DNA of 51,981 nucleotides from a bacterium (GTDB lineage Bacteria; Patescibacteriota; Saccharimonadia; Saccharimonadales; SZUA-47), in assembly GCA_030430915.1 (NCBI GenBank), contig JAUIKH010000001.1, positions 1-51,981 of the forward strand. The letters are read 5' to 3'. Under the pieces are notes generated by a model. It was not told where the DNA came from. It did no database searches and was given only the letters and a program-made list of their open reading frames with translations. Shown here piece by piece: positions 1 to 51,981 of this stretch (positions are counted from its first letter, which is position 1; each line of letters opens with the position of its first letter). The translations under genes were made by a program, and so were the position numbers.

Positions 1-471
<471 letters not shown>

Positions 472-695
472 TAAAATGTTGTTACACTTTTACTTCCGAA
501 GAAGTTAAAGATAGCAACAACAGTTAGATAAGTTTTAATCTATACTCAGTAAAAATTTACTGACTTTGTTTAAAAAACATATATCAACCCTGACAATAAA
601 TTGTCAGGAAAATTGACGTTGATTTGCACTATTCAAATTTTAACGTACGCGTATTTAGAGACACTTAAAGACAGAACCCTAAACACTTAGAATTC

Positions 696-724
696 ATTTT
701 ACGTCTAAAAACACTTTAAGTCAA
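696..724 (-). promoter_or_regulatory. candidate sigma70-type promoter of the rRNA operon
   Basis: Minus strand reads TTGACT (724-719), 17 nt, TAAAAT (701-696). It lies ~220 nt upstream of the mature 16S 5' end. The leader has a boxA-like TGCTATCTTTAAC (rc of 514-526) and small hairpins at 548-563 and 588-608. Confidence 0.5.
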
Positions 725-759
725 CTGTAATATTGCCATTATTGTAGTAATTTTGTCTA

Positions 760-3315
760 CTATTTTTTTTCTTTAGTTTTGGTGTTTTTTGCAGGCTCTT
801 CTCCATCTTTTGGTTCTGCTTTAACTAATCCCATAGAAGCAACACTATCACCATCTTTTAGGCGCATAATTCTTACGCCTTGAGTCGCTCTACTAATTTC
901 TGGTATGTCTTTCATCCCAAGTCTTATTGTCTGTCCCTGTTTAGAAATAATTATTATCTCTTGATCATCTCCATCTCTTAGACTTGCGACACCCATTAAC
1001 TTACCAGTTTTAGAGTTTACTACTGCGGATCTTATACCTACACCACCTCTAGCATGTGCGGTGAACTGAGAGACTTTAGTCCTTTTACCGTATCCAAGCT
1101 CGCTAATAACGAATATATTTGCCTCCGGATCGGCAATCACCATCCCAATTACTTTGTCTCCTGTCCTTAATCTTATACCTCGTACCCCACGTGAGACTCT
1201 ACCCATAGACCTAACGCCGCTTTCATGGAATCTAATGGCTTGACCTGCTTCTGTCGAAATTATTATTTCATCATCTCCACTTGTATGTCTAACCCAACGA
1301 AGATGATCGCCGTCGTCTAGATTTATGGCTATTAGACCTGAACTTCTAACGTTTTTGTAGGCTTCTACTGATGTTTTCTTTACAACTCCCCGTACAGTAG
1401 ACATGAACATAAATCCGTCTTTAGCATCTGATTTATGGGTAATTATTGATGTAATTTCTTCATCGGGATGTAGTTGTAATAGATTAACTATAGCCACACC
1501 TTTCGCATTCAATCCAACAGATGGAATCTCATACGTTTTCAGCCTAAAAACCCTACCCCTATCTGTAAAGAACAATAGGAAGTCATGGGTGTTTGCTAAG
1601 ACGAGCTGCTTTATCATATCTTCTTCACGTGTTGTCATACCTCGTCGGCCTTTTCCACCGCGTCCTTGCTTATGATACTCATTTGCCCCGCTACGTTTTA
1701 TGTAGTTAGCTGATGTCATTGTCACAACTACTTGCTCGTTTGGAATTAACTCTTCTTCACTAAATTTACCCAATTCTTGAGGGATAATTTTCGTTCGTCG
1801 ATCTTCAGAATATGATTTCTTAAGCTCTTTAAATTCATCTTTAATTATCTTAAGAATCTTCTTTTCATCTGCAAGTATTGCTTCTAGCTCTGAAATCAGC
1901 TTCATTAGTTCTGCTAGCTCGTCTTCTATCTTTTTTCTTTCTAGTCCAGCTAATGTTCGAAGTTGCATAGCTAAGATTGCCTTAGCCTGAATCTCTGAAA
2001 GTTTAAATTTCTTCATTAGATTTTCTTGAGCTTCATCGGTTGTTTGGCTAGCTCTAATAGTAGCAATAACTTCGTCAATATTATCTAGAGCAATCTTAAG
2101 ACCTTCTAAAATATGCGCTCGGTCTTTTGCTTTTCTTAGTTCAAATTCAGTCCTTCTTCTAACTACTTTCTGGCGGTGCTTAATGTGCTCGTTTATAATG
2201 TCTTGCAGACCCAGTACTCTTGGCTGAATACCGTCTACCAATGCCATCATATTGAAGTTGAACGAACTCTGTAATGGCGTTAGTTTGAACAACTGATTTA
2301 ATAGCTTCTTAGGGAAAGCATCACGCTTTAAATCAATAACTATTCTAACTTCACCTCTAGAACTTTCGTCTCTTAGATCAGCCAAGCCTACTACCTTCTT
2401 CTCTTTGTGAAGATCAGCTATTTTTTCCAATAACGTCGCTTTATTTAGCCCGTAAGGTATCTCTGATATAACAATCTGAGCTTTTCCTTTAGCATTTTCT
2501 GTAACTTCAGCAACACCCCTGACAACTACTCCACCTCTTCCAGTTGCGTAAGCTGTCCTAAGACTGTCTTTTCCATAAATAATGCCTCCCGTCGGGAAGT
2601 CTGGACCTTTAACATATTCTAGAAGATCATCAACAGAAGCTTCAGGGTTGTCTATCTGGTGTATAGTTGCGTCAAGAAGTTCACCAAGATTATGAGGTGG
2701 AATATTAGTGGCCATACCAACGGCAATACCTAGCTGTCCATTAAGTAATAGATTGGGCAATTTAGCCGGTAAAACACTCGGCTCCTGCTCGGAACCATCG
2801 AAGTTATCTCTAAAATCTACGGTATCCTTACTAATATCGCTTAGCAGTTCTTCTGCTATTTTAGCCATTTTGGCCTCTGTGTATCTATAAGCAGCTGGCG
2901 GATCCCCATCCATTGAACCAAAGTTACCTTGACCCTTAACCAACATATGTCTCATAGACCAAGGCTGTGCTAATCGGACCATAGAATCATAGATGGATGT
3001 ATCACCGTGAGGATGATATTTACCGATTACGTCACCGACTACACGTGCACTTTTAACAAATTTTGCCCCTGATCGCCAACCGTTTTTATCCATAGAATAT
3101 AAAATTCGTCTATGAACAGGCTTCATACCGTCACGCACATCAGGTAAGGCACGCTCCACAATAACACTCATGGAATAACGCAAATAACTATCTTCCATTA
3201 CGTTTTCGACTGTACGATTTTCTACAATTCTTGAATGATCCTGGGGTGTCTCAAGCACCTCAACTTCAGGTGTTTTAACATTTTCTTCTGGTGTATTTGA
3301 TTTATCTTCCGCCAT
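760..3315 (-). CDS. gyrA: DNA gyrase subunit A
   Basis: 851-aa ORF. Motifs: [31 protein letters not shown] (QRDR region), AAYRYTEAK (catalytic Tyr region). C-terminal repeats look like a beta-pinwheel. Start lies 1 nt after the gyrB stop. Confidence 0.97.
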
Positions 3316-3316
3316 T

Positions 3317-5284
<1,968 letters not shown>

Positions 5285-5428
5285 TTACCCTCTTTTACAA
5301 CTTACTTTTAAGTATCTCCGTACATTATAAATGAAAACATCTGATAGTTACAAATATTTTACTATTGCCTGAACACATAAAAATATGTTTGAATAACATT
5401 AGCGTTATACCAAAAAAGGAAAAATAAT

Positions 5429-7426
5429 ATGTTCAAAAAACTAGTAGCAAACCTACCATTTAACCCAAGCCTGATAACCCAAGTTGGTTTTTATGCCGAT
5501 AGATTAAAAAAAGAGAAATCCATCAGAAGACTTAGCTTTGTTTTTATATCTTTAGCTATGTTCATTCAGATGTTCGCTGTCATTGCTCCTCCTGAGCGAT
5601 CTCTAGCAGCCTCTTCTAATCACATTCAAAATGGGATTAGAACCAGACAGGACATACTAAATGGTTGGGATTTTTATGGAAGTGACTTAGCAGCCATATA
5701 TGAACAATTCGGAATTACAAGAGCTGATATTGCCGCATTACCCCTACATCCAAATGAAACTATTAGATCTACTGACAAAGATTACTGGTCAATCGGCAGA
5801 AATTCGTTAACTGGCTATTCTAATGTTCATCCGCTGTATAAAATTTCTCAAGTAAAAATCCAACACTTGGGCAAAAACACTGCTAGTACAGCAGACGATA
5901 GATATATCTACCAAAGAGCTTTACGCGCATGGGATATTAAAAATCCATCAAATACTTACCGAGCTTTCAGAGGAACTATTTCAGCAACTGGCCAGCCTTT
6001 CTGGATTCTTGTTGATTGCGGTAACTTAACAACAATCGGTAGCTACACCCCACCTCCACCGCCACCAACGCCCGAAAAGCCAACACCTCCACCGCCACCA
6101 ACGCCCGAACCACCAAAACCAAAAATAGAAATCAAAAAGACTATTGTCGACAATCCAAGCAAGCTAAACCCGGGCGATAGCCTCACGTATAGGATTGAAT
6201 ACCGGAACTCTGCTGTTAATTCACTAGCTAAAGATGTAGTAATAGAAGACCAGCTTGATACAAAAAACTACGATATTATTAGTCCGAAAAACTTATCAAT
6301 AAATAATGGATTCTTAAAACATGATGTAGGTAGTCTTTCATATTCTACGAGCTATAACGTCCTATCAATAACTGTGAAGCTAAAAGATCAAGTGCCCTCG
6401 GGTACAAAAGTCTGCAATAAAGCCAGAATAACTTCTAAAAATGCAACGGCTGCAAACAGCAATGAAGTATGTGTTGGCGTAATAGTTGAATGCCCTTACG
6501 ACAGCAGAATACCTGATGTAAATAACCCGAATTGTGTCGAGCCTAAAATTGTCTGTTCAGTAGTCGATGCGGCTATAAATAGAACAACTAGAGAGGTCAC
6601 ATATAAGACTATAGTTACATCATCTAACCCTGAAAATACAGATGTAATTAGCTATAACTACGATTTTGGTGATGGTGCTAATCAAGAATTTAAATATAAA
6701 GAACTTGAACACCAAACAAAACATTCTTTTGGAGCTGGTGACTACACAACAACAGTAACCATAACCTACCGAACTACTGGCCAAGAAGAAACGGGAGATA
6801 AAACTATAGACTGTAGTGTTCCTATTAGCTTCGAGGAAGATCAGCCTCTAGGTCAATCAAAGTCTGTTAGTAATATTACTCAAGACAAAACTGGTGAGAT
6901 AGCTGAATCTAGCCTCGTGAATGGCGGAGATGTACTAGAATACACCCTACTAACTACTAACTCACAAAACTACGACCGAGAAGGTTTAACTGTAGACGAC
7001 TACATCGGTGATCTATTGGATTACTCCACATTAGATATGGAGTTCTTAAAGGAACAAGGTGGAGCATTCGACGAAGAATCAAATAAGATAATATGGAACG
7101 ACGTATCAATTTTAGGTGCATCATCAGCTGAACACAAATTCAGAGTAACTATTAAAGACCCTATTCCTTCTACAAATGCTCCTTCTACTGTAAGCACCAG
7201 TTATGACTGTAAAATAAGTAATGAATACGGAACAGAGATAACAATGGACATAAACTGCCCTCTTGTAAAAAATCTAGAAACACTTCCAAACACTGGTCCA
7301 GGGGCTGGCTTAACCATGACAGTAGGGGCAACAACAGTAATAGGCTACTTCTTTGCTAGGACTAGACTACTCGCAAAAGAGATAGGTATTATCAGAAAAG
7401 ACTATGTAACAAGTGGAGGAGTATAA
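5429..7426 (+). CDS. LPXTG-anchored cell-surface protein with Pro-rich linker and Ig-like (DUF11/PKD-like) repeats
   Basis: N-terminal hydrophobic signal anchor (LSFVFISLAMFIQMFAVIA). Linker PPPPPPTPEKPTPPPPPTPEPPKPK. YDFGDG PKD-like motif. C-terminal LPNTG, then a hydrophobic stretch and RTR: a sortase sorting signal. Confidence 0.8.
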   Translation: MFKKLVANLPFNPSLITQVGFYADRLKKEKSIRRLSFVFISLAMFIQMFAVIAPPERSLAASSNHIQNGIRTRQDILNGWDFYGSDLAAIYEQFGITRADIAALPLHPNETIRSTDKDYWSIGRNSLTGYSNVHPLYKISQVKIQHLGKNTASTADDRYIYQRALRAWDIKNPSNTYRAFRGTISATGQPFWILVDCGNLTTIGSYTPPPPPPTPEKPTPPPPPTPEPPKPKIEIKKTIVDNPSKLNPGDSLTYRIEYRNSAVNSLAKDVVIEDQLDTKNYDIISPKNLSINNGFLKHDVGSLSYSTSYNVLSITVKLKDQVPSGTKVCNKARITSKNATAANSNEVCVGVIVECPYDSRIPDVNNPNCVEPKIVCSVVDAAINRTTREVTYKTIVTSSNPENTDVISYNYDFGDGANQEFKYKELEHQTKHSFGAGDYTTTVTITYRTTGQEETGDKTIDCSVPISFEEDQPLGQSKSVSNITQDKTGEIAESSLVNGGDVLEYTLLTTNSQNYDREGLTVDDYIGDLLDYSTLDMEFLKEQGGAFDEESNKIIWNDVSILGASSAEHKFRVTIKDPIPSTNAPSTVSTSYDCKISNEYGTEITMDINCPLVKNLETLPNTGPGAGLTMTVGATTVIGYFFARTRLLAKEIGIIRKDYVTSGGV

Positions 7427-7977
7427 TGTCAGAAAAATTTACACCAAAAAGCCCGGAAGTTGAAGCACCAAAAATTGATCATGAATCTCTACATGAAAGA
7501 CAAGAAAAAGAAGCTATAAAACATGAAAAATCTAAAGAAGCACAAGACGAAACTGTAGAAAAGATAAGATCTAGCGTCGAAACAAAGGCAAAAAGCAGCC
7601 AAGAATACTCACAGACTAAGGAGAAGGCTAAACAACATCATCCTGTCCTAGTTAACAAACAACTCAAAGACATGGCCTACTCCAGGGCAATGGTTAGAAC
7701 AAGAAAACATCTTTCAGCTCCATCCAGAGCTTTCAGCAAAGTTGTACATTCTAAAGTCATGGATAAGCCAAGTGAAGCAATCGGAAAGACTGTTGCTCGG
7801 CCTTCTGGGATGGTAGGCGGAGCTTTATTGGCTTTTGTCGGAACCTCTATTTTGCTTTGGGTAACCAAAAGATACGGATATGAATACAATTATCTAGCAG
7901 TTATGCTTTTGTTTGGTATAGGCATGGTCGTAGGACTTGGCCTAGAAGGACTGTTTAAAATCTTAAAGAAGCGCTAG
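7426..7977 (+). CDS. hypothetical membrane protein (Lys/Glu-rich N-terminus, two C-terminal TM helices)
   Basis: 183-aa ORF. Its ATG overlaps the upstream stop (TAATG). Predicted TM segments are GGALLAFVGTSILLWV and LAVMLLFGIGMVVGLGL. No recognisable catalytic motif. Confidence 0.6.
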   Translation: MSEKFTPKSPEVEAPKIDHESLHERQEKEAIKHEKSKEAQDETVEKIRSSVETKAKSSQEYSQTKEKAKQHHPVLVNKQLKDMAYSRAMVRTRKHLSAPSRAFSKVVHSKVMDKPSEAIGKTVARPSGMVGGALLAFVGTSILLWVTKRYGYEYNYLAVMLLFGIGMVVGLGLEGLFKILKKR

Positions 7978-7981
7978 ATTA

Positions 7982-10900
7982 TTAATCGTTGTTTCTTAGA
8001 TGTAGTGTGTTTTCGCCTTGTGCAGAATTTAAATGTATTGTGCCTTCATTTTGCTGGTTGGCTGTTGGTGTATTCTGTATATTTATTGTTTGTTGAGGCG
8101 TAGTAGCTTGATTAGCTATTGGTTTGTGTGGCGCTTGAAACTGAGGCGTCACTTGAGGCTGAAGCGAATCATTTGATACATGATTACTTATATTATTACC
8201 GGTAGACACATTAGCACCTTGAATGCTATCCATGCTTTGTGGCTCCGCACCATTATTCAAGTGCTGCTGAAAACCTGCATCGTTGGGTCGCACTGGAGTC
8301 GGATGTGTATTGCCGCTTATGGCTTGCGTAGGAGGCCTCTGCTGGATGTTTTGTACAGGACTGGGTTGTTGATTTGGAGATGTCTTAAACGGAGATGAGG
8401 GCGCCTTAAAATCATTTGCCTGTTTTTTCTGCATCCAACTATCAAGAAACGTAGCGTTGGCTTTTGACTTCCCTGGTGCCCCCGGTACTCCTTGAGGTGA
8501 TCCTGGCTTTTGACCCGTAGTTTTTTTAGTAACTGGAACACTAATACGAGCTGTTATCTCTTTATCAACTATAGATTTAGGTCTGCCGTGCTTAGCAGCC
8601 GACAATTGTTTTATTGCCTTACCTAGCTCCTTGTTATCAGCCTTGAGCGGTGGTAAACCAGCCATACTGAATGGTTGAGTAGGCACACCATGGATCATGG
8701 TACGAACTGCAGCATTTCCGTTAGGTATTCGCTGCAGGTCATCACTATCGAAAGAAGGCGCGAACTGCTTTGCTAGAAACTCTGCATCATCAATTCCTAC
8801 CCTTAGCGCAATTACTGTACCTATGTTACCGAATACAGCATCTCGAATCTCTTCAGATAGCTGAGTGGTGAACTGGTTGGCAACGATTACGTTTAGACCG
8901 TATTTTCGTGACTCCGACATAATATCGGCGAAAGAATCTGTCGAATAGTTCTGAAACTCGTCGACATAAAGACAAAAATCAGGCCTTTGTGATCTGTCGA
9001 CATTAGCCCTGCTCATAGCAGCAGCTTGAAACTTCATAACGAAAATCATACCCAGAAGTTTCGAGTTCATTTCCCCTGTTCTACCTTTACTAAGGTTTAC
9101 AATCAAAATCTTTTTATTGTCCATTATGTCTCGAATATTGAACGAGCTTTTTGTTTGACCAATTATGTTCCGCATCATCGAGTTACTCAAAAAAGCACCG
9201 AACTTACTGACAACCCAACTGGTCACTTCACCAGCCTCATTAGATCTCTGAGAGTTTGGCCATTCTTTGGTCCAGAAATCTAAAACGTTCTGATCGTCTA
9301 CATATTTCAGCTTAGCCTTCATAAAATCGGGATCAATTAATAATTTCGGGATGTCCACAAACGTTCCACCCTTTGGATCAGCCATAAGCAAAAGTGCACT
9401 GTTCGTGAATATTCTCTCAAATCTTGGACCAATTATTCCCTGTTTCTGAGGATCATATAGCTTATACAGCAAGTTTATCGACTCTTGAATTAGAAAATCC
9501 TTCTGCTCTGGATAATTAGGATCAAACTCAAACATGTTCAATCCCAAAGGATAATCTGTATCTGAAGGACAGAAATAAATTACATCTTCTGTGCGCTCCT
9601 TGGGCACTAGATTTAACAAGTTATCAGCAACATCACCGTGAGGGTCAATAAATGCAAACCCATCTCCATTTATCATGTCTTGCAAGGCAAGGTTCTCTAG
9701 AAATGTTGATTTACCCACACCAGTCTGACCGACAAAGTATATATGCCTACGACGATCATCTGGATCCAGCACAATTTTCTTTTTAGTACCCCTAAATACG
9801 TTATATCCCAAAACCAAACCTTCTTTTGGAATATTGCGCGGTCCATCGACTTGTTTTGAGTCCTGCCTTCTGAGCTGTGTAGTTGGGATGGTCTTCTGAT
9901 CAGGAAAGTGAAATATCGTCGCTAGCTCAATTGAATTTAATACCGTTTTCTTATTCTCAGGAGGGAAAAATCTCATTATGTAACCAGTTATGAAGCTATC
10001 TATATCCTTTGCAGGCACATACTTGAATCCGTTTTTTCCAGGAGAATCAAATAACGCAAAAGTAGCTACAACGCTATTTAAAACTGACTGTGCCCTTTGA
10101 GTTACATTTGAAGATGCAATTATTCTTATAGCAACTTCAAATCCCGCGTGCCTAGTTTTCTCTTCTATTCCGTCAATTAGTGCCTGGTCTACACCTGTAA
10201 TCTGCTTCTCCTTAGTAATTTCTGTCCTGTTATCTTCAGGGGGTTTTACTGGCGCATACAGTAGCTGTCCAAACCAACTACTTACAGTTTTGGTCGTTAT
10301 CTTTTCGTCTTCGTTCTTGCGCTTTTTCTGGGCAATATTTATTGAATTCTTTCTCCATTCAGAGCCCGCAGGTCTTATCAATATTTGTATGCCCGCACCA
10401 TCTTCATTTTCTAGAGTAGAAAGTGCGTTTAACAGAGACTGCATGGTGTCACGTTTAAGTTCTTGGAAAGTTGCAATTGGGTAAGCACTGTCTTCTTTCA
10501 AAACTAGTTCTCCACCCATTGTTCCGCTTGTACGTCCAACAGGACTAAAAATATTGTGTTCAGCAACTTCTTCTAATCTAGTTGATGGATAAGCGCTTGT
10601 TATTGCCTGTCTAACAACTTCGACCATGCTTACCGGCACAGCAACATAAAAATGTATAAAGCCCTTAGTACCGACTATTTCAAAGGCAAAGTGTTTCTGG
10701 CCATAAAAATTATGTTTAAAGCCAGATTGAATGGTAGAAGCAATGATATCGTAAAGAGTCTCTGCTTTTGAGATTGTCTCATCAACCACATCTCTTTCAT
10801 CTCTGGCTCCTACTTCTGTATCAGCACTCCTTGGAGGAAGATGTATCAGCATTGGGACCATCTTCAGCCCTCTCTCAAAATTTTTCTGCTCCCTCAGAAT

Positions 10901-10993
10901 TTTACGTACATGAAAATATATCCCACCCCCTACTACTGCAAGTAGAGCTGAGATAAATAAAATTACTGACAAGAATACGGGCATAATCGACAC
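7982..10993 (-). CDS. VirD4/TraG/TraD-family (type IV coupling protein-like) P-loop ATPase with long Q/N/P-rich C-terminal tail
   Basis: 1003-aa ORF. N-terminal TM helix, Walker A GQTGVGKST, IDPHGD, Walker B-like LYVDEFQNY, and RKYGLNVIVANQFTTQL. The last ~230 aa (about 7985-8670) are low complexity and rich in Q, P, N and T. Confidence 0.65.
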   Translation of the reverse strand: MSIMPVFLSVILFISALLAVVGGGIYFHVRKILREQKNFERGLKMVPMLIHLPPRSADTEVGARDERDVVDETISKAETLYDIIASTIQSGFKHNFYGQKHFAFEIVGTKGFIHFYVAVPVSMVEVVRQAITSAYPSTRLEEVAEHNIFSPVGRTSGTMGGELVLKEDSAYPIATFQELKRDTMQSLLNALSTLENEDGAGIQILIRPAGSEWRKNSINIAQKKRKNEDEKITTKTVSSWFGQLLYAPVKPPEDNRTEITKEKQITGVDQALIDGIEEKTRHAGFEVAIRIIASSNVTQRAQSVLNSVVATFALFDSPGKNGFKYVPAKDIDSFITGYIMRFFPPENKKTVLNSIELATIFHFPDQKTIPTTQLRRQDSKQVDGPRNIPKEGLVLGYNVFRGTKKKIVLDPDDRRRHIYFVGQTGVGKSTFLENLALQDMINGDGFAFIDPHGDVADNLLNLVPKERTEDVIYFCPSDTDYPLGLNMFEFDPNYPEQKDFLIQESINLLYKLYDPQKQGIIGPRFERIFTNSALLLMADPKGGTFVDIPKLLIDPDFMKAKLKYVDDQNVLDFWTKEWPNSQRSNEAGEVTSWVVSKFGAFLSNSMMRNIIGQTKSSFNIRDIMDNKKILIVNLSKGRTGEMNSKLLGMIFVMKFQAAAMSRANVDRSQRPDFCLYVDEFQNYSTDSFADIMSESRKYGLNVIVANQFTTQLSEEIRDAVFGNIGTVIALRVGIDDAEFLAKQFAPSFDSDDLQRIPNGNAAVRTMIHGVPTQPFSMAGLPPLKADNKELGKAIKQLSAAKHGRPKSIVDKEITARISVPVTKKTTGQKPGSPQGVPGAPGKSKANATFLDSWMQKKQANDFKAPSSPFKTSPNQQPSPVQNIQQRPPTQAISGNTHPTPVRPNDAGFQQHLNNGAEPQSMDSIQGANVSTGNNISNHVSNDSLQPQVTPQFQAPHKPIANQATTPQQTINIQNTPTANQQNEGTIHLNSAQGENTLHLRNND

Positions 10994-11353
10994 CTACCCA
11001 TCTGTTCTAACGTCTTTATTGTATCTTTTTTTGATATACTCTGCCCTCACACGATTTAGCTCTATATTCTGTTTATAAGGATCGCCTTGAGTCCTACTGA
11101 CTATTTCTTTTGCTTTTTCTACCCACTCTTTTTCAATAAGTTCTAAGTCTTCGGCACTCATTTCATTAAGCCCAACTGTTAGTTGATTGTCATCATTACT
11201 AACTGGTTGATTTACTGATGGTTGAGTTTTTGAAAGGTCGTCTTGTGGTACATTTTGAGGCGTGACTAAGTTACTGCCCCCCGTATCATCTGAGGAGTTA
11301 ACTTGCGGTAATTGATGGTCTTGATTATCTGAAGGATGCATTACTGTTGTCAA
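10994..11353 (-). CDS. hypothetical protein (acidic/Q-rich N-terminus, conserved-looking basic C-terminus)
   Basis: 119-aa ORF that abuts the coupling-ATPase start with no gap. No known motif recognised. Confidence 0.55.
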   Translation of the reverse strand: MTTVMHPSDNQDHQLPQVNSSDDTGGSNLVTPQNVPQDDLSKTQPSVNQPVSNDDNQLTVGLNEMSAEDLELIEKEWVEKAKEIVSRTQGDPYKQNIELNRVRAEYIKKRYNKDVRTDG

Positions 11354-11369
11354 TTATAACAACAGCTAA

Positions 11370-11729
11370 TCATTTTGGCCACGTTCTACTGAAATAAAAA
11401 ACGCTTAGTGATACTAAGGATATCAACAAAACGATATCAAACGTCGATATACTTCCTAGAGACGAGAAAATAACAGAGAGAATGAAGAACGAGGCAATTG
11501 CAGCAGAGAGAGCTTTCTGCATGCTTAGCCTCCATTTCGGTGTTATCAAACTAAGTATTAGCCTTGAGAAGAAGTATAAAGATAGCCACATAAGGATAAT
11601 CGGGATAAAACTTAGCCAAAAGTTGCTCTCAGAGGGCTTAGTAGTCAACATGAAGCCAGTTAACAAAGCCATGAAGAACAATACCAATAAAGGAAGTGTG
11701 AATTTTTTATGTCTTAAAGCTCTAATCAT
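11370..11729 (-). CDS. hypothetical integral membrane protein (about 4 TM helices)
   Basis: 119-aa hydrophobic ORF, first gene of the minus-strand run ending in the coupling ATPase. The antisense ORF 11482-11865 is judged spurious. Confidence 0.55.
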   Translation of the reverse strand: MIRALRHKKFTLPLLVLFFMALLTGFMLTTKPSESNFWLSFIPIILMWLSLYFFSRLILSLITPKWRLSMQKALSAAIASFFILSVIFSSLGSISTFDIVLLISLVSLSVFYFSRTWPK

Positions 11730-11743
11730 ACATAGTATAGTAC

Positions 11744-11781
11744 TAAAAAAACCTCCCTTTCTTAATAGTTGGAGGTTTTTT
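11744..11781. terminator. bidirectional intrinsic-terminator-like hairpin
   Basis: AAAAAAA-ACCTCC-(14 nt)-GGAGGT-TTTTTT. The stem is flanked by an A-run and a T-run. It sits ~15 nt upstream of the 11729 start codon on the minus strand. Confidence 0.6.
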
Positions 11782-12739
11782 AGTGCGACTTTGGTTAAGA
11801 GAAGCCCGGACGATAAATCCGCTGTGATACAAGGTTTATTAGCGCTTATCGTCCTGAGGCTCTGACTGACCGCTCAAATAAGTTTTAGGCTTAAGTGAGC
11901 GATATTTTTATTTTTATTCAGTGTTTTTATTTTTTCTGAACATAGCTAGATACTAGCAGTATTTTTTAATTATGTCAACAGTTTTTTTATTTTTATACTG
12001 TTGTTGATATTATATTAACTGTTACAAAATGCTGACGAAGATAGTTGTACAATTATTGTATTACTTTATTTCTACAACACTAAAATTTTTATATTATGCT
12101 CTTTTCAGATACTTTTTTTGAATAACTATCTGCTATTATCTGCCCATCGAAAACGTCCATACTACGTGAAAATCCTATGCTTTTTATGCATTCTGAGGTC
12201 TGTTATTTTAGCTACATGATTATGTTTTTTAATATAAAGTCGTGTTATATTTTTGTCATTGTATTGCCTTTTTTTCTTAATAACAGTTAAACCAAGCTTT
12301 GCTTGTTTTATCTTGAGCACTTTTAGTAATCTAAATTCATCTAGCTGAATAAATTAATATTTAAAGTTACTTAGCAGTATTGTCAAAAACTTAGATAATA
12401 CGTATTTTCAAGACATACAAATATAGTGGACTTGGTTTCATCAACAAAAATTGGTCATTGCTATTTCTATTCTTCATCAATAAATATCACTAAAGCTAGT
12501 TAGTGTTTTTGTTTGATAATGATGCGAAAGTTTAATGTAGCATTGATTAATTCTAGTTTATTATTTATTTTTTATCCCTAAAATAAGCATGCTTTGTATC
12601 TACACATTTACTTACAGATGCTTGGTTTGATCAATAAAATGCACTTATATTGTAATCATAGTTTTCAAGATTTTTACTGGTAATAATTAAACTTTAAAAA
12701 ACTATTGACATTAGCATTTTGTAAGGTTAGGATATCAGT

Positions 12740-12820
12740 AGCGCTTTGAACAAATAAAGTGCTCAAAAACAAAAACGTATCTGTAACAACGACTTCTCGC
12801 AGGTCGTTGTTCTTTTTTTT
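12740..12820 (+). ncRNA. candidate small RNA or leader: promoter, ~80 nt, intrinsic terminator
   Basis: TTGACA (12705-12710), 17 nt, TAGGAT (12728-12733). Then a hairpin AGCGCTTT..AAAGTGCT. Then the terminator AACAACGAC-(9 nt)-GTCGTTGTT (12785-12811) followed by C plus 8 T. No credible ORF; the 67-aa GTG ORF 12759-12962 runs through the terminator. Confidence 0.35.
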
Positions 12821-12885
12821 AATCGAGTTAAATTCACATTTCGCTATAGCTTGCTTTTTTAACGTTAGCTATCCATTATTAAGTA

Positions 12886-14400
12886 ATGAGAGCGCAACAT
12901 TCAGTGCAAGAATCTGGTGGTCAAGGATTCATAGTAGAGATACAAACTCACCTATCAAATAACCTGCCAACAATCCAGTTAATTGGTGTTGTTGGTAAAA
13001 GCTTAGATGAATCAAAAGACAGAATCAGAAGTGCATTTTCAAGCTGCGATATTACAATGCCGAGAAAAAAAATAACAGTTAACTTATCGCCTTCAGACAT
13101 TCCAAAAGAAGGCGCTCATTATGACTTAGCTATAGCTATTTCAATACTTGAAGAATCAAAGCAAATAAAGCCTTTAGTCGATAAACCTATAGTTTTTGGA
13201 GAACTAGGCCTAGACGGCAGAGTTCATCCTGTTAGAGGTATTATAGGTAAAATACTAATAGCCAAGAAGGCTGGATACACACACTTTTTGATTCCAGAGG
13301 TTAACTACAGACAAGCTTCTCTAATACCAGATATCAATATATGTACTGTTTCAGACCTAAAAAAACTTAAAAAACAGATAGATAATAACGAACTGAGCTT
13401 CAAATATACAAAAGAGGGCTCAGCAATTGAAGCTAAAAACGACAAATCAACAATTGATTTTTCAGAAGTAATCGGTCAAGATATAGCCAAAAGAGCACTA
13501 GAAATTGCTGCTGTCGGCCACCATAACATACTGTTGAGTGGCCCTCCAGGAGTCGGTAAAAGTATGCTGGCTAAGGCTTTAATAGGTATTATGCCGCCCC
13601 TAAATCGAGAAGAAGTCATAACAGTTACCCACCTTCATAGTCTGATAGGTAGCGACTCATCTACCTTGAAAACCTCTAGGCCTATCAGGTCGCCTCATCA
13701 CAGCACCAGCAGTGTTGCTTTAATCGGTGGAGGCCAGAACTCTAAACCTGGAGAAATATCACTCAGTCACAAAGGCATACTCTTCTTAGATGAGCTGCCT
13801 GAATTTAAAAGATCCTCGATCGAAAGTCTTAGGCAACCTCTCGAAGATAAAGAAGTTACAATTTCCCGAGCTAAAATAACAACCACCTATCCGGCTGATT
13901 TTTTACTCATAGCTACTAAAAACCCTTGTCCTTGTGGCTATTATGGCAGTTCAAAGCCCTGTACTTGCTCACCAATAGAAATAGACAGATACCAGAAAAA
14001 ACTATCTGGACCCCTTCTGGATCGTATCGATCTACACATTATCGTTGATTCGATAAAACATGAATCCTTGCTGACAGACCAAAAGGTCAAAAAAGAAAAA
14101 CAAAGCTCTCATATAAGAGAAAAAATTACCAATACTATAGAAATGCAAAATAAAAGATTTAATAACCAGACCATGAGAAACAGTAATATGACCAACAAAG
14201 ATATCAAAAAGTACGCAGGTTTATCGCAAGATTCCAAGGAATTACTGGATAAGGCAGCTCAGAAACTTGATTTGTCAGCCAGAGTCTATATGAAAACGAT
14301 TAAAGTTGCCAGAACAATAGCCGATCTCGAAGGTAGCAAGCAAATTCAAAAATCACACATCAGTGAAGCCTTAAGGTACAGGCCAATATCAATAAGATAA
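12886..14400 (+). CDS. comM: Mg-chelatase-like ATPase ComM/YifB
   Basis: 504-aa ORF. Lon-like N-terminal domain (DLAIAISIL, LGLDGRV), Walker A GPPGVGKS, Walker B ILFLDELPEF, Cys-rich NPCPCGYYGS..CTC insert. Confidence 0.9.
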   Translation: MRAQHSVQESGGQGFIVEIQTHLSNNLPTIQLIGVVGKSLDESKDRIRSAFSSCDITMPRKKITVNLSPSDIPKEGAHYDLAIAISILEESKQIKPLVDKPIVFGELGLDGRVHPVRGIIGKILIAKKAGYTHFLIPEVNYRQASLIPDINICTVSDLKKLKKQIDNNELSFKYTKEGSAIEAKNDKSTIDFSEVIGQDIAKRALEIAAVGHHNILLSGPPGVGKSMLAKALIGIMPPLNREEVITVTHLHSLIGSDSSTLKTSRPIRSPHHSTSSVALIGGGQNSKPGEISLSHKGILFLDELPEFKRSSIESLRQPLEDKEVTISRAKITTTYPADFLLIATKNPCPCGYYGSSKPCTCSPIEIDRYQKKLSGPLLDRIDLHIIVDSIKHESLLTDQKVKKEKQSSHIREKITNTIEMQNKRFNNQTMRNSNMTNKDIKKYAGLSQDSKELLDKAAQKLDLSARVYMKTIKVARTIADLEGSKQIQKSHISEALRYRPISIR

Positions 14401-14475
14401 AAGTTGCTCTAACCCCTTGAATCCCTGTACTATCTCTGGTAAAATACATTGAAAATAATAAATTAAGGAGCAACC

Positions 14476-15036
14476 ATAGGTAATTTTACTCGTCTGAATG
14501 AAAAAATTCGGGCGCCAAGGCTAAGAGTTATTGACCAGGATGGGTCTCAACTAGGAGTAATGAGCAGGTCTGAGGCGTTAGAAGCAGCAGAACAAGCAGA
14601 ATTAGACTTAGTAGAGATTTCACCCAACGCCGATCCACCAGTCGCAAAGATTATTGATTGGGGTAAATATAACTACCAACGAACCAAGCAAATTCAAAAG
14701 AACAAGAAAAATGCAAAGGCGTTGGAGCTAAAGCAAATGCGCGTCGGCCTGAAGATAAGTGACCACGATCTGGAAGTTAAAGCCAACAAGGTTCAGAAGT
14801 TTTTAGACCAAGGACACAAAGTAAAATATACACTACGGTATAAAGGTAGAGAGCTAGCCCACAAAGATGTCGGCTTCACTCTAGCCCAGAAAATAATAGA
14901 CTCTTTCGCAGACACAATTGTAGTTGATCAAAAACCACAGTTTGCAGGAAGACAATTAAATTTTGTTATAAGGAGATCACAGAATGCCAAAACTCAAGAC
15001 ACACAGCGGCACAAAGAAACGCCTGAAGGTAAATAA
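14476..15036 (+). CDS. infC: translation initiation factor IF-3, apparently starting at a non-canonical ATA codon
   Basis: The conserved N-domain (LNEKIRAPRLRVIDQDGSQLGVM) lies in frame upstream of the first ATG (14560). The frame is open back to a TAA at 14464. AAGGAG (14465-14470) sits 5 nt before ATA 14476. Confidence 0.8.
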   Translation: MGNFTRLNEKIRAPRLRVIDQDGSQLGVMSRSEALEAAEQAELDLVEISPNADPPVAKIIDWGKYNYQRTKQIQKNKKNAKALELKQMRVGLKISDHDLEVKANKVQKFLDQGHKVKYTLRYKGRELAHKDVGFTLAQKIIDSFADTIVVDQKPQFAGRQLNFVIRRSQNAKTQDTQRHKETPEGK

Positions 15037-15178
15037 GAACGGTAAAGTTCTGCGTCGTAAAGCAACTGGCAACCACCTTTTGGAAAAAAAGAGTGCTAGC
15101 AGAAAAAGAACTCATGCAGGTACAGTTGAACTGACTGGAAAACAAAGCAAAAACGTTAAACTTAAGTTAGGAATGTAG
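14984..15178 (+). CDS. rpmI: 50S ribosomal protein L35
   Basis: 64-aa ORF MPKLKTHSGTKKRLKV.... AAGGAG lies 8 nt upstream. The start is inside the infC 3' end (53-nt overlap, different frame). Confidence 0.92.
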   Translation: MPKLKTHSGTKKRLKVNKNGKVLRRKATGNHLLEKKSASRKRTHAGTVELTGKQSKNVKLKLGM

Positions 15179-15188
15179 GAAATAGAAT

Positions 15189-15533
15189 ATGAGAGTTAAG
15201 AGAGGCGTAACAGCAAGAGCTCGCCACAATAAGATCAGAAAAGCAACCAAAGGCATGAGCCTTTCTCATAGATCTAGCTATCGAAGAGGTAAACAAGCAG
15301 TAGTTAAAGCTCTAGAGAATGCTCACAGAGACCGTAGAGAACGAAAAAGAACTTTTAGACAACTTTGGAATGCCCGAATCAATGCAGCAGCTAGACAGAA
15401 TGACACAACCTATAGCAAGTTAATGCACGGTATAAAAAAGAACAACATCACTGTAAATCGCAAGATGCTTAGCGAAATAGCAATAAGCGATCCTAAAGCA
15501 TTCAGTGTAGTAGTAAAAGCTTCTCAAAAATAA
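15189..15533 (+). CDS. rplT: 50S ribosomal protein L20
   Basis: 114-aa ORF MRVKRGVTARARHNKIRKATKG..., the typical L20 N-terminus. Completes the infC-rpmI-rplT operon order. Confidence 0.95.
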   Translation: MRVKRGVTARARHNKIRKATKGMSLSHRSSYRRGKQAVVKALENAHRDRRERKRTFRQLWNARINAAARQNDTTYSKLMHGIKKNNITVNRKMLSEIAISDPKAFSVVVKASQK

Positions 15534-15547
15534 TCGTTAATAAAAAA

Positions 15548-15579
15548 CCCTTAAGACAGTTTCAATACTATCTTAAGGG
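15548..15579. terminator. hairpin terminator shared by rplT (+) and RNase P RNA (-)
   Basis: CCCTTAAGA-(14 nt)-TCTTAAGGG. An A-run precedes it on the plus strand, which is a T-run on the minus strand, so the better T-tract is on the minus (rnpB) side. Confidence 0.6.
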
Positions 15580-15586
15580 TTAAAAA

Positions 15587-15982
15587 GTTAGATACATGAA
15601 TAAGCCGGGTCCTGTCCCATACTAACTGTACGGGAGCGGTCATCTATCTAGTTCCGCATTCACACACGGAATCAAGCGGTTAAACGCAAGACCTGGTAGG
15701 ATACCAGCCGATAAATCGACAAAGCCTCGCTCCTTGCAGCAGACAGGGTTTACCAATCTTCAAAGATCACTCAATGAAGTCTGTGAGCTCTTACCTCACT
15801 CTTTTCACCTTTTCCTAAGTTGCCCTAGGTAGTATTGTCTCTGTGGCACTTTCCCTAAGATTACTCTTGGTTGCCGTTAGCAACTGTCATTTCCTTAGTG
15901 CTGCCCGGACTTTCCTCCCCTCACCACCGTTACCAAAATTTTAGTCAAAGTGGTGAGGGGCGACCGCTACTATGTATCTAAC
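15587..15982 (-). ncRNA. rnpB: RNase P RNA (bacterial type A-like)
   Basis: Minus strand contains GAGGAAAGTCCGGGC and ACAGGACCCGGCTTA (the two P4 strands). P1 pairs GTTAGATACAT (15982-15972) with ATGTATCTAAC (15597-15587). P3-like hairpin CCCCTCACCAC...GTGGTGAGGGG. Confidence 0.88.
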
Positions 15983-16028
15983 GAGTTCTATTGTAACTCT
16001 GTTACATGTCATTTCCTAGTAATAAATA

Positions 16029-16847
16029 TTACTGTAATAAATCTTCGCCTTTCACTGCGTCCAGTGCTTTATTAACCTCGGCATCCGCAAGCTTATTTAG
16101 CTCTCTGGGAACATGGGTAAAATTAATGGACTTAAAAGCACCCTGAAGCCTCTTGGCTGTCTCATAAAGCGTCCATAAGTCTCTGTTTTTTACCTTAAAT
16201 TTCCCCTTCATTTGGTTCACGACTAGTAGGCTATCTAGGAACACGTCGACTTCTGGGATGTTTTTTTGTTTACACCACTCTAGCCCAGATATAAAAGCAT
16301 GGTATTCAGCTTGATTATTAGTGGTTACACCGAGGTACTTATTCCAGCTTTCAATCACTTTATCGTCATAATCTAATATGACAAATCCAGCAGCCGATGG
16401 TCCTGGATTACCCCTTGAGCCACCATCAGCATATAATTTTACTTTTTTTATAATCGAATTTTTCTTTAAAGATTCTTTTAGCATATATGGCACGGGCTGA
16501 TCATAGGGTTTGAACTCAAAGCTTATTAAACTAACTACTGTATCTTCATCCACGCTCTCCCCGTAGAATCGCCTCAAAAACTCATAAAGTTTTTCTTTAG
16601 ATAAGCTATTGATTTCTGATGACTTGATTAATTCGGATGGTAGTTTAGATAATACGAACTCAGACGCACTAAAAACTTTTAGCTCGCCCGGCACCTGCCA
16701 CTGTTGTGGGTCATTTACATTTGTTTTATCAACTAGCTGTACTTTATCACCAACTTTTATATTTTTATCATCAATTCTTAGAGTGGTGTTTTTAGCTCCA
16801 GATATGATATCTTTGGCATACTTGTGTTCAAATTTTAATTGCTTCAT
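16029..16847 (-). CDS. rnhA: fusion protein: N-terminal ASCH-like domain plus C-terminal RNase HI
   Basis: 272-aa ORF. The C-terminal half has LYADGGSRGNPGPSAAGFVI, NNQAEYHAFISGLEW, DSLLVVNQM and NKLADAEVNKAL (RNase H DEDD pattern). The N-terminal ~110 aa (KDIISGAKNTTLRIDD..VGDKVQLVD) resembles ASCH. Confidence 0.8.
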   Translation of the reverse strand: MKQLKFEHKYAKDIISGAKNTTLRIDDKNIKVGDKVQLVDKTNVNDPQQWQVPGELKVFSASEFVLSKLPSELIKSSEINSLSKEKLYEFLRRFYGESVDEDTVVSLISFEFKPYDQPVPYMLKESLKKNSIIKKVKLYADGGSRGNPGPSAAGFVILDYDDKVIESWNKYLGVTTNNQAEYHAFISGLEWCKQKNIPEVDVFLDSLLVVNQMKGKFKVKNRDLWTLYETAKRLQGAFKSINFTHVPRELNKLADAEVNKALDAVKGEDLLQ

Positions 16848-16927
16848 TTTTTATATTTCTTTAAATTACATCCTAAGTGCAGCGGTGGTCAGCTTAGATT
16901 TACCTGCTCGATGCTAGGTGGGCTTTG

Positions 16928-16996
16928 CCCCGCACATAAAAGTACATAAGGCGTTCTCACGCCATTATCGATAGATATGTACTTTTATGTGCGGGG
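16928..16996. repeat. 20-bp perfect inverted repeat with a nested hairpin in the 29-nt spacer
   Basis: CCCCGCACATAAAAGTACAT (16928-16947) and ATGTACTTTTATGTGCGGGG (16977-16996). The spacer contains GGCG-TTCTCA-CGCC (16950-16963). Intergenic, between two minus-strand genes. Confidence 0.9.
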
Positions 16997-17082
16997 TATA
17001 AACCCTATGATTTATTGTTCAGAAAATCATATCACTGAACACCTTGCTGCCCTTTTATTATATCGCTCCTGCAGTGTCTTTA

Positions 17083-17709
17083 CTAGCGTATAAGTATGTT
17101 TAAAAAGAACTCATTCGCTGAAATCAGAATTGGACTCAATACAGGCAGCAGAACAGTTATCAGTATAATTATCACGAAGATACCAAACTGTTCTATCTGC
17201 TCCATTACTGCCTGAACTTTAAGTGGAGCAAATGCATATAAAATTCTTGATCCATCTAGCGGAGGTATAGGTAGCATATTAAACACAAAAAGACCTATAT
17301 TTATTCTTATAGCCAATATCGTAATATCTCTGAGTAATCCTGCGTCAGTTACAAAAAAGTTTAAAAACACGGCAACAACCGAGGCCAAAACCAAATTTGT
17401 AAGAGGTCCAGCAAACCCCACTGCTGCCAGCCCCATCTCTTCTCCGCTAATTCTCGATGTATTTATCGGAACGGGTTTTGCAGCTAATATCGGTGGCAAC
17501 CCAAGAAGTAACATTACAGAAGGTAAAACTAATGTCAGCATAGGGTCTATATGTTTTAGCGGATTCAAACTTATTCTCCCATGTGAATGAGCCAGATCAT
17601 CTCCCAATCTATAGGCAACTAGCGCATGCATTGTTTCGTGAAATGCCACAGAAATAAATAAAATTAAAACAAAAATAGCTATACCGAGTATTTGGAATGA
17701 TTCAACCAT
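17083..17709 (-). CDS. site-2 protease family (peptidase M50) membrane metalloprotease
   Basis: 208-aa polytopic ORF with HETMHALVA (HExxH) in TM1 and LPIPPLDGSRILY downstream. Confidence 0.8.
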   Translation of the reverse strand: MVESFQILGIAIFVLILFISVAFHETMHALVAYRLGDDLAHSHGRISLNPLKHIDPMLTLVLPSVMLLLGLPPILAAKPVPINTSRISGEEMGLAAVGFAGPLTNLVLASVVAVFLNFFVTDAGLLRDITILAIRINIGLFVFNMLPIPPLDGSRILYAFAPLKVQAVMEQIEQFGIFVIIILITVLLPVLSPILISANEFFLNILIR

Positions 17710-17731
17710 TATTATTAAGTATAGCAGTTAC

Positions 17732-18571
17732 CTAAGATACGTTTGGAAGTGAATCTTTTTTATAAGAACCAATTACTCTTATCTGTTGACCATGGCTTTT
17801 TATAATGTCTAAAGCTAATTGAGTCCGTTTTTCCTGGAGCCCCGACTCAATATCAACATAGAACATATATTCCCATTTTGTACCTACAATTGGCCTAGAC
17901 TCTAGCTTCGTTAGGTTTATATCATTCTCATAAAAAGCACCCAAAGCCTTATACAAGGCACCGGGTGAATGACCAGTCGTAAGAATAAGTGAGGTTTTCT
18001 CACACACATCTACGGAATCAGGCTTTTCTCTAGTAGCCACCACAAACCGTGTGTAGTTATGCTTATTGGTCTCCACTTCTGATTCAATTATCTCCAGACC
18101 ATAGGCTTTTGCCGATTCTTCTGAAGCAATAGCTGCCTTAGTGACATCATTCCACCTCTTTATGTCAGCAGCACTTCCTGCTGTATCGTGGTGTTCAAAT
18201 CTTTCTGCATTATGCAGATTAGTATCTAAAAATTCTAGACACTGACCTAAAGCTACCGGGTGGGAGTGTACCTCTTTAATATTTTCTATTTTCGCTCCTA
18301 GTAGGCCAATCAAACAGTGTTTAATGTGCAGATATATTTCACCCATTATCCAGATGTTGTGCTTCAAAACCAAATCGTAAACTTCATTAATTGAGCCATA
18401 TAAGGAGTTCTCCATTGCACATACCAAATAATCAGCCTCACCTCTATCTAGAGCTTCAAATACTTCTTTGAATGTCTCGCACTTAATCAATTCAGTAGGC
18501 TCACCACCGAAATATTGTTTTTGAGCAACATCGTGAAAAGAATAATCTTGGCCTTGTATAGCTACTTTCAT
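17732..18571 (-). CDS. pheA: prephenate dehydratase
   Basis: 279-aa ORF. Motifs: NYTRFVV, C-terminal ACT region GALYKALGAF and LTKLESRPI. Confidence 0.85.
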   Translation of the reverse strand: MKVAIQGQDYSFHDVAQKQYFGGEPTELIKCETFKEVFEALDRGEADYLVCAMENSLYGSINEVYDLVLKHNIWIMGEIYLHIKHCLIGLLGAKIENIKEVHSHPVALGQCLEFLDTNLHNAERFEHHDTAGSAADIKRWNDVTKAAIASEESAKAYGLEIIESEVETNKHNYTRFVVATREKPDSVDVCEKTSLILTTGHSPGALYKALGAFYENDINLTKLESRPIVGTKWEYMFYVDIESGLQEKRTQLALDIIKSHGQQIRVIGSYKKDSLPNVS

Positions 18572-18748
18572 CGCTCGTTATTGTACCACGCCCTCAACAA
18601 TATTTGACTTTATTCTATATTTATGTTAATATGATACCATAGGATTTTGTGTCTTTTTAAGTTAAGAATACCTGCCCTACCTCTTGACCAAAAGAGTTAA
18701 AAGTAGTAGTATTAATCATTGAATATCAGATAAATTTGGATAAAATCT

Positions 18749-18943
18749 ATGAACAAATGTGAAGTAACAGGCAAAGGCAAGCAATTCGGCAACAATGTCA
18801 GCTTCTCTCAGCGCCACACTAAAAAAACCTGGAAGCCAAACTTACAGAAGAAGACTCTTGTTATTGATGGCAAAAAAGTCAAAATGAAGATTAGCACAAG
18901 CGCCCTAAGAACTTTGAAGCAAAAAGGCATAGTAGCTAAATAG
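18749..18943 (+). CDS. rpmB: 50S ribosomal protein L28
   Basis: 64-aa ORF CEVTGKGKQFGNNVSFSQRHTKKTWKPNLQKK, the L28 signature. Confidence 0.9.
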   Translation: MNKCEVTGKGKQFGNNVSFSQRHTKKTWKPNLQKKTLVIDGKKVKMKISTSALRTLKQKGIVAK

Positions 18944-18963
18944 CATCTACAATATTTAAAAAA

Positions 18964-18988
18964 AGTCCCTTTTTAATGGGGCTTTTTT
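18964..18988. terminator. bidirectional intrinsic terminator between convergent rpmB and the MBL-fold gene
   Basis: AAAA-AGTCCC-(8 nt)-GGGGCT-TTTTT. A-run and T-run flank the stem. Confidence 0.65.
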
Positions 18989-19009
18989 AAGTTGAATTAG
19001 ATTTTGAAG

Positions 19010-19657
19010 CTATTTTTTATTAACTTTTAAAACAACTGCACGGGTTTGAGATTTACCATCATCGGCGGACCTAGTAACTTTATAGGAATCAACTTGCTCT
19101 CCTAAATCAAAGCTAGACACTTTATTAAACTCATCTAAAGTTTCAGCTGGGACTTCATAGTTTAGACCCTCTACCTCATATTGGGAAGGAATGACTACAG
19201 ATGGCTCAACACTCTTAATTACTGACATAGCGCCTACTTTATCTAGCGTAAACCCATTTCCACCAACAGGTAAGATTAATACATCTGTACCACCTACAGC
19301 TTCTAATACTTCATCGGAAAGATTAGGGTGTACGTGACCTAACACTGTCACAGTTAGACCGCTAACCATGAATTGATATACAGTTGCTGTTTGTTCTTCT
19401 TCGCTGTCCGTGTGCGCTCTAGTCTGTGTTCCCTTTACTGTCACATCACCAACCTCAAATTCTCCCGGACTTTCAAGAACTAATCGTGACTTTTTAGCAG
19501 CTTCATCATCTTTAGTCGCTGCTGAAGTATAAAAGGCCACCGTTTTATCACTCTGTATACTCTTGCCACCGATTTTCGATAGGTTATCATCCACTACAAT
19601 AGTTGTGGATTTGGTTTTTATCCTAAAACAATTCGCACCAAAAAATTCTATTTCCAT
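19010..19657 (-). CDS. MBL-fold (beta-lactamase superfamily) hydrolase-like protein
   Basis: 215-aa ORF with an N-terminus MEIEFFGANCFRIKTK..IVVDDN typical of small MBL-fold/UPF0173-like proteins. The metal-binding motif is not clearly seen. Confidence 0.5.
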   Translation of the reverse strand: MEIEFFGANCFRIKTKSTTIVVDDNLSKIGGKSIQSDKTVAFYTSAATKDDEAAKKSRLVLESPGEFEVGDVTVKGTQTRAHTDSEEEQTATVYQFMVSGLTVTVLGHVHPNLSDEVLEAVGGTDVLILPVGGNGFTLDKVGAMSVIKSVEPSVVIPSQYEVEGLNYEVPAETLDEFNKVSSFDLGEQVDSYKVTRSADDGKSQTRAVVLKVNKK

Positions 19658-19666
19658 TATGTCTCC

Positions 19667-20335
19667 TTATTTTTGTTCAAATAAATTATCTTTATCAATA
19701 ATAATTTGGTTTTTTGCCTGCATAACCAGTGACCAAAACTTATCATTAAGCTGTTTTCTATACTTCCACTCTTCAACTTCCAAAACAGCGTACCGCAACT
19801 CTTTATCTTCCTGCTTTTCAAGCTCTGCAACTGCCGACTCAGCTCTCGGAACAGAAACATCACCTATTATCAAAACATCTACAGGCGTATATTTATCTCT
19901 GGTAAACGCTCCTGAATATAGCAAGCCTGAAATATTCCCCACCTTATCCCATATCTTTTTGTCGACTGCACTAACTGGTTCATCGACCACTTTTGCTTTT
20001 TCAGAATCTTGATCTTTTGTATCAATTTCTTTTTCTTCATCCTTGTCTGCACTAGCTTTAGCCTTTGATTTATTACTCGATTTTTTACCAGTAAACAGTT
20101 CTCTTAGTGCTGAATAATGCTCATAGCTCTGGTCTACCTCATAGTACAATTTATTATTACTACTATCTGAAGTAATAACTCCTAAAGACAACAGATTTGC
20201 CAATTCTCTTCGCACAGAATTGATTTGCTCATCAATCTTTCTGGTTATTTCTCGCACATAAAACGGTCGATTAGGATTACTCATAAACAAGTTTAATAGT
20301 TTTGTTCTAGTTTTTGAGCCAAATAAATGTTCCAC
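19667..20335 (-). CDS. winged-helix (ArsR-like) DNA-binding protein with acidic/Lys-rich linker and C-terminal domain
   Basis: 222-aa ORF. The N-terminus LFGSKTRTKLLNLFMSNPNRPFYVREITRKIDEQINSVRRELANLLSLGVI looks like a wHTH. Confidence 0.6.
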   Translation of the reverse strand: MEHLFGSKTRTKLLNLFMSNPNRPFYVREITRKIDEQINSVRRELANLLSLGVITSDSSNNKLYYEVDQSYEHYSALRELFTGKKSSNKSKAKASADKDEEKEIDTKDQDSEKAKVVDEPVSAVDKKIWDKVGNISGLLYSGAFTRDKYTPVDVLIIGDVSVPRAESAVAELEKQEDKELRYAVLEVEEWKYRKQLNDKFWSLVMQAKNQIIIDKDNLFEQK

Positions 20336-20379
20336 TGCACTACCTCTTTCCCTATTATTGTACCAGATTTGTTCAATCG

Positions 20380-21285
20380 TTATGAAAGATGATTTTTTAT
20401 ATACTCAAAAGCTTCTTCTGCCTGTTCAAACCAAACAATATCCTTATTACGTCTAAACCATGACCGCTGACGTCGTGCATATTGCATATCTGACTTGATG
20501 AACTCTTCTTCTATAGCTTCTATATAGAAGTCATCCTCTGCTGTCCTGTGTTTTAGGGCAATTTTATAGCCTATTGCATCAAATTCTTTAGGAGGCATGC
20601 CATATTTTTCAATGATACTTTCAACCTCGTCTAAAAAACCGCTTTTGAGCATTTTTTGTATACGTCTCTCGATTCGGCTTTTTAAGACCTCCTTTCCTGG
20701 GTCAATACCTACTATTATTGATCCCGGCATTTTACTAGATTTTTTTGAAGATTCACCTTGAGCTTCAATCACTCTAATTAAGTGTCTAGGATTTCTTTGA
20801 TTCTTTGGAAGTTCCAGACCACTTTCTGTAATTATCTCCTGCAGCTGCTCGACTGTTTTTGAATCTAGTTCTTGTCTACTATACCTACTTACGGATTTAC
20901 GAAAGTTAAAATTATACAGCAAAGAGTCTATATACAACCCTGTTCCACCGACCACAACCGGCAACTTTTGCCTATTTTTTATATTTTTAAGAGAAGTTTT
21001 TGCTAGTTTTTGAAATTCAGCAGCAGAAAATTTTTCAAACGGTTCAATAATATCTATTAAATGGTGCTGGATTTCTTTTATTTCCTGCTTGTTAGGCTTA
21101 GCTGTGCCTATGTCCAGCCCTTTTCGAACAGTTTGTGAATCCGCACATATAATTTCGCCATTAAACTTCTTAGCTACTTTCATAGCTAAATCAGACTTAC
21201 CGCTAGCCGTCGGCCCCACAATAAATATAGTGTTTGGGGTTTGGTAGCTAGTAGTTAGGCTGCTTTCTCTTTCCCTATTTACCAT
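20380..21285 (-). CDS. miaA: tRNA dimethylallyltransferase
   Basis: 301-aa ORF. Motifs: IVGPTASGKS (P-loop), ICADSQTVRKGLDIGTAKP, GGTGLYIDSLL. Confidence 0.9.
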   Translation of the reverse strand: MVNRERESSLTTSYQTPNTIFIVGPTASGKSDLAMKVAKKFNGEIICADSQTVRKGLDIGTAKPNKQEIKEIQHHLIDIIEPFEKFSAAEFQKLAKTSLKNIKNRQKLPVVVGGTGLYIDSLLYNFNFRKSVSRYSRQELDSKTVEQLQEIITESGLELPKNQRNPRHLIRVIEAQGESSKKSSKMPGSIIVGIDPGKEVLKSRIERRIQKMLKSGFLDEVESIIEKYGMPPKEFDAIGYKIALKHRTAEDDFYIEAIEEEFIKSDMQYARRQRSWFRRNKDIVWFEQAEEAFEYIKNHLS

Positions 21286-21288
21286 TTA

Positions 21289-21624
21289 CTAGACCCCACC
21301 TACCAAATCCGGCCACCATATCAACTCACCAACGTCTACATAAAATTTCCCATTTTGCTCTTTTAACACATAGCCTTCCGCCAACAAATGCTCTTTATGT
21401 GCCGACCTACCACCCGGATACCCACTGGCCAACCCGCCCTTTTTATTAACAACCCTATGCCAAGGTAAGTTCGGGTCACCGTAATGAGCCACTCCACCAA
21501 CAATCCGCGATGCTCTAGGACTTCCTACCAAAGCCGCAATCTGCCCATATGTCATTATTCGACCTTTAGGTACCAGTGAAACAAGTGCCTCTACTCTTTG
21601 TTTAAAACTATTCTGCTCTTTCAT
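21289..21624 (-). CDS. alkyltransferase-like (ATL) protein: MGMT DNA-binding fold without the acceptor Cys
   Basis: 111-aa ORF. It has TYGQIAALVGSPRASRIVG and PWHRVV where O6-methylguanine methyltransferases have PCHRV. Confidence 0.75.
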   Translation of the reverse strand: MKEQNSFKQRVEALVSLVPKGRIMTYGQIAALVGSPRASRIVGGVAHYGDPNLPWHRVVNKKGGLASGYPGGRSAHKEHLLAEGYVLKEQNGKFYVDVGELIWWPDLVGGV

Positions 21625-22219
21625 TTACTAATAAATCTACCACATCGGGCCAGCTCTCACACCTAATAACTCCTGTCGGGGCAGTCTTGTTCCACCCATA
21701 ATTTCCAAACAATATTGCATTCACCCCATTTTTAATTGCAGACTCGCAGTGCACAGGATTATCATCAATTAAATATTTTGTATCCAAATCACGGCATAAC
21801 TCACCTTTAGATTTGTCCTTTTTATGTCCGGCAAAATACACTTCCAGGTCTAAATTAGGTAAATTACTCCTCACCCATGCATCTGTAGATTTTTGAAATT
21901 TCTCTTGCTTGCGCGAAGTAACCAAAATCAAACTATATTTTTTAGACAATTCACCTAGCGCAAACTCCGCTCCAGCCAGCAGCGGCATATTTTCATGGTT
22001 ATTTGTCTTACTAATCAACCTTTCTTCGATTTCCTGATAATCAACATTAACATTTTTAGATTGCCAAACAGCTTCATAGTACCCCCAATAATCGGCCTCT
22101 ACGGACCTATAGTCATCAGGCTGCAAATCAATGCCTAAATGATTATTAACTACCAGCCTAATTGTCTCAGTTGAATCACTTATTACATCGTCAATGTCTA
22201 CCGCTATTTTTGGCTTCAT
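21608..22219 (-). CDS. HAD-superfamily hydrolase (5'(3')-deoxyribonucleotidase-like)
   Basis: 203-aa ORF with IAVDIDDVIS (DxDxV/T motif I) and a late YLIDDN motif. Overlaps both neighbouring genes by a few nt. Confidence 0.6.
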   Translation of the reverse strand: MKPKIAVDIDDVISDSTETIRLVVNNHLGIDLQPDDYRSVEADYWGYYEAVWQSKNVNVDYQEIEERLISKTNNHENMPLLAGAEFALGELSKKYSLILVTSRKQEKFQKSTDAWVRSNLPNLDLEVYFAGHKKDKSKGELCRDLDTKYLIDDNPVHCESAIKNGVNAILFGNYGWNKTAPTGVIRCESWPDVVDLLVNERAE

Positions 22220-24084
22220 AAACTAGACTGTATGACTCGAGATTTTGCCTCGTTTACCACTGTATTTATAAACTGTTCGTAGTGAAGCTCTGGATGTGTA
22301 TCTATCACAGATATATCTTTTCTGACTCTAGGCGTGACAATACCATTTGAGATTTCTTTTTCTCCTATAACTATTGAGTATGGCACTTTAGCCACTTCAG
22401 CTTGCCTAATTTTCTTGCCAACAGATTCATTGTCATTATCTGTATAAGTTCTAATACCCTTTTTCTTGGCATATTCAGCAATTTTTGCAGCCATTTCTAG
22501 TGTTGGCTCTTCTTGGTTAACAGTTATGATCCGCACCTGCTCAGGAGCCAACCATATCGGGAACTTTCCGGCTGTATGCTCAATATACACACTCAAAAAC
22601 CTCTCGAATGACCCTGCTATAGCAGCATGAATCATCACTATTCTTTCTTCTTCACTTTTTTCGTTTATACAAAATAGATCAAATCTTTCAGGCTGGTTAA
22701 AGTCTAGTTGAATGGTTGCAACTTGATGCTCTCTACCGATAGCATCCTTAGCTTGAAAATCAATCTTTGGACCATAAAAAGCAGCCTCTCCAACACCGAT
22801 AGTCGTTTCTTTTCCAACTCTTTCTGTTACAAGTTCCGTTAACGTTTTTTGAGCATCTTTCCATAACTTAATGTCACCTAAATATTTTTCTGGTTCATCA
22901 GGGTCCATAAAAGATAATTCAGCCCTAACTTCCATGCCGAAAACACCATAAAACCTCTCGATAATATCCCAAATTTTTAGAGCTTCTTCTTTAATTTGAT
23001 CACTTCTGCAGAATACATGTGCATCATCCTGAGTTATTGATCTTACTCTTGATAATCCTCCAAGCTCACCAGATTGTTCATCTCTATAAACCATTGTGGT
23101 ATTACTAAAGCGTATCGGCAGCTCTCTATAACTATGCGGTTGGGATGCGTAAATTTGTGTATGATGTGGGCAGTTCATTGGCTTCATTACAAATTCATGA
23201 CCTTCTCTAGTTGTCATACTAAATAGTTCATCTCCGAATTTTTCCCAATGACCACTTGTCTCGTACAAGTCTTTTTTAGTTATATGAGGTATATCAACCG
23301 GCAAATAATCATATTCTGACCTTAACTCTTGCACAAAATCATCTAAAGCCCGCCTAATTACAGTTCCTCTAGGAGTCCACAAAGGCAATCCTTGCCCTAC
23401 AAGATCCGAGAACACAAACAAATCCATTTCCTTACCAATCTTACGATGATCTCGCTTCTTGGCCTCTTCTAGCATTTGTAAGTGCTTGTTTAATTCTTCT
23501 TTGGTTTTAAATGCTACCCCATATAGTCTCTGCATTTGCGGATTCTTCTCATCACCCCGCCAATAAGCACCAGCAACTCTCATTAGTTTAAAAGCACCAA
23601 CTTTACCTGTACTTTCCACGTGAGGGCCCCTGCACAGATCTGTAAAATCACCATTTGTATAAAAAGAAACATCTCCAATTGCTACTTTTGACCCAGCTGC
23701 ACCTTGTATTCCTGAAGGCAAACCCATCATGGCCGCCTCCAATTCTTTAGCTTTTGTCGTGCCTTCTCTGTTCAAATCATTCAGCAACTCTTCTTTATAT
23801 GGCTGCTTATTAGATTTGGCCCATTTTAGAGCTTCATCTATCGATTTGTGTGATAATTCAAAAGTTTGATTCTGATTTATTACACTTCTCATTTCTTTTT
23901 CAATTTGCTTGAAATCATCTTCAGAGATAGTTGTCTCTGGTATATCTATATCGTAATAAAATCCATTCTCAACAACAGGCCCAACACCTAATTTTGCTTT
24001 AGGCCACAATTTCATTACAGCAGTTGCCATTATATGAGCCAAACTATGCCTCATTGCATACATTTCATCTGTGTTTTTACTCAC
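22216..24084 (-). CDS. thrS: threonine--tRNA ligase
   Basis: 622-aa ORF. Motifs: RHSLAHIMA (editing/second additional domain), class II core FRDEQSGELGGLSRVRSITQDDAH, GSFERF. C-terminal anticodon-binding domain. Confidence 0.95.
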   Translation of the reverse strand: MSKNTDEMYAMRHSLAHIMATAVMKLWPKAKLGVGPVVENGFYYDIDIPETTISEDDFKQIEKEMRSVINQNQTFELSHKSIDEALKWAKSNKQPYKEELLNDLNREGTTKAKELEAAMMGLPSGIQGAAGSKVAIGDVSFYTNGDFTDLCRGPHVESTGKVGAFKLMRVAGAYWRGDEKNPQMQRLYGVAFKTKEELNKHLQMLEEAKKRDHRKIGKEMDLFVFSDLVGQGLPLWTPRGTVIRRALDDFVQELRSEYDYLPVDIPHITKKDLYETSGHWEKFGDELFSMTTREGHEFVMKPMNCPHHTQIYASQPHSYRELPIRFSNTTMVYRDEQSGELGGLSRVRSITQDDAHVFCRSDQIKEEALKIWDIIERFYGVFGMEVRAELSFMDPDEPEKYLGDIKLWKDAQKTLTELVTERVGKETTIGVGEAAFYGPKIDFQAKDAIGREHQVATIQLDFNQPERFDLFCINEKSEEERIVMIHAAIAGSFERFLSVYIEHTAGKFPIWLAPEQVRIITVNQEEPTLEMAAKIAEYAKKKGIRTYTDNDNESVGKKIRQAEVAKVPYSIVIGEKEISNGIVTPRVRKDISVIDTHPELHYEQFINTVVNEAKSRVIQSSL

Positions 24085-24613
24085 TTACTTTCCTCCATAC
24101 ATTAAACTCTCTATTATCTTCTAACTCTGTTTCAAAAAGCTCATATCCCAGTCTTTTTGCTATACTGTTGCTCGCAATATTATTAGGTTCTGCTTTTATT
24201 ATAATCTCTTTAATTCCTAGATTATTAAACCCAAAATCACCAATAGTTTTAGCCGCTTTAGAGGTAATACCCTTTCCTGAAACATCTTCAGCTATCCAAT
24301 AGCCAATTTCTGGCCTTTTACCCTCTTCTAAGTTCATTAGACTAATGTGCCCGGCCAAAGCTCCTTCAACATACATTCCAAAACCATAGCCTAACCCTTG
24401 GGCTCTTTCATCTTCAGTCTTTTTGATAAATTCTAGGGAGTCTTCGGTAGATGTCGTTTGATTAACCCAAGGCAAAAAATTACCTAAATACTCTCTGTTG
24501 CCGTCAACTAAAGAAAACAAAGACTCAGCATCAGCTCTACTTAAGCTCTTTAACGTCAAGTTGTCATCTACATTTAATTGCTCGTATGAACCAGGCACAA
24601 GGCTTTCGCTCAT
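24077..24613 (-). CDS. GNAT-family N-acetyltransferase (RimJ/RimL-like)
   Basis: The start is set at ATG 24613 (MSESLVPG...) because AAGGAG lies 7 nt upstream. The GTG at 24643 used by the ORF track lies inside a terminator stem. Motif YWIAEDVSGKGITSKA. The 3' end overlaps thrS by 8 nt. Confidence 0.8.
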   Translation of the reverse strand: MSESLVPGSYEQLNVDDNLTLKSLSRADAESLFSLVDGNREYLGNFLPWVNQTTSTEDSLEFIKKTEDERAQGLGYGFGMYVEGALAGHISLMNLEEGKRPEIGYWIAEDVSGKGITSKAAKTIGDFGFNNLGIKEIIIKAEPNNIASNSIAKRLGYELFETELEDNREFNVWRKVSE

Positions 24614-24631
24614 TTCAGTCTCCTTTAAATT

Positions 24632-24808
24632 ATAAAAACGCACTCTAATAGCATTTATTGCTATCTTGTGCGTTCCGGGCCCAATATTATAGGCTGTTCC
24701 ACCGAAATCTTTCTCTCTTACAGTTTACGTAAACACACGTCCTCTGATAAACCCCGTGAAGCTCCATGGGTGGTGAGTCCACTTCTTAGCTATGACTTAA
24801 TTATAGCA
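24632..24808 (-). promoter_or_regulatory. candidate T-box-like transcription-attenuation leader of the GNAT-thrS operon
   Basis: All on the minus strand. Extended -10 TGCTATAAT (24808-24800). Hairpin 24782-24756 with loop ACCACCCAUG. GGUGGAAC (24703-24696) as a 7-nt bulge UGGAACA between helices UUUCGG/CCGGAA and GCC/GGC. Terminator CGCAC..GUGCG plus UUUUU (24672-24632). Confidence 0.5.
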
Positions 24809-25281
24809 CCTAATAAGTATTAGTATATAGCCTGTAATCCTTGGATTTCTATTGTCCAAATTAAATACAATTTAAATCATATTTAAATATGATTTTATAC
24901 ATAACAACAGGCAATATATTGATATGACCGTAGCTTAACCACTGCTACACCAAAACAGTAGCCAGACTGTTTTCCCCAAAGGCTAAAGCCTTTTAATAAT
25001 CATACTTTTTGCTCCAGGTCCAAAAGTACGCAAAATTCGCTGTACAGCGAACCGCTCCCAGGCAACAAGCTTGTAAAACAACCCTATATCATAATCACTT
25101 TTAAAATAGACTAGTCCTGCGGAACTCACTGTCTATAAGACAGATCAAACAGTCCTCGCCCTAATCTCTTTAAAAGTTGATTATGTTATAAGGCGTTTTA
25201 GCCCGATGGAGATCAAACATCTAGTAGATGTTTAGCCGGCTGGTAGCTTTGTAGCCAAGCAGACCATAAAGAAGAATAACT

Positions 25282-25917
25282 TTAATCAATGAGTAAGCTT
25301 AGAATTTCATCGGACTTCTTTTTACTAAGTTCTAAAATTGTTAGTTTATGCTTATCAAGTACTTTATCCGTAATCCAAGTTCCAACTTTATAGACTATCC
25401 ATCGTTCCTTAATTTTTGGGTGATAGAACTTCCAATCTCTATATTTCTCTTCAAAATCCTTATTACTTATATGTTCTAACTTTTTGAACCATAGCTCCAA
25501 GTTTTTTTCTGGTACATTTCTATAATCTCCGTACGGTTGCCAAACTCCACAGTGTTCTCTTTCAAAAACTGTTGCCATGCCTTCGTATATAACATTATCT
25601 AGAGCCGAGAACGGACCAGTAGTGCCTGTAAAGTTCTGAAGTACATGAAATGCTTCGTGAAATATCGTAGGCTTGATATCTCTTATCTGTTTGTTTTTGT
25701 CTTTAAATTTTGGATCAATAGAAACCGTAATAGTATCAGGTGAATAAGCAAAACCACCAATGCCACTTTCTGGAATAATCCCAAAATCACTAAAGTAAAT
25801 ATTTATTGTTTTAGGTAGACCAGGTAGCAACTTGCAAACTTCTCTGTATGACTCATCTATACTTTTTTCAAAATTCTTGTCTGTTTTCTCGTTGTGATAG
25901 TAAATTATCTTTATCAT
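25282..25917 (-). CDS. predicted Zn-dependent peptidase (DUF2268-like, HExxH)
   Basis: 211-aa ORF with TIFHEAFHVLQN (HExxH) and YEGMATVFE. Flanked on both sides by ~640 bp without ORFs. Confidence 0.6.
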   Translation of the reverse strand: MIKIIYYHNEKTDKNFEKSIDESYREVCKLLPGLPKTINIYFSDFGIIPESGIGGFAYSPDTITVSIDPKFKDKNKQIRDIKPTIFHEAFHVLQNFTGTTGPFSALDNVIYEGMATVFEREHCGVWQPYGDYRNVPEKNLELWFKKLEHISNKDFEEKYRDWKFYHPKIKERWIVYKVGTWITDKVLDKHKLTILELSKKKSDEILSLLID

Positions 25918-26554
25918 AAACTTACTATACCAAAAACAGAAAAACTACCTCTATAGATCAAGCGCAGACAAGGTTATGCACCATCACTGAAAAGGCTTTA
26001 GCCTTTAGTGGAATATAGCTCCTTATAATCCTGCAGCTACCCCAGCCATAAAACAAGAATACCGATGATTTATAAATAATCTATTTTAAGAATCAAGCAG
26101 TAAGCTAATCCAAAAGTTTTCTACTCTTAAGCTACTTTTGGGCACCTTTAGGTGTTCTTACTGCGCTTAAAACAGTTATTTATATTCATAGTGCTATTCT
26201 TGTCGGGCTGGCAGTTTTGGCTTCCGTTTTGCTGTCAAAACGAAAGAAATATATCAATGGCTTACAACCATAAAAGTGCTATTTAATTCAAAAGTCTTAC
26301 GTTGTTAACCTAAAAATAAAAACATCGTGTCCTCTCGCAAATAGACACGATGTTTTCGTCTGGAGCTTTTATAAAAACCGCTCCCAGAACTCCCTCACTG
26401 CCAATATATTACAGCAAATAGTACTATAATGCTAGTAGATTTTTGCTGGCTTTATCCACACACTGTGGGAAAAAAATAATATATCATAAGCGGTATAATT
26501 TTTTGATATATTTGATAACAACACCTTAAATGATATAATTTACAAGTATTTCAG

Positions 26555-26631
26555 GGGCGATTAGCTCATTTGGCTAGAGCGCTACATTGACGTTGTAGAG
26601 GTGGCAGGTTCGAATCCTGCATCGCCCACCA
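26555..26631 (+). tRNA. tRNA-Val (anticodon GAC), CCA encoded
   Basis: Hand-folded cloverleaf. Acceptor GGGCGAT/ATCGCCC, D arm GCTC..GAGC, anticodon arm CTACA-TTGACGT-TGTAG, T arm GCAGG-TTCGAAT-CCTGC, then A-CCA. An extended -10 TGATATAAT lies at 26531-26539. Confidence 0.9.
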
Positions 26632-26663
26632 TAAGATTATAATTAAGTCTAGGAGCTAAAGTA

Positions 26664-26852
26664 ATGAACAGTTCTACAGAATACCCTGACATAGATGCGC
26701 AAAACGAAGCTGCGAGAATAAGAAGCGAGAAGACCGGAAAGCCCTTTCATGAAACAGTTTCAGTAAGAGGAATGGCACGAGCTGTTGAGCAGACTCGAAG
26801 CCTCCTGGAACCCGTGGAACGACCTAACCCAGATCCTAAACCAGATAAATAA
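26664..26852 (+). CDS. small hypothetical protein (62 aa, charged)
   Basis: TAGGAG lies 8-9 nt upstream of the ATG. The ORF ends 1 nt before the convergent tgt stop. No motif recognised. Confidence 0.45.
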   Translation: MNSSTEYPDIDAQNEAARIRSEKTGKPFHETVSVRGMARAVEQTRSLLEPVERPNPDPKPDK

Positions 26853-26853
26853 C

Positions 26854-28086
26854 CTACTCCTTCTGATACCCCTCACATACCCTCATCATATACCGCAAAT
26901 TATGTATCGATGCCAAAGTTCCAGCCAAAGGCTCTTTAACTTTAAACTGATGACGTAAAAAAGCTCTACTAAACCCTTCTGAGCAAGCGTAACAATCACA
27001 ACCTTCTTCTATAGGCCTATTGTCAACCTCATATTTCTTATTAGTTAAAATCATCCTTTCCGTACTAGCTTCATTAATGGCGGACTCGTAGGGCTGTACA
27101 GTCTGGGATGGAGTTCGAGTATTGCCGCGAAGTCGTACATTAGGCACGGCTAGTGACGAAGCCACAGAACTACGCCCAGAATGTGCACCCTCACGTGTTC
27201 GCCACACCATGCCGTGTCGTGCATTGCGTGTAGGTAGCACACAATCCAGCATATCAATCCCGTTATCAACTGCTATCCGTAAATCTTCAGGAGTTCCTAC
27301 CCCCAATAAAAACCTGGGTAATTTCTTGTCATACAGAGGAGCTAAAGCTTCAAGTACTCTTTTCATCTCTTCTCGACTCTCACCAACAGATAAGCCACCA
27401 ATTGCAACACCGTCTACACCACTTTTTTGAACAATTTCTAAACTCTCTCTACGCAAACCTAGATCTAACCCACCCTGAACTACACCAAAAAGCATTGGTC
27501 GCTTGCTCTGTTCCATGTCCTTAGTAAGCTTTTTAAACACTGAAACGCATCTATCTAGCCATCGGTGCGTCCTATCAAATGCATCTTTAACTTGCTCATC
27601 TGTTGCCCTGTCTAGCCCAATTAAATGATCAAATGCTACTATCATATCAGCACCTAAATCTAGCTGTATTTGTATCGATTTTTCAGGTGTTATAAAGCGC
27701 TTATCACCATTTAGTGGGTTCTTAAATTCCACCCCTTCTTCATTTATTTTTACATGCTTATCTAGAGAAAATATCTGAAACCCTCCAGAATCAGTTAGAA
27801 TTGGTCCTTTTCTATTAGAAAATTTATGTATCCCACCCAACTCCTTAATAACGCTCTCTCCAGGCTGTAAATGTAAATGATAAGTATTAGCTAAAACAAC
27901 ATCCACCCCTGTACTTTCTACCTGCTCAGGAGTTAAACTTTTAACAGCTCCTCTGGTGCCATCTGGCATAAAAGTCGGGGTTTTTACCTTGCCCGCTCGT
28001 GTATTAAGCACACCAGACCGACCATATTGTCCGAATGTAAAATTTTCAACAAAATTATTGTTCATAACAGAGGTATAGTATAGCAC
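26854..28086 (-). CDS. tgt: queuine tRNA-ribosyltransferase with a lineage-specific ~45-aa insertion
   Basis: 410-aa ORF. Motifs: TPTFMPDGT, LTDSGGFQ, GGLSVGE, LPTRNARHG, Zn site CDCYAC..H. The true start may be the downstream MNNNF. Confidence 0.9.
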   Translation of the reverse strand: MLYYTSVMNNNFVENFTFGQYGRSGVLNTRAGKVKTPTFMPDGTRGAVKSLTPEQVESTGVDVVLANTYHLHLQPGESVIKELGGIHKFSNRKGPILTDSGGFQIFSLDKHVKINEEGVEFKNPLNGDKRFITPEKSIQIQLDLGADMIVAFDHLIGLDRATDEQVKDAFDRTHRWLDRCVSVFKKLTKDMEQSKRPMLFGVVQGGLDLGLRRESLEIVQKSGVDGVAIGGLSVGESREEMKRVLEALAPLYDKKLPRFLLGVGTPEDLRIAVDNGIDMLDCVLPTRNARHGMVWRTREGAHSGRSSVASSLAVPNVRLRGNTRTPSQTVQPYESAINEASTERMILTNKKYEVDNRPIEEGCDCYACSEGFSRAFLRHQFKVKEPLAGTLASIHNLRYMMRVCEGYQKE

Positions 28087-28127
28087 GCACTATTGACTTT
28101 TTTATCTCTTTATGTTAACATAAGCAC

Positions 28128-28318
28128 GTTAAGGTGAGGTATGTGTGAAAAACACGTCGAACACGCTTGACGGCTTCAGACTCTTTTATGAAGAGTTGAC
28201 GTCAGTTCAGTTGCAACGCAACAGAGTTAGACGACCAAGACCAAGCCGTCAAAAGCGAACTTAACGGTTAGAGTGGACGACCGGGATCCCTTCTGTTTTT
28301 ACAGAGGGGATTTTTGTT
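28128..28318 (+). ncRNA. candidate structured RNA (~190 nt) or leader upstream of nrdR
   Basis: TTGACT (28093-28098), 17 nt, TAACAT (28116-28121). Nested helices CGTTAAG/CTTAACG (28127-28133 / 28260-28266) and GCTTGACGGCTT/AAGCCGTC-AA-AAGC (28165-28176 / 28243-28256). Apical hairpins. Terminator ATCCCTTCTG..CAGAGGGGAT plus T-run (28286-28318). Confidence 0.35.
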
Positions 28319-28380
28319 TACCACACCCTTTCACTATTTATCCACTAGCATTATGTCTTGCGTTATGTCAATATATTGTC

Positions 28381-28779
28381 ATGGTATGCCCTTATTGCAA
28401 TAGTGATACGAAAGTTACAAACAGCCGAGCACGCCTACATGGTACTCAGGTGTGGCGTAGACGAGTTTGTGTTAGCTGTGACAGCATATGGTCAACTCAT
28501 GAAATAATTGATCTTTCTACAAGCCACAAAGTCTTAAGCCGTACAGGGCAACTTCAACCATTTTCTAGGGATAAGCTACTGTTTAGCGTAAAAAGCTCGT
28601 TAAGACACCGAGAAACAGCTGAAAAAGATTCTACCGCCCTTACAGATACTATATTTGGCAAAATCCTATCATTAAAATCTCCAACTATTAAAACGACCCA
28701 AATTATAAAGATATCAGCTCAAGTAATTGGAAACTTTGACCATACAGCCGGCGAAGTATATAAATCACTTTACACTTGA
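28381..28779 (+). CDS. nrdR: transcriptional repressor NrdR
   Basis: The start is set at ATG 28381 (MVCPYCNSDTKVTNSR..VWRRRVCVSCDSIW, a Zn ribbon) followed by an ATP-cone-like region. The 36 upstream codons in the ORF track run through a terminator and are rejected. Confidence 0.85.
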   Translation: MVCPYCNSDTKVTNSRARLHGTQVWRRRVCVSCDSIWSTHEIIDLSTSHKVLSRTGQLQPFSRDKLLFSVKSSLRHRETAEKDSTALTDTIFGKILSLKSPTIKTTQIIKISAQVIGNFDHTAGEVYKSLYT

Positions 28780-28812
28780 AGAGACAAAACAATAAGCCCA
28801 ACTACCAACAGT

Positions 28813-30426
28813 CTAATCTTCTTTGTGAGATGTAACTGTACCTTTTTCAGTTTTTACTGCTTTTTCTGTAACATCAAATTTACCCATATATTTACCGAAC
28901 ATCAATCTTGTCTGAGAATACAGTGCAGCCATCGAGCTGTAAAAAATAGTCGTAATTGGCAATAACCCCCATTGCAACACCATCATTACCGTTCTGTGCT
29001 TCTTATAACGCAATGGTTTAGGAGGTAGAATCTTAAAGCTTAGATATAAAGTTATTAGAATACCTAGCATTGCAATTGTTTGTATACGACTAGCCACCTG
29101 AGGCAACTGATTGGCAATAAAGTCTTTTTGGTGGAATATCCATGGTATCAATGCTCCAAAAGCTAATATCAATGGTGCCGTCGCCCAGCTAAAATGGCCC
29201 TCTAACAGTCTTAGGAACTTAAATATAACATCTGTTTTAGGTATCTTATTCTTTGTCATAAACCCATATTTAGCAACATAAGCTATATCTGATGAACCCC
29301 AAGCCCAACGCCTTAACTGTATAAATTGTGCTTTTAGTGTCCGTTTGTACCCATCAGCCAGCACCGCATCCTGATAGATTGGCAAAAATATTGGCACAAC
29401 TTCGTGTTTGCCATTAAAGGTAAAATAACTTCTCCAGAACTGATGACCATCCTCGACAATAGTTCTATTACTCCAAAAGTCCGTTTCTATTAATGATGCC
29501 AAAGGCTGAGCATGAGCAGAAAAGTTCCTAAGCATATGCTGCCTAAGACCTTGAATTAGCATCCAGTATGAGTTACCCGTAGCGATAACCCTCATGGGTG
29601 CAGGCGCATCCCAAATATTGTTTGTGAACATAGGTATAGGCTGAAACGACATATATAAAGGGTCGTGACAGACTGAATAGACATAATTTAAACAGCTAAA
29701 ATAGCGTTCATGAGGTCTATTATCTGCATCTAGGGTCGTAACCAATACATGCAAAGGATCAATGTCTTTTTCCTCTACTATCTCCTGTAACCTCCGCCCA
29801 GTATAGGTTATATTTGGTCCTTTTCCGATAACCTCACCTTTAACCCCCTTTGGATGCATAACTGCTTCAGTATGCATAAACACACCCTTATACTTATCTA
29901 GTATTTTCTTATTTTGGGCTATTGCAGCCTCTCCTCCACGCTCTTCATAGGCAAGCATGAGAATGATTTTTTTAGGGTCACCCTTGCTATTTTTTACAGC
30001 TTCAAGCGTTGGGATTAATGTTTCTTTTGTCTCGTTGTATGTTGCAATTATTACAGCATGGATTATTTGTTCAGAATCTATACCATTTGGCTCTTTATCA
30101 ATTCTTGCAAGGTTTTGCCTGTGCCATTTGGGATAATAATTGTTTTTATCTCTTTCTATTAAGTCTTCTGTGAGCTCTTCCCAGTCAACAGCAGTGTGCT
30201 CTTCAAATAACCTCCAGCCTTGCACTGACCTCATATTAAGCGCCACGGCTTTAACAAACCAAAGTATCAGATACCCTATCATTAAAATTACTGCAAGCTC
30301 TACATTAACTATGGCAAGAATAAAAGGTAGGCTTAAAGCAGTCCAAGCTAAGGTTCCTGGTAGAATTTCAAAGAATCTATACTTCCAGCTCTTTTTATTA
30401 TCATATGGTATTTCAAACTTACCCAT
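28813..30426 (-). CDS. processive family-2 glycosyltransferase, polytopic membrane protein
   Basis: 537-aa ORF. Motifs: IIATYNE, TTLDADNRP, QLRRWAWG (Q-x-x-R-W). N- and C-terminal TM helices. Confidence 0.75.
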   Translation of the reverse strand: MGKFEIPYDNKKSWKYRFFEILPGTLAWTALSLPFILAIVNVELAVILMIGYLILWFVKAVALNMRSVQGWRLFEEHTAVDWEELTEDLIERDKNNYYPKWHRQNLARIDKEPNGIDSEQIIHAVIIATYNETKETLIPTLEAVKNSKGDPKKIILMLAYEERGGEAAIAQNKKILDKYKGVFMHTEAVMHPKGVKGEVIGKGPNITYTGRRLQEIVEEKDIDPLHVLVTTLDADNRPHERYFSCLNYVYSVCHDPLYMSFQPIPMFTNNIWDAPAPMRVIATGNSYWMLIQGLRQHMLRNFSAHAQPLASLIETDFWSNRTIVEDGHQFWRSYFTFNGKHEVVPIFLPIYQDAVLADGYKRTLKAQFIQLRRWAWGSSDIAYVAKYGFMTKNKIPKTDVIFKFLRLLEGHFSWATAPLILAFGALIPWIFHQKDFIANQLPQVASRIQTIAMLGILITLYLSFKILPPKPLRYKKHRTVMMVLQWGLLPITTIFYSSMAALYSQTRLMFGKYMGKFDVTEKAVKTEKGTVTSHKED

Positions 30427-30434
30427 TGTTATAA

Positions 30435-30797
30435 TTACAACGTCCTAGTCAGCGCATTGAAGATGATTATAGACATAATTAGCAATAGAATATTCATTCC
30501 CAGCAATCCTACAGCCAAATGTCTCCTTTTGGGATATATTTTTAGACTAAGGATAATTGAGGCTACTGTCACAACTACAGAAAATACAGCAAACTGGTAA
30601 AGCTCCTCTGTTGGCCCACTTATTTGACCAATTTTTGTAGTATCTCTATAAGCAACTATGCTTGTAGGGTTTTCAGACGGGTTTAAGCCCAAAATAACCC
30701 CTAAAAATGATAGTAAAAACAGAGCCATGTTGGCCCCTAACAGAGACAATACAGTTCTATCATGAAAATAATTCTTCGGAAGTTTCATATTTATCAC
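30435..30797 (-). CDS. hypothetical membrane protein (3-4 TM)
   Basis: 120-aa hydrophobic ORF immediately upstream of, and co-oriented with, the GT2 gene. Confidence 0.5.
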   Translation of the reverse strand: MINMKLPKNYFHDRTVLSLLGANMALFLLSFLGVILGLNPSENPTSIVAYRDTTKIGQISGPTEELYQFAVFSVVVTVASIILSLKIYPKRRHLAVGLLGMNILLLIMSIIIFNALTRTL

Positions 30798-30847
30798 TTA
30801 GTATATATGAGTTATTGAGGAGTGTAAAAACAGATTAAGATTTAAGA

Positions 30848-30921
30848 TGGTGCGAGTAGCGGGAGTCGAACCCGCCTCTCATGCTTGGGAAGCATACATA
30901 CTACCGATGTACTATACTCGC
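30848..30921 (-). tRNA. tRNA-Gly (anticodon CCC), CCA encoded
   Basis: The minus strand folds as follows. Acceptor GCGAGTA/TACTCGC, D arm GTAC..GTAT, anticodon arm TATGC-TTCCCAA-GCATG, T arm GCGGG-TTCGACT-CCCGC, then A-CCA. The discriminator is A rather than the U usual for bacterial tRNA-Gly. Confidence 0.8.
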
Positions 30922-30989
30922 ATAATATATTTAAAATTATAAACCAAAATATTTTACCACTTAAACAGATACTTAGAATAACTGCTTAT

Positions 30990-32243
30990 TTATGCAGGTG
31001 TAACAATTGGCGATAGCTTACCAGCTTCAATTAAGTCATGTACATATTGACTAAAATCAATTATAGGTGGCTTTTCAGCACCAGCCATATCAAATTTTTC
31101 TGGTTCACCGCCTATTCCCAGATGCGCTGAAGCTTCATGCATGTCATCTCCCTCTTCATAAGCATGCATCATACTAAAATCATTATCGTGATAATCAGCT
31201 AAGCCATGCACACCTACTTCATGTGCAACTACTATAATGTCGCCGCTACCATTAGTCTTTACTCTTACAGGTTCTCTCATATTAGTTTCATAATTATCTA
31301 CATATTCGACATCTGGGTAGTCTGTTGCTTTTATGTCTAGGGTTTCCCTGTCTCTCATACCTACATCAGAAAACACCTCCGTAACACCTTCTGCAACACA
31401 TATACCATTTATAGCTCTTACAATTTGCATTTCACCGTTTAAGCAGGTGGGGTCACTTGAAACATCTAATTGAATATTAAATATTCTTTCTTCTTCACCA
31501 GATTCAATCTGATTTAAATTCTCTATAATTTGTCTTGTGTCTTCGTTTTTTGGGCCATGAGGAAGCTCCTCTTTAAGGTATGAAATGATGAACTCAAGCG
31601 CTTGAGGATTTACATTGTAATTTTGTGAATCACCATTAATATCACTTGTATAAATATTAAATTTAACTCCCGATATAGATTCATATGCTCCAGCAAACAA
31701 TTTATGTTCATCTAGAAGACTCTCGCTACTTAGACGACTACCACCTCCTAATGCACTCCTTAATGCATCTTCAGCCGCTTTATTCTCATCAACAAATGGT
31801 TCATCTTTTACCTCAGGTAGTTCTTCGGCATCTAATAATAGATGGTCATATGGTCCAACAGTTTCTATTGCTTCAGCTACTTCTTCTGCATCTCCCTCTA
31901 CCACTTGTTCAACAGGGGTAATATCACTAGTATCCTCAGCGGTTGACTTTTCTAGCATAGTAACCCCTCCAGCAGCAACGCCTGATAGCATTATTACAGC
32001 AGCTATTTCTCGCTTTCTACGACCTACAAAGTCTTTTACACGTTCTAATCTGCCTTTTGGTACATGTGTATCAAAATCATCTAAGCCTATAGCTATTCTC
32101 CTGTCCCTTTCCTCAAGTGCATCGTCCAGACTAAAGCTTCTCGGCACAGAAAATGGATCATCATCCCAAATATCATCAATAGACTCGCTACTTTCACTAG
32201 CAGCTATATAAAAGGGGTCTGAATCTATCGGTGTTTTTACCAT
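30990..32243 (-). CDS. hypothetical membrane-anchored acidic protein with HExxH motif
   Basis: 417-aa ORF. One TM helix (IAAVIMLSGVAAGGVTML), a very acidic extracellular part, and VVAHEVGVHGL (HExxH) near the C-terminus. Confidence 0.5.
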   Translation of the reverse strand: MVKTPIDSDPFYIAASESSESIDDIWDDDPFSVPRSFSLDDALEERDRRIAIGLDDFDTHVPKGRLERVKDFVGRRKREIAAVIMLSGVAAGGVTMLEKSTAEDTSDITPVEQVVEGDAEEVAEAIETVGPYDHLLLDAEELPEVKDEPFVDENKAAEDALRSALGGGSRLSSESLLDEHKLFAGAYESISGVKFNIYTSDINGDSQNYNVNPQALEFIISYLKEELPHGPKNEDTRQIIENLNQIESGEEERIFNIQLDVSSDPTCLNGEMQIVRAINGICVAEGVTEVFSDVGMRDRETLDIKATDYPDVEYVDNYETNMREPVRVKTNGSGDIIVVAHEVGVHGLADYHDNDFSMMHAYEEGDDMHEASAHLGIGGEPEKFDMAGAEKPPIIDFSQYVHDLIEAGKLSPIVTPA

Positions 32244-32326
32244 AATATTTGTTTTTGTATTAACTATAATATTTTAGCATTCTTTGTGCCTTTTGTCAAT
32301 TATTATCAGCTGGGTGATAGATATTA

Positions 32327-32917
32327 CTATTTCTTTTTACTGGCTAGCCAGTCAGGCACTGGAACAAAACTAATTTTTTCCCAGCTATCAATTTCTTTTT
32401 CAGTTACATTATAGACTGCCTGATAAGCAGTCTCTACACTCCCATGTAGAGCTTCAGAAATCTCCAAGCCTAGTCTGTCTGCTGTGTTTTTTAGCAAGCT
32501 TTCATTGTCTGTTTCTATCTCAACAAAACTAGGTATCCATGGCCATGTATCTAGTTCTATCTCAGCGCCATCAAGCATCCAACTTTCTCGTTTTGTTTCT
32601 TGAGTAGACACCAGCTTCATACCGACCAACTCCAAAAAACTAGAGGTTGCTTCGATACTATCAACAATAATAGTAACCTCTTTAGTGCCATTAATTGTTC
32701 TGTCGTTTAGCTGTTTATAGCTTAGTGTTACCTTATCGCCTTCATCACGCACCCTAACCCATCCATTCACATTCGCCAATTTTCCATCTGGATAGTCGTA
32801 TATTTTACGCACCATTAATCTTTCGTTTTCAACTAATTTTGCACCTTGATATTCTAGCTTCTTACGAAATTCTTCTAAATTAACATCCAACCATTTTGCC
32901 TCTATCTCAGTTTGCAT
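32327..32917 (-). CDS. CYTH-domain protein (class IV adenylate cyclase / triphosphatase fold)
   Basis: 196-aa ORF starting MQTEIEAKW (the ExExK signature of CYTH). Later motifs WVRVRD and EIELD. Confidence 0.75.
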   Translation of the reverse strand: MQTEIEAKWLDVNLEEFRKKLEYQGAKLVENERLMVRKIYDYPDGKLANVNGWVRVRDEGDKVTLSYKQLNDRTINGTKEVTIIVDSIEATSSFLELVGMKLVSTQETKRESWMLDGAEIELDTWPWIPSFVEIETDNESLLKNTADRLGLEISEALHGSVETAYQAVYNVTEKEIDSWEKISFVPVPDWLASKKK

Positions 32918-33003
32918 ACAATAATTATACAGTAAAAATTAGGTGCTTTATTTCCGCAATGATTTGTTTGGAGTGTAAATACGAGACAGGTTTAAGCAGC
33001 TGC

Positions 33004-33654
33004 CTAGTTTACTTTTTTGAAAATATAGTTATTAGCGACCTTAGTGTAGCCAATACCTTTCATTGAAGCCTGTATCTCAGATTTTGTTGGATGTAAACCC
33101 TTCTTAGGAGTGAAATAACTGTCCAAATCACTGGTGCTTATCCGCCAGGTGTCTTTAGTGTGATTAACGACAGCTATAAGTTCATATTCAGGATCAACAT
33201 GTGCCATCGCTGCATCACCATGACTATTATTAGCTAGCAATATGCCGTTGTTTTTCAATAGATTCTTACCAGCTTGAGACACAAACCCTGCGTATTGTGA
33301 AATGAGTAAATCAAAGGACTCAACCTCAATTGGTAGTGGCTTTTCATAGTTTTGCTGTGCAACAAATATTTCTGGATCTTCTCTGTATTGCTTGTTTTTG
33401 ATCACCATTTGTCTCACTTCTTTGTCCTCAAAGAACTGTTTTACTCGCCTGTCGCTATCAATAAATGCCGTTTTTGGGTAAAAAAAGGCAGGCGTAATGT
33501 GCACAAAACTACCCAAATATATCGCAGATTTTATTTGGTATGTGTCACGAAGTAATTCAAAAAGATGTAGACGCTCAAATTCATTATCAATGAAGTACTT
33601 TTTGTATAATTCCAAATTTTTATTCATAAGGCTATTGTAGCAAACAGAAAACAC
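33004..33654 (-). CDS. hypothetical protein (possibly Rossmann-like; function not recognised)
   Basis: 216-aa ORF. The start may be the internal MNKNLELY. No confident motif. Confidence 0.5.
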   Translation of the reverse strand: MFSVCYNSLMNKNLELYKKYFIDNEFERLHLFELLRDTYQIKSAIYLGSFVHITPAFFYPKTAFIDSDRRVKQFFEDKEVRQMVIKNKQYREDPEIFVAQQNYEKPLPIEVESFDLLISQYAGFVSQAGKNLLKNNGILLANNSHGDAAMAHVDPEYELIAVVNHTKDTWRISTSDLDSYFTPKKGLHPTKSEIQASMKGIGYTKVANNYIFKKVN

Positions 33655-33740
33655 TATATCTCCATAACGCTTATATCAATGAACAGTAGCTCAAAAGTAT
33701 TTTAACTTCAGTTTAAAACCAGCTGAGTTTGTTCGGCTGT

Positions 33741-33770
33741 AATTCAAAACACCCCATATCAGGGGTGTTT
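33741..33770 (-). terminator. intrinsic terminator downstream of the tRNA-Asp 3'-end copy
   Basis: Minus strand reads AACACCCC-TGATAT-GGGGTGTT followed by TTGAATT. Confidence 0.55.
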
Positions 33771-33782
33771 GGATTTACGTTC

Positions 33783-33801
33783 TGGTGGGCCCGACCGAAT
33801 T
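33783..33801 (-). repeat. partial copy of the tRNA-Asp 3' end (T-loop edge, acceptor strand, CCA)
   Basis: TGGTGGGCCCGACCGAATT versus TGGCGGGCCCGACCGGATT at 33978-33996. That is 17/19 identical, same orientation, 195 bp apart. Confidence 0.85.
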
Positions 33802-33977
33802 AGCGGGCTATAGCCCTTCTTTCGTTTGTTCGAAAAGCAAATACCTTCGAAAGGTGCTTTCTTTTCTTCTCTGCACTTCGCGACCGGCGCTCCTTACAGG
33901 AGCAACCGCCGATTTAAATCACGAGAAGAGTCTCGTCAAAGAAAAAAGCCCCATCATAAATGATGAGACTTTTGTCT

Positions 33978-34055
33978 TGGCGGGCCCGACCGGATTTGAA
34001 CCGGCGATCTCCTCCGTGACAGGGAGGCGTGTTAGGCCAGCTACACCACGAGCCC
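33978..34055 (-). tRNA. tRNA-Asp (anticodon GUC), CCA encoded
   Basis: Minus strand. Acceptor GGGCTCG/CGGGCCC, D arm GTGT..ACAC, anticodon arm CCTCC-CTGTCAC-GGAGG, T arm GCCGG-TTCAAAT-CCGGT, then G-CCA. A terminator hairpin plus T-run follows at 33969-33942. Confidence 0.9.
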
Positions 34056-34150
34056 GCATTTTTGTCTTAATAGTTAGATTAAGTCTACCTGTTAGGACTT
34101 CGAGAAGTTTAGCATTTTAAGAAGTTAAAATCAACTATTTACCTTAATAC

Positions 34151-35218
34151 CTAGTTTTCAGGTAACGATATATATAGCCTATAAGGCTGCTTTTCTTTCA
34201 TGTCATTCAGTACACCCGATAAATCATTAAGCATAAATATTATGTGTGCGCCTTCTATTTTGTCGCCTTCTCTACCAACGTTTTTTACAATTTCTAAAGC
34301 GTAACCTGTTCTATATGGAGTGACAGTGATATCTGAATATTGCCCTTCTTCAAGCTTGAATAGAGTATCAACAGTCTGTTGTGAGACATTACGATTATTA
34401 GCATCAACCAGCCCAAACTCTCCACCATTTTCTTTAGTACCCTCATCGTTTGAATACTCCTTAGCAACCTCTGCAAAATCTGCTCCCGCTTCCAGCTTGG
34501 CTAGAGCTTCTTTAGCTCTATTCTCCGTATCTTGATCGAGTGCCCTTGTTACCTTTTGAGCCAGTAATTCATCGCTTAGACTTCGCTTAAAGTCGTCCGT
34601 AGACCAATCCCAATAATTTCTCAGAACGTCTTCAAATATCTCATCTGTACTACCAAGACGGTTTTGCTCTCTTGCAATTCGAATCTGATTATTAATCTCT
34701 TCATCGCTGACTGTTATATTATTTTCTTCAGCAATTTTTTTTATATAAGCATGGTTAACTACATCATCCAACGCTCGTTTTTTATAATCCGTCAGCTGAG
34801 CTTTACCTTCATCAGATTCAAAACTAAGTTGCTGTTGGGTTTCGTGATAATGTATATATTGCCGTAGCTCAAATAGGTAGTTCTCATATGCAATTAGCGT
34901 GTTTCCAGTCCTAGCAATCGGAAAAGGAATTACTTTAGTCACCTGATACATGAAGCTGGACGTCGTCTGTTGACGATAAAGCATTAGAACAGATATGGTT
35001 GTAAACAATAGTACTATCGCTATCAGGATAGACGTAGTTAGTATTATGATTCGATGCTTAGAATGTTGCAGCGGATAAATGTACTTACGTGCACCAGACA
35101 ACACCTCTTCTCTATGCTCTGCTACATTATCGTTTGTAATTCTAGGTACTTTTGTACTGCCGACTGTGTCTTTCTTTAAAGCACGCTTGTCCTTGAATTT
35201 TTTAATTCTCTTTTTCAA
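34151..35218 (-). CDS. membrane-anchored parvulin-type peptidyl-prolyl isomerase (PrsA/SurA-like)
   Basis: 355-aa ORF. N-terminal TM helix and a SurA-N-like helical region. The C-terminus ADFAEVAKEYSNDEGTKENGGEFG..Y.. is the PpiC/rotamase signature. Confidence 0.75.
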   Translation of the reverse strand: MKKRIKKFKDKRALKKDTVGSTKVPRITNDNVAEHREEVLSGARKYIYPLQHSKHRIIILTTSILIAIVLLFTTISVLMLYRQQTTSSFMYQVTKVIPFPIARTGNTLIAYENYLFELRQYIHYHETQQQLSFESDEGKAQLTDYKKRALDDVVNHAYIKKIAEENNITVSDEEINNQIRIAREQNRLGSTDEIFEDVLRNYWDWSTDDFKRSLSDELLAQKVTRALDQDTENRAKEALAKLEAGADFAEVAKEYSNDEGTKENGGEFGLVDANNRNVSQQTVDTLFKLEEGQYSDITVTPYRTGYALEIVKNVGREGDKIEGAHIIFMLNDLSGVLNDMKEKQPYRLYISLPEN

Positions 35219-35770
35219 TTATCTGCTCTTTTCATGGCTAGTTTTTTGTGCACGTTCGTCAGGCTGACCTATTACTGTACCGTGATCCCTGAGAATTATT
35301 GCTAATTCTTTTGACACAGCGGCTGGATGATGAACATCATTTATAACAATTTCACCTAGGTAAGTCTGTATTATTATTGTACCAAATCCCAGTAATGTTT
35401 CTTGTATTCCAACTACCTGATAGTTCACAGACTGCACATGATTCAGCCCGATATCGGCAAAACTCTTAGTAAACATACCCTTCTGAGTTATCTGGATAAA
35501 TCTCTGGTCTGTTGCAATATAGACTGTAAAGTACCAATAAATCCAGGACGGAAAAGCAACAATAATACCTACGATAAAGCCCGCCGCCAAACCTCCATAA
35601 AAATAGCTTAGTTCAGGCTTAATGAAAGATGGTATCGTTCCTAAAAGTATTGCTATCATGAACAAAATCAGGCCTTTACGCATAACAACCGGATGCTTCC
35701 TAAATGCATAAAGGACTTCTTCATCCTCATATTGGTCTTTAAAAGCTAGCTTTTTATTCTGCTTAGGCAT
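35219..35770 (-). CDS. bacterial PH-domain (YdbS/YdbT-like) membrane protein
   Basis: 183-aa ORF. FRKHPVVMRKG, then two TM helices, then a beta-rich domain. Abuts the PPIase gene. Confidence 0.6.
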   Translation of the reverse strand: MPKQNKKLAFKDQYEDEEVLYAFRKHPVVMRKGLILFMIAILLGTIPSFIKPELSYFYGGLAAGFIVGIIVAFPSWIYWYFTVYIATDQRFIQITQKGMFTKSFADIGLNHVQSVNYQVVGIQETLLGFGTIIIQTYLGEIVINDVHHPAAVSKELAIILRDHGTVIGQPDERAQKTSHEKSR

Positions 35771-35873
35771 ACCTAGTAGTAGCCTCTTGGGTAGTTATAT
35801 TCATTACCATAAGCATAGTTTACCTTAGAAAGTCGACAGTTTACAGTGTATATACTATAATTCATCTAATATT

Positions 35874-35928
35874 GGCCTGGTAGCTCAATGGATAGAGCAG
35901 CTCATGACCTCAAGGAGAAGGTTGTAGG
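35874..35928 (+). pseudogene. 5' pseudo-copy of tRNA-Arg (acceptor to T-stem 5' strand) with a degenerate anticodon loop
   Basis: 35874-35904 is identical to 36066-36096 (31 nt), and 35914-35928 is identical to 36104-36118 (15 nt). The anticodon-loop region differs (ATGACCTCAA versus CGTCCTAA). There is no T loop or 3' acceptor. The upstream TATAAT box is also duplicated (35856 and 36047). Confidence 0.8.
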
Positions 35929-36065
35929 CGAAAAATGCCAGTGGCATTTTGAGGAGTCTTTACTTGGTTGAACGAGCCCAGCCTCTGTTTTAAGAGGCTG
36001 GGTTGCCGAGTGAACATGGATAGTCGACTCTTAGAGTCGAACCCTTTATAATTAAATCTATACTT

Positions 36066-36141
36066 GGCCTGGTAGCTCAATGGATAGAGCAGCTCCGTCC
36101 TAAGGAGAAGGTTGTAGGTTCGACTCCTACCCGGGTCGCCA
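36066..36141 (+). tRNA. tRNA-Arg (anticodon CCU), CCA encoded
   Basis: Acceptor GGCCTGG/CCGGGTC (two G-U pairs), D arm GCTC..GAGC, anticodon arm GCTCC-GTCCTAA-GGAGA, T arm GTAGG-TTCGACT-CCTAC, then G-CCA. Confidence 0.88.
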
Positions 36142-36144
36142 TAT

Positions 36145-36173
36145 AAAAAGCACTACATTTTGTGGTGCTTTTT
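36145..36173 (+). terminator. intrinsic terminator after tRNA-Arg
   Basis: AAAAA-GCACTAC-(5 nt)-GTGGTGC-TTTTT. Confidence 0.65.
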
Positions 36174-36308
36174 ATATGATTATCGGTAAGTAGAAACTAC
36201 AACCTGTAAGGTTGAAGGTGAGCAGTGCCATTCGAGCACTGCTCAAGAGAATCTTTCAGCAATGAAACTTGTTTAATGCTTGAAAGTTCTGGGCCCGCAG
36301 AATGTGGG

Positions 36309-36329
36309 CGACTCCTACCCGGGTCGCCA
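36309..36329 (+). repeat. perfect 21-bp direct repeat of the tRNA-Arg 3' end
   Basis: CGACTCCTACCCGGGTCGCCA at 36309-36329 is identical to 36121-36141 (T loop, T stem, acceptor, CCA). The offset is 188 bp. Confidence 0.95.
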
Positions 36330-36490
36330 ATTTTGATTACTATTAAGTCCTTCATGCCGTAATATACAACTAAAAACTTAAACAAAGTTAAAACAAATAA
36401 TTATTGTTCTGACTTTCTTAAGAACGTTAGAATATACTACAAAGTAATTACTTTAAGCCATATTACCCATGATGAATAAACAATTAAAGA

Positions 36491-36955
36491 TTACCCTCGT
36501 TCGTGGCCTTCGTATATGTGCAGATACTCTGATTTATCATAGCTAAACAACTCATCGTCGTTAAAAAACCTAGCTACTTCTTTTTTACCATTTTCTTTAC
36601 TGTCTGAGGCATGCACCAAATTCCTGCCTGTTCCGATAGCCATATCCCCTCTTATTGTTCCGGCTTCTGCTTCTCTGGGATTCGTTGCCCCGAGAATTAT
36701 TCTAATAGAATTAACACACTCAAAACCTTCGATTGCCATTACAATCACTGGTGAGCTCTTCATAAAATTTTCTAATCCTTTATAAAACGGCTTGTCAGTC
36801 AAATGTGAATAATGAGCTTCCAGCAAAGCACTATCTAAAGATGTCATTTTGATTCCAAGAATCTTTAACCCCTTCATCTCAAACCTTTTTATAATATCTC
36901 CGACTAAACCCCTTTGCACTGCATCTGGCTTTAAAATTATTAGTGATTTCTCCAT
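36491..36955 (-). CDS. ndk: nucleoside-diphosphate kinase
   Basis: 154-aa ORF. Motifs: SLIILKPDAVQRGLVGDIIKRFE, GATNPREA, RNLVHASDS (catalytic His). Confidence 0.95.
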   Translation of the reverse strand: MEKSLIILKPDAVQRGLVGDIIKRFEMKGLKILGIKMTSLDSALLEAHYSHLTDKPFYKGLENFMKSSPVIVMAIEGFECVNSIRIILGATNPREAEAGTIRGDMAIGTGRNLVHASDSKENGKKEVARFFNDDELFSYDKSEYLHIYEGHERG

Positions 36956-37046
36956 AGATTTTTATCCTGTTTATTACACATTAGTATAGCAAACAGATAT
37001 AAAACAGTAAAAACTAGACAATTTCTCAATATTTCAAATTCAGTAA

Positions 37047-38003
37047 ATGTGTCGTACAATAAAATTAATGAGCCAAGACAAAAAACAATTTTCAAAACTA
37101 AAAACCGACTTTCTAGAATACTTAGAAATTGAACAAAACAGATCACAAAAAACTATCCAGAACTATGACCATTACTTAACTAGGCTTATAGATTATGCAG
37201 GAGACATTAATATTTCAGAAATTGACCCTGAGTTAATCCGTAAATGGCGCCTATGGCTTAACAGGCTAGGCACTAATACATCAGATGAGCTACGCAAGAA
37301 CACCCAGAACTACCATCTGATAGCCTTACGTAGTTTTTTACGCTTCTGTGCTAAAAGAGGCGTAGAAGCTATGCCAGCAGATAAGATTGAGTTAGCAAAA
37401 TCTGCACGTAAACAAGTTACTTTCCTGAACCCTGAAGAACTAGAAAGACTATTTAATGCACCGAAAATTGATAAGGATATAGGCTTGCGTGACCGTGCCA
37501 TTTTAGAGCTGCTGTTCTCTAGTGGACTGCGTGTGTCTGAGTTAGTCGGCTTGGATAAAGATGACGTAAATTTAAAACGTAAAGAATTCATGGTAAGAGG
37601 TAAAGGCCAGAAAGACCGGCCAATATTTATTAGTGATGCAGCAGCCTGGTGGCTTAAACAATACTTAGACAAGCGTACAGACAACTCTAAGCCACTGTTC
37701 ATACGCTACAGCGGAAACAAAAAGGTTTCAACCAGTGGCAATTACTACAGACTTACGGTCAGGAGTGTTCAGAGGCTAGTCGCCAGATATGCGAAGCTAG
37801 CTGGAATAACGAAACATGTCAGCCCTCATACCTTACGTCACAGCTTTGCAACTGATTTATTAATGAATGGTGCAGACTTGCGCTCCGTTCAAGCCATGCT
37901 AGGCCATAGTAATATTTCAACTACTCAAATATACACACATATAACGGACCCACACCTAAAAAGTGTCCATGAAAAATTCCACAGTAAAAAAATTATTGAC
38001 TAA
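37047..38003 (+). CDS. tyrosine recombinase XerC/XerD family
   Basis: 318-aa ORF (or a start at ATG 37068). SAM-like N-domain. Catalytic pattern: LFSSGLRVSEL (R), HTLRHSFAT (H-x-x-R), LGHSNISTTQIYTH (H..Y). Confidence 0.85.
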   Translation: MCRTIKLMSQDKKQFSKLKTDFLEYLEIEQNRSQKTIQNYDHYLTRLIDYAGDINISEIDPELIRKWRLWLNRLGTNTSDELRKNTQNYHLIALRSFLRFCAKRGVEAMPADKIELAKSARKQVTFLNPEELERLFNAPKIDKDIGLRDRAILELLFSSGLRVSELVGLDKDDVNLKRKEFMVRGKGQKDRPIFISDAAAWWLKQYLDKRTDNSKPLFIRYSGNKKVSTSGNYYRLTVRSVQRLVARYAKLAGITKHVSPHTLRHSFATDLLMNGADLRSVQAMLGHSNISTTQIYTHITDPHLKSVHEKFHSKKIID

Positions 38004-39613
38004 GGGTATCTTTTATATTTCCAGCTACCATCACTGGCTCTTCCGTTACAAATACCTTCTCCAGTTATAGGGTTTGGTGCATCGTTAGCTTTTCCTCTTG
38101 GTAAATAAACTTCGGTTTCATCAAATTCCTGATCGTTGACAAATCCTGCTGCCTGAGAAAAACGCATAGTTAATTTAGGTTTGAATATCCAGCAACCTTG
38201 GTCACCATTAGTACTTAGTATTAATGATTGCCATCCTCTTGAATCATTTGGTGGATTATAGTCATGGCTAACCCATTCACCATTAGTACATGCGTTGTCT
38301 GTTGGGCCATAGTCATTACTCGTACCATCGCCCCATTCCCATGTGCAGCCCGTTACTACGCCTGCGGGATTCACTGAAGCATTCATGAATGATGCAGACC
38401 AATTAAAATCTGGAGCATTTGGATCTGGAGTACCATTTCCGCATCCAGGTGGACGTGGTGTTGACGTGCAACCACCAATCCCAGCATTACCGAGTCTGGT
38501 AGTAGGTGCCGATGAACTTGGAGGGGTTTCAGATATTGTATAGGTAGTACTACCTAGCACACCACTACATAAATCATTTACTGACTCATTGCCTGACTCT
38601 GTATTGACCTCTAGTAGTTTACATATACCTGCAAAAGATTGCAGTACAGCTTCTGGTGGATTCTCGACAGAACTAAACGGCGCGTTTATCTGTAGTCTTC
38701 TTACTACATCATTAGCTCTTGCTGTAACATCTATTTTTATCTGTGCCCCAACAAACTCCGCATCACCACTTGCCGTAGTGCCTGAGATATTAACACTAGC
38801 ATTTTCATATACAGGCTTAATCCTAGCTAAGTAACTGTCGGAGCTTAAATCTCCTGTACTTATTGCAACATCACAGGTACCTAAATTTGTGCAATAAACA
38901 GGTACTACATCTCCTCTGGTGTCTTTATCGATAGTATATGTGCCAGGATTACCACCTCCCCCGCCACGACATGGCGCAAGATACATGTACTCTGAATTAC
39001 TTAATAAACTTGCCCTGCTATATGTAGATGTATTTGTTAAATCTATCTTAAGTAACGGCATTGTTCCGCCTCTAGTAGGTGGGAATTCACCTGCATTATC
39101 GCATTCAGGCAATGTTGCAGTTGTATTTAAATTATCATCGGAATTACTCCAAGAAATATTTAGTGTCGAGTAAGCTCCAGAGCTTGACTTCAACTCGACT
39201 AGTTTTGATTCTGATGAGCTAACATCATACTTAAGTTCTTTTGGAGACTGATCATATAGCACACAGCTATATTGAATCTGACCCGCTCCTCCGTCTATAT
39301 CTGTTTCAGCAGAAGTAAAAAGAGGTCTAACCGTTCCATCACTTGAAACATCATCCTCTGGGTTACAGCCTGTTTTTTCATCGTCGTATAAACCAGGGTT
39401 ACTTAAAATTTTTGAATAAACCTCGTTTGCTGCTGACTCCGAAGCATACAGGGCTTGACGGCTTAACTGTCTATCAAGAGCCTGGCGTTGCTCGCGCTGC
39501 ATTATTCTAGTGAATCCCAATGTTATCAAAGCAAGAATTACCATTATTATAGACGCCACAAATATAGCAACTACACCAGATTGCTTATTTTTTAGCCCCA
39601 AACTCTTTTTCAT
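38000..39613 (-). CDS. large pilus-associated protein (PilX-N-like anchor, PKD-like C-terminal region); putative tip or minor pilin
   Basis: 537-aa ORF. N-terminal hydrophobic helix SGVVAIFVASIIMVILALITLGFTRIM. Cys-rich, Gly/Ser/Thr-rich body. CTWEWGDGTS (PKD-like W-x-x-GDG). Last gene of the pilin operon. Confidence 0.6.
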   Translation of the reverse strand: MKKSLGLKNKQSGVVAIFVASIIMVILALITLGFTRIMQREQRQALDRQLSRQALYASESAANEVYSKILSNPGLYDDEKTGCNPEDDVSSDGTVRPLFTSAETDIDGGAGQIQYSCVLYDQSPKELKYDVSSSESKLVELKSSSGAYSTLNISWSNSDDNLNTTATLPECDNAGEFPPTRGGTMPLLKIDLTNTSTYSRASLLSNSEYMYLAPCRGGGGGNPGTYTIDKDTRGDVVPVYCTNLGTCDVAISTGDLSSDSYLARIKPVYENASVNISGTTASGDAEFVGAQIKIDVTARANDVVRRLQINAPFSSVENPPEAVLQSFAGICKLLEVNTESGNESVNDLCSGVLGSTTYTISETPPSSSAPTTRLGNAGIGGCTSTPRPPGCGNGTPDPNAPDFNWSASFMNASVNPAGVVTGCTWEWGDGTSNDYGPTDNACTNGEWVSHDYNPPNDSRGWQSLILSTNGDQGCWIFKPKLTMRFSQAAGFVNDQEFDETEVYLPRGKANDAPNPITGEGICNGRASDGSWKYKRYP

Positions 39614-39620
39614 AAGCGTA

Positions 39621-40331
39621 TTATAACCTCTTTCCTACTATTAATGAAATGGAAGATTTAGCACAAAATTCTGCTCCTGCAAATGCCGCTCTACACACTT
39701 TAGTATCGTCTATGGAGTCGTTGTCTGTATCAATAAACTCCATTAAATCCTCGTCTCCATACATTACCTCTACATCTATTCTGTAAAGGTCAGTTGAACC
39801 AAACCTTTCTACACTAAATTTAGTTAGGCGCATATTCTCAGAAAGTAATTCTACGCCATCTGTAGCTCCTGTTCCTGCAGAAGGATTACCTGTCGCGTCA
39901 TCTAAGTTAGCAGGGTTTAAGCTACAGTTTGCAACATCTGGTTGATCGACCCATAATACATGGCGCTTCTCTTTGGTACCACCAGCAGGATTATCCTTTA
40001 GTTGGCGATCAATCGCGAATGTGTATCGCTTAGACCCAATACAAATTACGTCTGTGTCGGTAATGCCAACATCAATGTTCGGTCCTGCTATTGGTGTCAT
40101 AGGCAGAGAAACCGCATCATTAGAAAACCTGATAGACTCACCTATTTCTTCGACCACCAGTCTAGCTGCTTCTTGAGTCCTAGCCTGATTTACTCCTTTG
40201 TAGTACATCTTTGTAATTTGCAATATTCCAGCAATGCATAGCATTAAAACTAGAGAGAAAATGGCTGTAGATATCATTAACTCAATTATTGTGAAGCCCT
40301 TTTGTGTTTTTTTAAGTTTAAGTTTATGCAT
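39621..40331 (-). CDS. minor pilin with prepilin-type N-terminal cleavage/methylation signal (PilW-like)
   Basis: 236-aa ORF with KKTQKGFTIIELMISTAIFSLVL (G|F, Glu at +5). Confidence 0.75.
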   Translation of the reverse strand: MHKLKLKKTQKGFTIIELMISTAIFSLVLMLCIAGILQITKMYYKGVNQARTQEAARLVVEEIGESIRFSNDAVSLPMTPIAGPNIDVGITDTDVICIGSKRYTFAIDRQLKDNPAGGTKEKRHVLWVDQPDVANCSLNPANLDDATGNPSAGTGATDGVELLSENMRLTKFSVERFGSTDLYRIDVEVMYGDEDLMEFIDTDNDSIDDTKVCRAAFAGAEFCAKSSISLIVGKRL

Positions 40332-40810
40332 TAAAAAACTCCCGGTCTATAGTATAGTTGCAATTCTTCGTCTACACCTCCACCACCAACCCTTTCCCAT
40401 ACAACACTTACCCTATAGGTGCCACTGGGTGGCGTAGTTGCTGGTACTGTTGGTACTGGTACAATTGCAACATTATAAAACCCGTCTCCTCCATTACCGT
40501 TCGTAGTAGCACAAACGTCATTAGTGTTTATATCCAGCTCAACTCCAGTGGAGCTGATAGGGTTTACGCCGGTGTTAATGCAAAAATCATCAGTACCTGA
40601 AAAATCAGGAAAAGATATACCAGCCTTACTATAGGCTTTCAATAGTTCCAGCTGTGTTTCGGCTATCTTTAGTGCCTCTGTTCTTTCTTGAGCGGCTCTA
40701 CCTGTTGCTAAACTCCGATTAGCTATGCCAAATGCCGCACCAAGCATTATTCCAATTACTGCCATGGCTATTAAAACTTCAACTATTGTGTCGCCTCGTT
40801 GTTTACTCAT
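40331..40810 (-). CDS. minor pilin (PilV-like) with prepilin-type signal
   Basis: 159-aa ORF with KQRGDTIVEVLIAMAVIGIML. The start/stop overlaps the next gene. Confidence 0.7.
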   Translation of the reverse strand: MSKQRGDTIVEVLIAMAVIGIMLGAAFGIANRSLATGRAAQERTEALKIAETQLELLKAYSKAGISFPDFSGTDDFCINTGVNPISSTGVELDINTNDVCATTNGNGGDGFYNVAIVPVPTVPATTPPSGTYRVSVVWERVGGGGVDEELQLYYRPGVF

Positions 40811-40813
40811 AGT

Positions 40814-41647
40814 TTAATCACACCTCGTATCGTAATCATCTATTTTTAAAACCGTGGTAGTACTACTGCCGCCTCCAATAGTAACTGATGCTTTCTTGTT
40901 GGTATTTGATGCATCTTCAAGACAGATTATCACTGCTTTACTTACATCTATAGAATTAAATCCGCTCACCCCTTCGATTGGGTTCATTTTACTAACAGCG
41001 TCTGTTCTTGACTCCCCAATACTAGTTGTTGGCACGCCGCCACTGAGCACAGACTGAGATAGGTTTGTGCTGGCTCGTAAGCTACTTCCTTCAAAATTAG
41101 ATAAAATTGCTACTGTACCGAATTCTTCTGGGGTTAAATTGTCATTAAAAACCTTAGTCACCTTTAGACCAAACCTTGTGCTTGCCTCCTCGACCATGCC
41201 TGGAATATCAGCTGCCACGGGCTTAGTCTGATCAATAGTCGTTGCTATTACATCTGGGTCTGAGGTATTCACATATCTTCTACCCGCCAGATTATATATT
41301 AAAAATTCATCTTCTTCTCCGTCTGGAGCAAATTGTATGGCTTTACCAACATACAGGCATTGGTTATTTGAACCAACCAAAGAAGCTCCTCCTGAATCGG
41401 AAATATTAGGTTTGTCAGCGTTTGGAGCAGTGCAGTTTACTTGTGCTTCGAATGGGTAATAACCAGTTGTAACATCATTCATAACATCACGTATTTTGGC
41501 ATCAAATTCTCGTACGCTTTGGGCAAATTGAACTTGTTGTTGTCGCCCATTAATTGCAACTATTGCCCCAACAAAAATAAGCCCTGATGCAGCAATAAAA
41601 ATCATTACCTCGATTATCGAAAAGCCCGCACCCTTGTTACCTATCAT
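40814..41647 (-). CDS. minor pilin (FimT/GspH-like) with prepilin-type signal
   Basis: 277-aa ORF with NKGAGFSIIEVMIFIAASGLIF. Confidence 0.7.
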   Translation of the reverse strand: MIGNKGAGFSIIEVMIFIAASGLIFVGAIVAINGRQQQVQFAQSVREFDAKIRDVMNDVTTGYYPFEAQVNCTAPNADKPNISDSGGASLVGSNNQCLYVGKAIQFAPDGEEDEFLIYNLAGRRYVNTSDPDVIATTIDQTKPVAADIPGMVEEASTRFGLKVTKVFNDNLTPEEFGTVAILSNFEGSSLRASTNLSQSVLSGGVPTTSIGESRTDAVSKMNPIEGVSGFNSIDVSKAVIICLEDASNTNKKASVTIGGGSSTTTVLKIDDYDTRCD

Positions 41648-41699
41648 AGATTTCAGTATACCATAAGCTCAATCAGTCACCGCCCCTGAATTTACCCAC

Positions 41700-41734
41700 C
41701 CCTACTGTACAAGGTCGGACCTTGTACAGTAGGG
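41700..41734. repeat. 35-bp palindrome, copy 1 of the CTACTGTACAAGG element
   Basis: CCCTACTGTACAAGGTC-G-GACCTTGTACAGTAGGG with 17-bp arms. It lies 27 nt downstream of the pilD stop. Confidence 0.95.
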
Positions 41735-41760
41735 TGTGATTTTCTTTCAGGATGACTGTT

Positions 41761-42591
41761 CTACAAGTATAGGAAGGTGCTGGTGTACCAATCTAATAAA
41801 CTTTGACCGAATAGGAAGCTGAAATATAAACCTAATATTAGAAATGGTCCGAACGGGATTTTCAGTTTTAATTTTTTTTTGCTATGAATTAGCATAGGCA
41901 AAGCCAAAATTAGTCCTAACATCGAGGCAAAAAACAAGCATAGCCATGCCAAGAACGGGTTAGCCAGAAACAAACCAATTGCTACACCTAATCGCACATC
42001 TCCATCACCTATCCATTTGCCGTCCGATACGACGTGTAAAAACCAGAACAGACCAGCTGACACCAATAGCGACAAGATAGTCGCCGTGATTGCTTCAATT
42101 AAGCCTTGAGTGTTAACAAAATAGCTAATGATTCTATATGCTAGTGCTGTGTAGATTAGTGGATAAACTAGCTTGTTAGGTAGCAAGTACCAGCGTATAT
42201 CAAAAACTATTAACGCAGACATCAGCACCAAACCAAATAACCATATTACAAACAACGATAATGCCAGTCCGCTAATCTCATATGGGAAATAGAGGTAAGA
42301 AAACAAAAACGCCAAGCCTGTGAATAGCTCAACTAATGGATAGAATACCGATAATTTTTTCTTACAATATCGACACTTGCCAGCTGTTGATAACCAGCTA
42401 AGAATTGGTATTAAATCAATTACAGATAGTTTATGCTTGCAGAAATCACACTTGGACCTGCCCTTTACCCAGTCTTTTTTAGCTTTCATGCGATCTACCA
42501 TCGCCAGAGCAAAGCTACCGAAACACAGCCCAATAATGAATAAGTAGATAGAAATAGCTGTTTGCATAAGAACTATACTACCAGAAATCAC
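41761..42591 (-). CDS. pilD: prepilin peptidase / N-methyltransferase (peptidase A24)
   Basis: 276-aa ORF from GTG 42591. ATG 42567 (MQTAISIYLFIIGLCFGSF) is the more likely start. CDFCKHKL..CRYCKKKL Zn-finger pairs, GDGDVRLG, polytopic. Confidence 0.88.
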   Translation of the reverse strand: MISGSIVLMQTAISIYLFIIGLCFGSFALAMVDRMKAKKDWVKGRSKCDFCKHKLSVIDLIPILSWLSTAGKCRYCKKKLSVFYPLVELFTGLAFLFSYLYFPYEISGLALSLFVIWLFGLVLMSALIVFDIRWYLLPNKLVYPLIYTALAYRIISYFVNTQGLIEAITATILSLLVSAGLFWFLHVVSDGKWIGDGDVRLGVAIGLFLANPFLAWLCLFFASMLGLILALPMLIHSKKKLKLKIPFGPFLILGLYFSFLFGQSLLDWYTSTFLYL

Positions 42592-42601
42592 TAAGCCACG
42601 C

Positions 42602-42634
42602 TCTACTGTACAAGGAACGTCCTTGTACAGTAGA
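42602..42634. repeat. 33-bp palindrome, copy 2 of the CTACTGTACAAGG element
   Basis: TCTACTGTACAAGGA-ACG-TCCTTGTACAGTAGA with 15-bp arms. It lies 11-35 nt upstream of the pilD start and shares the 13-nt arm core with 41700-41734. Confidence 0.95.
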
Positions 42635-42697
42635 TTGATTTATATTTGAGCTTGTTGATTATGGGAGATGGTTAAAGAGTTTTTAGGGCAAAATTAA

Positions 42698-42722
42698 AAG
42701 ACGCCCTTATATGGGCGCCTTT
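42698..42722 (-). terminator. intrinsic terminator after the major pilin gene
   Basis: Minus strand reads AAAAAAGGCGCCC-ATATAA-GGGCGTC-TTTTAATTTT, a GC stem plus T-tract ~25 nt after the pilin stop. Confidence 0.65.
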
Positions 42723-42746
42723 TTTAGTCAGAATAATTAATCTATT

Positions 42747-43286
42747 CTACTGAGTATCTAGGCAGTAGTATGCACCACCTTCGAGCTGCGTCCATATCGC
42801 AAAAGCTCTACCACTACCTGGCTGATCAACAATTGTCTCTCCATCACAACTTGCCTCTTCCTGGTATATGGCTGACCCGACGTCAGAAGGTGTAGTAGGA
42901 ACGCCTGTTACAGTTCCTTGTGATGAAAATGTGGTTGTAATACCAGTTCCTGTAGTAGGGTCTTCAACATTTATATTACAACTTGTCAGTGTTGTACCGT
43001 CACTTGCATCGGCACTACTTCCGCATCCTATGTACCTATCATACACATCATCTAAATCACTATCAGATTCCGGTATATTACCATTATTATTTCCGGCATA
43101 ATTTTGAATTTCAGATGTTAATCTTGCTAGTGTTGCCTGCCGTGCTTGGTTACGTTGGTTTCTCTGCAATTGTGGAATTGCAATCAGTACCACAACCAGA
43201 ATCAGACCGGCTATAGCCAATACAATCATGACTTCGATAATTGTGAAGCCTGATTCTTTTTTCTTATTTAATAAATTTTTTAGCAT
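42747..43286 (-). CDS. pilA: major type IV pilin
   Basis: 179-aa ORF. KKKESGFTIIEVMIVLAIAGLILVVVLIAIPQL (class III signal, G|F, E+5). C-terminal Cys pair. Strong SD GGGGGA, its own terminator, and an intergenic promoter region. Confidence 0.85.
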   Translation of the reverse strand: MLKNLLNKKKESGFTIIEVMIVLAIAGLILVVVLIAIPQLQRNQRNQARQATLARLTSEIQNYAGNNNGNIPESDSDLDDVYDRYIGCGSSADASDGTTLTSCNINVEDPTTGTGITTTFSSQGTVTGVPTTPSDVGSAIYQEEASCDGETIVDQPGSGRAFAIWTQLEGGAYYCLDTQ

Positions 43287-43310
43287 TCTTTCCCCCTTTT
43301 AAATTGTGCG

Positions 43311-43335
43311 AATGTTAACATAATGTTAATGTTAA
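43311..43335. promoter_or_regulatory. three AATGTTAA repeats (one pair forms a 15-bp palindrome) in the pilin promoter region
   Basis: AATGTTAA at 43311, 43322 and 43328. TTAACAT-A-ATGTTAA at 43315-43329 is a perfect palindrome. The cluster lies 25-50 nt upstream of the pilin ATG (43286). Confidence 0.5.
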
Positions 43336-43387
43336 GCCCTTTTATAAAAAAACACAAGCGTTTTATGAGCTTTTTTCTAATCTATCT

Positions 43388-44602
43388 TTAATTAAATGCG
43401 TCTGTACCTACCAATCCGTAAATTGGCAAAAGTATAGCGCTCACCAATATAATGGCAACTACACCTAAAACAACCATCAAAACAGGCTCTATTATGGTAG
43501 AAATGGTCTTGATCTGATTATCTACTTCTTTCTCATAATAATCTGCTACTTTTTCCATCATTTGCTCTAGCGATCCAGAATCTTCACCAATCTTTAACAT
43601 CTTTGGCACTAAATCAATGAAGTTTTCATCACCTTCTAGTGCATCAGACAGCGCCTTACCACCCCTGACTTGACTGGTTGCTCTACTTAATGACTCTTCG
43701 ACATAATAGTTATTAATGGCCCTACCGGTGATTTCTAGAACCTGAATAAGCGGCACGCCACTGGCCACCAATGTTGTACCCGTGCGAGCAAATCTAGCCA
43801 TGTACATCTTTGAGAACAACGCACCAAATGGCCACATTGTTAGTTTGGCTTTATCTATAATCTTTTTACCGCCCAATGTTCTTGCCCATTTAGTAGTAGC
43901 AAACACAATCACACCAATGAAAATAAATATAAGCCACCAATACTTAACCATGAAGTCAGAAACTGCCAATAGCAACCTAGTCAATATTGGTAAGTTTGCC
44001 CCAGGGATACCGTTATATAGCTCTTTAACCTGAGGTAACACGCTAATCATCATGAATGTCACCACAGCTGCCATTACTAGAAGCACAATAATTGGATAAA
44101 TCATTGCACCACGCACTTTAGAGGCAAGCTCTGCGTCTTTTTCTTGCTGATTAGCAATACGTTCCAGTGCAGTGTCTAGGGTACCAGATGCCTCACCAGC
44201 TTCAACTAGACTTACAAATACCTGATCAAATACATCAGGGTAGCCTGCTAAACTAGCAGAGAATGATTTACCACCCTCTACATCTGCTATCACGCCAGTT
44301 AAAACACTCTGTAGCTTAGGGTTTTTGGTTTGATCTAGTACGGATCTCAGACTCTGAACCAAAGGCAAACCGGCATCTATCAGCGTAGAAAGCTGACGAG
44401 AAAATATAACTCTATCTTTAGCCTTTATTCGGCCCTGGAAATACCTAGACAAACCACTATTGCTAGCTTCTGTTACATCAAGAAGTGAATATCCTTGATT
44501 CTTAACAATATCCGCCACTGCCTTCTCACTGCCCGCTTGAACAGTTCCAGTTATAGTCTTACCAGTGGCTGTATCTCTAGCTTTATACTTATACTCAATC
44601 AT
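43388..44602 (-). CDS. pilC: type IV pilus platform protein PilC (GspF family)
   Basis: 404-aa ORF with two T2SS-F repeats (FSRQLSTLIDAGLPL.. and MARFARTGTTLVASGVPL..) and three TM segments. Confidence 0.92.
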   Translation of the reverse strand: MIEYKYKARDTATGKTITGTVQAGSEKAVADIVKNQGYSLLDVTEASNSGLSRYFQGRIKAKDRVIFSRQLSTLIDAGLPLVQSLRSVLDQTKNPKLQSVLTGVIADVEGGKSFSASLAGYPDVFDQVFVSLVEAGEASGTLDTALERIANQQEKDAELASKVRGAMIYPIIVLLVMAAVVTFMMISVLPQVKELYNGIPGANLPILTRLLLAVSDFMVKYWWLIFIFIGVIVFATTKWARTLGGKKIIDKAKLTMWPFGALFSKMYMARFARTGTTLVASGVPLIQVLEITGRAINNYYVEESLSRATSQVRGGKALSDALEGDENFIDLVPKMLKIGEDSGSLEQMMEKVADYYEKEVDNQIKTISTIIEPVLMVVLGVVAIILVSAILLPIYGLVGTDAFN

Positions 44603-44603
44603 C

Positions 44604-44816
44604 TTAAATATTTCCTGCTAATTTATTTAGATTTCCAACGTTTTGAAACTGCTTGGCTCTGATGTAGTTTTGCATTTTATTTGAGAAACGCAAAAGAGCC
44701 TTACTTATAGGTAAGGTGACTGCGTATCGGAAAATAAAATGTGAAAATACACAGAGAACACAAAATAATTCATTAACTTTGTTTATGATAAATTTTGTGA
44801 GTTCAAGTAGTTTCAT
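44604..44816 (-). CDS. possible small ORF filling the pilT-pilC gap exactly (doubtful)
   Basis: 70-aa ORF. The ATG lies 1 nt after the pilT stop and the stop lies 1 nt before the pilC ATG. The composition is hydrophobic and Phe/Asn/Lys-rich. No motif and no obvious SD. Confidence 0.3.
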   Translation of the reverse strand: MKLLELTKFIINKVNELFCVLCVFSHFIFRYAVTLPISKALLRFSNKMQNYIRAKQFQNVGNLNKLAGNI

Positions 44817-44817
44817 C

Positions 44818-45897
44818 TTAGCCTCTCATTAGTCTGTCTAATTCTTCTATATCCACCGCGTAGTTTCTAGCTTCATCATAACTAATAGTGCCCGCATGTA
44901 TCATACCTACCAGAGTCTTATCCATAGACTGCATTCCATATTCAGCACCTGTTTGTATGACTGCCTCTAATTGGTGAGTTTTGCCCTCTCGGATTATGTT
45001 ACGGACGGCTGGTGTTACAACCATAATTTCTGCTGCTGGCTGTCGTCCACCTCCGATTGTAGGTATAAGTCTCTGAGAACATATTGCCATTAATATATTG
45101 CTTAATTGAGCTCTAATTTGTGGTTGCTGGTGTGGAGGGAAAACATCAATCATACGGTCAATACTCTGAGCAGCTGAGTTGGTATGAAGCGTTGCAAAGA
45201 CAAGGTGACCAGTCTCAGCAATTGTAATGGCACTGGCAATAGTTTCTAGATCACGCATTTCTCCAATCAACACAACATCTGGGTCTTGTCGTAAGCTTGA
45301 CCTTAGTGCAGCTGAAAAAGAAAACGTATCGTAATGAACTTCTCTCTGTACAAATACAGATTTCTTAGACTTGTGTGTAAACTCCACTGGATCTTCAATT
45401 GTAATAATATGCTCGGCTCGTTCACTATTAATCCTGTCAATCATAGCCGCAAGAGTAGTCGACTTACCAGAACCAGTCGGGCCAGTAACTAACACCAATC
45501 CTCTAGGATATTCTGAAAATTTATTAACAACTGGCGGTAGACCTAATTGGTCAACAGTCAAAATCTCATTAGGAATTAGACGTAATGCTGCAGCTAAATT
45601 ACCGCGCTCATGAAATGCATTAACACGAAACCGACCAAGATCCCCAAAAGCAAATGAGAAGTCAAACTCTTTGTCTTTGAGCAATATTTGCTTCTGGTCA
45701 TCATCTAATATCGCAAATATAAGTGCCTCGACTGTCTCTTCAGTCAATACATCTGTCCCTGAAATAGGCCCCAATGCACCATCAATACGAAGCATCGGAG
45801 GCAAGCCCACCTGCAAATGAAGGTCTGATGCCTTTTTCTTAACTACCTCTTCTAAAAGAAGTTCAATTCTTGGTTTTGATGTAGAACTTGCTGCCAC
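44818..45897 (-). CDS. pilT: twitching-motility retraction ATPase PilT
   Basis: 359-aa ORF. Motifs: DLHLQVGLPPMLRIDG, Walker A GPTGSGKSTT, IITIEDPVEF, DPDVVLIGEMRD, ATLHTNSA, AVRNIIREGK. Confidence 0.93.
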   Translation of the reverse strand: MAASSTSKPRIELLLEEVVKKKASDLHLQVGLPPMLRIDGALGPISGTDVLTEETVEALIFAILDDDQKQILLKDKEFDFSFAFGDLGRFRVNAFHERGNLAAALRLIPNEILTVDQLGLPPVVNKFSEYPRGLVLVTGPTGSGKSTTLAAMIDRINSERAEHIITIEDPVEFTHKSKKSVFVQREVHYDTFSFSAALRSSLRQDPDVVLIGEMRDLETIASAITIAETGHLVFATLHTNSAAQSIDRMIDVFPPHQQPQIRAQLSNILMAICSQRLIPTIGGGRQPAAEIMVVTPAVRNIIREGKTHQLEAVIQTGAEYGMQSMDKTLVGMIHAGTISYDEARNYAVDIEELDRLMRG

Positions 45898-45930
45898 CCT
45901 TTTATCTCCTCATTGCTTTTTGATTTGTCA

Positions 45931-47712
45931 TTACTCTGATGCTGCTACCCTATTAACTTCAGCTATTGTTGTCATACCGCTTAATGCTTTTAGGTAACCA
46001 TCCTGACGCATTGTTATCATGCCCTCTTTTTGAGCTACATGCTGTATCTCAGAGCTAGTTGATCTTTTTAAAATCAGTTCTTGAATAGCCTCGGTGACTT
46101 CAAAAACCTCATACAGCCCCATCCTGCCTTTAAAGCCGTCCGGTGCCTCAGGCGTTGGTTTGCCCTTAAACAAAGTATAAGCGTTTTCACTACCTAGAGG
46201 CAAGTTAGAATAGCCTAGACTCTTAGAAACTGTTGATACCTCTTCTCTTTTTTTCGGTAAAATGTCACCCAAAGTAGCAATTATCCCCTCAGTTTCTGCC
46301 TTACTAGATTTATACGGATCTTTTTCGTCAAGATTTCTCCTGACTAATCTCTGTCCAATAACGGTATTTACTGTACTGGCAATCAAAAATGGTTCGATTC
46401 CCATGTCCAAAAGTCTAGGTAAAATTCCAGCCGCTGAGTTAGTGTGGAGTGTAGAAAAGACCAAGTGACCTGTTAGTGCTGCTTGTACCGCTAGCGTAGC
46501 AGTTTCTTTATCTCGAATTTCTCCAACCATCACAACGTCTGGGTCTTGACGTAAAATTGAGCGTAAACCTGATGAAAAAGTTAAGCCAACGTCAGCATTA
46601 ACTTGAATTTGATTAATGCCACTCATTTTATATTCGACGGGGTCTTCTAGGGTTACTATGTTTATCTCATCACTAATAATCTCTTGCAAGAGTGCATAAA
46701 GCGACGTAGACTTACCGGACCCAGTTGGGCCACTGGTTAAAATCATTCCGTTGGGCCTCTCTAGGCCTTTTCTGATAACTTTTAGTGACCTGCCAATATA
46801 GCCCATATCTTCCAGTTTCAGCGATGTACCGCTTTTATCTAATAGTCGGATTACTACTTGCTCACCCCAAACGACTGGAGATATTGCGATACGCAAATCA
46901 ATTGTTCTCCCGTCTACCATAATTGAAAATTGACCATCTTGAGGGATTCGATGTTCATCAATTTTCAAATTTGCCAAGATTTTTATACGAGACACCAGTG
47001 GCGCTTCAGTACTTTTAGGTGTTTGCATAATCTCTCTCAAAACACCATCCACTCTGGCTCTAATTTTCAGCTTATCTTTTGTCGGTTCTATATGTATATC
47101 ACTAGCACTGTTTTTAGCCGCGTAGTTAAGAATGCTTGATAGCGCTTTGCTAATAGGTGAGTCATTAGATATCTCTGCAATCTTTTGGCTCGCCTCCTCT
47201 TCCTCTGGAGTGGTTTTTTCAGTCTTTTCTAGCTGAGCATCCAATGCACTAGCCACATCCCTGCCTAGATCACCTTTGTACTGCTTTAAGACATTTTTTA
47301 TACCTTCTTCACTAGCGGCATAAACCTTTAGTGGACGTCCGATTTTTTTACTTAAGAAATCAACAGCTTGTACATTATCAGCATCAAGCATTGCTACAAC
47401 TAGCCTATTTTTCATTTCTCCTAATGGAACCGACATATACCGTTCAGCAACTTCTTGTGGCAATGTAGATAAAATTTTTGGGTCAATATTTGCCTTGGTT
47501 AAATTTACATAAGGCATCTTGGTAACATGAGCTATTGTTTTGGTTAAATCTTCATTAGAAACATGGCCTTCTGAAACTATAGTAGAAAATAGCGGACTAC
47601 TCTTTTTTTCGGACTTTTCTTTAATTTTTTTTAGGTCCTCAGCAGTTATCAGCCCTTGTTCTACAATGGCTTTTTCAACCTGTTTTTGAACCGCGGTCGA
47701 TAATACACTCAT
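45931..47712 (-). CDS. pilB: type IV pilus assembly ATPase PilB (GspE family)
   Basis: 593-aa ORF. GspE N-terminal domain, SDIHIEP, Walker A GPTGSGKSTS, TLEDPVEY, DPDVVMVGEIRD, STLHTNSA. Confidence 0.93.
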   Translation of the reverse strand: MSVLSTAVQKQVEKAIVEQGLITAEDLKKIKEKSEKKSSPLFSTIVSEGHVSNEDLTKTIAHVTKMPYVNLTKANIDPKILSTLPQEVAERYMSVPLGEMKNRLVVAMLDADNVQAVDFLSKKIGRPLKVYAASEEGIKNVLKQYKGDLGRDVASALDAQLEKTEKTTPEEEEASQKIAEISNDSPISKALSSILNYAAKNSASDIHIEPTKDKLKIRARVDGVLREIMQTPKSTEAPLVSRIKILANLKIDEHRIPQDGQFSIMVDGRTIDLRIAISPVVWGEQVVIRLLDKSGTSLKLEDMGYIGRSLKVIRKGLERPNGMILTSGPTGSGKSTSLYALLQEIISDEINIVTLEDPVEYKMSGINQIQVNADVGLTFSSGLRSILRQDPDVVMVGEIRDKETATLAVQAALTGHLVFSTLHTNSAAGILPRLLDMGIEPFLIASTVNTVIGQRLVRRNLDEKDPYKSSKAETEGIIATLGDILPKKREEVSTVSKSLGYSNLPLGSENAYTLFKGKPTPEAPDGFKGRMGLYEVFEVTEAIQELILKRSTSSEIQHVAQKEGMITMRQDGYLKALSGMTTIAEVNRVAASE

Positions 47713-47730
47713 GATTTAAGAGTGCTACCT

Positions 47731-47976
47731 TTACTGCGTACCTGAAAACGGATTGCTTTGTTCAAATTGTATTTCGAAATCCCTGACAGGATTAATTGAC
47801 TGACTATTAAAATATACGCTGCTCGGCCTATTAAACTCTGTAGAGATTGCCTCAACTGTCTCAACTTTTTCCTTACGGTCTTCTGGAGTCGTGAAGATTT
47901 TTCCTGAAATTATTATAGAGGCTACTGCACTTACAATAGCAACGACTATGAGTACACCAATATCTTTTGTCTTCAT
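47731..47976 (-). CDS. small single-pass membrane protein within the pilMNO-pilB run
   Basis: 81-aa ORF with TM helix IGVLIVVAIVSAVASIIISG. It abuts pilO without a gap. It could play a PilP-like role, but this is not recognisable by sequence. Confidence 0.5.
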   Translation of the reverse strand: MKTKDIGVLIVVAIVSAVASIIISGKIFTTPEDRKEKVETVEAISTEFNRPSSVYFNSQSINPVRDFEIQFEQSNPFSGTQ

Positions 47977-48663
47977 TTATTTAACCTCCTTAGAGCCTAA
48001 TTCAAATGTCTTCGGATATGCAAAGAATGTATGCAGTGAAAGTTGTGTGTTTATATTTCCTGAACTTATAGACATATCTAGGCTATCCACATACATTGGT
48101 CTTATTGATCTCTCTAAAGTAGTGAGTAATTCTTTTGTTCTGTCCTGACTAGCCGTGAAAGAAAATGAGTACGGTACTTCTACGACTTCTGCATTCGCTT
48201 GATCTGAAGAAACAAGTCCTGAGTCCTCTTGTCCACCCAAAGCTTCAATTAAGTACCCGCCGTCTTTTAGTATTTTTTCAAAGCTACTGGCAAGCGCAGG
48301 ATAATCATACTTATCAGGCAATGCATCTAGTACAAGCTTATCATTTCTACCGTCTATGCCGCCTTTAGCTTCAGGCTCTGGATTGCCGCCAAGGATATTC
48401 TGTTTTTCATCAACAAACGCATCATACGATTTCTTCAAAGTTACTAAGTCTTCTTGATTTTTTTCTAGTAGCTTCAGAGTCTCTTCTTTTGCACCGCTTA
48501 CTCTGTTGTGATACAAACTCTGGCTAAATAATGCTTTTATTGCAAAAAGGCTAAACACTACAATAAATATAGCGGTTCCAACAGCCACCAAAGTAGTTGT
48601 ATTTGTCTTATCAATTATATCGTGTTTGATTGATTTGTGGCCTGCTGAAGCTTTTTGTGGCAT
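47977..48663 (-). CDS. pilO: PilO-like pilus assembly protein
   Basis: 228-aa ORF with one TM helix, then a coiled-coil and an alpha/beta domain. The call rests on its position after pilN, not on a strong motif. Confidence 0.55.
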   Translation of the reverse strand: MPQKASAGHKSIKHDIIDKTNTTTLVAVGTAIFIVVFSLFAIKALFSQSLYHNRVSGAKEETLKLLEKNQEDLVTLKKSYDAFVDEKQNILGGNPEPEAKGGIDGRNDKLVLDALPDKYDYPALASSFEKILKDGGYLIEALGGQEDSGLVSSDQANAEVVEVPYSFSFTASQDRTKELLTTLERSIRPMYVDSLDMSISSGNINTQLSLHTFFAYPKTFELGSKEVK

Positions 48664-49388
48664 TATTGTTGACCTCCATTTGGATTTTCTGGGTTTTCAG
48701 GTGGCGCTGTAGTATACGTTGTGTCGGCCAGTATCATTGTAATTTCTTGAGTATTGTCATAAATTATTGGATCAAACGTAAATTTAATCGTAAAAGATGC
48801 ATCTTCGTTTGTCCCACTTAGAGTTGTCTCCAGGTCTGTATATGGATTTTGACTCTCTGATTTTACGGTCTTGAGTATACTTACTTCTGATGCGCCATCA
48901 GCATTTTTAGTAATACTTTCTAGCTCTTCATTGGTTATAAACTTTACAGACTTTAATGTATCGACATAACGATTAACTGTAGCTATCGAGTCAGCTTTGC
49001 CACTGATTTCCATGGTTGATGACTCCATATCAAGATTTAGTGTTGATAGCTTAACTTCATTCGGGCTGACAAAGGTCATGTAGTCAAACACTCGAGATGT
49101 TTCTGGCTTACTTTCATGTATTCCTGGTAGATGTGACAGCTGACTCTGAATTGTTAAGATTTTATCAAGGTCTTCTGTAGATTTGATTTCGTTTGATACA
49201 GTCTTGATGTCTTCAGTTAAATCATCTATATGATTTTTTTGTCCAACCTGAACGTATAAAAACATAATCACAACTATCCCAATAGAAACTGCTGAGGCTA
49301 AAAAGGCCGAAGATACTAAAAGCCTGCGTTGACGTCTAGCTTTAACGTATTCTTTTTTTACGTCTGGTAATAGATTAAATTGCAGCAT
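48663..49388 (-). CDS. pilN: PilN-like pilus assembly protein
   Basis: 241-aa ORF starting MLQFNLLPDVKKEYVKARRQRR (the NLLP motif typical of PilN), followed by a TM helix. Start and stop are coupled to pilM and pilO. Confidence 0.7.
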   Translation of the reverse strand: MLQFNLLPDVKKEYVKARRQRRLLVSSAFLASAVSIGIVVIMFLYVQVGQKNHIDDLTEDIKTVSNEIKSTEDLDKILTIQSQLSHLPGIHESKPETSRVFDYMTFVSPNEVKLSTLNLDMESSTMEISGKADSIATVNRYVDTLKSVKFITNEELESITKNADGASEVSILKTVKSESQNPYTDLETTLSGTNEDASFTIKFTFDPIIYDNTQEITMILADTTYTTAPPENPENPNGGQQ

Positions 49389-50425
49389 TATTCAATCCTC
49401 TCCGCGAGTCCTGCTGCAACAGCAAATTTATTAGAAACTGCTAATAATTCATTCTGCTTATTTGGGGGGAAACTGACATTATGCCATGCACTACCTATTT
49501 CCACACTTATGCCAAATTTATTGGCCAATGTTAGTGGTAATTCGGGTAAAGTAGACGCCCCTCCCGTAACTAGTATTCTTGTAATTTTATTCTCAGGATA
49601 TCTAGTGTTCAAAAATTTGATTGATTTCTCAATTTCTGCCGTCAAGACCTCGATAGATCCTTCAATAGCATTATAGATTTGACCCTCTAGCTTATCTTTG
49701 CTCAGACCAAATTTGAATACAAATTGCTGCGCCTGCTTCTCATCTATACTTAAGCTTCGCATTGCTGACTTAATTACATCCTCAATACCTACAGGTATAG
49801 ATCGAATCAGTCTTGGTGCATCGTTGATTGTTATAACAAGGTCTGTCGCTAAATCTCCCATATCTAATATCAATGTTGGCTCACTATTACCGTGAGCAAT
49901 CAATGATCTGGTTATAGCCATACTATCCGGCTCAAATGCAATGACGTTCAGACCGATTGACTCAAGCATGTCTAATCTTTTCTCTACAAAATCATTACTA
50001 ACACTTGATAGTAATAACTCGACTTTACTTGCCTCCTTGGGTGAATCGCCAAGTAGTGCCCAGTCTATCTTTGACTCAGCTAGCGGTGTTGGTATCAGAG
50101 AGTCTGCCTGAAACTTAATAGTTTTTTCTAGCTCCGAAGGACTTAGTCTGTCTACATCAACTACTGTGCTAAACACTTTTTGTGACGGTAAGCCTACAGC
50201 CACGCTTGGCGTAGATATGCCGCTCTGATTAATAAGCTGTTTGATTGCTTGGGCCAATTTTTGCTGATCAGCGTGGGCATCACTTCTAGAAATTTTTGTG
50301 TCAATATCAAGAGATCCATAGCTCACAAGAACTTTGTTTTTGTTGCCCCGCATTTGCACCACCCTTATGGCTGTGGTACCGATGTCTAGGCCGAAAAAAT
50401 CTGATCCAATCGATAATAAACCCAT
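49388..50425 (-). CDS. pilM: PilM, actin-like ATPase of the type IV pilus alignment complex
   Basis: 345-aa ORF. FGLDIGTTAIRVVQM (phosphate-1 motif), ILDMGDLATDLV, VTGGASTLPELP. Confidence 0.85.
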   Translation of the reverse strand: MGLLSIGSDFFGLDIGTTAIRVVQMRGNKNKVLVSYGSLDIDTKISRSDAHADQQKLAQAIKQLINQSGISTPSVAVGLPSQKVFSTVVDVDRLSPSELEKTIKFQADSLIPTPLAESKIDWALLGDSPKEASKVELLLSSVSNDFVEKRLDMLESIGLNVIAFEPDSMAITRSLIAHGNSEPTLILDMGDLATDLVITINDAPRLIRSIPVGIEDVIKSAMRSLSIDEKQAQQFVFKFGLSKDKLEGQIYNAIEGSIEVLTAEIEKSIKFLNTRYPENKITRILVTGGASTLPELPLTLANKFGISVEIGSAWHNVSFPPNKQNELLAVSNKFAVAAGLAERIE

Positions 50426-50517
50426 AGCGTTATTGCCTATTATAAAGCATATGTTTAAATTTCCTATACTTATTTAGGAAAATTATTTTAAAGAGTAATA
50501 ATTTAGCAATTTAGATG

Positions 50518-51006
50518 TTATTTTTTGAGATTGTTGATAATGTATTCTAGACCATCAAGCATTTCGTTGGATCTATTGATAGCCGACCTAGCGGTAGATG
50601 GATTTGTAGTTTCACTGAATTCGAAGCCATCTTTAGCAGATGACACCTCTATAGTTGCTCTAACTTCGGGCTTTTTCGGATCGGTAAAAAATATTTTCAT
50701 CTCGCTAGCATCCGCTTCTGTAATCTGAAAGTAAATCATCATATCCGCGTCAGGCACACTGCCTGTCATTTCGGCTGAATATAATACGCTCATCCTTGGT
50801 GTTGAATAATAGAAGCTCCCAGTGCCATCTGAGTATATATCTACGGTAGACTGTATTCCGTATCCAGCAGCGTTAATAGACAAATCTCTACAAAGCTTCA
50901 TAGCTCGTCTTGCAATGCTTTCTCCAGTGTAACTCTCATTAACCACAGCTTCTTGCTTCTTCTGTGGCTCTGGAGGCACCCATTTATCTATAGTGTCTTT
51001 CGGCAT
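50518..51006 (-). CDS. hypothetical protein, paralog of the C-terminal half of the next gene
   Basis: 162-aa ORF. YTGESIARRAM..STP.. aligns by eye with YEGEHIVNRAM..STP.. of 51050-51895. Confidence 0.55.
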   Translation of the reverse strand: MPKDTIDKWVPPEPQKKQEAVVNESYTGESIARRAMKLCRDLSINAAGYGIQSTVDIYSDGTGSFYYSTPRMSVLYSAEMTGSVPDADMMIYFQITEADASEMKIFFTDPKKPEVRATIEVSSAKDGFEFSETTNPSTARSAINRSNEMLDGLEYIINNLKK

Positions 51007-51049
51007 TGTTAATATTATACCTTTCTCTTTTCAACAATAATTTATTTAT

Positions 51050-51895
51050 TTACTGAGATGAAGTAACATTGTCTAAGACTTTTTCGGAATGAGACTTTAA
51101 TTCACTGCTATCTACTGAAGCATTTGGATAAGCATCAGGCGTATTTGTATAAGCACCACCATTTTCATCAACTACTAGTACAGAAGGATTTTCTGTAGAT
51201 CCTTCTTGTCCAGCCAAGGGACCAAAATGTACTTCAAGCGTTCTCCCATCTGAGTCCGTTATGCTAAACCATTTCTCTTTTTGGCTTTCCTCAGATGAGT
51301 CCATACTAATTTTACCTTTTTCTATTTCACCTCCGACAGTTATGGAATAATCTGGGGTAGACCAGTTTATATTACCCTCTCCGCTAGCATCTTCACTCGC
51401 TTGCGAATTAAAGTTCAGGACACCACTCGCTGTATTTTCAGGGAATTTTATAAAGCTATCAAGAAAGTTCATGGCTCTATTAACTATATGTTCACCTTCG
51501 TATTTTTCTGGGAACTCAATTTCTAAGCTGTCCGGTCCAACTGTACTTTCTCTTTCTGCAGTCGCAGCCTCACCAATATCAACTTTTGGATTAGCAGGTT
51601 TTGCCGGCGTTTGAACTGTAGTTGTAGTTGAATCATTTGATTTTGGACCACCCCACTCTTCTGGAAGTTCTATTTCTGGTTCAGCTCCCTTCAAAGGCCG
51701 GTTTTGGTCGACTTCTTGTTCCTGTAGATTTTCAGAAGAAGCTGGGCTACCATCCAAGGCATCGCTTGCTATTTTCGCACCGCCAGCTAATGCGACACCC
51801 GCCGCTACAACTGCAACGCCTTTCTTTATTTTGCTTGGTGCGCTATCTTCTTCTACCGGATTCTGTGGTTGTTGATTTTGATTATTTGGTGGCAT
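51050..51895 (-). CDS. hypothetical membrane-anchored/secreted protein
   Basis: 281-aa ORF. N-terminal Q/P-rich segment, TM/signal helix VAVVAAGVALAGGA, an acidic linker, and a C-terminal domain shared with 50518-51006. Confidence 0.55.
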   Translation of the reverse strand: MPPNNQNQQPQNPVEEDSAPSKIKKGVAVVAAGVALAGGAKIASDALDGSPASSENLQEQEVDQNRPLKGAEPEIELPEEWGGPKSNDSTTTTVQTPAKPANPKVDIGEAATAERESTVGPDSLEIEFPEKYEGEHIVNRAMNFLDSFIKFPENTASGVLNFNSQASEDASGEGNINWSTPDYSITVGGEIEKGKISMDSSEESQKEKWFSITDSDGRTLEVHFGPLAGQEGSTENPSVLVVDENGGAYTNTPDAYPNASVDSSELKSHSEKVLDNVTSSQ

Positions 51896-51981
51896 ATTTT
51901 TCCTTTTCTATTTTTTTGTAATTTTTGTTTTATTTACTAGACCTATATATTAACACACTATTCAATAAAAAGCAACCCTAT

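Follow-up and report, generated by a model that had tools for sequence, protein, structure and literature searches.

Among described systems, the closest in layout to the units reported here is the rtT RNA (rttR) of E. coli, encoded by the 178-bp repeats of the tyrT-tyrV operon (Rfam RtT, RF00391). In this system, a copy of the tRNA's own 3' end, starting in the T loop and ending in CCA, lies ∼180 nt downstream of the tRNA, and the units occur in tandem. Each unit contains the T-stem 5' strand (GAAGG), an insert beginning with (G/A)TGAGAA(C/G), an antisense/sense T-arm hairpin and AATCCTTCCCCCACCACCA, and is laid out as the T-stem 5' strand, GTGAGAAC and the insert, followed by AATCCTTC..CCA. 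This order yields a multi-hairpin domain closed by the T stem, as in the units described below. The rtT RNA was reported to be stress-responsive, with an unknown function and mode of action.

Other systems share some traits with these units. Archaeal tRNA genes carry intervening sequences (non-canonical and mobile introns) in the D, anticodon and T loops or come in pieces (split and permuted genes), and related introns occur across many tRNAs, a pattern interpreted as transposition (cited in PMC10714607). Integrative elements that target tRNAs leave the gene intact and flank the inserted DNA with a direct repeat of the 3' end from the T arm (attL/attR). REP/REPIN sequences and other hairpin miniature elements are short, abundant, non-coding and strand-specific, with compensated hairpins; REP/REPIN, integron attC and CTX-phage attP also exemplify insertion at hairpin loops, in which a folded strand can mimic a duplex target. 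Bacterial group I introns place a structured intervening sequence inside a tRNA gene, in the anticodon loop.

The window analyzed here (the whole 51,981-nt stretch of contig JAUIKH010000001.1) contains two intact tRNA genes that are each trailed by a copy of their own 3' end, as an earlier note on this DNA had observed:

36066-36141, plus strand: intact tRNA-Arg(CCT) (ARAGORN; Rfam tRNA, 57.7 bits)
36309-36329, plus strand: tRNA-Arg 3'-end copy, comprising the T-loop 3' part, T-stem 3' strand, acceptor 3' strand, G73 and CCA
33978-34055, minus strand: intact tRNA-Asp(GTC) (ARAGORN; Rfam tRNA, 61.5 bits)
33783-33800, minus strand: tRNA-Asp 3'-end copy with A73 replacing G73 (two mismatches in the last 17 nt)

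The Arg copy lies 188 nt past its gene and is identical to 36121-36141 at 21 of 21 positions (the tRNA-Arg 3' end being CGACTCCTACCCGGGTCGCCA), and the Asp copy lies 195 nt past its gene, its A73 variant also being present in L007 (L numbers designate related loci). Such copies were searched for (last 17 nt of the tRNA, same strand, at most two mismatches) in the window and 80 related Saccharibacteria loci. These 81 sequences contain 24 downstream copies, all belonging to tRNA-Arg(CCT) or tRNA-Asp(GTC), and 22 of the 24 end 139-200 nt past their tRNA. The units are polymorphic among related genomes, with empty sites in L009, L016 and L070 and filled sites in L058 and L072.

Integrases that target tRNA genes classically leave direct repeats of the tRNA 3' end beginning in the T loop, and a phage-integrase-family gene lies 0.7 kb away. 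The repeats might thus be decayed att scars, formed by insertion of an island or prophage at tRNA 3' ends and near-complete deletion of the island, so that they enclose only the attL-proximal and attR-proximal remnants. The earlier note had argued that simple integration scars cannot account for the pattern and had raised a recurrent family as an alternative, and both points hold. No copy lies at kilobase distance and no island bounded by the same repeats was seen (81 sequences, 4 kb on each side of the anchor gene), the inserted DNA being just ∼170-190 bp and lacking an integrase; in viral contigs the inserted element (class A, below) is nearly absent, with one match. In addition, a structured insert separates the T-stem 5' strand copy from the 3' copy, where the crossover region of a core site should be continuous, there are mirror-image units whose 5' copies stop within a D, anticodon or T loop, and class A covaries strongly. 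This reading is already largely refuted and we give it almost no credence; the note's alternative of miniature integrative elements is likewise not supported in the integrase/att sense.

The note described a bare 3'-end copy and a spacer, but the spacers are tRNA-flanking modules, in which a truncated duplicate of the neighboring tRNA has a loop split by a structured element. The downstream modules run from the tRNA's terminator through an antisense copy of the intact T arm, a fold-back loop of 3-7 nt, the sense variable loop and T-stem 5' strand, and the insert, to the remainder of the tRNA through CCA. The T loop is split after G53/T54 by class A inserts and a few nt later by class D inserts. 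The two downstream modules in the window consist of the following, in addition to the 3'-end copies:

36142-36177, plus strand: intrinsic-terminator-like hairpin and T run directly 3' of tRNA-Arg (18-nt arms, 94% complementary; fold)
36189-36205, plus strand: X, antisense copy of intact tRNA-Arg from the variable loop through the T-stem 5' strand to the T loop
36200-36214, plus strand: fold-back hairpin CAACC-TGTAA-GGTTG (CAACCTGTAAGGTTG), joining X to the sense copy
36208-36219, plus strand: X', sense copy of the variable loop, T-stem 5' strand and T54 (AAGGTTGAAGGT)
36220-36308, plus strand: class A structured insert in the T loop of the tRNA-Arg copy (R1 match, covariation, fold)
33939-33977, minus strand: intrinsic-terminator-like hairpin (13-pair stem) and T run after tRNA-Asp
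33899-33920, minus strand: X of the Asp unit, antisense copy of tRNA-Asp nt 41-63 (score 11.5)
33883-33903, minus strand: fold-back hairpin GCTCC-TGTAA-GGAGC, then the sense T-stem 5' strand (GCCGGT)
33801-33882, minus strand: Asp insert, class D (start and end common to L020, L064 and L074)
33742-33770, minus strand: second terminator-like hairpin past the Asp unit

Both spacers start with a terminator, as previously noted; that of tRNA-Arg is missing from a simple terminator scan, probably because its stem is G-C-poor. Both units show an antisense fold-back copy. The Arg X (17 nt) is 88% complementary to 36109-36125 (score 13.5, compared to 4.9 ± 1.0 in shuffles), while the Asp X spans the anticodon-stem 3' strand through the T loop, matching at 18 of 22 positions with one gap. 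The two TGTAA-loop hairpins reported earlier as a shared CCTGTAAGG hairpin exist (36200-36214, and GCTCCTGTAAGGAGC at 33903-33889), and each is the fold-back between the antisense and sense copies of its tRNA's own sequence: they have in common the TGTAA loop and its closing CC/GG pairs, but the remainder of each stem derives from the unit's own tRNA. The resemblances in GATT..ATCGG and GAAG(G)TG..CAG do not reflect homology. The X' stretch tracks the local tRNA in L001, L013 and L039. In 80% of downstream units (n = 40, median z 5.8) and about half of the upstream units, the antisense copy extends across the insertion site.

The Arg insert, ∼90 nt long and strand-specific, forms a three-helix junction that the flanking stem closes; it comprises hp1 (36220-36244), the junction CAAGA, hp2 (36249-36289) and hp3 (36291-36309). 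Model R1 matches 36214-36318 with 80.3 bits (E 4e-16), and the insert with its flanks (130 nt) folds with a z of -5.7. A search of Rfam 15 with this insert gave no match, and the class A family, with at least 111 copies, is absent from Rfam 15. Compensatory changes were found in 21 of 39 pairs among five class A sequences. Across 107 distinct copies, in an alignment fitted to the model and with the metagenome set picked by a pattern fixing hp1, 93.4% of cells pair (35-52% in slid controls) and 35 of the 39 pairs have changes on both sides, a covariance check that the earlier note had proposed; none of 500 shuffles reached the observed pairing and covariation values. One hp3 G.U pair is conserved in 93 of 103 copies, G.U outnumbers A.C in the internal helices (99 vs 34), and an AGU triloop and junction nucleotides are conserved.

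No sequence or structure homology between rtT and the Saccharibacteria units is detectable: the RtT model gives 133-137 bits on the E. coli units and no score on the Saccharibacteria loci, and model R1 gives nothing above chance-level scores in E. coli. The layouts also differ: the E. coli unit has its fold-back hairpin within the insert and pairs its 3' strand with four acceptor nucleotides (GGGG), no terminator separates the tRNA from the unit, and neither upstream units nor D- or anticodon-loop versions are known there. Of the two alternatives in the earlier note, that of ∼170-190-nt RNAs ending in a mimic of the neighboring tRNA's T arm and acceptor end comes nearest to the observed anatomy, and it corresponds to the rtT layout.

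Class A copies are found next to many different tRNA genes. Forty of 136 copies are located 50-95 nt past a tRNA and 52 are located 120-350 nt ahead of one, with the neighboring tRNA on the same strand in 91 of 92 cases; the neighbors have 14 tRNA identities in all (10 downstream-type, 13 upstream-type). The loops that host them (T, D or anticodon) belong almost without exception to a redundant, partial tRNA copy adjoining an intact gene. Most 5' copies break off near nt 15-25, 37, 46-56 or 62-65, corresponding to the D, anticodon and T loops. Class A can occur several times per contig, also in tandem arrays, and nested copies are located in the hp3 of others; arrays and allele mosaics are present in L084, L124, L147 and L169.

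We read these modules, with a probability of about 0.5, as products of a structured, mobile element that makes a second copy of part of the tRNA it targets. Class A would be a selfish element specialized on T, D and anticodon loops, also entering the T-arm-like hp3 hairpin of other copies and spreading independently of splicing. Its copy step may duplicate part of the target tRNA, so that an intact gene would always be left beside the insert-bearing fragment. The antisense, uninterrupted T arm mirrored at a short loop is an apparent trace of hairpin-primed (snap-back) synthesis or template switching, in which the insert-bearing tRNA fragment would serve as the template, with the folded insert skipped; integration next to the gene via the shared tRNA segment would be the following step. 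Once placed, the units are probably transcribed and trimmed by tRNA end-processing enzymes, as is E. coli rtT. No reverse transcriptase, recombinase or ligase was linked to the class A element, no recent insertion was caught with filled and empty states in near-identical strains, and the element is not known in a free or circular form.

A third unit, missed by the earlier note, lies upstream of tRNA-Arg and consists of a 5' tRNA copy with an insert:

35833-35861, plus strand: P1, promoter-like site TCGACA-17-TATAAT ahead of the upstream unit (consensus match 11/12)
35874-35928, plus strand: 5' partial copy of tRNA-Arg, nt 1-53 (repeat and alignment evidence)
35929-36022, plus strand: variant insert, its middle part different from class A
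36023-36052, plus strand: sense T-loop 3' part (GTCGACTC), antisense T-loop copy (AGAGTCGAACC, 36033-36043) and TATAAT

This unit is the mirror image of the downstream units, running from a promoter through tRNA nt 1-53, the insert, a short sense stretch and an antisense stretch to the intact gene's promoter, and its 5' copy, own insert included, sits 192 nt before the gene. Both promoter-like sites match the consensus well: the candidate promoter P1, identified by consensus match, is 12 nt 5' of the partial copy, and P2, that of the intact gene (TCGACT-17-TATAAT, 36024-36052), matches at 10 of 12 positions. The first hairpin of the insert is class-A-like (AAAATGCC-AGT-GGCATTTT), R1 matches weakly at 35924-36034 (20.9 bits, E 0.06), and the variant insert is also found in L005. 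The sequence GACTC..GAGTCGAACC is conserved across four genomes. The anticodon loop of the copy is enlarged to 9 nt (ATGACCTCA, 35904-35912), and the ACCTCAAGGA variant recurs unchanged in the corresponding units of L005, L007 and L012, so that all four Arg upstream units keep a 9-nt ACCUCAA loop; the remainder tracks the unit's own tRNA.

This invariant loop is no less compatible with an RNA gene under host selection than with a selfish element. So is the Arg downstream unit, which occupies one and the same locus, with compensated structure, in the window and in L001, L013 and L039 (where a flanking protein shares just 56-71% identity with that of the window). The units might be small RNA genes of the rtT type, functional RNAs arisen from tRNA duplications, co-transcribed with the tRNA or transcribed next to it, processed by the enzymes that mature tRNAs and acting via their tRNA-like parts (e.g. 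in translation, the stringent response or tRNA processing), with the insert as a functional domain instead of a parasite. Each upstream unit has a strong promoter-like site of its own, and E. coli rtT is a processed RNA of like layout. However, the occurrence of one insert beside 14 tRNA identities and in three loops, self-nested, arrayed, several per contig and variably present among related genomes, suggests a spreading element rather than one gene, and the sequence reveals no function. We consider such RNA genes a rather unlikely explanation.

The inserts could also be true tRNA introns, removed by self-splicing or by an endonuclease and ligase, or the partial copies could be halves joined in trans, as in archaeal intron-bearing, split and permuted tRNA genes. 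Position 37/38, the canonical intron site, is among the insertion positions, and the antisense stretch could align both flanks. In L055 a complete tRNA-Gly(CCC) is interrupted by the class A insert alone where relatives have a normal gene, in L009 tRNA-Gly(CCC) is interrupted by a different insert class, and intron-containing tRNA-Gly(CCC) and tRNA-Thr(TGT) were predicted in cultured Saccharibacteria (PMC8694215). However, L055 is the sole simple interruption in ∼136 class A copies, and the others adjoin an intact gene, as expected if splicing does not rescue the interruption. Moreover, tRNA-Gly(CCC) would be dispensable if a tRNA-Gly(UCC) were present. Unlike archaeal introns, whose bulge-helix-bulge is cut by splicing endonuclease, the inserts reside in a bacterium, lie nearly always in a redundant partial duplicate instead of the sole gene copy, and show no apparent motif of this kind at their junctions, where T54 and the next G pair with the CA of CAAG inside the insert (by eye). 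Group I and II features, including a group I core, are absent, and there is no Rfam ribozyme match; the insert is also shorter than group I introns (∼90 vs >200 nt) and lies mostly in the T loop, not usually in a functional gene copy. Most loci hold just one kind of unit, so the halves cannot be joined. Removal by splicing, in cis or in trans, is thus very improbable.

A further possibility is a DNA-level element acting on folded single strands (a folded site or hairpin-ended miniature transposon, resembling REP/REPIN, IS200/IS605 derivatives, integron attC or CTX-phage attP), mobilized by an HUH or tyrosine (Xer-like) recombinase that is encoded elsewhere and targets tRNA-arm hairpins in single-stranded DNA. 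All insertions fall in the loop of a palindromic arm (T, D, anticodon or another copy's hp3), orientation is strictly to one strand, hairpins stand at both insert ends, and the antisense copy can pair with both flanks, bulging the insert out and mimicking an uninterrupted T-arm duplex. Covariation and G.T tolerance would likewise be expected if selection acted on folded single-stranded DNA. The window encodes a XerC/D-like tyrosine recombinase (37047-38003), but this gene resembles the ordinary chromosomal one, and no associated transposase, dedicated recombinase, or RAYT, TnpA or IntI partner was seen here. Unlike these elements and sites, the element is associated with tRNA genes only, and elements of such kinds are not known to make target duplications of 20-70 bp. 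The conserved G.U pair, AGU triloop and unpaired nucleotides of the three-way junction are more typical of RNA, and an orientation tied to transcription direction also fits RNA better, making a folded-DNA element unlikely.

The Arg and Asp spacers of the window, weighed as members of one family in the earlier note, carry inserts of different families. The Arg insert belongs to the strongly covarying class A, while that of Asp appears to belong to another class, D, whose consensus fold is weak, the Asp unit without its terminator (138 nt) folding with a z of -0.85. The Asp insert contains the hairpin GGGC-TATA-GCCC, followed by GCTAAT. Alignment of the two spacers gives local and global scores ∼3 sd above mononucleotide shuffles, a modest excess that is partly due to the terminators. 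The promoter-like site TTGACG-17-TAAATC proposed for the Asp unit is unlisted by a simple promoter scan, while its proposed second terminator is present (33770-33742). In many downstream units a second terminator is present and bears no relation to the first, so that the duplication does not always reach the transcript end, a point against the mobile-element reading.

Two tRNA genes in the window, tRNA-Asp(GTC) at 34055-33978 (minus strand) and tRNA-Arg(CCT) at 36066-36141 (plus strand), are placed by both ARAGORN and Rfam, and the gene between them encodes a SurA/PpiC-like protein. As claimed in the earlier note, each tRNA is followed directly by a terminator (hairpin and T run) and, further on, by a copy of its own 3' end, which is perfect for the last 21 nt of tRNA-Arg (36309-36329) and has two mismatches for the last 17 nt of tRNA-Asp (33800-33783). 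The arrangement had been described as a spacer followed by a repeat; the repeats are real, but they belong to units in which a truncated copy of the neighbouring tRNA is split in one loop by an insert. The Arg downstream unit has the following parts.

36142-36177, plus strand: terminator-like hairpin after tRNA-Arg, separating the unit from the tRNA
36189-36205, plus strand: intact tRNA-Arg variable loop, T-stem 5' strand and T loop, copied in antisense (repeat I3)
Between antisense and sense copies: short loop
36208-36219, plus strand: variable loop, T-stem 5' strand and T54, copied in sense
36220-36308, plus strand: class A insert, 89 nt
36309-36329, plus strand: T-loop remainder, T-stem 3' strand, acceptor 3' strand, G73 and CCA

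Coding capacity between the repeats does not exceed a few short mechanical ORFs (45-111 aa). The order of parts in the Asp unit is identical.

33977-33939, minus strand: terminator
33920-33899, minus strand: antisense copy of tRNA-Asp nt 41-63
33903-33889, minus strand: fold-back hairpin, then GCCGGT
33882-33801, minus strand: insert, 82 nt, then ATTCGGTCGGGCCCACCA

The hairpin CCTGTAAGG, noted previously as shared by the two spacers, does occur twice in the window, but in the Arg unit it is the fold-back of the antisense copy on the sense tRNA copy. Direct alignment of the two spacers, which had been proposed as a check, scores only ∼3 sd above mononucleotide shuffles, with much of the score coming from the terminators, so the two window spacers alone do not prove a family, and homology of the Arg and Asp inserts is not demonstrable.

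A third repeat, overlooked in the earlier note, lies 192 nt upstream of tRNA-Arg, and the unit containing it is a mirror image of the downstream one, consisting of a promoter-like site, tRNA nt 1-53, an insert, the sense T-loop 3' part and an antisense T-loop copy.

35833-35861, plus strand: strong promoter-like site (consensus match) before the 5' tRNA copy
35864-35928: copy of tRNA-Arg nt 1-53 and 13 nt of upstream flank, anticodon loop two bases larger
36024-36052, plus strand: second promoter-like site (consensus match), before the intact tRNA-Arg

The -35 region and spacer of the second promoter-like site are formed by the sense T-loop 3' part and the antisense T-loop copy.

The class A insert has a conserved structure. 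Inserts alignable with that of the window are found after tRNA-Arg in the related Saccharibacteria loci L001, L013 and L039, and in L008, where the insert is located in a 5' copy of tRNA-Asp. RNAalifold analysis of these five gives three hairpins (hp1, hp2 and hp3) closed by the T stem, with compensatory changes in 21 of 39 pairs. The signature of the class is a three-way junction comprising hp1 (UGCC-AGU-GGCA), GCAAG, hp2, and hp3 with a G.U pair. The covariance model R1, built as the earlier note had advised, matches the Arg downstream unit at 36214-36318 (80.3 bits, E 4e-16), gives no match in the Asp unit, and scores the insert of the upstream Arg unit as a variant (20.9 bits, E 0.06). Searching the loci with R1 adds copies in L055 and L009 as well as weak variants in upstream units; strong matches occur in 7 of 81 Saccharibacteria sequences, all seven being Saccharibacteria.

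A metagenome scan with the hp1 pattern yields at least 120 contigs and at least 111 R1-aligned copies, 107 of them distinct. Among the matches listed, these 107 copies have 93.4% pairing cells, compared with 35-52% when partners are slid, and both-side changes in 35 of 39 pairs, none of 500 shuffles reaching any observed measure; hp1 is fixed by the collecting pattern in these figures, and the alignment is fitted to R1. The hp3 G.U pair is conserved in 93 of 103 copies, and the internal helices contain 99 G.U against 34 A.C (both among the matches listed), the excess of G.U over A.C showing that the fold is selected on the tRNA-sense strand. The relatives of the one metagenome contig checked are Saccharibacteria/Patescibacteria. 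The element is almost missing from viral contigs, with a single class A match, and so is not phage-borne.

The class A insert has no match in Rfam 15, and in permissive searches (window 33500-36600 at E<=10; ten element-bearing loci at E<=0.1) only the tRNAs are real. Terminators or base composition account for the weak matches (SpF25, rimP leader and others), and the CUGAUGA of L001, which recalls a hammerhead motif, is not conserved. Group I and group II introns are rejected, the insert being ∼90 nt and no Rfam intron or ribozyme matching under either threshold.

Other inserts occupy the same module layout. The start and end of the Asp insert (class D) are common to L020, L064 and L074, with a compensated hairpin before GCTAAT. 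The class consensus fold is weak (-5.6 kcal/mol, 4 covarying pairs), and the window Asp unit minus its terminator (138 nt) folds no better than shuffles (z -0.85); we rank it as a second class, with weaker support. Further classes are B, found after GGTTCGAT, C in L001, L007, L009 and L010, and a pair in L027. The two L027 units, after tRNA-Arg and tRNA-Asp, begin with an antisense tRNA 3' end including TGG and have long identical stretches (e.g. AGCGTGAACTCGAAAGCCCACTGGGC), sequence evidence for probable exchange between units inside one genome. The Asp 3' copies in the window (33783-33800) and in L007 carry A73, where tRNA-Asp has G73; since A73 is common to both, the copy may travel with the unit rather than arise as a fresh duplicate of the resident gene.

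Recurrence was examined in 80 Saccharibacteria loci fetched via the SurA/PpiC-like gene between tRNA-Arg and tRNA-Asp, together with the window, counting same-strand copies of the last 17 nt of a tRNA with at most 2 mismatches. All 24 copies found are at tRNA-Arg(CCT) or tRNA-Asp(GTC), the neighbouring tRNA-Thr and tRNA-Gly having none, and 22 of the 24 end 139-200 nt past the tRNA, which rules out chance. Six loci also have a 5' tRNA copy 180-240 nt upstream. Within the window, neither tRNA-Val (26555-26631) nor tRNA-Gly(CCC) (30848-30921) is flanked by a copy of its ends or has a class A match. Empty sites, a comparison proposed in the earlier note, are present in related genomes: with identical tRNA-Arg sequences, L016 and L070 are empty and L058 and L072 filled, and L009, with two differences in its tRNA-Arg, is empty too. 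Across the loci L001-L080, tRNA-Arg(CCT) and tRNA-Asp(GTC) point in either direction with respect to the SurA-like gene, the unit, where present, following its tRNA; the tRNA modules seem to invert or relocate as blocks.

These data bear on whether the repeats are scars of integrase attachment sites. The earlier note had doubted that plain integration scars would suffice, and rightly so: the repeats have a near-constant spacing, some units are mirror images, the insert covaries, and there is no continuous core site, the T-stem 5' copy being parted from the T-loop/T-stem 3' copy by an 82-89-nt insert. Decayed islands are unlikely because decay would not shrink every island to one length; in the DNA examined, none of the 24 repeats is at kilobase distance and no integrase-bearing island occupies the same site. 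Direct repeats of a tRNA 3' end are what such scars would leave, yet we regard this origin as very improbable.

Placement was tabulated for 136 class A copies (129 metagenome pattern matches listed and 7 from the genome loci and window). Among the matches listed, 40 follow a tRNA at a distance of 50-95 nt (median 76) and 52 precede one by 120-350 nt, on the same strand as the tRNA in 91 of 92 cases. Ten tRNA identities are represented downstream, 13 upstream and at least 14 in all. The 5' copies of upstream units mostly end at about nt 15-25, 37, 46-56 or 62-65, which are D-loop, anticodon-loop (after nt 37) or T-loop positions. Copies are also nested inside hp3 of other copies, hp3 resembling a T-arm 5' half; L084 carries a unit-unit-tRNA-unit array, and L124 a second, almost complete tRNA copy holding two inserts. 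Most copies lacking a tRNA neighbour are downstream units whose tRNA went uncalled, and Rfam identifies no host RNA for copies without one. Two non-tRNA contexts recur (L097, L098, L125 and L181; L121, L167, L184 and L200): repeats of ATAAAAAGGCCTCCGGAGGGGGTGGGCACCGC, and a stem of the form ..GCGCGATGAGAG[insert]..CCTCTCAT; Rfam detects no host RNA in them.

That the insert is a tRNA intron is suggested by tRNA-Gly(CCC), the usual neighbour of tRNA-Thr(CGT), whose T loop is split by a class A insert in L055 (8158-8322) and by another insert class, after GTTCGAT, in L009 (6575-6700). For a cultured Saccharibacterium, tRNA-Gly(CCC) has been reported to contain an 'intron' (PMC8694215). ARAGORN misses the interrupted gene in both loci, and the element accounts for some tRNA genes missed by gene finders. 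Interrupted tRNAs were sought by in-silico insert removal, with 138,556 candidate joins run through ARAGORN. Most joins combine a 5' partial copy with the downstream intact gene, which shows the partial-copy nature of the units, and among the ∼136 copies in the matches listed the L055 gene, ordinary in relatives, is the only simple interruption. Elsewhere the insert nearly always sits in a redundant fragment beside an intact gene, which argues against efficient splicing. In the class A consensus, T54 and the next G pair with CA of the CAAG inside the insert and hp3 abuts the 3' flank; by eye, no bulge-helix-bulge (3-nt bulges around a 4-bp helix) is apparent at the junctions. Given the redundancy of the insert-bearing fragments, an intron is highly doubtful.

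The flanks of the units differ with every tRNA identity and must therefore be made anew from each target. Among the matches listed, 80% of 40 downstream units repeat the intact T arm in antisense within 35 nt before the sense copy, usually from the variable loop over the insertion site and on into the T loop or the 3' strand of the T stem (median z relative to shuffles, 5.8); an equivalent is seen in roughly half of the upstream units. If the flanks are made anew, the antisense copy must come from a mechanism and not from shared ancestry. Such a mirror image of the uninterrupted arm, beside the interrupted one, would be expected from hairpin-primed (snap-back) synthesis or from template switching in which the folded insert is passed over. 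In L085, L148, L150, L009 and L027 the repeat takes in the terminator as far as the T run, but the second terminator is unrelated to the first in many other units, and no claim is therefore made that transcript ends bound the duplication.

We favour a selfish mobile structured element, with a probability of about one half, because of the spread over 14 tRNA identities and three loops, the nesting, the arrays and the patchy presence. If mobile, it would represent an unusual parasitism of essential RNA genes that does not depend on splicing, in which partial target duplication avoids the cost of insertion. Alternatively, the units could be host-selected RNAs resembling rtT, the repeat RNA of the E. 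coli tyrT-tyrV operon. The Arg downstream unit persists at one locus in four deep lineages, and in the upstream Arg units of the window, L005, L007 and L012 the 9-nt anticodon loop (35904-35912 in the window; ACCTCAAGGA) is invariant while other positions track each genome's own tRNA, which suggests a selected function for this ACCUCAA loop. Both observations favour function, and at least some units may be functional; we consider host selection unlikely. The two readings are those that remain, and they are not mutually exclusive; host RNAs would make up a new class of regulators derived from tRNA in minimal-genome organisms. The ACCUC of the loop, the complement of GAGGU, is similar to the anti-Shine-Dalgarno CACCUC.

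An element acting as folded single-stranded DNA might instead have the Xer-type recombinase encoded nearby as its partner.

37047-38003, plus strand: tyrosine recombinase, XerC/D type, 318 aa (Phage_integrase and SAM-like N domain)

This gene is 0.7 kb from the Arg unit, beyond the NDK gene, and is probably the chromosomal Xer; RAYT or TnpA (HUH) genes, as would accompany a REP/REPIN or IS200/IS605-derived miniature element, are absent among seven ORFs scanned next to the window units. We consider a single-stranded-DNA element quite improbable.

The closest comparison for the units is with the 178-bp repeats of the E. coli tyrT operon. These tyrT/rtT repeats have been known for decades, and to our knowledge their origin and function are still unclear. 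The E. coli unit comprises GGGG, the T-stem 5' strand GAAGG, an insert starting (G/A)TGAGAA(C/G), an antisense/sense T-arm hairpin with further hairpins, and AATCCTTCCCCCACCACCA, and in RNAfold the T stem closes the domain. Like it, the Saccharibacteria units lie downstream of a tRNA, form a T-stem-closed multi-hairpin domain and end in their own tRNA 3' end (T loop to CCA), a layout found in the window and 40 downstream units among the matches listed; unlike it, they have a terminator-like hairpin standing between them and the tRNA. The RtT model (RF00391, gathering score 45 bits) gives 133-137 bits on four E. coli units and no match in window 33500-36600 (E<=10) or ten element-bearing loci (E<=0.1), and R1 has no significant match in E. 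coli. The Saccharibacteria units have the rtT layout and lie outside the RtT family. An acceptor-stem minihelix as in E. coli was dropped because the GGCCCG/CGGGTC pairing of the window is, by eye, not kept in L001, L013 and L039. In the E. coli K-12 tyrT region (L201, 1286709-1287622), the tyrT-tyrV spacer and three rtT repeats each have the T-stem 5' strand and then (G/A)TGAGAA(C/G), with which the Saccharibacteria insert also starts, and a GTTGCC-ACA-GGCAAC hairpin recalls hp1; the models detect no homology in either case. According to a 2024 preprint, rttR responds to stress and has an unknown mode of action.

More speculatively, class A could be a new self-propagating structured RNA (small ribozyme or guide-like) that invades exposed loops, both in tRNAs and in other copies of itself, at the RNA or single-strand level and is fixed by fold-back copying that duplicates part of the target, so that Saccharibacteria tRNA genes become flanked by arrays of insert-bearing pseudo-tRNAs, E. 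coli rtT being what is left of this process in Proteobacteria; this extended scheme is possible, though we hold it only tentatively.

Class A is an abundant element, non-coding and very strongly supported by covariation, with no counterpart in Rfam 15. In the searchable literature we find no description of structured T-loop/D-loop inserts or of such modules in Patescibacteria, the relevant reports being PMC8694215, which comments in general terms on tRNA introns in these bacteria, and a single note on rttR. The element accounts for the rearranged look of Saccharibacteria tRNA loci, and provides a common anatomical framework and comparative handle for the tyrT/rtT repeats. The window contains two further RNA genes.

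1-474, minus strand: 5' end of the 16S rRNA gene, truncated where the window ends
15585-15980, minus strand: class A RNase P RNA
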